Program-made: the position numbers and the translations under genes | Source of the DNA: Candidatus Woesearchaeota archaeon CG07_land_8_20_14_0_80_44_23 | GTDB taxonomy: Archaea > Nanobdellota > Nanobdellia > Woesearchaeales > 0-14-0-80-44-23 | Assembly: GCA_002779235.1 (NCBI GenBank) | Contig: PEXD01000077.1 | Coordinates: 1 to 33,170, forward strand | Direction: 5' to 3' | DNA: 33,170 nucleotides | Part shown: piece by piece, positions 1 to 33,170 of the stretch | Numbering within the stretch: position 1 is the stretch's first letter | How the letters are laid out: every line of letters begins with the position of its first letter | Notes under the pieces: generated by a model | Database searches by the model: none | What the model was told of the DNA's origin: nothing | Seen by the model: only the letters and a program-made list of their open reading frames with translations

Positions 1-26
1 TATATTCCAGCTCTTTCAGAGTATTT

Positions 27-198
27 GCCTTTCTGGAGAAGGGCTTTGGTATTTAAAGCTAGCCAAAAACAGCGCCTGTGCATCTTTTTAAATGCTTTGC
101 ATTTTTAGGCACAAAGACAGGGTCTTGTGCAAGGACAAGGTCCTGCACAAGAAATGCATTGCATTTCGTTGTGCCAAAAGCGCTTTGCGCTTTTAGGC
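27..198. repeat. Chain of at least six short imperfect palindromes (hairpins) that abut or share arms, downstream of the ABC permease gene
   Basis: Read directly: GCCTTTC/GAAGGGC (27-44). AAATGC ttt GCATTT (90-104). GCACAAAGAC agg GTCTTGTGC (109-130). GTGCAAGGAC aag GTCCTGCAC (127-148). GCACAAGAAATGC att GCATTTCGTTGTGC (145-174). GCCAAAAGCGC ttt GCGCTTTTAGGC (173-198). Most have 3-nt loops and a single-base bulge. TTTTAGGCAC recurs at 103-112 and 191-200. Confidence 0.6.
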
Positions 199-395
199 AC
201 TATGCGGAAAAGTGAGTAAAAAGTGAGGATTGATAGGGTTTGGCAGGATTTTATGTATTATTCAATGGAATAACGCGCCTTGCTTTATAAGCCGTGAAGA
301 GATTGTGTAATCATAAGAATATTAAGAGATTATTAAAAGATTAGAAGGAGGAAATGAAGGGGGAATCCGACGACAAAAGAAGTATACAAAAATAT

Positions 396-2423
396 TTATT
401 TCTTTGAATACAGCTTCTTCTTTTTCTCTGCAATCTTCTGCTTCAGCTCCTCTATTTTCCTGAGGTGCTTCTCATATGCTGATTTGAATTCCTGCTCGAG
501 CTCCTTCTTGCTCTCTGTCTTCAGGATTTTCTCTGCCAGCGCCTCTTCCCTTATGTTTGAGCGCACCCACTCTGCAAACTCCTCCTTGCTGTGCCTGGCA
601 AACTCCTCGGAATCCATCTTCTCCAGAAGTTCTATGAGTTCTGAAAGCGTGCCGGCGCTGCTTATAGGGCTCTGCTGCTTTTCAGCCAATCCTTCCAATT
701 CAAGAACAGGAATCTCTTTTGGCTTTTTCTCGACAAGCGGCTGTTCCTTCTTGATTCCCAGTTTGCGCCCGAAGTGCACTATGACAAATATCAGGGCAAT
801 CATGAGCAGACTGTATCCTAAGAGCAGGAAAAACTCATTTCCTATTGCATATAGAGGTGTTTCAAATATTATGGCGCGCCTAAGCAGGAGCTCTGAAATC
901 ACAAAGGGATTGTATTTTGCAATCTTCATGACATAGGCGGGCATGCTCTCAAGCGGCAGCACAACGCTTGAGGTGAGCAGCAGCAGGCTGGAGATTGAGA
1001 TTGCTCCCAGGGTTGCTGTCTCCTCAGAGTGGAAAAGATAGCCAATTATTATGCCGAGAAGGGTGAAGAAGGTGGCTATGAACAGCAGCAGCACAAGCAC
1101 TGTGGGCAGCATCCTTATTATCTGCGCCTTGAAGAATATTATTGAGATAAAAAGCATGATAACTATCTGTATTGACGAGAGAATCATGTTTGTCAGGTAT
1201 GCTCCTGTTATGAAGACATCTTCCCTTGTCGGGGTTATGATGTTCCTGAAGTGGGCGCTCGAGCGCTTCTCTGTTATTATTATTGTTGTGGAGAAGACCA
1301 CGCTTATGAACATGGTGAGCATCGTAATAAGTATCGGGAACATGTAGCCGAGATATGACTGTGTTGTAACCGGCTTTATCAGAGTAGAGACAGGGCTCGC
1401 TATGGCCCCTGCGCTCTGGGATGATGTGCTTTGCAGGTTGTCTGTTATTGAGTTGAATGAGCTTTGGAGAAGGGCAATCTTCTTTATGCTGCTGTCCAGG
1501 GTGGCTTTTATCGCGTCAATCTGCCCGGAGATGTTTGTCCTCGCAGAGGATGCCGCATCAAACTTCGCCTTTGTCTCGTCAAGCTTTGCCTCGACTGCGG
1601 TGATGAGAGTATCCAGGTCTGTTTCGTTTGTGGCGTTTGCCGATGAGAAGCTGGTTTCCAGCGAAGAAAGGTCTGCCAGGGCGGCATCAATCGTTGGTAT
1701 TATGCTGCTGTCATTGGTTTGACTTCTTATGTTAGAAAGAGCATCCCTGCTTGTGTTTATCGCATCAAGCCCTGCAGTATTCAGCTCGCTCATCCTTGCC
1801 CTGACATACTCTATGTTGAAGCTCTGGGTGTTCATTGAAAGGTCAAGCCCTGAGAGCTGGGATTTTATGGAAAGCATCTGCTGCCCTGCCTGCCCATTGG
1901 ATGTTGAGAGCTCTGTAAGTGTGGATTTTCTCGCATTCAGCTCAGAGATTGTGTCTTCAATCTTCTGAAGGAGGGTGCCGGCAAGGCTCATGCTTATCTC
2001 TGTGGCGCGCTCAGAAATCTTTGAGAAAAGGGTGTCCCTGACCATCCAGACAAGGTTCACCTTTGAATAGTCGACGTAGAATGTCACGTTGCTGGTGGCG
2101 TTTCCGCTCACCTGGAAACCGGGCGGAAAAATTATGCATGTATGCGAGATTCCCTGCCTGATGCTGTCTACGCACTTCTGCTCTGAGTCAAACTTCAGGG
2201 TCCTGAACTGGGACGAGGAAAGCTTTCCCAGGAAGGAGTTTATGTCATCTGTGTAAGTTGGCGAATACACACCCACATTTATTCTGTAGGCGTTGGAGTT
2301 GTTGAATGCCAGCCCCGCGAGGAAGATAAGAAGGAGGGGCCCCAGTATCACAATCATTGCAGAGCCCTTGGACTTGACAAGCAGTCTTATGTTCTTCTTT
2401 ATTATCTCAAAAATCTTGCTCAT
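396..2423 (-). CDS. ABC-2-type transporter permease, YhgE/Pip-like architecture: N-terminal TM, a coiled-coil-like ectodomain of about 330 aa, five C-terminal TMs and a 124-aa charged cytoplasmic tail
   Basis: 675-aa ORF. It has an N-terminal hydrophobic span (IVILGPLLLIFLAGLAF). A long S/T/A/L/N-rich helical region follows. Then comes a hydrophobic block (YMFPILITMLTMFISVVF ... LLGYSLLMIALIFVIVHF). It starts 1 nt after the stop of the ATPase gene upstream on the same strand. Confidence 0.75.
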   Translation of the reverse strand: MSKIFEIIKKNIRLLVKSKGSAMIVILGPLLLIFLAGLAFNNSNAYRINVGVYSPTYTDDINSFLGKLSSSQFRTLKFDSEQKCVDSIRQGISHTCIIFPPGFQVSGNATSNVTFYVDYSKVNLVWMVRDTLFSKISERATEISMSLAGTLLQKIEDTISELNARKSTLTELSTSNGQAGQQMLSIKSQLSGLDLSMNTQSFNIEYVRARMSELNTAGLDAINTSRDALSNIRSQTNDSSIIPTIDAALADLSSLETSFSSANATNETDLDTLITAVEAKLDETKAKFDAASSARTNISGQIDAIKATLDSSIKKIALLQSSFNSITDNLQSTSSQSAGAIASPVSTLIKPVTTQSYLGYMFPILITMLTMFISVVFSTTIIITEKRSSAHFRNIITPTREDVFITGAYLTNMILSSIQIVIMLFISIIFFKAQIIRMLPTVLVLLLFIATFFTLLGIIIGYLFHSEETATLGAISISSLLLLTSSVVLPLESMPAYVMKIAKYNPFVISELLLRRAIIFETPLYAIGNEFFLLLGYSLLMIALIFVIVHFGRKLGIKKEQPLVEKKPKEIPVLELEGLAEKQQSPISSAGTLSELIELLEKMDSEEFARHSKEEFAEWVRSNIREEALAEKILKTESKKELEQEFKSAYEKHLRKIEELKQKIAEKKKKLYSKK

Positions 2424-2424
2424 T

Positions 2425-3426
2425 TTATCTCTTCCTTACAACTTTCTTGAAAACCTCATTGAGCGAGGGCCTTGCCACATTGACGTTGACGATGCTGTCC
2501 TGGGAGTCCTTGACTGCCTGCAGCAGGTGGTGCAGAACCGCCTCTGCTTCAGGAGTGTAGATTACAAGCTTCTGCCCCCTGTCAACAACATGGCTTATCT
2601 CAATCATCCTGACTTTTTTCAGCTTCTCAACAATCAGCTCGTAATTGCCGTTGGCTGTCTGCAGGTGTATCTCCTTGTTGCTGCTGAGGCTTTTGCTCAG
2701 CTGCTCTATAGTGCCTATTTCCGCAATAATGCCATCGTTAAGTATCGCTATCCTGTCGCAGAGATACTCAAGCTCTGAAAGGAAGTGGGATGCGATGATT
2801 ACTGTCTTGCCCTCTTTGTTTATTCTCTTGAACAGCCTTATCAGGTCTGCCCTTGTTATCGGGTCCAGATCTGCAGTTGGCTCATCAAGTATGAGTATTG
2901 ACGGGTTGTGGATTAGGGCGCAGGCTATGTCCAGCTTCTTCTGCATCCCTCCAGAGAGAAATTTTCCCTCAAGGTTTTCAAACCCTGAAAGTCCCACAAG
3001 CCTGAGGGCACGCTTTATGTTCTCTGCTGCCAGCTCAGGAGGAAGGTCGTATAATGCAGCAAAATATTCAAGGTTCTGGATTACAGTGAGCTCGTGGTAG
3101 AAGGAGCCCCTCTGGGCTGCGAAGCCGACAAGGTTCCTTATGGCAAACGGGTTCTTGAACACTGACTGGAACTTTTCGCCCTCGAGCACCCTGTTTGACT
3201 TGAAAAGCACATCCCCTGCATTAGGGTTCAGGGCGCCTATAATGGTTGTCAGGAGGGTGGTCTTGCCTGAGCCGCTCATCCCTATTATCCCAAACAGCTC
3301 CTTTTCTTTTACCTCAAAGTCGATTTTCTTAAGGATGCAGTGCTTGCCGAAGCTTACAGAAATGCCCTTGACTCTGAGAACATCATCCCTTGAATGCTTC
3401 TGCTTTTCTGCCGCCTGCTTGTCCAT
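2425..3426 (-). CDS. ABC transporter ATP-binding protein (ABC-2/DrrA-CcmA-like, with a C-terminal accessory domain)
   Basis: Walker A GMSGSGKTT, ABC signature LSGGMQKK, Walker B ILILDEPT, H-loop IIASH. 333 aa, tightly coupled to the permease gene. Confidence 0.95.
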   Translation of the reverse strand: MDKQAAEKQKHSRDDVLRVKGISVSFGKHCILKKIDFEVKEKELFGIIGMSGSGKTTLLTTIIGALNPNAGDVLFKSNRVLEGEKFQSVFKNPFAIRNLVGFAAQRGSFYHELTVIQNLEYFAALYDLPPELAAENIKRALRLVGLSGFENLEGKFLSGGMQKKLDIACALIHNPSILILDEPTADLDPITRADLIRLFKRINKEGKTVIIASHFLSELEYLCDRIAILNDGIIAEIGTIEQLSKSLSSNKEIHLQTANGNYELIVEKLKKVRMIEISHVVDRGQKLVIYTPEAEAVLHHLLQAVKDSQDSIVNVNVARPSLNEVFKKVVRKR

Positions 3427-3452
3427 TAGCTTCTCCTCTAAACGAGTTCATG

Positions 3453-3462
3453 TAAAATAAAA
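3453..3462 (-). promoter_or_regulatory. Candidate TATA element for the ABC operon (TTTTATTTTA on the minus strand)
   Basis: A/T box centred about 31 nt upstream of the ATPase ATG (3426). This spacing fits an archaeal short-leader or leaderless promoter. Confidence 0.35.
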
Positions 3463-3524
3463 GGTTATGCAACTACTTTAAAGAGATAAAAAAGGTTTCA
3501 ATTTCAATTGAAGGCTTGGACAGG

Positions 3525-3532
3525 TTTAAATA
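3525..3532 (+). promoter_or_regulatory. Candidate TATA box TTTAAATA for the wHTH regulator gene
   Basis: Near-consensus archaeal TATA about 33 nt upstream of the ATG at 3562. It lies inside the longer ORF-track version (3508), which argues for the 3562 start. Confidence 0.45.
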
Positions 3533-3561
3533 ATACTTCTGGTTTCTGTTTCTTGATTGAT

Positions 3562-4149
3562 ATGGCTGAAAAAAAGTCATTCATACTGCTCTCGCTTGAC
3601 GAGAAGAGGATAAAGAAGATTGCAGAGGCGCTCTCCAGCGAGACAGCCCACAAGATACTTGACTTCCTGGCTGAAAAGGGCTCTGCCACAGAAACAGAAA
3701 TCTCAAAGTTGCTTATGCTTCCAATCTCAACTGTCCACTACAACCTCAGGAACCTGATGGAGAGCACACTGGTTTCTGCCAAAGAGTTCCACTACAGCGA
3801 GAAGGGAAAAGAGGTGAACCACTATTCCCTTGCAAACAGGTACATAATTATTGCGCCGAAGGGTGAGGAAAAGACAAGGGAAGAGATAAAGTCTGCGCTG
3901 TTCGCCACTGCTATTGTCGGACTGGGAGCAGTTGCGCTCTGGCTCTTCTCAAAGGCAGGGCGCTCATTCTCAAAAGCATCTTCCTTCAGCGTGCAGTCGG
4001 CAAAATCTGCAGAGATGCTGATGGAGAGCACGGCCTCAGCCGCGCCTGTCCAAGCAGCACCTCAGACCTGGCCCTGGTTCCTCGCAGGCGGAGTTGTGGC
4101 AGTCCTGGCATTTGTGGCAGTAAGCGCAATAATCAGAAGAAGACGTTGA
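3562..4149 (+). CDS. Membrane-anchored winged-helix (ArsR-like) transcriptional regulator
   Basis: wHTH signature IKKIAEALSSETAHKILDFLAEKGSATETEISKLLMLPISTVHYNLRNL plus wing (FHYSEKGKEVNHYSL). Two C-terminal hydrophobic spans (ALFATAIVGLGAVALWLF and WPWFLAGGVVAVLAFVAVSAII) end in RRRR. Divergent from the ABC operon. Confidence 0.7.
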   Translation: MAEKKSFILLSLDEKRIKKIAEALSSETAHKILDFLAEKGSATETEISKLLMLPISTVHYNLRNLMESTLVSAKEFHYSEKGKEVNHYSLANRYIIIAPKGEEKTREEIKSALFATAIVGLGAVALWLFSKAGRSFSKASSFSVQSAKSAEMLMESTASAAPVQAAPQTWPWFLAGGVVAVLAFVAVSAIIRRRR

Positions 4150-4186
4150 TTTTTTGCTCATCCTTATTCTTATTTATTCTTGTCTT
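4150..4186 (+). terminator. T-rich tract after the regulator gene (candidate archaeal oligo-T terminator)
   Basis: TTTTTTGCTCATCCTTATTCTTATTTATTCTTGTCTT directly follows the stop. The 12-mer TTATTTATTCTT recurs after the eL14 stop (about 29090-29101). Confidence 0.4.
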
Positions 4187-4189
4187 ACT

Positions 4190-4300
4190 GAAAAGCCGCC
4201 TACTTCGCACCCCGAAGGGGCCAACCCCCGCGAAGTCAGCCGTCTGCAAGACCTTCACCTGGTTTGGTCTTGCACTTGCAGACGGCTACGGTGGCTTTTC
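4190..4300 (+). ncRNA. Candidate structured RNA or palindromic element: 111-nt GC-rich three-way junction of unknown family
   Basis: Closing stem GAAAAGCCGCC (4190-4200) / GGTGGCTTTTC (4290-4300) has one G-T pair, which is a G-U wobble only on the + strand. Arm 1 is CTTCGC (4203-4208) / GCGAAG (4230-4235), enclosing CCCC/GGGG alternatives. Arm 2 is a perfect 12-bp stem GCCGTCTGCAAG (4239-4250) / CTTGCAGACGGC (4275-4286). It is flanked by AT-rich DNA, with a TATA-like TTATTTAT about 20 nt upstream and CTTTTC at the 3' end. Confidence 0.35.
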
Positions 4301-4305
4301 CCAGC

Positions 4306-4319
4306 ATAAATATTAAATA
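4306..4319 (+). promoter_or_regulatory. Candidate TATA region (ATAAATATTAAATA) for the mbf1-to-GT-C gene block
   Basis: The only strong A/T box between the GC-rich element and the mbf1 start, about 40 nt upstream of ATG 4353. Confidence 0.35.
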
Positions 4320-4352
4320 GGCGTTCCAATAAACCTTCTGCTGGTGGTGGAC

Positions 4353-4826
4353 ATGATTTGCGACCTGTGCGGAAAGGAGAGCGAGGACTCCTACAAGGCA
4401 ATAATAGAAGGCACTGAGATGAATGTGTGCGCTGACTGCGCAAGGTTTGGAAAGGTTGTAGGCAGGAAGGCGGCTCCAAGGAAGGAGGAAAAGAGGGGCG
4501 TTGTCCAAAGGCACATTGAGAAAGGGCCTGAGCTTGTGGAATCAGTAATCCCGGAATTTTACAAGAAGATAAGGCAGAAGAGAGAGCAGATGGGGCTCAA
4601 GCAGGAGGATTTCTCAAAGATGCTCTCAATAAAGGAGTCAATGCTCCACAAAATGGAAATCGGCGAGTTCATTCCAGCAATAGCACTTGCAAAGAAAATA
4701 GAGCACGTTCTCAAGATAAAGATTGTTGAGCAGGCTGAGGAAAAGCCCGAGCACGCAATGGCTCAGAGGAAAGCAGAGGGGCCGATGACAATAGGGGACA
4801 TGATAAAAATAAAGGAGAAAAAATAA
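4353..4826 (+). CDS. mbf1: Archaeal multiprotein bridging factor 1 (zinc ribbon plus Cro/C1-type HTH)
   Basis: N-terminal CDLCG..x..CADCARFG zinc ribbon. C-terminal XRE-type HTH (IRQKREQMGLKQEDFSKMLSIKESMLHKMEIGEFIP). ATG at 4353 is preferred over the in-frame GTG at 4344. Confidence 0.85.
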   Translation: MICDLCGKESEDSYKAIIEGTEMNVCADCARFGKVVGRKAAPRKEEKRGVVQRHIEKGPELVESVIPEFYKKIRQKREQMGLKQEDFSKMLSIKESMLHKMEIGEFIPAIALAKKIEHVLKIKIVEQAEEKPEHAMAQRKAEGPMTIGDMIKIKEKK

Positions 4827-5159
4827 ATGGAAGAAATTGATTTTTCATACTGGAAAAAATTGGAGATTGTTTCAGGAAAAATTATTTCATGTGAACATGT
4901 CCCAAAGACAGAAAAACTCTATAAATTAAAAGTTGATATCGGTAAAAAAACAATTCAGCTAATAACAAGCCTTGTGCCGTATTACTCAATTGAAGAAATT
5001 ACGGGAAAAAACATAATTGTCTTAAAAAATTTGAAGAAAGCAAAATTTGGCGGGGAAATTTCAGAAGGGATGCTTCTTTGCGCAGAAAGCGAAGATGGGA
5101 AAACCTGCGTGCTTCTCTCTCCTGAAAAAGAAGTTCCGCCTGGCACAAGGGTAACGTGA
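4827..5159 (+). CDS. Stand-alone tRNA-binding domain protein (Trbp111/CsaA/EMAP-II-like OB fold)
   Basis: Hallmark pattern LEIVSGKIISCEHVPKTEKLYKLKVDIGKKTIQLITSLVPYY..GKNIIVLKNLKKAKFGGEISEGMLLCAE. The ATG abuts the mbf1 stop (TAAATG). Confidence 0.8.
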   Translation: MEEIDFSYWKKLEIVSGKIISCEHVPKTEKLYKLKVDIGKKTIQLITSLVPYYSIEEITGKNIIVLKNLKKAKFGGEISEGMLLCAESEDGKTCVLLSPEKEVPPGTRVT

Positions 5160-5163
5160 CGAA

Positions 5164-6699
5164 ATGAAAAAAAGGGAAGTTCCAAAGCCCAAGAGGGAGA
5201 AAGAGTTCTGGCTCATACTGATATTTATAGCAGCGCTGGCGTTCAGGCTTTTTTTTGCCCTCAGGACCAGCGGATTCACAGGGGACGATTCCTACTTCAA
5301 CCTCAGGCAGATAGAAAGCATAAAAAAATCAGGAATGCCTATACTCCATGACAATCTGAGCTATTCCGGAAGAACCTTCGCATTCCTTCCGGGCATGCAT
5401 TACCTGCTGGCGGGGATAAGCTTTATTTTTTCGCGGTTTATATCAAATGAAATCCTTTTCAAGATAGTCCTGAATTTCTTTGCTGCAACAGCAGCAATAA
5501 TTGCATACATGATAATCTTTGAGCTTTCGCACAACAGGAATGCCGGGCTTGTTGCCGCATTTGCAACTGCTTTTTCCCCCATATTCCTTAACAGCACAAT
5601 AAACTCGATAAGCACTTTCTCAATAAGCATACCGCTGAATCTCCTGCTGGTTTACTTCTTCATAAAAAGCGAGTATGACATGAGGGCTGTCACAAGGTTC
5701 ATGGCAGTCCTGATTCTTGCCTCCTTCACCGACTCGCTTGTGATGATACTCCTTATAGGAATAATATTTTACATTCTTATGATAAGCACAGAGGATATGC
5801 CTGAAAGCCCATCGCGGCTTGAGTTGGTGATATTCTCAATAATTTTTGTCTTCTGGGTAAATTTCATAGTGTTCAAGTCCGCCTTCCTCGCCCACGGGGT
5901 TGGGATGATATGGAGGAACATACCCTCTGCCATAAGCTCACAGTATTTCTTTAGGATAAACATTATAAACATAATCTACAGAATCAATGTAATACCCTTC
6001 ATTGCAGGGATTTATGTCCTCTATAATTATACAATCAGGGAGAAGAAAAAGAACATATACATATTTGCAGGAATAATTTTTGTGCTGCTCATGATGCTCT
6101 GGCTGAAGCTTGTGGAGTTTTGGATAGGGCTGATGCTTATAAGCATATTCTTCGCCCTCCTGCTGGGCTACTTTTACCATTCGCTGTCCTCTTACCTGGC
6201 AAAAACAAAAATAGCAGGAAAGCTGGAGGGGATAGCTGCAGTTTTCATCTCGCTTCTCATTGTTTCTACTGTGGCAAGCGCCTGGCAGTACGCTAATAGT
6301 GCATCAGCCGATTCGCTATCCCAAAATCAGGAGGAAGCGCTGAATTTCTTAGCTGAAGTTCAGTCAGAGGAGGCAGTAATTTCAGCGCCGGAGTCAGGAA
6401 TGCTCATAGAATATTTCTCAAAGAAGAAGACTGTCATGGACTCTGAGTTTCTGATGATACCAAACATAAATGAGAGGTACGCTGATATCAAAACCCTGTA
6501 CCAAACACCCTATGAGACAAAGGCACTGGAGATAATGGACAAGTATGATGCTGACATAATATACCTTTCAGACACTGAGAGAGAGGAATTCAGCATAATC
6601 TCCCTCAAGTTTGTCGGGGATGAAAAATGCTTTGAGCTGCTTTACAATAACTCAGTAATGATATACAGGAAGCTTTGCAGGCTTGGAACTGCCGGATAA
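5164..6699 (+). CDS. GT-C-fold integral membrane glycosyltransferase (STT3/AglB- or PMT-like layout), paralog 1
   Basis: 511 aa, polytopic (more than 10 hydrophobic spans). The first loop carries an acidic motif GDDSYFNLRQIE. A C-terminal soluble domain follows (EEAVISAPESGMLIEYF...YDADIIYLSD). Shares LS(Y/F)SGRT(F/Y) and the C-terminal layout with the next ORF. Confidence 0.6.
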   Translation: MKKREVPKPKREKEFWLILIFIAALAFRLFFALRTSGFTGDDSYFNLRQIESIKKSGMPILHDNLSYSGRTFAFLPGMHYLLAGISFIFSRFISNEILFKIVLNFFAATAAIIAYMIIFELSHNRNAGLVAAFATAFSPIFLNSTINSISTFSISIPLNLLLVYFFIKSEYDMRAVTRFMAVLILASFTDSLVMILLIGIIFYILMISTEDMPESPSRLELVIFSIIFVFWVNFIVFKSAFLAHGVGMIWRNIPSAISSQYFFRINIINIIYRINVIPFIAGIYVLYNYTIREKKKNIYIFAGIIFVLLMMLWLKLVEFWIGLMLISIFFALLLGYFYHSLSSYLAKTKIAGKLEGIAAVFISLLIVSTVASAWQYANSASADSLSQNQEEALNFLAEVQSEEAVISAPESGMLIEYFSKKKTVMDSEFLMIPNINERYADIKTLYQTPYETKALEIMDKYDADIIYLSDTEREEFSIISLKFVGDEKCFELLYNNSVMIYRKLCRLGTAG

Positions 6700-6702
6700 A
6701 AA

Positions 6703-8202
6703 ATGAAGCACAGCAACAAAAAAAAGAAAATAACGAAACATGCTGAAACCAAGAAAAAGAGAATAGCAATACTTCCAATAATTTACACAATAGTTGTCCT
6801 GCTCTTCATGTTTGCGGTTTTTCATGCATACAGGAATGCCTTCACGGGCGGGCTGCCTGCCGGAAGCGAGGGATATTATCATGAGCGCATGGCCAAGGCA
6901 ATAAATGAGAAGGGCATACTCTCATATGATTCCCTGAGCTTTTCCGGAAGGACTTACATATTCAGCGCCTATGACTATTTGCTGGCGCTGGCGGGAAAAG
7001 TGACAGGAGTCAGGGCTGCCTCAATCTGGATTCCCCTGGCAATGGCGATAATCTCAGTGTTTGCCTTCTACGGCATAATGCGCAAGTCAGGCATGAAGGA
7101 GAGCAGCATCAACATCGCCCTGCTTATACTCGCTGCAACACCTGCCTTCGCCTATTCTGCACTCACCTCAAACCCGCAGATAGCTGCTGCTGCATTTCTC
7201 CTCTCAGCTTTTTATTTTTACATGCGCGAGGAGAAAGCTGCAGTTGTGCTGAGCGCAATACTCTTCGGATTTGCATCGCTTTTCGGAGCGGCAGCTCTTT
7301 TGATATCGCTCTCAATTGCCGGCATATTCACAATCAAGCATCCGGAAAGGAAAAAAAGGTTTTCTGCACTGCTTGGAATATTTGCTTTAATGTCAGTTAC
7401 ATATATAATCACAATTGCAAAATTCGGGCTTTTGCCCATCTCTTTCGGGAAGAGCCTAAGCTCGATTGTGCTGGAGCTTGGGGCGCTCTCAGGGATAGGG
7501 ATATTTGAGCTGATACTCGCGGGGATTGGACTGCTTTATGCCTGGGCTTCAAAAGACAGGAACTACCTGCCAATCAGCATGACGGCGCTTTTGCTCCTGC
7601 TATTCTTATTCGGAATGAATGTAAGCGTGTATCTTGCCTTTGCATGCGCATTCTTTTCATCGCTTGCTATCAACTTTCTGGATGAAAGAAAATGGAGCCT
7701 TAACATCCTGAGAGGCGCGTCGATAATACTAATACTGTGCGGACTGCTGTTTTCGGGGCTCACATTCATGGGCAGGGCAGTCAATATGGAGCCGGATTCA
7801 GGAATCGTTGACGCGTTTTCATGGCTTTCCAATAACTATTCCGGGGGCAACGTGCTCTCAGTGCCAAAGAACGGCTTTTACACAGAATATTTCGGGATGA
7901 AGGCATTTAGCGACGACAATTTTGAATATGCGCCGAACCTCGAGCAGAGGCTCAACGCCTCGCAGCAGATATTTTACTCAAGGGACCTTGATAAAACAAT
8001 GGCAGAGCTGGCAAAAAACAACATAACATATATAGTGATAACCCCTGAGATGAAGAACGGGCTTGTGTGGAGAAAGGAGCAGGAGGGGCTGCTCTTTCTC
8101 CTGAGAAACAATGAAACATTCAAGAATGTTCATTTGGAAAGCACACAGGCCGGAAGTATTGAGATCTGGAATGTTGTGCCCCAGGTCCAAACCGCGGGTT
8201 AG
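6703..8202 (+). CDS. GT-C-fold integral membrane glycosyltransferase, paralog 2
   Basis: 499 aa, polytopic. Motifs GSEGYYHERMAKAI and LSFSGRTYIF. The C-terminal domain (GGNVLSVPKNGFYTEYF...NNITYIVITPEM) is collinear with the previous ORF. Starts 4 nt after its stop. Confidence 0.6.
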   Translation: MKHSNKKKKITKHAETKKKRIAILPIIYTIVVLLFMFAVFHAYRNAFTGGLPAGSEGYYHERMAKAINEKGILSYDSLSFSGRTYIFSAYDYLLALAGKVTGVRAASIWIPLAMAIISVFAFYGIMRKSGMKESSINIALLILAATPAFAYSALTSNPQIAAAAFLLSAFYFYMREEKAAVVLSAILFGFASLFGAAALLISLSIAGIFTIKHPERKKRFSALLGIFALMSVTYIITIAKFGLLPISFGKSLSSIVLELGALSGIGIFELILAGIGLLYAWASKDRNYLPISMTALLLLLFLFGMNVSVYLAFACAFFSSLAINFLDERKWSLNILRGASIILILCGLLFSGLTFMGRAVNMEPDSGIVDAFSWLSNNYSGGNVLSVPKNGFYTEYFGMKAFSDDNFEYAPNLEQRLNASQQIFYSRDLDKTMAELAKNNITYIVITPEMKNGLVWRKEQEGLLFLLRNNETFKNVHLESTQAGSIEIWNVVPQVQTAG

Positions 8203-8205
8203 ATT

Positions 8206-9456
8206 ATGAGCGCTGTTGATGTCATAACATGGATAATTTTTATCATCACCATATACTTCGCATTCTTCTGGCTCATAACATTCCTGGGAATGGGCCAGGA
8301 AAAGAAGAGGAAGGCGCTTAAGAAGTTTCCCCTTGTAAGCGTGGTAATACCCGCGTTCAATGAAGAGGAAACAATAACCGGGACAATGAAGTCAGTGGTG
8401 GAGCTGGACTACCCAAAAAACAAGATACAAATAATAGTTGTAAATGACGGGAGCACTGACTCGACAGAAAAAAAAGTAAAGGATTTCATAAAGAAGCATC
8501 CCGGCAGGAAGATAATGCTGATAAGCCAGAAAAACAGCGGGAAATGGGTGTGCATGAATGCCGGGCTTTCAGTTGCAAAGGGCGAATTCTTTGCCTGCCT
8601 TGACGCCGATTCTTTTGTTGAGAGGGAAACCCTCAAGAGGATGCTTCCCCGCTTTGTCGGAAGGACTGCTATCGTGCTTCCAATAATGAAGGTGAAAAAT
8701 CCAGAGAACATGCTCCAGAAGGTGCAATGGTATGAATATATTGTCAATATGTTCTACAAGAAGATTGCTGCCTACATAAACTGCGTGCATGTTGCTCCTG
8801 GCCCCTTCTCGCTGTACAGGACTTCTGTGCTGAGAAAGGTCGGCGGCTTCTGTTACGGATATGCCACAGAGGACCTGGAGATTGCGATGCGCCTTCAGAA
8901 GCACAATTACAGGATTGTCCAGACAATGGATGCAGAGGTCTACACAATAGCTCCTGACAACATGAGAGAGCTCTACAAGCAGAGGGTGCGCTGGAACAAG
9001 GGCTCCCTGCTGAATGCAATAAGCTACAGGGAGATGCTCTTCAACAGGGCTTACGGCGACTTTGCCATGATACAGATGCCCCTTGTGATTGCAGCTGGCT
9101 TCATATCTGCTGTCCTTATTGTGATATTCCTGTATTACGGCCTGCTGAAGCCCCTTTACAACCTGGCAAAAAAGGTGGTGCTGGTCCGCTTTGATATAAT
9201 GACGCTGATAATGAATATCCAGATAAACTCGAACATCCTTGATGCAGATTTCTACCGGCTTGTGATTGCGGTTTTCACCCTGGTCATTACAATCACCATA
9301 TTTGTAGCTGCCCACAGGCACAGCAAGGAGAAAATAGTTAAATACGGATTTTTTCCACTTCTCATTTACCTGTTCGTTTATTATATAGCGCTCGGCCTGA
9401 TATGGCTGGCAATACTCAAGGATTTGGCAATAAAGAAGTCGAGGATGAGATGGTAA
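8206..9456 (+). CDS. Family-2 glycosyltransferase of the processive membrane synthase type (NodC/PgaC/CesA-like)
   Basis: N-terminal TM. Motifs VSVVIPAFNEEETI, VVNDGSTD, LDADS (DxD), ATEDLE (TED) and QRVRWNKG (Q-x-x-RW). About four C-terminal TM spans follow. Confidence 0.85.
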   Translation: MSAVDVITWIIFIITIYFAFFWLITFLGMGQEKKRKALKKFPLVSVVIPAFNEEETITGTMKSVVELDYPKNKIQIIVVNDGSTDSTEKKVKDFIKKHPGRKIMLISQKNSGKWVCMNAGLSVAKGEFFACLDADSFVERETLKRMLPRFVGRTAIVLPIMKVKNPENMLQKVQWYEYIVNMFYKKIAAYINCVHVAPGPFSLYRTSVLRKVGGFCYGYATEDLEIAMRLQKHNYRIVQTMDAEVYTIAPDNMRELYKQRVRWNKGSLLNAISYREMLFNRAYGDFAMIQMPLVIAAGFISAVLIVIFLYYGLLKPLYNLAKKVVLVRFDIMTLIMNIQINSNILDADFYRLVIAVFTLVITITIFVAAHRHSKEKIVKYGFFPLLIYLFVYYIALGLIWLAILKDLAIKKSRMRW

Positions 9457-10145
9457 GAAAGCTGGAAAAGAGCAGATATTGGATGGCTGCAGTTTTCACT
9501 GCGATGATATTCGCATTCGGGCTTAGCGTAGGAATGCTGGCTGAGCAGCAGAGGACAAAATATGTTACCGAGCAGTACCAGGAGCAGAGCAACGAGTATG
9601 AGAGCCTGCAGCTGCAGTATGCCTACCTGACATCGCTTTCAGCTGAAAGGGAGAACTGCCCGGCGCTTCAGTACTCGCTCAATATTTACATACAGCACCT
9701 TGAAGACACCAGGCTGAAGCTTGAGAATTACCATGAGTCATCATCTCAAATCAACAAGGCTGAGTTTGACACCCTAAAACGGCAGTACATTCTTGCAGAG
9801 ATAAAAGCGTGGATGTTCACACAAAAAGTCCAGGAGTCATGCAACGAGACAGATATTGTGACCATCCTTAACTTTCATTCAAAGGACTGCGAAAGGTGCG
9901 ATGATGAGGGAATGATTCTTTCATACTTCAAGGATATCTTCAAAGACAAGCTGATGATATTCTCAATTGACATGGACTACACCAATGAGCCCATGGTGAC
10001 ACTGCTGAAAAAGACGTACGAAGTGGAAAATTATCCCACGCTGATTATTGACAGCCAGAAAATTGCGGGATTCATCGGAACAGATGACCTCAAAAATGTG
10101 CTGTGCGCACACTACCAGAATGAGAGCTACTGCGAGCAGAAATAA
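9450..10145 (+). CDS. Membrane-anchored thioredoxin-like (CxxC) protein with a coiled-coil linker
   Basis: ATG 9450 overlaps the GT2 stop by 7 nt. TM span YWMAAVFTAMIFAFGLSVGML. Q/E-rich helix. Trx-like pattern ILNFHSKDCERCDDEG...IFSIDMD...YEVENYPTLIID. Confidence 0.55.
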   Translation: MVRKLEKSRYWMAAVFTAMIFAFGLSVGMLAEQQRTKYVTEQYQEQSNEYESLQLQYAYLTSLSAERENCPALQYSLNIYIQHLEDTRLKLENYHESSSQINKAEFDTLKRQYILAEIKAWMFTQKVQESCNETDIVTILNFHSKDCERCDDEGMILSYFKDIFKDKLMIFSIDMDYTNEPMVTLLKKTYEVENYPTLIIDSQKIAGFIGTDDLKNVLCAHYQNESYCEQK

Positions 10146-11517
10146 GGGAAGGGAGAGCGCTCTTCCCATCCTGGCAATAATTTTCTTGGCGACAGCTGCA
10201 CAGCTTTTCATACTGCGAGCTTCCCCCCCATTGTGGTGGGACCAGTCAGTGTATGCCGGGATGGGAAAATTCATATTCTCTGCCGGAACTAAAGGAATCT
10301 GGGAGCCGCTCAGGCCCCCTGTGCTGCCGCTGCTCATCGGATTTTTCTGGAAAATCGGGATTGACCCTGTGCTTGCCGGGAAAATCCTGTCAACGCTTTT
10401 CAACGCAGGGGTAATAGCCCTTGCCTACTTCATAGCAAAAAAGGCATTCAATTACAGGACTGCTGTGATAGCATCATTCCTGACTGCATTCAGCCACCTC
10501 TTCCTCTTTTACAATCATATGGGGCTTTCAGAGATACCCTCTGCCTTCTTCGCACTTCTGGCAGTCCTGATGATTATTGAGAGAAAATATTTTTGGGCAG
10601 GGATGTTCTCTTCATTCTCGTTCCTTTCAAAATTTCCCGGAGGAATAATCTTTGGAAGCGCGGCAATCTTCATTGCATTTTTCCAGTCAGAAAAAATAAA
10701 AGAAAAGGCGAAAAGAATTCTGCTGCTTTCAACTGGATTTTTCATGCCTGTTGCGATTTTCCTGATTGCCAACATAATAATGTATGGAAATGCGCTGTTG
10801 CCTTTTGTTGAGGCGAATAGGGCGATAGCCAGCACTTTCCCAAAAAGCCCGTTCTGGTTCTACGCAAAGGAAATCATTGTCCAGGGGGTTGTATGCGCAT
10901 TCGCGCTCATCTATGCGGCAATTGCCGTTTTCAGGAGGGAAAGGAACAGGCAGGCCGGGCTCTTGTGGATTGCGCTTGCGCTCTTCCTTGCATATTTCTC
11001 CTGGTCTGGATACAAGGAAATGCGGTTTGCAATGCTCTTCATGCCCATTGTTTACATCTTTTCAGCAGCAGGAATTTTCGAGGCGTTCAGGAATTTTAGG
11101 AAAAGGGGTGCGCTGATGATAATTGCAGTTCTGCTGATATTCTCGATTCAGTCAGCATACCAGCTGGCGAGCTACCAGAGGCGTTGGGAGGGCGCATCTT
11201 ATGATGCCGCAATGAACAAGTTTTATGCCTCTGTTCCAGGAAAATCTGGCGAAATATGGGTTTCGAGGCCCCAGTTCTCAGAATACACAGATGCCAGGCT
11301 GAACCTCATATACTATCCGACGTTTGAGGAGTCATCAATAACAATACTTGAAAGAATGAAAAACGCAAGCGCAGTGTTTATTGACACATGCGACCTTTCC
11401 TGCATAACAGAAGAGTGCAAAAAGAGAAATGCTGAAATGATATCTGGACTGGAAAGCTCATTCAACAAGAAAGAGGAAAACTTATCCTCGTGCAGGCTTC
11501 TTTCCTTTTCCAGGTAG
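10120..11517 (+). CDS. GT-C glycosyltransferase, ArnT/PMT (GT39/GT83, PMT_2)-like
   Basis: Start at ATG 10120 (the ORF track's 10048 overlaps the Trx-like gene extensively). N-terminal TM, then a loop-1 motif PPLWWDQSVYAGMG. More than 10 TM spans. C-terminal soluble domain. Confidence 0.7.
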   Translation: MRATASRNKGRESALPILAIIFLATAAQLFILRASPPLWWDQSVYAGMGKFIFSAGTKGIWEPLRPPVLPLLIGFFWKIGIDPVLAGKILSTLFNAGVIALAYFIAKKAFNYRTAVIASFLTAFSHLFLFYNHMGLSEIPSAFFALLAVLMIIERKYFWAGMFSSFSFLSKFPGGIIFGSAAIFIAFFQSEKIKEKAKRILLLSTGFFMPVAIFLIANIIMYGNALLPFVEANRAIASTFPKSPFWFYAKEIIVQGVVCAFALIYAAIAVFRRERNRQAGLLWIALALFLAYFSWSGYKEMRFAMLFMPIVYIFSAAGIFEAFRNFRKRGALMIIAVLLIFSIQSAYQLASYQRRWEGASYDAAMNKFYASVPGKSGEIWVSRPQFSEYTDARLNLIYYPTFEESSITILERMKNASAVFIDTCDLSCITEECKKRNAEMISGLESSFNKKEENLSSCRLLSFSR

Positions 11518-12696
11518 CCTCTTTATAATATAACAGTCCACCTGCTGCTGCCCCTGGAAGAATGTCAGGTGCTCTGCAATCGAGAAACCATAGGATTCTG
11601 CAAATGACTTAAGGTCCTCGTAGTCCCTGCATGCGACGCAGATTGAGCCTCCGGTTTCCAGGAGGTAATCTGCCTGGTTGAAGAACTCCCTCATTATCTT
11701 TTTAGCGTTCTCAAACTTTCCGAAGGAGAGGTCTGAGACAATCAGGTCAATCTTCCCCCCGCCGAACCTGATATCCAGCCACTCAAGGTCGTTCCTGCTG
11801 AACAATATCTTCTTTTCAACTCCTGCAATCTTCGCGTTCTTTTTCGCATATGCAAGGTTTCTCATCTCCGGGTCTGAGGCGAATATCCTGAAATAGTCGC
11901 GCTTCTCAAGCTTTGAATCCGCGTCTTTGAAAACCTTGTCAAAATCGCCTTCTGGAAATCCAAACTTAAGGAATGCAAACGAGTCGCGCCTGAAAAAGTT
12001 GACAGGGAACCTCGAGAAGAAAAGTGCCGCCTCTATTGAGATTACCCCTGACCTGCAGAACGGGTTTAGTATGCTTATATCACCGGTCTTTGCCGACGCC
12101 TCAAATCCTGACCTGAAAATCGCGTATGCTATTGTTCCCTTGAATGCACCGGGATGGTTGAAAACCTTGTATTCGCGCTTGCTGAGGTCAAAGCCGGAAA
12201 GGTCCAAGCCCACGTGGCAGTCAGAGTCCCTTGCATATGCATATATAATATAAAGGGGGCTCTTGAAATCCACAAAAGCCCCTGTTTTAGCAATTATTAC
12301 AGATGCAATTGCCCTTGCAAGGTCAACACTTGAGTATTCATGGGCCCCAATCCTTTCGCATTCTACAACAAATGGCTTTCCTTTCACGAAATCAAAGTTC
12401 AGCCCTGAAAGCGCATTTTTCACCGACTCTTCAGTTTCATCAAGCCTGAGAGAGATTGGAAACTTTGAGAAGAGAAGGGCGCACCTCTTTATTGACTGGG
12501 CAGAATAGCACAGCTCAACTGCAGATTTGTACTGCGTCTTAAATATTGATACAGAATCATCTGAAACTGCTTCAGAATTGGTTAATTCAAAAATCTCATT
12601 TTTGGAAATCTGCCCGAGACCCCTGTCAGAGACCGTGAAGAACATGGCTTCTGATGAGAGCGACTTTATTTCTGAAACAGGGTTATTTGCTTCCAT
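11482..12696 (-). CDS. THUMP-domain RNA methyltransferase-like protein (Trm14/UPF0020 class) with degenerate SAM and catalytic motifs
   Basis: THUMP pattern FVVECERIGAHEYSSVDLARAI...VDFKSPLYIIYAY...VGLDLSGFDLSKREYK. Rossmann-type motif I reads ILNPFCRSGVISIEAA. The motif IV position reads DLIVSDLSFG instead of (N/D)PP(Y/F). Confidence 0.75.
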   Translation of the reverse strand: MEANNPVSEIKSLSSEAMFFTVSDRGLGQISKNEIFELTNSEAVSDDSVSIFKTQYKSAVELCYSAQSIKRCALLFSKFPISLRLDETEESVKNALSGLNFDFVKGKPFVVECERIGAHEYSSVDLARAIASVIIAKTGAFVDFKSPLYIIYAYARDSDCHVGLDLSGFDLSKREYKVFNHPGAFKGTIAYAIFRSGFEASAKTGDISILNPFCRSGVISIEAALFFSRFPVNFFRRDSFAFLKFGFPEGDFDKVFKDADSKLEKRDYFRIFASDPEMRNLAYAKKNAKIAGVEKKILFSRNDLEWLDIRFGGGKIDLIVSDLSFGKFENAKKIMREFFNQADYLLETGGSICVACRDYEDLKSFAESYGFSIAEHLTFFQGQQQVDCYIIKRLPGKGKKPARG

Positions 12697-12719
12697 GAAA
12701 ATATTGATTTGATAATTGT

Positions 12720-12727
12720 TATATAAA
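12720..12727 (-). promoter_or_regulatory. Consensus TATA box (TTTATATA on the minus strand) for the THUMP gene
   Basis: Centre is about 27 nt upstream of the minus-strand ATG at 12696, as expected for a leaderless archaeal mRNA. Confidence 0.5.
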
Positions 12728-12786
12728 TATAATGAATCTGTGAATCATATTTTTAGCATTATTTTCATAAATGCTTTACAGAAAGC

Positions 12787-12794
12787 TTTATAAA
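12787..12794 (+). promoter_or_regulatory. Candidate distal BRE/TATA (GAAAGC-TTTATAAA) for the ribosomal protein operon
   Basis: Good TATA with a purine-rich BRE-like flank, 189 nt upstream of the rpl3 ATG. It would give a leader of about 160 nt that contains hairpins. Confidence 0.35.
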
Positions 12795-12949
12795 TGGGAG
12801 CGGGTTTCCCTTCACAACAAATGGTATTTAATTGACGTTAAATACAGTAACAAATTTAACTAAACGAGCCTGGAAGAAAGGGTCTTTCAGTACAATTTAG
12901 TGAAGATTTTCTGAAAAATCTTTTCTACGGGCTCAAATGCTGATTAAAA

Positions 12950-12961
12950 TTTAATTTAAAA
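12950..12961 (+). promoter_or_regulatory. Candidate proximal TATA-like box (TTTAATTTAAAA) for rpl3
   Basis: A/T box about 28 nt upstream of ATG 12983. This is the alternative (leaderless) promoter option. Confidence 0.3.
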
Positions 12962-12982
12962 AAATAAAAAAACTGATAGAAA

Positions 12983-13972
12983 ATGCCAACAAAAAGAAGC
13001 CCGCGCAAGGGTTCAATGCAGTTCTGGCCGAGGAAGAGGGCAGCAAGGCCCTATGCCAGAATAAGGAAATATTCTAATGTTAAAATGGAGTGCACCCTGC
13101 TGGGATTCGCAGGCTACAAGGCGGGAATGCTTCAGGCAGTTTTTTCAGACAATGCACCCACCTCAATGACAAAGGGCGAAGAAGTTGTAATGCCTGTGAC
13201 GATAATTGAGTGTCCGCCCTTGCGGATTGCCGCAATCAGGTTTTATTCAATTTCAAACGGCAAGGAAAGGGTGGCCAATGAGGTGCTTGTCGCCACAAAT
13301 GACAAGGACCTTGCCAGGAGGCTTTCGCTTCCAAAAGAGTCCTTCGAGAAAAAACTGGGCGAGCTCGGAAGCAAAATTTCAGAATTCTCAGATGTTCGCG
13401 CAATGGTTTACACAAAGCCAGGGCTTACAGGCATAGGAAAGAAGAAGCCTGAGGTCTTTGAGACCGGACTTTCAGGCACTGCCCAGGAAAAGCTTGACTA
13501 CTTAAAGGCAAGGATTGGAAAGGACATCAGCGTCAGCGAGATACTCTCAGACGGGCAGAACGTTGACATACATGCTGTCACAAAGGGAAAAGGCATACAG
13601 GGTCCTGTCAAGAGGTTCGGCGTAGCAATAAGGGCTCACAAGTCAGAGGCCACAAAGAGGGGCCCAGGAAGCCTTAGTGATTGGTGCTCACAGGGCAAGA
13701 TAATGTACAGGGTTGCGCATGCAGGGCAGATGGGATACCAGCTCAGGACAGAATACAACAAGCTCATACTGAAAGTTGGAAAAGAGCAGATAAGCCCTAA
13801 ATGCGGATTCCCGCACTACGGAAAGCTCAGGAATCCATACGTGCTGATAAAGGGCTCTGTCGCCGGAAGCAGGAACAGGCTGGTCAGGCTCAACTTTCCG
13901 ATAAGGGAAAAGAAAAAAACAGTTGAAGGCGCATACCAGCTCAAGAACCTGATTTTCAGCAGGAATGAATAA
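12983..13972 (+). CDS. rpl3: 50S ribosomal protein uL3
   Basis: PRKGSMQFWPRKRA..., GYKAGM, HAGQMGY motifs. First gene of the conserved operon. Confidence 0.95.
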   Translation: MPTKRSPRKGSMQFWPRKRAARPYARIRKYSNVKMECTLLGFAGYKAGMLQAVFSDNAPTSMTKGEEVVMPVTIIECPPLRIAAIRFYSISNGKERVANEVLVATNDKDLARRLSLPKESFEKKLGELGSKISEFSDVRAMVYTKPGLTGIGKKKPEVFETGLSGTAQEKLDYLKARIGKDISVSEILSDGQNVDIHAVTKGKGIQGPVKRFGVAIRAHKSEATKRGPGSLSDWCSQGKIMYRVAHAGQMGYQLRTEYNKLILKVGKEQISPKCGFPHYGKLRNPYVLIKGSVAGSRNRLVRLNFPIREKKKTVEGAYQLKNLIFSRNE

Positions 13973-13991
13973 ATTTTGTTAGAGGATCAAA

Positions 13992-14801
13992 ATGCAATTA
14001 AATGTCTTAAACCTTGAAAAGAAGGAGATAAAAAAGGCAAAGCTCCCCTCCCAGTTTGAGGAGGAAGTCAGGTCTGACCTGATACAAAGGGCAGTCCTCG
14101 CCATTGAAAGAATAAGAAGGCATGCATACGGCGCAAAGAAGGATGCAGGAATGAGGCCCTCTGCAAAGCTTTCCAGAAGGAGAAGGAACTACAAGGGAAG
14201 CTACGGGAAGGGAATCTCAAGGGTGCCCAGGAAAACACTCAGCCACAGGGGCTCAAGCTTCTCCTGGGTGGGGGCAGTTGCCCCTGGAACAGTGGGAGGA
14301 AGAAGGGCGCACCCGCCGAAGAGCGAAAGAATCTGGGAGCAGAAGATAAACACAAAAGAGAGAAAGAAGGCAATAAGGAGCGCGCTCTCGGCAACAGTAA
14401 TGCCCGATATTGTCAGGGCAAGGGGGCACATAATCCCGAAGGAATACCCGTTCATAATCTCAAATGAAATAGAGGATGCCAAAAAGGCAAAGGACGTGCT
14501 GGCAGCACTAAAAAATCTGGGCTTTTCCGACGAGCTCAAAAAGGACAGCAAAGTAACAATAAGGGCCGGAAAGGGAAAGTCGAGGGGAAGAAGATACATT
14601 ACAAAAAGAGGAATGCTGATTGTGGTCTCAAAGGAGTGCGGCCTGATTTCAGCTGCAAAGAACCTGCCCCTTGAGGTGAAAAAGGTCACTGAGATAAACG
14701 CAGACGACCTCGCGCCGGGAGCAGTTGCCGGAAGGCTCACGCTCTTTACAGAAAGCGCAATAGATGCTATTGAAAAGCTGAATCTTTTCATGCCATCATA
14801 A
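13992..14801 (+). CDS. rpl4: 50S ribosomal protein uL4
   Basis: Typical archaeal L4 motifs (YGKGISRVPR, GGRRAHPPK, RAGKGKSRGRRY) and operon position. Confidence 0.95.
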   Translation: MQLNVLNLEKKEIKKAKLPSQFEEEVRSDLIQRAVLAIERIRRHAYGAKKDAGMRPSAKLSRRRRNYKGSYGKGISRVPRKTLSHRGSSFSWVGAVAPGTVGGRRAHPPKSERIWEQKINTKERKKAIRSALSATVMPDIVRARGHIIPKEYPFIISNEIEDAKKAKDVLAALKNLGFSDELKKDSKVTIRAGKGKSRGRRYITKRGMLIVVSKECGLISAAKNLPLEVKKVTEINADDLAPGAVAGRLTLFTESAIDAIEKLNLFMPS

Positions 14802-14943
14802 AAATTCGCGATTAAAAGCGAATTTTTAGTACAAAGAAATCTCTTGGAGATTTCTTGTCCAAGAAATGCGTAGCATTTCTTTGGATACAAAAAGGCGCTG
14901 TATCTCGCAACTAAAGAAATGAGTTTTAGCGCCTTTTTTGTAT
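14800..14943. repeat. Four head-to-tail hairpins filling the rpl4-rpl23 gap
   Basis: AAAAATTCGC (14800-09) / GCGAATTTTT (14818-27), 10 bp perfect. ACAAAGAAATCTC ttg GAGATTTCTTGT (14831-58). CCAAGAAATGC gta GCATTTCTTTGG (14859-84). ATACAAAAAGGCGC (14885-98) / GCGCCTTTTTTGTAT (14929-43). The last three each have a one-base bulge in the A/T run. Confidence 0.7.
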
Positions 14944-14959
14944 AAAAAAGGGAAACAAC

Positions 14960-15220
14960 ATGGAAACATCAAAAGTCATAAAATATCCGGTCTCGAATGA
15001 AAAGACCATAAAGATGATGGAATCAGAGAACAAGCTCATTTTTGTGGTAGACAGGGCTGCAAGGAAGGCAGATGTCAAGAAAGCGGTTGAGGAAGCATTC
15101 AAAGTGAAGGTTATAGACGTGAACTTCCTGAATGACATGAAGGGTAACAAGAAGGCCTATGTCAGGCTCAGCGGGGATACGCCTGCAATTGATATTGCAA
15201 CTCAGTTGGGAATGATGTGA
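14960..15220 (+). CDS. rpl23: 50S ribosomal protein uL23
   Basis: IKYPVSNEKTIKMMESENKLIFVVDRAARKADVKKAVEEAFKVKV pattern and operon position. Confidence 0.95.
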   Translation: METSKVIKYPVSNEKTIKMMESENKLIFVVDRAARKADVKKAVEEAFKVKVIDVNFLNDMKGNKKAYVRLSGDTPAIDIATQLGMM

Positions 15221-15928
15221 ATGGGAAAGAACCTTATCAGCCAGAAACGAGGAAAGGGCTCAGGAAGATACAAAGCGCCAAGCTTCAGGTATGCGGGAAG
15301 ATGCTGCTACAAAAACAGGGGGCCGACAAGCTACTTAATACTTGATATAATCCACAGCCAGGGGCACTATGCGCCGCTGATAAATGCCAGATATGCCGAC
15401 GGCACTGAAACGCTGCTTCCAGCTCCCGAGGGAGTCAGGAAGGGAGACATACTTTTTGTAGGAGGAACAGAGCTGAAGAACGGAAACATCATGCTGCTGA
15501 AGGATTTACCTGCTGGAACAGAGATATTCAATATAGAGATGGCCCCTGGAGACGGCGGAAAGCTGGTCAGGACAGCAGGCGGGGCTGCAAGGGTTCTCGG
15601 AAAGCTCGGCAGCAAGGTTACGATACAGCTGCCCTCAAAGAGAGAAAAGGTTCTCGATGAGAAGTGCATGGCAACAGTGGGAATTGTTGCAGGGGCTGGA
15701 AAGAATTCAAAGCCATTCCTTAAAGCAGGAATAAGGCATTTCAAAATGTTCGCAAAGAACAAGAGATACCCAAGGATACATGGCATCTCAATGAATGCTG
15801 TGCAGCACCCCTTCGGAGGCTCAAGCTCGCACCACAAGGGCATACCTACAATTGCACCCAAGAATGCTCCGCCCGGAAGGAAGGTCGGAAAGATAAGGCC
15901 CTCAAGGACGGGATGGAAGAGAAAGTAA
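15221..15928 (+). CDS. rpl2: 50S ribosomal protein uL2
   Basis: GGRNxxG-type core. C-terminal MNAVQHPFGGSSSHHKG motif. Confidence 0.97.
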   Translation: MGKNLISQKRGKGSGRYKAPSFRYAGRCCYKNRGPTSYLILDIIHSQGHYAPLINARYADGTETLLPAPEGVRKGDILFVGGTELKNGNIMLLKDLPAGTEIFNIEMAPGDGGKLVRTAGGAARVLGKLGSKVTIQLPSKREKVLDEKCMATVGIVAGAGKNSKPFLKAGIRHFKMFAKNKRYPRIHGISMNAVQHPFGGSSSHHKGIPTIAPKNAPPGRKVGKIRPSRTGWKRK

Positions 15929-15965
15929 ATTTTACAATAACAAAAAAAATCAAGGTAACGGAAAA

Positions 15966-16349
15966 ATGGTCAAGAAAGAATTTACCTACAGGGGAAAGAC
16001 ATTGAACGAACTCAAGAATATGAGCCTTGAAGAGCTGATGATTCTCCTTCCTGCGAGGGAGAGGAGAAAGATAAGGAAGGGCTTCACTGAGCAGGAGAAG
16101 AAGTTCCTTAATAAGATTTCCAAGGGAAAGATGAGGATAAAAACCCAGTGCAGGGACATGATAATCCTCCCTGGCATGGTGGGGCTCACAATCGGAATCC
16201 ATAATGGGAAGCAGTTCGTAGATACGCTGATAGTGCCCGAGATGATAGGGCACAGGCTTGGCGAGCTGTCCATGACAAGGAAGAGGGTCATGCACCACGC
16301 GCCGGGAATCGGTGCCACAAAGTCAAGCGCAGCCCTCTCAGTGAGATAA
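15966..16349 (+). CDS. rps19: 30S ribosomal protein uS19
   Basis: GLTIGIHNGKQFVDTLIVPEMIGHRLGELSMTRK motif. Confidence 0.95.
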   Translation: MVKKEFTYRGKTLNELKNMSLEELMILLPARERRKIRKGFTEQEKKFLNKISKGKMRIKTQCRDMIILPGMVGLTIGIHNGKQFVDTLIVPEMIGHRLGELSMTRKRVMHHAPGIGATKSSAALSVR

Positions 16350-16362
16350 AGAGGAATATAAG

Positions 16363-16833
16363 ATGAACTACTCATTCAAGCTATATAACAAGGAGCACAT
16401 GGCAAGGACATATGGCGCCTCGCTGAAGATATCCACAAAATATGCTGTGGAAGTCGCAAGAATGATACGGGGAAAGAGCCTCGCCAGGGCAAAGGCGATG
16501 CTCTCGGCAGTCATCTCAAAGGAAAAGGCAGTGCCATTCAAGAGAAGGCACGGAGACATGGCGCACCAAAAAGAAATTGGTGTGGGAAGGTTTCCGGTGA
16601 AGTGCAGCAGGGAAATCCTTTCACTGCTTGAGGGCGCAGAGAAGAACGCCCAGTTCCTCGGGCTTGACACATCCAGCCTCATAGTGAAGAGCATTGTCGC
16701 AAGCAAGGCGGCAGCGGTCCACAGGTATGGAAGGAAAAGGGGAAGGACCGGCAAAAGCACTCATGTTGAAATTGTCTTAGAAGAGACCAAGAAGCCAGAA
16801 AACAAGAAGGAAAAAAAGCCCGAGAAGAAGTAA
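16363..16833 (+). CDS. rpl22: 50S ribosomal protein uL22 (with K/E-rich C-terminal tail)
   Basis: ARTYGASLKISTKYAVEVARMIRGKSLARA pattern and operon position. Confidence 0.93.
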   Translation: MNYSFKLYNKEHMARTYGASLKISTKYAVEVARMIRGKSLARAKAMLSAVISKEKAVPFKRRHGDMAHQKEIGVGRFPVKCSREILSLLEGAEKNAQFLGLDTSSLIVKSIVASKAAAVHRYGRKRGRTGKSTHVEIVLEETKKPENKKEKKPEKK

Positions 16834-16965
16834 CAAAAATCGCCTGCTCGGAGCTTTAGAGCCCTTGCTTTATCGGCGATTTTTGAACATGAAAATCAAA
16901 GATTTTCAGTTCAAGAAATCATTTGATTTCTTTGAACTTCAAAAAGCTTTCGGCTTATTTGAAGT
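16834..16965. repeat. Four tandem hairpins filling the rpl22-rps3 gap
   Basis: CAAAAATCGCC (16834-44) / GGCGATTTTTG (16875-85), 11 bp perfect. GAAAATC aaa GATTTTC (16891-16907). TCAAGAAATCA tt TGATTTCTTTGA (16911-35, bulged). ACTTCAAA-AAGC tttcg GCTT-a-TTTGAAGT (16936-65). Confidence 0.7.
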
Positions 16966-16989
16966 GAATAATTTTTAGAGGGAAAAATA

Positions 16990-17733
16990 ATGATTGAAAA
17001 AAATTTTGTGGCCCAGAACGTAAAGGAATTCGAGATAGAGGAATTCGTGGAGAAAAACCTCACAAGGGCCGGCATCAGCGGGATAAAGGTCCAGAGGACC
17101 CCGCTAGGGGAAAAAATTGTCATATTCACATCAAGGCCCGGGCTCGTGGTGGGAAGGAACGGTGAAAGCATAAGAAAGCTGACAAAGAGCCTCAAGAAAA
17201 AGTTCCAACTTGAGAATCCCCAGATAGAAATAAGCGAAGTCCCCGATGTCAATCTTGACCCGAGGATTGTGGCGGAAAGGATTGCCACCTCTCTTGAAAG
17301 ATTCGGAGTGAACAGGTTCAAGGGCATCATGCACAAGGCAATGGAGGACGTAATGGGTGCTGGAGCAATGGGAATAGAAATTGTGGTCTCTGGAAAAATT
17401 CCGGGCAGCAGAGCAAAATCGTGGAGAGTATACGACGGATACCTGAAAAAGTGCGGAAACATCGCGCTGGAAGAGGTAAAGAAGGCCAAGAACAGCGCCG
17501 AGCTGAAGACAGGCACTGTTGGAATAAAGGTGAGCATAATGCCCCCCGGCGTGGTGCTTCCTGACAACATGAAGGTCATCGAGGAGATAAAGGAGCAGAC
17601 ATCCTCTAAGGAGCCGGCTTCAGAAGAAATGAAGGTTGCTGAAAAGCCGGAAGAGAAGAATGATGAAAAAAAGAAGAGTGCTCCCAAAAAATCCTTCAAG
17701 AAAAAGAAGGGCTCCGAAGAGAAAAGGGAGTGA
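16990..17733 (+). CDS. rps3: 30S ribosomal protein uS3 (KH domain; long K/E-rich C-terminal tail)
   Basis: KH-type core (IEISEVPDVNLDPRIVAERIATSLE, GIEIVVSGKI) and operon position. Confidence 0.95.
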   Translation: MIEKNFVAQNVKEFEIEEFVEKNLTRAGISGIKVQRTPLGEKIVIFTSRPGLVVGRNGESIRKLTKSLKKKFQLENPQIEISEVPDVNLDPRIVAERIATSLERFGVNRFKGIMHKAMEDVMGAGAMGIEIVVSGKIPGSRAKSWRVYDGYLKKCGNIALEEVKKAKNSAELKTGTVGIKVSIMPPGVVLPDNMKVIEEIKEQTSSKEPASEEMKVAEKPEEKNDEKKKSAPKKSFKKKKGSEEKRE

Positions 17734-17765
17734 AGAGGCAATCATCAATCATGATTAACTAAAAA

Positions 17766-17987
17766 ATGGCGCTCAAAACAAAGGATATCAGGGAAATGGG
17801 AAAGGAAGAGCTTTTATCAAAGATTGTTGAGCTCAGAAAGGAGCTTGTAAAGCTCAATGCGCAGGTCCATACCGGGACTGTGCCGAAAAACGCCGGGCAG
17901 CTCAAGCTCATCAAGAAGACAATAGCAAAGATACTCACTATAATGAATGAAAAGAAGAAAGGCAAGGAGGAAAGCAAAAAAGAATGA
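17766..17987 (+). CDS. rpl29: 50S ribosomal protein uL29
   Basis: [24 protein letters not shown] pattern. Confidence 0.9.
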
Positions 17988-18289
17988 ATATTTGCCCAAA
18001 ATGCGGTCTGCCTAAAGAGCTCTGCGTCTGCGAGACAATAGCAAAGGAGACGCAGAGGATAAAGGTATACCTTGAGAACAAAAAGTTCGGAAAGAATTAC
18101 ACCATTATAAGCGGCATAGATAACAAGGAGATTGACACCAAAAAACTTATGAAGACGCTCAAGTCGGAACTCGCCTGCGGCGGAACTGACAAAGAGGGCA
18201 GGATTGAGCTTCAGGGCGACCACAGGCACAAGGTCAAAGAAGTGCTGATAAGGTTCGGCTTCCCGCAAAACATGATAGAGGTTAAGTGA
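17984..18289 (+). CDS. sui1: Translation initiation factor aSUI1 (eIF1 homolog)
   Basis: N-terminal CPKCG..CVC knuckle. SUI1 core ([30 protein letters not shown]). ATGA overlap with the rpl29 stop. Canonical archaeal position. Confidence 0.9.
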
Positions 18290-18549
18290 TGGATGCAATG
18301 CGCGCCGAGCTCATCGGCAGGCAGGCAAAAGTCATTGATGCCAAAAACAAGTCGCTGATAGGCATCTCGGGAAAAATATCCGATGAAACCAAAAATATGC
18401 TCTTCATAAAGAATGCTAATAATGTAAAATCGCTGATAAAGGGCGAATGCACGCTGTCTGTGGAAATTGACGGCAAGGAATTCATCATTAATGGAATAAA
18501 AATAGCAAAGCGGCCCGAGGACAGGGTCGGAATGAAAATCCAGGAATGA
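18289..18549 (+). CDS. rnp1: RNase P protein component 1 (Rpp29/Pop4)
   Basis: ELIGRQAKVIDAKNKSLIGISGKISDETKNMLFI...RPEDR pattern. TGATG overlap with the sui1 stop. An in-frame GTG at 18286 is an alternative start. Confidence 0.85.
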   Translation: MDAMRAELIGRQAKVIDAKNKSLIGISGKISDETKNMLFIKNANNVKSLIKGECTLSVEIDGKEFIINGIKIAKRPEDRVGMKIQE

Positions 18550-18557
18550 AGAAGTGA

Positions 18558-18983
18558 ATGGTTATGGAAAAGAAAAACAAGAACATCGGGCTTGGCGTCA
18601 GGGCGCCTGAAAAGACATGCAAGGATAGGAACTGCCCGTTCCACGGGACAATAAAGACCCACGGCAGGATATTCACTGGAATCGTAATAAGCAGCAAGGC
18701 GCAGAAGACCGTAACTGTAAAGATAAAGAGGCTAAAATACTTCAACAAGTATGAGAGGTATGGGAAGAAGAGGACCATAATCCACGCCCATAATCCTGAA
18801 TGCATTGACGCCAAGAAGGGCGATGTCGTGAAGATCATGGAGACGAGGCCCATCAGCAAGATAAAGAACTTCGTAGTCATAGAAAGGGTCGGCCACCAGG
18901 AAGTGAAAGAGGAAAGCTACGAAGCGGTCGAGAAGGAGATGAAGGCTGAAAAAGAGCCGGCAAAGGAAGAAAAGGGCAGGTAA
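18558..18983 (+). CDS. rps17: 30S ribosomal protein uS17 (acidic/lysine C-terminal tail)
   Basis: CPFHGTIKTHGRIFTGIVISSKAQKTVTV...HAHNPECIDAKKGDVVKIMETRPISK. Confidence 0.93.
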   Translation: MVMEKKNKNIGLGVRAPEKTCKDRNCPFHGTIKTHGRIFTGIVISSKAQKTVTVKIKRLKYFNKYERYGKKRTIIHAHNPECIDAKKGDVVKIMETRPISKIKNFVVIERVGHQEVKEESYEAVEKEMKAEKEPAKEEKGR

Positions 18984-18985
18984 AA

Positions 18986-19387
18986 ATGCAGGCGGTAAAA
19001 GCACGATTGACAAGGTCACTGAACTTTATGTCGCATGTTCCGGTCTGCGACAACTCCGGGGCAAAAATTATCCACATAATAAGCGTGATTGGCGCAAAGA
19101 CAGTTGCTGGAAGGCTATCTGAAGCAGCCATAGGAGACCTTGTGCTTGCATCAATCAAAAAAGGAAAGCCGGAAATGAGAAAGCAGGTTGTATACGCGAT
19201 AATTGTAAGGCAGAAAAGGCCCTTCAGAAGGGCGAACGGCGAGCGCATACAATTTGAGGACAACGCTGCAGTTGTGCTGAAGGACGAGAAGGGAAACCCC
19301 AAGGGGACAATCTTCAAGGGCGCAATTGCAAAGGAGGTCTGCGAGAGATGGCCCTCAGTCGCAAAGATAGCCAGCATAATCGTTTGA
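18986..19387 (+). CDS. rpl14: 50S ribosomal protein uL14
   Basis: VCDNSGAK...IVRQKRPFRRANGERIQFEDNAAV pattern. Confidence 0.97.
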   Translation: MQAVKARLTRSLNFMSHVPVCDNSGAKIIHIISVIGAKTVAGRLSEAAIGDLVLASIKKGKPEMRKQVVYAIIVRQKRPFRRANGERIQFEDNAAVVLKDEKGNPKGTIFKGAIAKEVCERWPSVAKIASIIV

Positions 19388-19412
19388 TAATAATAAAGAA
19401 AAGGAATGGCAA

Positions 19413-19787
19413 ATGAAAACATTTTCATCTAAATGGAAAGGAAGCAGGCAGCCGAGGAAGCAGAGGAAATACCTGCACAATGCTCCTCTCAGCATAAAGA
19501 GAAGGATGGTATCAGCCCACCTTTCAGCCGAGCTTCGCAAGAGGTATGGCAAAAGGAATATTGCAATAAGAAAGGGCGACAAGGTCAAGGTAATGCGCGG
19601 AAGCATCAGGGGCAAGACCGGCACAATAGAATCCATTGACCTGAGAAAAATGAGCGTCCACGTTTCAGGCACGGACTTTACAAAGAGGGATGGAACAAAG
19701 GCAAGGGTTTCAATGGACGCCTCAAACCTTGTTGTAACCGAGCTGAACCTCAATGACAAGAAAAGAAAAGTAACAAAAAATTTGTAG
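19413..19787 (+). CDS. rpl24: 50S ribosomal protein uL24 (KOW)
   Basis: IRKGDKVKVMRGSIRGKTGTIESID KOW motif and operon position. Confidence 0.93.
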   Translation: MKTFSSKWKGSRQPRKQRKYLHNAPLSIKRRMVSAHLSAELRKRYGKRNIAIRKGDKVKVMRGSIRGKTGTIESIDLRKMSVHVSGTDFTKRDGTKARVSMDASNLVVTELNLNDKKRKVTKNL

Positions 19788-19834
19788 ACAAATTTTTGGA
19801 ACAAGAAATTGCGCATTAAACGCAATTTCTTTGT
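19774..19834. repeat. Two hairpins at and after the rpl24 stop
   Basis: AAAATTTG taga CAAATTTT spans the TAG stop (about 19777-19796). ACAAGAAATTGCG cattaaa CGCAATTTCTTTGT (19801-19834) is 13 bp with one bulged T and belongs to the same family as 14859-84. Confidence 0.6.
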
Positions 19835-19852
19835 AACAGAGGGAAAGAAAAA

Positions 19853-20563
19853 ATGAGCAAACACCTCAAAAGAATCACAATGCCCACTACCTGGCCCATG
19901 CAGAGGAAGGGCTCGAAGTTCGTAACAAAGCCCAATCCGGGGCCGCACTCCCTCAAATATGGATTATCGCTGGGCTCATTGCTGAAGGAAATCCTGGGAT
20001 ACGCTGAGAATTCGGTTGAGATAAAGCACATCCTTAACCAGGGGCTGGTAACTGTCGACGGAAAGAAAAGGGCAGACCCAAAGTTCCCTGTCGGGCTTAT
20101 GGATGTGATAAAGAATGAGAAAACCGGTGAGGGATACAGGGTGCTGCTCAACACAAAGGCAAAGCTCTGCCTTGTCCCGATACCAAAGGATGAGTTTTCA
20201 GTGAAGCCGTGCAAGATAGCCAGGAAGACAATGATTTCAGGCAAGAAGCTGCAGGTTACGCTCCATGACGGAAGGAACCTGCTCGCAGACAGCGCGGAAT
20301 ACAAAGTGGGCGACACAATAATAATTCACCTTCCCGACGGCGAACCGAAGGGGCACTTCAGGCTCGGCAGGGGCGCGTTCGCAATAATCATCAATGGAAA
20401 GCATACCGGCGAGTACGGCGTGATAGAAGAAATCATCGGAAAGGAATCAATAGAGAAGACCAGAATAATGCTAAAGACAAAGGACGGGGAGTTTGAGACC
20501 CTTACAGAATACGCATTCGTCATAGGCGAGGGAAAGCCCGCCATCACAATGAAGGAGAACTGA
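19853..20563 (+). CDS. rps4e: 30S ribosomal protein eS4
   Basis: KHLKRITMPTTWPMQRKGSKFVTKPNPGPH N-terminus typical of S4e. Confidence 0.95.
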   Translation: MSKHLKRITMPTTWPMQRKGSKFVTKPNPGPHSLKYGLSLGSLLKEILGYAENSVEIKHILNQGLVTVDGKKRADPKFPVGLMDVIKNEKTGEGYRVLLNTKAKLCLVPIPKDEFSVKPCKIARKTMISGKKLQVTLHDGRNLLADSAEYKVGDTIIIHLPDGEPKGHFRLGRGAFAIIINGKHTGEYGVIEEIIGKESIEKTRIMLKTKDGEFETLTEYAFVIGEGKPAITMKEN

Positions 20564-20589
20564 ACTTATAGCAATTCAAATCAATCAAA

Positions 20590-21114
20590 GTGGAAGAAAT
20601 GAAACAGGAAAATGCCATGAGAAATATAGGAGTCGAGAAGGTTACCCTTAACATAGGGGCGGGGAAAAATCCGGAGCGCCTGGACAAGGGAGTCAAGCTC
20701 ATAGCAGCCATAACAGGCAGGAAGCCGATAAAGACAATAACCAACAAAAGGATTCCCGCATGGGGGCTCAGGCCCGGGCTGCCGATAGGGTGCAAGGTCA
20801 CGCTCAGGAATAAGGATGCTGATGAGATACTGAAGAGGCTGCTGGAAGGTGCCGAAAGGAATCTCAAGAACAGCCAGTTCGACAATGAGGGCAACATCTC
20901 ATTCGGCATACCGGAATACATCAATGTGCCGGGAGCCAAGTACGACCCTGAAATAGGCATGATGGGCTTTCAGGTCTGCATAACCCTTGAGAGAAAGGGA
21001 TTTAGGATAAAGAGGAGAAAGCTCATCAGGAAGAAGGTTGCAAAGAATCACAAGATAACAAAGGCAGAGGCCATAGATTTCATGAAAGAGAGGTATAAGA
21101 TAGCGGTCGAATGA
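20590..21114 (+). CDS. rpl5: 50S ribosomal protein uL5
   Basis: [11 protein letters not shown]...[18 protein letters not shown] pattern. GTG start in the ORF track; ATG at 20599 is an alternative. Confidence 0.95.
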
Positions 21115-21130
21115 TTCCGGAGGAATAATA

Positions 21131-21361
21131 ATGACAGTCTCTTATTATAAAAAAATATTGAAGCAGCTCAGGGCGAAGCCGGTTAAGAAGGCAAGGTTCC
21201 TTAAGATGAGCGCTCCAAAAAAGAGGGCCCACGGAATGGCCACTGCAAGGTGCGAGAGGTGCGGAAGGACAGGAGGGCACATAAGCAAGTACGGGCTTAA
21301 CCTGTGCAGGCACTGCTTCAGGGAAATAGCGACAAAGATAGGCTTCAAGAAATTTGACTAA
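21131..21361 (+). CDS. rps14: 30S ribosomal protein uS14 (zinc type) with a basic N-terminal extension of about 25 aa
   Basis: [36 protein letters not shown] core. GGAGG lies 8 nt upstream of ATG 21131 and supports the long form. The internal ATG at 21206 has no SD. Confidence 0.9.
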
Positions 21362-21372
21362 GGTGGAAAAAA

Positions 21373-21762
21373 ATGCTGAATGATACTGTAGCCAACCTGC
21401 TGGACAAGATGTACAGCTTCGAAAAGGCAGGGAAGAAAAAGTGCACGGTCAGGCCCTTCTCAAAGGTAGGAAAGAGGGTGCTTGAGATACTCCATGAAAA
21501 CCTCTACATCGGCGACTTTGAGGAAGGAGAGGATGAGAGGGGCAGGTATGTGACAGTGAACTTAATAGGCAGCATAAATGAGTGCAGGGCGATAAAGCCC
21601 AGGTTCGCAGTATCAATGGAGACATATGACAAGTTTGAGAAGAGATTCCTGCCTGCAAGCGACTTCGGAATACTCATCATATCCACAAACAGGGGCATAA
21701 AGAGCCATAGCACTGCGAAAAAGGAAAAGCTCGGCGGAAAGCTGATTGCATACTGCTACTAA
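21373..21762 (+). CDS. rps8: 30S ribosomal protein uS8
   Basis: DTVANLLDKM...GILIISTNRGIKSH...GGKLIAYCY pattern. Confidence 0.93.
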   Translation: MLNDTVANLLDKMYSFEKAGKKKCTVRPFSKVGKRVLEILHENLYIGDFEEGEDERGRYVTVNLIGSINECRAIKPRFAVSMETYDKFEKRFLPASDFGILIISTNRGIKSHSTAKKEKLGGKLIAYCY

Positions 21763-21795
21763 GTACTGCTATTAATTAAATCATAAAGAGAGAGC

Positions 21796-22389
21796 ATGAT
21801 GGCAAAAAAAGCAAATGAAAAAGAGGCCTCAAAGAAGGGCACAAGGGAGCTGCTGGAGGAAAAAATAGAGATACCTCCTGGAATAGAGGCAAATCTGGAA
21901 AACGGGATTATCACATTCAGGGGGCCCAAGGGCGAGTCGAGCAAGAACTTCTTTGACTCGAAGATTCCTGTGAAGAAGGAGGGGAATTCAATAGTCATAA
22001 GGGCGTCAAGGAGCACAAAGAGGGACAAGACAAAGGTTTACACCTTCCTGGCCCACTTAAAAAATATGATAAGGGGAGTCCAGGAGGGATATGTCTACAG
22101 GTTGAAGGTGTGCTCAAGCCATTTCCCCATAAAGGCCACTGTATCAGGGAATGATTTTTCAGTCAAGAATTTCCTCGGAGAGAGGAAGGCAAGGACTATG
22201 AAGATACCTGCCGGAGTGAAAGTGACTGTCGACGCAAGCACGATAACAGTTGAAGGGGCGGACAAGGAAATCACAAGCCAGACTGCTGCAAGGATGGAAC
22301 AGATATGCATCATAAAGAACAGGGACAGGAGAATATTCCAGGACGGCATCTACATAACAGAAAAGGCAGGGGAGAGCCTCCTCGAATAG
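21796..22389 (+). CDS. rpl6: 50S ribosomal protein uL6
   Basis: Two-repeat L6 pattern (ITFRGPKGE...; VTVDASTITVEGADKEITSQTAA) and operon position. Confidence 0.93.
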   Translation: MMAKKANEKEASKKGTRELLEEKIEIPPGIEANLENGIITFRGPKGESSKNFFDSKIPVKKEGNSIVIRASRSTKRDKTKVYTFLAHLKNMIRGVQEGYVYRLKVCSSHFPIKATVSGNDFSVKNFLGERKARTMKIPAGVKVTVDASTITVEGADKEITSQTAARMEQICIIKNRDRRIFQDGIYITEKAGESLLE

Positions 22390-22419
22390 AACTAAAATCA
22401 GGCATCAAGCTGACAAAAA

Positions 22420-23025
22420 ATGAAATCAGAAAAAAAGGAAAGCAATGGAAAGAAGGAATCCCACCTCAAGCTCAGGGAAAGCCAGAAAAGGAAGAGGCCG
22501 AGCTTCATAAGGCAGTGCGCCGGCAAGAGAAGAAGGGTAAGCCATGTATGGAGATACCCGACCGGCATACACTCAAAGCTCAGGCACCAGATGGCGGGGC
22601 ACATACCAATTGTCACAACTGGCTGGAGAACCCCAAAGGATGTAAGGGGAACGCACAACTCAGGGCTTGAAATGATAATGGTTGCCACTTTGAGCCAGCT
22701 TGAGAAAATCAAGAAGGAAACACAGGGCATAATCATCTCATCATCAACCGGCACAAAGAAGAGGCTGAGCATAATAGAAGAGGCAAAAAAGAGGGGAATC
22801 TCAGTCCTCAACCTCGACGCTGAAAAATACGCTGAGAAGGCAAGAAAGGAGCTCGAGGCAAGGGTTTCCAAGAACAAGAAAGCAGTTGAGGAAAGGAGAG
22901 AAAAGACAAAGAAGAGAGAAAAGCAGGAAGCCCCTAAAGAGGAGAAGAAGGAGGAAATCTCCCCTGAAGAGAAGAAAAAGGAAGAGATAAAGGAGATGGA
23001 AAAGGTCCTGACCTCAAAAGAGTAA
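22420..23025 (+). CDS. rpl32e: 50S ribosomal protein eL32 (with K/E-rich N- and C-terminal extensions)
   Basis: RKRPSFIRQCAGKRRRVSHVWRYPTGIHSKLR...GWRTPKDVRG core. Confidence 0.9.
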   Translation: MKSEKKESNGKKESHLKLRESQKRKRPSFIRQCAGKRRRVSHVWRYPTGIHSKLRHQMAGHIPIVTTGWRTPKDVRGTHNSGLEMIMVATLSQLEKIKKETQGIIISSSTGTKKRLSIIEEAKKRGISVLNLDAEKYAEKARKELEARVSKNKKAVEERREKTKKREKQEAPKEEKKEEISPEEKKKEEIKEMEKVLTSKE

Positions 23026-23049
23026 AACCGATTTTAAAACGTGGTCCAA

Positions 23050-23514
23050 ATGAATTTGAAAGTTCAAAAAAGAATCGCAGCAAACATCCTCAAATGCTCG
23101 CCTAAGAGGGTGCATTTTGACACTGAGCGCCTCGATGAGATAAAGGAGGCAATAACAAAGCAGGACCTCAGAGCGCTTATCTCGTCCGGAGCAATCGTAA
23201 AGAAAAGCAAGAGCGGCGTCTCCAGGGGAAGGGCAAGGAAAATTCTCATCCAAAAAAGGAAGGGAAGGCAGAGGAACGCCGGCTCCATAAAGGGGAAGAT
23301 TGGGGCAAGGCTGCCGCAGAAAAAATCCTGGATGAACAAGGTAAGACTGCAAAGGAAGTTCCTGAAGGAACTGAAGGAGAAGGGCATAATAGACAAGAAG
23401 GCATTCAGGACGCTCTACCTGAAATCAAAGGGCGGAATGTTCAGAAGCAAGAGGCACCTAAAACTCTACATAGACGAGCAGGGGCTGGCACTGAAGGAGA
23501 ATAATGCTCAATAA
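23050..23514 (+). CDS. rpl19e: 50S ribosomal protein eL19
   Basis: MNLKVQKRIAANILKCSPKRVHFD N-terminus. ATG 23050 is preferred over the in-frame GTG at 23041. Confidence 0.93.
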   Translation: MNLKVQKRIAANILKCSPKRVHFDTERLDEIKEAITKQDLRALISSGAIVKKSKSGVSRGRARKILIQKRKGRQRNAGSIKGKIGARLPQKKSWMNKVRLQRKFLKELKEKGIIDKKAFRTLYLKSKGGMFRSKRHLKLYIDEQGLALKENNAQ

Positions 23515-23531
23515 ATGATTGCGTGATTGAC

Positions 23532-24149
23532 ATGAAGAAGAATAGGATAAAAACTGTTGTATACAGAAGGAAAAGGGAAGGAAAAACAAACTATCCCAAA
23601 AGAATAAGGCTGCTCTCCTCAAGAAAGCCAAGGCTTGTTGTCAGGAAGAGCCTGAAGAACATGCACATCCAGCTCATCAGCTACACAGAAAAGGGCGATA
23701 AAGTCATTGCCTCAGCCGACTCAAGGGAGCTTATAAAATATGGATGGAACCTGAACAGGGGAAACCTTCCTGCAGCGTACCTGACTGGGCTCCTGATAGG
23801 GAAGAAGGCAAAGGGAAAAGCAGAGGAAGCCATCCTGGACATCGGGCTTCAGGAATCAATAGGCGGCTCAAAGCTGTATGCGGCTCTTAAGGGTGCAGTT
23901 GATGCGGGCATGAAGATTCCGCACTCAAACGACATATTTCCTGACGAGAAGAGGATACGGGGAGAAGACATAACCGCATATGCGCTAAAGCTCAAGAAGG
24001 AAGAGCCTGACAGGTTCAAGAGGTTCTTTGCTAACTATGAGAAGAATGCCCCCACGCTGAAAGTGGAAGATGTCTTTGAAAAAGTCAGGGAGAACATACT
24101 GGGAGACAAAGCCAAGGCAGGGGCAATAAAGAGGGCTGCCAAGAATTAA
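23532..24149 (+). CDS. rpl18: 50S ribosomal protein uL18
   Basis: YRRKREGKTNYPKRIRLLSSRKPRLVVRKSLKN pattern. ATG 23532 is preferred over GTG 23523. Confidence 0.92.
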   Translation: MKKNRIKTVVYRRKREGKTNYPKRIRLLSSRKPRLVVRKSLKNMHIQLISYTEKGDKVIASADSRELIKYGWNLNRGNLPAAYLTGLLIGKKAKGKAEEAILDIGLQESIGGSKLYAALKGAVDAGMKIPHSNDIFPDEKRIRGEDITAYALKLKKEEPDRFKRFFANYEKNAPTLKVEDVFEKVRENILGDKAKAGAIKRAAKN

Positions 24150-24170
24150 GCTATTAACGCTCAGGAGATA

Positions 24171-25061
24171 ATGAAAATGGCTGAAGAAGCAAAAAAATCC
24201 GGCAGAAGGAAGAGGGAGGGCGGCAAAGCCCAAAAAAAGGAGGAGCCCAAGGCAGAAGTTTTAGAAAACAAAACTTTGGAGAGCACTGAAGAGGCAGTCA
24301 TAGTTCCTATCAAAGAGGAGTCAACAGAGGTAAAATCTGGCTTTTACAAGGAGGCCTGGAATCCGAAGACAACGCTTGGAAAGAGGGTCAAGAGCGGCGA
24401 GATTACAGACATCGACTACATACTTGACAACGGCATGAAGATACTCGAGCCTGAGATAGTGGATGCGCTGCTTCCCAACATGCAGTCAGAGCTGCTCATG
24501 ATAGGGCAGGCAAAGGGCAAGTTTGGCGGCGGGCAGAGAAGGGTGTTCAAGCAGACCCAGAAGAAAACGCCTGAGGGAAACAAGCCCCATTTCGCAACAT
24601 TCGCAGTCATTGGAAATGGCGACGGATATGTCGGCGTCGGCTACGGAAAGGCAAAAGAGACAGTGCCTGCAAGAGAAAAAGCGCTGAGGAATGCAAAGCT
24701 CGCGATAATCAAGATAAGAAGGGGCTGCGGCTCCTGGGAATGCGGATGCGGAGGGCACCACAGCATTCCATTTGCAGTGGAGGGAAGGTGCGGCTCTGTC
24801 AGGATAAAGCTGATACCTGCTCCAAAGGGAAAGGGACTTTGCATAACAGGGGAGTGCCAGAAGATACTCAAGCTCGCGGGAATAAACGACATCTGGTCAA
24901 AATCACTGGGTCAGACAAGAAGCACGATAAACCTTGTAAAGGCCCTCATGGCTGCGCTCCAGAAAATGAATGATATGAAGACAGCCGGAAGCAGTTCAAA
25001 GGCGGGTTTTATCGAGGGAAAGGCAAAGGCAGCGCCGAATGATGCGCCCCTGGAAAAATAA
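24171..25061 (+). CDS. rps5: 30S ribosomal protein uS5 with a charged N-terminal extension of about 60 aa
   Basis: Core FATFAVIGNGDGYVGVGYGKAKETVPA...GSVRIKLIPAPKGKGL. The usual S5 N-terminus (WNPKTTLGKRVKSGEITDID) begins near residue 62. Confidence 0.95.
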   Translation: MKMAEEAKKSGRRKREGGKAQKKEEPKAEVLENKTLESTEEAVIVPIKEESTEVKSGFYKEAWNPKTTLGKRVKSGEITDIDYILDNGMKILEPEIVDALLPNMQSELLMIGQAKGKFGGGQRRVFKQTQKKTPEGNKPHFATFAVIGNGDGYVGVGYGKAKETVPAREKALRNAKLAIIKIRRGCGSWECGCGGHHSIPFAVEGRCGSVRIKLIPAPKGKGLCITGECQKILKLAGINDIWSKSLGQTRSTINLVKALMAALQKMNDMKTAGSSSKAGFIEGKAKAAPNDAPLEK

Positions 25062-25076
25062 GGTGAAAAGGCAAAA

Positions 25077-25436
25077 ATGGCAAAAATTGCAGTTATAAAG
25101 ATTCGCGGGACAGTCAGCGCAAGGGGCGACGCAATAGACACTCTGAGAATGCTGAACCTGAAAAGGAAAAACGTCATGGTTCTGCTTGAAAAGAATGATG
25201 AAGCGCTGGGCATGCTCGCTATGGTGAAGGACTATGTCGCATACGGCGACATAGACGAGTCCTTTGAAAAGATGCTCAAGGAGAAAAGACCCATTGAATA
25301 TGAGAAGGGGTTCTTCAGGCTGCACCCCCCTAAGGGCGGCTTTGAGAGCAAGGGCATAAAGAAGCCATACAGCATAGGCGGGGCCCTCGGCTACAGGAAA
25401 TCCGAGATTGCTGCGCTCATAAAAAAAATGATGTAA
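25077..25436 (+). CDS. rpl30: 50S ribosomal protein uL30
   Basis: IAVIKIRGTVSARGDAIDTLRMLNL...RLHPPKGGF...GGALGYR pattern. Confidence 0.9.
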   Translation: MAKIAVIKIRGTVSARGDAIDTLRMLNLKRKNVMVLLEKNDEALGMLAMVKDYVAYGDIDESFEKMLKEKRPIEYEKGFFRLHPPKGGFESKGIKKPYSIGGALGYRKSEIAALIKKMM

Positions 25437-25449
25437 TGGTGAACTCATA

Positions 25450-26013
25450 ATGACGACAAACAGGAGAAAGAAGAACTCGAGGATGCGCGGCTCCGGCTCG
25501 CAGGGCTGGGGATCCAAAAAGAGCCACAGGGGCTCTGGAAGAAAAGGGGGGGCAGGGTATTCTGGAACAGGAAAAAGAGCTGACCAGATGAAGCCCTCAA
25601 TCTGGAAGGACCTCGACTTCTTCGGAAAGCATGGCTTTTTCCCGCATGGCTCGCCAAAAACTCTTCCTCCAGTGAACATCAAATATATAGAGGAGCGCCT
25701 TGAGCAGCTTGTTGCTGATAAGAAGGCGGAGAAAATAGGCGACAAGTACAACATAAATCTCACAAAGCTCGGGTTCGGAAAGCTCCTTTCGCAGGGAAAT
25801 CCCACCCACAAGCTTGTTATAACATGCACACAGGCAAGCGGGGATGCCTCAGAAAAGATAAAGAGGGCAGGCGGGGAGATACTAATGCCCGGCGCATCAC
25901 TTGCAAAGATGCTGAAGGCAGGACAGCAGCATCCACAGCAGAAGAAGGAAAAAAAGGAAGAGGGGGCAGAGCAGGAAGAACCTGAAAAAGAATCTGAGGA
26001 TTCTGAAGAATAG
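25450..26013 (+). CDS. rpl15: 50S ribosomal protein uL15 (acidic/lysine C-terminal tail)
   Basis: RKKNSRMRGSGSQGWGSKKSHRGSGRKGGAG N-terminus. Confidence 0.92.
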   Translation: MTTNRRKKNSRMRGSGSQGWGSKKSHRGSGRKGGAGYSGTGKRADQMKPSIWKDLDFFGKHGFFPHGSPKTLPPVNIKYIEERLEQLVADKKAEKIGDKYNINLTKLGFGKLLSQGNPTHKLVITCTQASGDASEKIKRAGGEILMPGASLAKMLKAGQQHPQQKKEKKEEGAEQEEPEKESEDSEE

Positions 26014-26041
26014 AAGGGCAATAAAAAGATTTTGAGCAAAA

Positions 26042-27430
26042 ATGGCTGAAAAAAAACTGCCGGCAATATTCAGTTACTTTCCAGAAGTAAGCGTACCGAC
26101 GCAAAAGGTAGTGCCGTTCAAGGAAAAACTCAAGTGGACCCTCATAATTCTTGTGGCATTTTTTGTTCTCGGGCTGATACCGCTTTTCGGGCTCGGGCAG
26201 AATGCCCTCCAGCAGTTTGAATACCTTTCAATAATACTCGGGGCGGAATTCGGCTCCATGATAAGCCTTGGAATAGGGCCAATCATCACTGCATCAATAA
26301 TCCTGCAGCTTGTGGTGGGGGCAGGGCTCCTGAAAATTGACATAAACACGCCTGACGGAAGGAAATACTATGAGGGACTGCAGAAAATTCTATCACTGGC
26401 GTTCATAATACTTGAGGCAATGCTTTATGTGTATACTGGAGGGCTTGCGCCCAACGCAGGCATTCCAAATTTCGGCATCATGAGGCTGGTGCTGGTTTTC
26501 CAGCTGTTCCTCGGCGGGCTTCTGATAATGTTCATGGACGAGGTCACAACAAAATGGGGCTTCGGCTCAGGAATATCGCTGTTCATCGCAGCAGGCGTCT
26601 CAAAGAGCTTATTCATTTCAGCTTTATCCCCGATGAAAAGCCCGGCAAACCCGAGCGTCTTTATAGGAAGAATCCCAATGTTATTCAAGAGCCTCATAGA
26701 AGGGGACGTGCAGACCGCAGTGCTGATGTTCCTTGCGGTCTTCTTCACAGTTGCTATTTTCGTGCTTGCTGTCTATGTCCAGGCCATGAAAGTTGAGATT
26801 CCCCTCTCATTCGGAAGGGTAAGGGGGTATGGAATAAGATGGCCCCTGAATTTCATATACACAAGCAACATCCCTGTGATACTTGTGGCAGCGCTTATGG
26901 CGAATGTCCAGCTTTTTGCGCGACTATTCCAGAACTGGGGAAGGCCCATCCTGGGCACTTTTGTCGGGAACACTCCATCCACGGGAATTGTGGCATGGAT
27001 GAATGCGCCCAACATCGTTCAAAAGCTGGTTACAGGAAGCATGACAGGGCTTGACTGGGCTCACGCGCTGGTGTATATGCTCTTCATGATTGTGGGCGCA
27101 GTGATATTCTCAATATTCTGGGTGCAGACATCAGGCATGGACTCGCACAGCCAGGCAAAGCAGATAATGGCGTCCGGGCTTCAGGTGCCCGGATTCAGGA
27201 GGGATGAGCGCGTGCTTGAGAGAATACTCGACAGGTACATCTTCCCGCTGACAATAATGGGCGCAATAGCAGTGGGTTTCCTTGCCGCGCTTGCAGATGT
27301 CTCGGGAGCGCTTTCAAGAGGAACTGGAATACTCCTTGCAGTGATGATTATCTACCAGTTCTACGAGAAGATTGCAAAGGAGCATGCAATGGATATGAAT
27401 CCGCTTATAAAAAAATTCATAAAGACATGA
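26042..27430 (+). CDS. secY: Preprotein translocase subunit SecY
   Basis: 462 aa with 10 TM spans. KLKWTLIILVAFFVLG..., GIGPIITASIILQL, GSGISLFI motifs. Canonical position after rpl15. Confidence 0.97.
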   Translation: MAEKKLPAIFSYFPEVSVPTQKVVPFKEKLKWTLIILVAFFVLGLIPLFGLGQNALQQFEYLSIILGAEFGSMISLGIGPIITASIILQLVVGAGLLKIDINTPDGRKYYEGLQKILSLAFIILEAMLYVYTGGLAPNAGIPNFGIMRLVLVFQLFLGGLLIMFMDEVTTKWGFGSGISLFIAAGVSKSLFISALSPMKSPANPSVFIGRIPMLFKSLIEGDVQTAVLMFLAVFFTVAIFVLAVYVQAMKVEIPLSFGRVRGYGIRWPLNFIYTSNIPVILVAALMANVQLFARLFQNWGRPILGTFVGNTPSTGIVAWMNAPNIVQKLVTGSMTGLDWAHALVYMLFMIVGAVIFSIFWVQTSGMDSHSQAKQIMASGLQVPGFRRDERVLERILDRYIFPLTIMGAIAVGFLAALADVSGALSRGTGILLAVMIIYQFYEKIAKEHAMDMNPLIKKFIKT

Positions 27431-27466
27431 TTTTCAGAGATTAAACAGGCAAAAAAATTGTGAGGT

Positions 27467-28213
27467 ATGCAAATGAGCTCAATATTTGACCCGGTATTTG
27501 TCCCCCTGATAAGAATAAGCCCTCTTCTTGCAGTCGTAGTGCTCTCTCTCTTAATAACATTCATCATGACCATCATCTACAAGTACATGACCAACCAGAA
27601 AAGAATGAAGGAGATGAAGGACAAGCTAAACGGCTTTCAGAAGGAGATAAAGGCGGCAGGCAAGGACCAGAAGAGGATGATGGAAATCAACAAGGAAATG
27701 ATGATGATAAATGCAGAATATATGAAGCACTCCCTCAAGCCGATGATAGTCAGCTGGATACCTGTGCTGCTGATATTTGCATGGATGTCTGCAAACCTCG
27801 CATACTACCCAATACATCCCGGGGAAGCATTCAATGCCACGCTGAAATTCGCCCCTGGCGTCTCCGGAAACGTCACAATAAGCTCATTTCCCCAGCTCAG
27901 CATAGAGGGCAGCACAACAAAGCCAGTGGAGAACAGCATTGCCTACTGGGCCCTGAGCGGGAACGAGGGGAGCTACACCCTGAGCTTCTCATTCCAGAAC
28001 AGGAGCTATGAGAAGAAAGTGAAGATATCAAGCGGCACGGGCTATGAGAATCCCGTGACAAAGCTGGCGGGGAACATCACCTCAATAGAGATTAGCAACA
28101 GGGCGATGAAGGTTGTGAAAATAGGCAATTTCAGCATGGGATGGTTCTGGTCATACTTCATCCTCGCGCTGCTGTTCAACACCATACTCAGAAAGATAAT
28201 GAGGGTATACTGA
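27467..28213 (+). CDS. DUF106 / EMC3-TMCO1-like (Oxa1-superfamily, archaeal YidC-like) membrane insertase with a large extracytoplasmic insertion
   Basis: TM1, then a basic coiled coil (QKRMKEMKDKLNGFQKEIKAAGKDQKRMMEINKEMMMINAEYMKHSLKPM). Then TM2, a beta-rich segment of about 110 aa, and TM3 (GWFWSYFILALLFNTILRKI). Conserved position after secY. Confidence 0.7.
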   Translation: MQMSSIFDPVFVPLIRISPLLAVVVLSLLITFIMTIIYKYMTNQKRMKEMKDKLNGFQKEIKAAGKDQKRMMEINKEMMMINAEYMKHSLKPMIVSWIPVLLIFAWMSANLAYYPIHPGEAFNATLKFAPGVSGNVTISSFPQLSIEGSTTKPVENSIAYWALSGNEGSYTLSFSFQNRSYEKKVKISSGTGYENPVTKLAGNITSIEISNRAMKVVKIGNFSMGWFWSYFILALLFNTILRKIMRVY

Positions 28214-28277
28214 ATTTAACATTCATCCGCAATCTTTTTAAAGTGGAGATAAAAAAACAGGGTATAAGGAGTTCAAA

Positions 28278-28547
28278 ATGACAGAGCCAAGATTCAGAGC
28301 AAGGACGTTCCGAAGGGTTTTTGTAAAGACGCCCGGCGGAAGGAATGTTATTCACTATGAGAAAAGGAAAAAAAGTGCAGGCAAATGCGCGATATGCGGA
28401 AAACCATTGAACAGGGCAAAAATGCTTCCCTCAACAAAGAAGAAACTTTCAAAGAGCGAAAAGAGGCCGGAGAGGCCGTATCCAAACCTCTGCCCATCAT
28501 GCATGAGAGAGGAAATAAAGAGAAAGGCAAGGGCGCAGAGCCAGTAA
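28278..28547 (+). CDS. rpl34e: 50S ribosomal protein eL34
   Basis: RFRARTFRRVFVKTPGGRNVIHYEKRKKSAGKCAICGKPL pattern. Confidence 0.93.
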   Translation: MTEPRFRARTFRRVFVKTPGGRNVIHYEKRKKSAGKCAICGKPLNRAKMLPSTKKKLSKSEKRPERPYPNLCPSCMREEIKRKARAQSQ

Positions 28548-28578
28548 ATATTTCATGATTTCACGCTAAATAATTCAG

Positions 28579-28662
28579 GAAATATCTCTTCCAATCAAAA
28601 GGGAAAGGCTCCTGGCGACAGGTTCCTTGATGAGATTGGAGCGAGGTTGGAAGGGCTATTTC
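28579..28662 (+). other. Candidate structured leader or RNA element in the eL34-eL14 spacer
   Basis: GAAATA (28579-84) / TATTTC (28657-62). CTTCCAA (28588-94) / TTGGAAG (28647-53), separated by a 3x3 internal loop. Apical hairpin AAGG-ct-CCTG-GCGA-CAGG-tt-CCTT (28605-28628) has a GNRA-type GCGA loop. Confidence 0.3.
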
Positions 28663-28694
28663 TGAGGATAACAATTTGTTTGAAGGTGGAAAAA

Positions 28695-29081
28695 ATGATT
28701 GAAATAGGACAGGTTTGCATAAAGATAGCAGGAAGGGACGCAGGAAAGCTCTGCGCAGTGATTGACACAATAGATGACAGGTATGTTGTAATCGAGGGCG
28801 CGACAAGAAGGAAGAAGTGCAATGTAAGGCACCTTGAGCCAATGATAAAAAAGCTTGAGATAAAGAAGAACGCCAGCCATGATGAAGTAATTGCAGAGAT
28901 GAAAAAAGCCGGCTATGAGATAAAAGAGCCAGAGCACAAGAAGGAGAAGAAGGAAAAGAAGGAGAAGCCGCAGAAGGCAAAGCATGTGCAAAGGGCAAAG
29001 ACAGAAAAAAAGGCAGAGAAGAAGAAAGAGCAGAAGAAGGCGGCTCCAAAGAAAGAGAAGAAGGAAGAAAAAAAGGAATAA
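28695..29081 (+). CDS. rpl14e: 50S ribosomal protein eL14 (KOW) with a lysine-rich C-terminal tail of about 45 aa
   Basis: MIEIGQVCIKIAGRDAGKLCAVIDTIDDRYVVIEG...RRKKCNVRHLEP. ATG 28695 is preceded by GAAGGTGGA. The ORF-track start 28647 is rejected. Confidence 0.9.
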   Translation: MIEIGQVCIKIAGRDAGKLCAVIDTIDDRYVVIEGATRRKKCNVRHLEPMIKKLEIKKNASHDEVIAEMKKAGYEIKEPEHKKEKKEKKEKPQKAKHVQRAKTEKKAEKKKEQKKAAPKKEKKEEKKE

Positions 29082-29135
29082 ATCTTTTTTTATTTATTCT
29101 TATTTTTACTTCTAATAAAAATTTAATAAGGAGAA
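29082..29135. terminator. AT-rich convergent terminator region between rpl14e and pheT
   Basis: TCTTTTTTTATTTATTCTTATTTTTACTTC follows the + strand stop. T-runs are also present on the minus strand after the pheT stop. Confidence 0.4.
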
Positions 29136-30779
29136 TCAGCCCTGCTTCTGGGCGATTGCCCTTATTGCGTCAATGTCCAGCTCCATGCAGCAGACCGGCG
29201 TCTCGAGCTGCCAGTTTGAGAGCACTGCGGGGCTGAGCTCGCCAATGTATCCTGCTTTCTTGCCATTTATGAGAACAGATGCAGCCCTGCCTGGGATGAA
29301 AGAGGGATGGTCTGACTCCGCCATGGAATACTTTACCCTCAGCGCTGACATTATTACATCCAGAACCTGCTTTATCTTTGTAAAGTCAGATGCCTTATCG
29401 GCAATTGCAACAGCAATGGATTTCCTCTCAAGAATCTTGGTTTCTTCTCCTGCATCTGGAAGGAATATTGTTCCAATCTCAAATATCCTGTGGGGGAACT
29501 CCCTTGTCTTGTTCTCTGCGAGTATCTTTATCTGCAACGGGAGAAGCCATGGCCTTAGGATATAATATTCCGAGGAAACTGAATTTGCAATCTCCACATA
29601 GGAAATCTTATGGTTCATCTTTGTCTTGATGTCGCTGTAGCTGGCAAGGTGGAATGTGCTGGTCTCAAGGAAGCCGAGCCCCGCCATTATCTCCGAAACG
29701 TGCCTGTAGAAGACCTCGCTCTTGCTCTCCTCGCCGATTGTTGAGATTGTCGGAAGAACCGGCTCGAAGTTTTCGTAGCCGTATGCAATTGCAATATCCT
29801 CTACAACATCAATAGGGTGTATCATGTCAACCCTGTATGCAGGTATTATCGCGTTCTTTCCGTTGTAGCCAAGCCCCATCTTTGCAAGAAGCCGCTTTAA
29901 TGCAGATTTCTTGAGCGAAAGCCCCAGGAGACTGTTGACATAATTCAGCTTTACAGGAATTTTTGAGGGGGCAAGGTTTGGAGTAAGCTGATTTCCTGTC
30001 CTGACAGAATATATTTTCCCGCCCATGTCAGCAAGGGTTGTCACGATAATTGTAAGCGCCTGTCCGACTGCAAGCTCATCTGTGCCTGTAACATCCACAA
30101 ATATGTTTCTCGTTTTTTCTGTGACTGCAGTGAGCTCGCCGTTTATCACCGGAGGAAAGCTCATCACATTTTCATCTGCATCAACCAGCAGGGGATAGTT
30201 CTTTGCCTCCTCAAGTATCCAGGCATACTGCTGCCCTTTCTGGCTCTTCTTCAGAATCTGCTCAAGAGTCAGCCTTCTCCTGTCGCCGAGGGGAACAAAT
30301 GAGCATGAATCAGGCGGGACTGCCTTGTATAAGAGGGGAAACTTCATCTTGTCAAAGTCATGCACGCCTATGGCAACCCTTTTTCTTTTTCTTCCGTGGG
30401 TCTGGTGGAGCTTCTCCTGAACCTGCATAAGGCTCTTTATCGCCTCATCTTTCAGATTAACATTTTTCACTAAGCCGCACTTGATGAATGGCCTTACCTT
30501 TTTCACCGACGGGTCTATCTTTACCTTGAGCCCGCTTTTTTTTATGGAATAAGATGGGGGGTTTCTTCTGATTCCCATGAAGCATGAAAGCCCTCTTGCA
30601 AATCCCTCGACAGAGAGCATGTCAGGCCTGTTCGGGAAGAGCTCAATCACAAGCTCATCCTTGGTTTCTCCCTCAAGCGCTGTTCCCATCATTGATATTC
30701 TGTCGAGAAGAACGCTCTCCGGAATTTTCTTCCCGAGAAGCTTGAAAAGGTATTTTTTTTTGATGTTTATTGTAGGCAT
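29136..30779 (-). CDS. pheT: Phenylalanine--tRNA ligase beta subunit (archaeal type)
   Basis: MPTINIKKKYLFKLLGK...ELFPNRPDMLSVEGFARGL N-terminus and B3/4-B5-like layout. 547 aa, immediately downstream of pheS. Confidence 0.93.
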   Translation of the reverse strand: MPTINIKKKYLFKLLGKKIPESVLLDRISMMGTALEGETKDELVIELFPNRPDMLSVEGFARGLSCFMGIRRNPPSYSIKKSGLKVKIDPSVKKVRPFIKCGLVKNVNLKDEAIKSLMQVQEKLHQTHGRKRKRVAIGVHDFDKMKFPLLYKAVPPDSCSFVPLGDRRRLTLEQILKKSQKGQQYAWILEEAKNYPLLVDADENVMSFPPVINGELTAVTEKTRNIFVDVTGTDELAVGQALTIIVTTLADMGGKIYSVRTGNQLTPNLAPSKIPVKLNYVNSLLGLSLKKSALKRLLAKMGLGYNGKNAIIPAYRVDMIHPIDVVEDIAIAYGYENFEPVLPTISTIGEESKSEVFYRHVSEIMAGLGFLETSTFHLASYSDIKTKMNHKISYVEIANSVSSEYYILRPWLLPLQIKILAENKTREFPHRIFEIGTIFLPDAGEETKILERKSIAVAIADKASDFTKIKQVLDVIMSALRVKYSMAESDHPSFIPGRAASVLINGKKAGYIGELSPAVLSNWQLETPVCCMELDIDAIRAIAQKQG

Positions 30780-30786
30780 TTTGTCC

Positions 30787-32319
30787 TCATTTGAGCCAGG
30801 CGCGCACCTCGCGCAGCTCCTTAAGGTCGTTGCTGTGCAGCTTCCTCAGGTCATTGAGCCCATAATACTGCGAGATTATCCTTGAAAGCCCGAGCCCCCA
30901 TGCCAGCACAGGAATGTCCCTGCCAAGAAGAGGCTTTACAACCTCTGGCCTGAAGATGCCTGCGCCTCCTAATTCCATCCACTTGCCGTGCTCCTTGTCA
31001 TAGACATCTATCTCAGCGCTCATCTCAGTATATGGAAAATAGCCAGGCCTTATCTTAACCTTGTCATAGCCCATTTTCCTGTAAAACAATTTAAGGTATC
31101 CTATGAGGTTCTTGAAATTGGCATTCGGATCCACAATAATCCCTTCCACCTGGTAGAACTCAAAAAGGTGGCTCCAGTCCTGGGTCTCGTTCCTGAAGCA
31201 CCTGCCCACTGCGAAAAACTTTGCAGGAAGGTCCTCCTGCTTTAAACTCGCTATTGTCTTTGCAGAAAGGGGAGTTGTGTGGGTTCTTAGCACGAGCTTC
31301 CTGGCCTCTTCAGGGTCCCAATGGTAGCGCCAGCCCTTGCTCCCGGTTGTCCAGCCGTTTTCATGAGTCTTAGCAACTCTTTTCACAAGATTTTCATCTG
31401 ACAGCTTTGCCTTGTCAGGGTTTGAGATGAAGAAAGTGTCCTGAAGCTCCCTTGCAGGATGGTCCTGAGGCGTGAAAAGTGCGTCGAAGTTCCAGAAGCT
31501 TGACTGGATAAGGTTGCCCTCCATCTCCTTGAATCCGAGGTCGAGCCAGATTCGTTTTATGTAGTCAATTGTCTCATTTACGAAATGGCGCCTGCCATAA
31601 TATATTTTCGGCACCGGTGCCTTGACGTCGTATCTCCTGAATTTCTTGAACTGCCATGAGCCGCTCTTTATTATTTCAGGAGTAAGAGTTTCAAGATTGT
31701 CCTTGGTGAGGTCATAGCCGGCTATTTCAGAGCCGAGCTCTGTGAGAAGCACTGTCCTTGTCTTCACCATCTCATTCTTGACAATCCTGCTCCTTTTTTT
31801 CATTTCATCATAGCAGAACCTGTCCTCGCGGCCCATGGATAAGAATTCAAGCGGAAGCCTGTTGAGAAACTGCTCCTCCAGAGAGCCGCTTTCAAGAATT
31901 TCCTTTCCATTGCCTGTTATGCTGAACTCAAGCCCCTTTGGCTTCTTTGAGATTTCTATCGCAAGTTTCTTCCTGAGTATGCCTATGCAGACCTCAACTT
32001 CCTGGTCTGAAAGCTTTATCTTGGACTTCAGGGCAGAGACAGTGAGGGGTCCTTCCTTTATTGCCTCAAGGAATCTCCTTTCAGGAAGCCTCTGTCTGAG
32101 ATAGAGCTTCCCATTAGAATCAGGAATGACAAGCTCCTTTAACTCTTCCTTGATTGTAACGAGCCCCTTGTTCTGGAGCCATTGGACAGCCCTCATCACC
32201 TGGACCTCCTTCAGCCCTGTTTTTGAGACAATCTCATCAAAATTTGAGGTATCCTTGAGCGCAGAGAGGGTTTTCCTTTCATAAGCATGAAGTCCGTCTA
32301 TTATCTCTGCAGTGTTCAT
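30787..32319 (-). CDS. pheS: Phenylalanine--tRNA ligase alpha subunit (archaeal type)
   Basis: N-terminal winged-helix repeats. Class II core HPARELQDTFF, LRTHTT, GRCFRNETQDWSHLFEFYQVEG, GAGIFRPEV. Confidence 0.95.
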   Translation of the reverse strand: MNTAEIIDGLHAYERKTLSALKDTSNFDEIVSKTGLKEVQVMRAVQWLQNKGLVTIKEELKELVIPDSNGKLYLRQRLPERRFLEAIKEGPLTVSALKSKIKLSDQEVEVCIGILRKKLAIEISKKPKGLEFSITGNGKEILESGSLEEQFLNRLPLEFLSMGREDRFCYDEMKKRSRIVKNEMVKTRTVLLTELGSEIAGYDLTKDNLETLTPEIIKSGSWQFKKFRRYDVKAPVPKIYYGRRHFVNETIDYIKRIWLDLGFKEMEGNLIQSSFWNFDALFTPQDHPARELQDTFFISNPDKAKLSDENLVKRVAKTHENGWTTGSKGWRYHWDPEEARKLVLRTHTTPLSAKTIASLKQEDLPAKFFAVGRCFRNETQDWSHLFEFYQVEGIIVDPNANFKNLIGYLKLFYRKMGYDKVKIRPGYFPYTEMSAEIDVYDKEHGKWMELGGAGIFRPEVVKPLLGRDIPVLAWGLGLSRIISQYYGLNDLRKLHSNDLKELREVRAWLK

Positions 32320-32344
32320 AATCTATTCGGGAATAGAAAAATTC

Positions 32345-32352
32345 TATTTAAA
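32345..32352 (-). promoter_or_regulatory. TATA box (TTTAAATA on the minus strand) for pheST
   Basis: Centre is about 29 nt upstream of the pheS ATG (32319), consistent with a leaderless transcript. Confidence 0.5.
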
Positions 32353-32406
32353 TCTTTGTAATAGGTGTTTTAGGGGGCTAAAAACACCCTGATTTTGGGC
32401 ATTATT

Positions 32407-32500
32407 ATACTTACATAGTAAGTATTTAATATTACATAGTAAGTATAAAAAAGGATTAAAAAGAAATATTTATATATGATTCTACTTACATAATAAGTAT
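32407..32500. promoter_or_regulatory. Three copies of a 19-bp palindrome ATACTTAC-ATA-GTAAGTAT (candidate operator set)
   Basis: P1 32407-32425 is perfect. P2 32431-32446 has a perfect right arm and a partial left arm. P3 32482-32500 has one mismatch. The centres are 21 and 54 bp apart. P3 lies where the TSS of the downstream gene is expected. Confidence 0.6.
32469..32476 (+). promoter_or_regulatory. Consensus TATA box TTTATATA for the double-HTH gene
   Basis: Exact archaeal consensus with a purine-rich upstream flank (AAAAGAAATA). It lies about 40 nt upstream of the GTG at 32516. Confidence 0.5.
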
Positions 32501-32515
32501 ATTAGTATTATTTTT

Positions 32516-33157
32516 GTGTTTTTACAGCAACAGCGGTCCAAAATCGTGCATGAAAAAGGAGAGGAAAACAGCGAAATCCCTGACAAAAACAGGGCTCCTG
32601 CTATTTACGAATCTAAAAATGCTCTAAAAAGCAATTTTGAAGAAAAAATTTCTGCAGAGCTAAAAAGTGTAATACAGGAAAAGGCAGAGGAAGCCATAAG
32701 GGAGTTCATAAAAAAGTCAGTAAAGAAATACAAGGAACTGCCGCCTGAAAAAATAATTTCTGCATTATCAAAAGAGGAAAAAGAGGAATTCCCCTCATCA
32801 ATATTCTCTGAAAAGATAAGTTCTCTTGAAGCAATCACAAAATATTTTGCCGAGGAAAAAAAATATTCATACAAGAAAATTTCTCAGATACTCAACAGGG
32901 ACGAGAGGACAATCTGGACAACATACAAGAGAGCCTCGAGGAAGATGCCTGAAAGGGTTGACACCTCGTCAACAATTCTGATACCTGCGGCTATAATCGC
33001 CTCAAGAAAGCTCTCTGTCCTCGAGTCAATTGTTCACTTCCTCCACGCTGAGAAGAAACTCCCACTCAGCAGAATATCACTCATGCTCCACAGAAATCAA
33101 CGCACGATTTGGACAGTGGAATCCAGGACAAAGAAAAAACTGCTAGGAAATGAATAA
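32516..33157 (+). CDS. Protein with a charged N-terminal region and two tandem sigma70-region-4/LuxR/HTH_10-like helix-turn-helix repeats
   Basis: Internal repeat: SSLEAITKYFAEEKKYSYKKISQILNRDERTIWTTYKRASRKM versus LSVLESIVHFLHAEKKLPLSRISLMLHRNQRTIWTVESRTKKKL. The start is uncertain (GTG 32516 or GTG 32546), and there is no in-frame ATG before residue about 145. Confidence 0.6.
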   Translation: MFLQQQRSKIVHEKGEENSEIPDKNRAPAIYESKNALKSNFEEKISAELKSVIQEKAEEAIREFIKKSVKKYKELPPEKIISALSKEEKEEFPSSIFSEKISSLEAITKYFAEEKKYSYKKISQILNRDERTIWTTYKRASRKMPERVDTSSTILIPAAIIASRKLSVLESIVHFLHAEKKLPLSRISLMLHRNQRTIWTVESRTKKKLLGNE

Positions 33158-33170
33158 GCAAACAAGAGAT

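Follow-up and report, generated by a model that had tools for sequence, protein, structure and literature searches.

The bulged hairpins that fill the enlarged gene junctions of an archaeal ribosomal-protein operon are probably component modules of short mobile elements with no coding capacity, a family here termed hairpin cassettes that occupies intergenic spacers in Woesearchaeota and Nanoarchaeota (DPANN). On the basis of the sequence comparisons described below, we classify them as a REP/BIME- or MITE-like mobile element family of DPANN archaea. A cassette consists of abutting imperfect palindromes, from two to four or more in a row, in which the 5′ arm is A-rich and the 3′ arm T-rich, and alignments delineated discrete blocks that insert, persist, duplicate to other loci and nest, in both orientations. 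An earlier note on this DNA had listed REP/MITE-like mobile palindromes among the possible roles of the hairpins. Empty sites, polymorphism, near-identical paralogues and contig breaks strongly support this option, with the correction that mobility concerns whole multi-hairpin blocks of 63–147 nt and not single hairpins.

The window, by which we mean the whole stretch of 33,170 nt that was analysed, carries an archaeal S10/spc-type ribosomal-protein operon in which Pfam analyses identified the genes for L3, L4, L23, L2, L22, S3, L24, S4e and an EMC3-type insertase. The nearest named homologues of its L2 protein are labelled 'Candidatus Woesearchaeota archaeon', and the window sequence is also present in the NCBI MAG GCA_002762765.1 and in groundwater metagenomes, among them the read sets SRR1534154 of PRJNA229517, SRR5435975 and SRR6240753/82 and the JGI samples Ga0210016-57. 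Recomputing the junctions from rpl3 to the insertase gene confirmed that all are 37 nt or shorter or overlapping, save three of 158 nt (rpl4|rpl23), 156 nt (rpl22|rps3) and 65 nt (rpl24|rps4e). While these three lengths stood, the 65-nt rpl24|rps4e gap proved to be no enlarged spacer, as it corresponds to an insertion within the 3′ coding end of rpl24. The rpl4|rpl23 gap does consist of four abutting hairpins, with a fold of −58.2 kcal/mol compared to −29.0 ± 3.7 kcal/mol for shuffled sequences (z = −8.0). Hairpins of at least 9 bp are concentrated in non-coding DNA, which contains 12 of 21 such structures and makes up 6.5% of the window.

The pattern CAAGAAAT-N(2-25)-ATTTCNTTG matched the window exactly five times, at positions 148-171, 14860-14883, 16912-16934 and 19802-19833 on the + strand and 14832-14857 on the − strand, and had no match in 100 dinucleotide shuffles of the window. 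The five family copies described earlier are therefore real, giving a density of five core hairpins in 33 kb. These hairpins are 25-34 nt long and all copies share a one-base bulge at a fixed position, which the sequence confirmed to be T in four copies of the window and G in the copy at 145-174. The most conserved module of the cassettes reads CAAGAAAT(GC)-loop-(GC)ATTTCTTTG with a bulged T. Covariation of the apical pairs, proposed from the five copies, persisted when 32 distinct copies were aligned: 96.4% of the cells paired, double-change cells numbered 45 compared to 11.9 ± 2.8 after shuffling (none of 500 shuffles reached 45), and all slid pairing registers collapsed. The two or three pairs on either side of the core covary (UA/CG/AU, AU/GC/UA/CG and GC/CG/UA/AU). 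The eight core pairs were preset by the search pattern, which makes them uninformative on covariation in either direction.

The suggestion that the structure rather than the sequence is selected was correct as regards pairing. However, the basal CAAGAAAT and ATTTCTTTG arms, the bulged T and a G at position −3 (35 of 38 distinct copies) are also conserved across genomes of 29–48% GC, indicating that the sequence is constrained as well. Since the basal sequence, the bulge and the G at −3 are retained in such different genomes, they point to recognition by a protein and not to structure alone. An invariant bulge position, the G at −3 and covarying pairs around a fixed core are typical of protein-recognised hairpins; a mismatched bulge is important for binding by RAYT (PMC3479197). 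The complementarity of a DNA palindrome alone does not identify which form matters, be it RNA, single-stranded DNA or duplex DNA.

Five blocks, A to E, were delineated in and next to the window. Block A (positions 61..205, no strand assigned), recognised from sequence and fold, is a run of abutting bulged hairpins downstream of an ABC-2 permease gene. Its family copy, found by pattern match at 145-174, is the one with the bulged G, GCACAAGAAATGC-att-GCATTTCGTTGTGC, and is followed by CCAAAAGCGC-ttt-GCGCTTTTAGG. Blocks A, B and C share the order of their modules, with the CAAGAAAT hairpin preceding the CAAAAGCGC hairpin. Block B (14797..14943, + strand) is a 147-nt insertion located after the T of the rpl4 stop codon (CCAT^AA) and flanked by a 2-nt AT repeat, which adds one Ser codon to rpl4 and supplies a new TAA. 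It comprises a first hairpin (14799..14828, + strand; TAAAAATTCGC-gattaaaa-GCGAATTTTTA) that has its homologue in the outer arms of block E's long hairpin, an inverted family copy (14831..14858, − strand; ACAAAGAAATCTC-ttg-GAGATTTCTTGT as read on the + strand), a direct family copy (14859..14884, + strand; CCAAGAAATGC-gta-GCATTTCTTTGG) and a long hairpin (14885..14943, + strand; ATACAAAAAGGCGCT...AGCGCCTTTTTTGTAT) with CTAAAG in its loop. The second and third hairpins form an inverted, REPIN-like doublet, and the same doublet was found at six other loci (L209, L222, L231, L279, L280 and L283). The reverse complement of the long hairpin is identical at 58 of 60 positions to L276 1701-1866, where the loop of the hairpin holds a 105-nt block of four hairpins.

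Block C (16832..16965, − strand) is a 134-nt insertion after the T of the rpl22 stop codon (AAGT^GA), which it converts from TGA to TAA. It contains a long hairpin with CTTTAG inside (16834-16885), GAAAATC-aaa-GATTTTC (16891-16907), a family copy (16911-16935) and a terminal hairpin (16937-16964). The module order of block C on the − strand is that of block B on the + strand, the two blocks lying in opposite orientations within one operon. Block D (19772..19834, + strand) is a 63-nt insertion in the 3′ coding end of rpl24 with GTAACA repeated on both sides, and consists of the hairpin CAAAAAATTTGT-ag-ACAAATTTTTGG (19774-19799) and a family copy (19801-19834). Its deletion in silico restored the C-terminus ...KRKVTEGKKK* with a TGA overlapping the ATG of rps4e, as observed in the relative L022; the boundary of block D was inferred from a relative at only ~76% DNA identity. 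Block E (139 nt) is located ~600 nt beyond the window start and is flanked by AT, like block B. At all three insertions in the operon (blocks B, C and D), the gene upstream retains a closed reading frame and the gene downstream an undamaged Shine-Dalgarno sequence.

The repeats on either side of the blocks read AT for blocks B and E, GAAGT for block C and probably GTAACA for block D. With lengths of 2, 2, 5 and 6 nt, they establish no single target-duplication rule. Other copies of block C have ..GT| at their left flank and the element itself ends in ..GT|, the GT recurring at two other copies. These repeats fit either a 2-bp target duplication or an IS200/IS605-style insertion beside a short motif resembling the 3′ end of the element.

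Relatives were identified as contigs encoding L2 homologues, and their junctions were aligned to set the boundaries of the blocks. This comparison, which the earlier note had proposed, revealed compact junctions lacking the blocks. In L019 (GCA_026394955.1), which shares ~96% DNA identity with the window, rpl4|rpl23 and rpl22|rps3 measure 14 and 22 nt, and in L022-L027, whose L2 is 82% identical, the same junctions measure 14 and 19 nt while rpl24 and rps4e overlap by 4 nt. The empty site for block B, CATGCCAT|AAAAAAGGG, was found in both L019 and L020 as a 14-nt junction, and the one for block C reads GAAGAAGT|GAAT. Because relatives with 96% DNA identity and 82% L2 identity have compact junctions, the three long gaps are lineage-specific insertions of 147, 134 and 63 nt.

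Filled and empty alleles also coexist among close strains. Among contigs with an identical L4 or L23, all those extending to the junction contain block B. The relative L019 lacks block C; the window, L001, L010 and L013 carry it, and L002, L003, L011 and L014 do not. The contigs of these strains, with or without the block, share at least 98.5% identity with the window, a value that rises to at least 99.8% when L014 is set aside. Since the empty allele matches the outgroup junction save for one base located a few nucleotides downstream of the insertion point, block C represents a gain. Block E is likewise filled in L262 and empty in L263. The presence or absence of blocks C and E among near-identical strains indicates that cassettes are still moving in the natural population. 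Two other indels, an 11-nt tandem duplication in L011 and a run of N in L014, are unrelated to the cassettes. Furthermore, many independent contigs end exactly at block edges (positions 16831, 16876, 16971 and 14947).

These alleles bear directly on the view that the hairpins are RNA-level cis elements, such as archaeal terminators or attenuators, processing sites or 3′-end stabilisers, that were selected to partition the polycistron. Their location in transcribed spacers, the T5-T6 run that follows each hairpin on the sense strand and the very stable fold of the rpl4|rpl23 gap would agree with such a function, as would the covarying pairs and an outermost pair that is G·U in 13 copies and G-C in 12, which suits a single-stranded fold. 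However, the absence of the blocks from the same junctions at 96% DNA identity and the polymorphism of block C imply that they are not required for expression of the operon. Moreover, blocks B and C are oppositely oriented, copies occur between convergent genes and at unrelated loci, T-runs in an essential operon are likelier to be a cost than a benefit, and Rfam 15 contained no matching family at the gathering score or at permissive thresholds (best sub-threshold match of 23 bits compared to a gathering score of 176). A scan for sigma-70 promoters and intrinsic terminators, the models of which are not suited to archaea, left the blocks unflagged. We regard selection for an RNA function as improbable. 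The RNA-processing and protein-binding roles contemplated in the earlier note may exist as side effects of mobile cassettes; as the source of the gaps they fail, since the 96%-identical relative lacks the blocks.

Copies were found beyond the operon, both at other loci and in other genomes. A metagenome scan located block C at three further intergenic loci (L271/L276, L272 and L281) with 94-96% identity over 137-145 nt and unrelated flanks. The copies of L271 and L281 reside on one 936-kb contig (Ga0315279_10000002) in opposite orientations, and the contigs bearing the paralogues of block C have a tetranucleotide signature like that of the window (r = 0.90-0.97). L276 also carries half of block E, 95% identical. 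Some cassette copies lie between convergent genes, and nested insertions were observed in which cassettes are located within the loops of other cassettes' hairpins.

In the scan of genome contigs, true hairpin matches were concentrated in Woesearchaeota and Nanoarchaeota MAGs of 29-48% GC (among the at least 114 stretches listed). Among the matches listed, 30 of 36 distinct copies were hairpin-like in DPANN-type loci, which include the window, the genome-scan loci and the metagenome-scan loci, compared to 5 of 87 chance matches in non-DPANN loci of the genome scan. The number of perfect hairpins per 10 kb did not distinguish DPANN loci from bacterial control loci; such a generic count is unable to separate them because all loci had been picked by the pattern. 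Six MAG labels named Methanosarcinales as hosts, an assignment that was rejected for CAYXTQ01 (29% GC), the one label checked, in which the named relatives of AglB/STT3 were only Woesearchaeota, Nanoarchaeota and Pacearchaeota. A viral origin was likewise rejected, as neither the doublet pattern nor the commonest hairpin form had any match in IMG/VR, where the bare 17-base core pattern yielded only single, non-hairpin chance matches among the at least 120 listed.

The MAG Tobar13.5m-G65 provided a second dispersed set, with an identical core hairpin on at least 8 contigs and on one contig of a co-sampled bin among the matches listed. In six of those nine stretches, the core hairpin lies 87-214 nt from a contig end, and each of the six contigs starts or stops within a multi-hairpin element, which measures at least 310 nt and is ~97% identical among them. 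Across the family, the conserved order of adjacent modules is a CAAAGAAAT hairpin, a CAAGAAATGC hairpin and a long A-arm/T-arm hairpin surrounding a small hairpin with a CTAAAG loop. Tobar13.5m-G65 also exhibits gain and loss of modules between similar arms.

Such module turnover would also be expected if the conserved part were a double-stranded dyad bound by a chromatin, replication or regulatory protein, e.g. ATTTCTTG-NN-CAAGAAAT at hairpin junctions, with arrays growing by recombination. The motif ATTT(C/T)TTG does occupy positions −10 to −3 before the hairpin in most of the 38 copies, with the consensus base at each position in 27-35 copies, thereby creating a perfect 8+8 dyad, and the conservation of sequence rather than of pairing alone across genomes of 29-48% GC is in line with a binding site. 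Yet a dyad explains neither the discrete, sharp-ended units of 134-139 nt with their empty sites nor the near-identical copies of block C at unrelated loci, and the conserved bulge disrupts the symmetry of the duplex. A site of this kind as the source of the family seems quite improbable to us. Finally, the gaps are very unlikely to be assembly artefacts or products of local slippage, duplication or palindrome amplification with no dispersed family behind them: although the hairpins are abutting and mutually similar, repeats confuse assemblers and contigs do break here, at least 10 independent assemblies (JGI, ENA, Logan and NCBI) yielded the window sequence, and further copies are scattered over other loci and other genomes.

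Returning to mobile cassettes, we infer that they would be moved in trans by an enzyme recognising the conserved bulged hairpin, while recombination or slippage between similar arms probably adds or removes modules, and some of the module gain and loss could reflect such recombination rather than transposition. If a hairpin and its U-tract affected transcripts as attenuator or stabiliser, that effect would follow from insertion and not have caused it. A hairpin-binding, single-strand HUH/Y1 transposase of the IS200/IS605-RAYT type is a possible mover, which we weakly prefer over a DDE transposase generating a 2-bp target duplication, itself a somewhat less likely candidate. No Y1 transposase was detected in the DPANN loci among the ~6,100 ORFs of the examined loci, which represent a small part of each genome, using as queries approximate versions of an IS200-like consensus and of IS608 TnpA; the same ORF set contained no further tnpB genes in DPANN loci.

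The sibling strain L267 carries a 1.3-kb IS605-family TnpB-only element in its insertase|rpl34e gap, from which it follows that mobility of the IS200/IS605 type is active in the population. TnpB-only elements generally need a Y1 TnpA in trans. The cassettes are not derivatives of the L267 element, as their ends are unrelated: searching the ends of this element against all cassette-bearing loci by blastn-short returned one chance 15-mer inside a coding region. Terminal inverted repeats in the cassettes amount to weak, loosely inverted A-rich and T-rich arms, and no parent IS was found in the examined DNA. More speculatively, and with only a small likelihood in our estimation, a resident HUH-type enzyme of Woesearchaeales, inherited vertically, might move the bulged A/T-rich doublets and cassettes in single-stranded DNA form and target stop-codon-proximal spacers and cassette loops, thereby building nested arrays; this would be an archaeal counterpart of REPIN-RAYT or a new hairpin-targeting system.

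Like the REP, BIME and REPIN sequences of Proteobacteria, the cassettes consist of short and imperfect extragenic palindromes in which a mismatch or bulge is conserved. Both kinds of element form inverted doublets and mosaic clusters, reside in transcribed spacers within operons or at 3′ ends, and are multi-copy and vertically retained in a lineage. REP sequences are defined by a conserved GTAG or CGTC tetranucleotide at the foot of the hairpin (PMC3733652, PMC3479197). In contrast, the 14 nt next to each hairpin end contained neither GTAG or CGTC nor the complement of either tag in any of the 38 distinct copies, and the arms are A/T-rich whereas those of REP are G+C-rich. The mobile unit also differs in that it combines two to four or more different hairpins and can be nested in loops, and in its archaeal host, no RAYT having been found in the ~6,100 ORFs of the examined loci. 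REPINs have been stated to be undetected in archaea (bioRxiv 10.1101/2021.07.10.451892).

The cassettes also resemble MITE-like elements such as Correia/CREE of Neisseria, ERIC/IRU of enterobacteria and RUP and BOX of pneumococcus, in being non-coding, ~60-150 nt long (more than 300 nt in one MAG) and inserted polymorphically in transcribed intergenic targets with empty sites and, at blocks B and E, a 2-nt flanking repeat. They are modular like BOX, and folding into a long hairpin is common to elements of the Correia/ERIC/RUP/BOX type. A further MITE trait is the presence of near-identical copies at different loci (block C at four loci with 94-96% identity, and the Tobar element in six copies of ~97% identity), and the empty sites are those of blocks B, C and E. 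Correia elements duplicate TA. The cassettes, unlike these elements, have weak terminal inverted repeats, a flanking repeat of AT or GT rather than TA that varies in length, no known parent IS, and a chain of separate small hairpins in place of one long inverted repeat.

With IS200/IS605 derivatives (PATEs and IS1341-type TnpB-only elements), the cassettes share imperfect subterminal hairpins and insertion beside a short motif resembling their own 3′ end (left flanks ..GT| or ..AT| and ends ..GT| or ..AT|), and a TnpB-only member of that family is active in the population and operon that harbour the cassettes. They differ in that their ends share no sequence with the L267 IS and that no TnpA was seen in the examined ORFs, and a 2-nt duplication, if real, would be unexpected for the peel-and-paste transposition of IS200/IS605. 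A 2024 census in NAR placed 'a Woesearchaea genome' among the archaea with the highest MITE density, at 105 per Mb (PMC11602168), which means that a high load of small non-autonomous elements in this clade is already on record. That census is a count based on terminal inverted repeats, which describes neither this hairpin family and its modules nor the targets and population dynamics of the family, and the elements it counted may include the cassettes.

The genomes of DPANN archaea rank among the smallest and most compact of cellular life, yet selfish hairpin cassettes are actively inserted into and lost from them, entering even the stop codons or last codons of essential ribosomal-protein genes. 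As filled and empty alleles segregate among strains ~0.1% apart, they offer a natural system in which to measure how fast such elements transpose and what fitness they cost an uncultivated symbiont. Assemblies of these genomes also break at particular spots because of the cassettes, which can serve as strain-level markers. The conserved bulged hairpin provides a bait for finding the responsible enzyme and, if this enzyme is RAYT-like, the long-term element-host association of the REPIN-RAYT type would extend to archaea. Lastly, modules combining a hairpin and a U-tract within operons may rewire transcription termination in organisms that have few regulators.

A 1.3-kb element of the IS200/IS605 family is found in the sibling strain L267 (ENA ERZ27293391 k141_87124, 99.8% identity), where it occupies positions 7163-8478, corresponding to window ~28221-28241 in the gap between the insertase gene and rpl34e. 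The element codes for a 408-aa TnpB protein (PF07282, PF12323) and encodes no TnpA. Its left flank reads ...GAATTTAAC| and its right end ...GGGTATTTCAC|, while at the same site the window instead reads ATTCATCCGCAATCTTTTTAA; the window and L267 are therefore not a simple pair of filled and empty sites. In one strain (contig L011), the 3′ end of secY (window 27418) carries a tandem duplication of 11 nt, ATAAAGACATG.

Two further non-coding regions of the window stand out. The 194-nt G+C-rich spacer at 4150-4343, which separates the genes coding for a TFIIE-alpha-like HTH protein and an HTH_3 protein, is predicted to adopt a long stable fold (−62.5 kcal/mol), is unlike the A/T-armed hairpin family and has no match in Rfam. 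Either a non-coding RNA or a further repeat may lie here. Near the other end, three copies of the palindromic motif (T)ACTTACATAGTAAGTA(T) lie at 32320-32515, in the divergent promoter region adjoining the PheRS alpha gene, and they look like an operator array.

Seven stretches retrieved from genome_contigs (L183, L190, L191, L218, L222, L241 and L244) belong to TPA 'binchicken' MAGs that bear the title 'uncultured Methanosarcinales archaeon' and have a GC content of 21-41%. Most of them carry the hairpin, L183 having only a degenerate copy and L191 only a chance match. Since the only named relatives of the AglB/STT3 protein of CAYXTQ01 (L241) come from Woesearchaeota, Nanoarchaeota and Pacearchaeota, the label of this MAG appears to be wrong. 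Another contig, L156 (JAIPIH010000058.1), is labelled Cloacimonadota and shares its sample of origin with the Woesearchaeota MAG Tobar13.5m-G65. It has a GC content of 33%, and its start lies within the multi-hairpin element of the Tobar-G65 contigs (~97% identity). Probably the contig is from Woesearchaeota and was binned wrongly.

Block E, a 139-nt block of nested hairpins located ~600 nt past window position 1 and downstream of an AAA_18 gene, is present in contig L262 (13018-13156) and absent from contig L263. The block has AT at its flanks and includes a CCGGACTTTAGTCCGG mini-hairpin, while a CAAGAAAT hairpin is absent; its second half has a copy of 95% identity in the metagenome locus L276. 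An indel of ~70 nt also separates L276 (570-595) from a second such locus, L281 (10803-10896), the two strains being ~98% identical. Small hairpins of different sequence make up this indel (ATAGGCAAG...CTTGCCTAT and AGAAGACTTTAA...TTAAAGTCTTCT), and additional families of hairpin elements may be mobile in this lineage.
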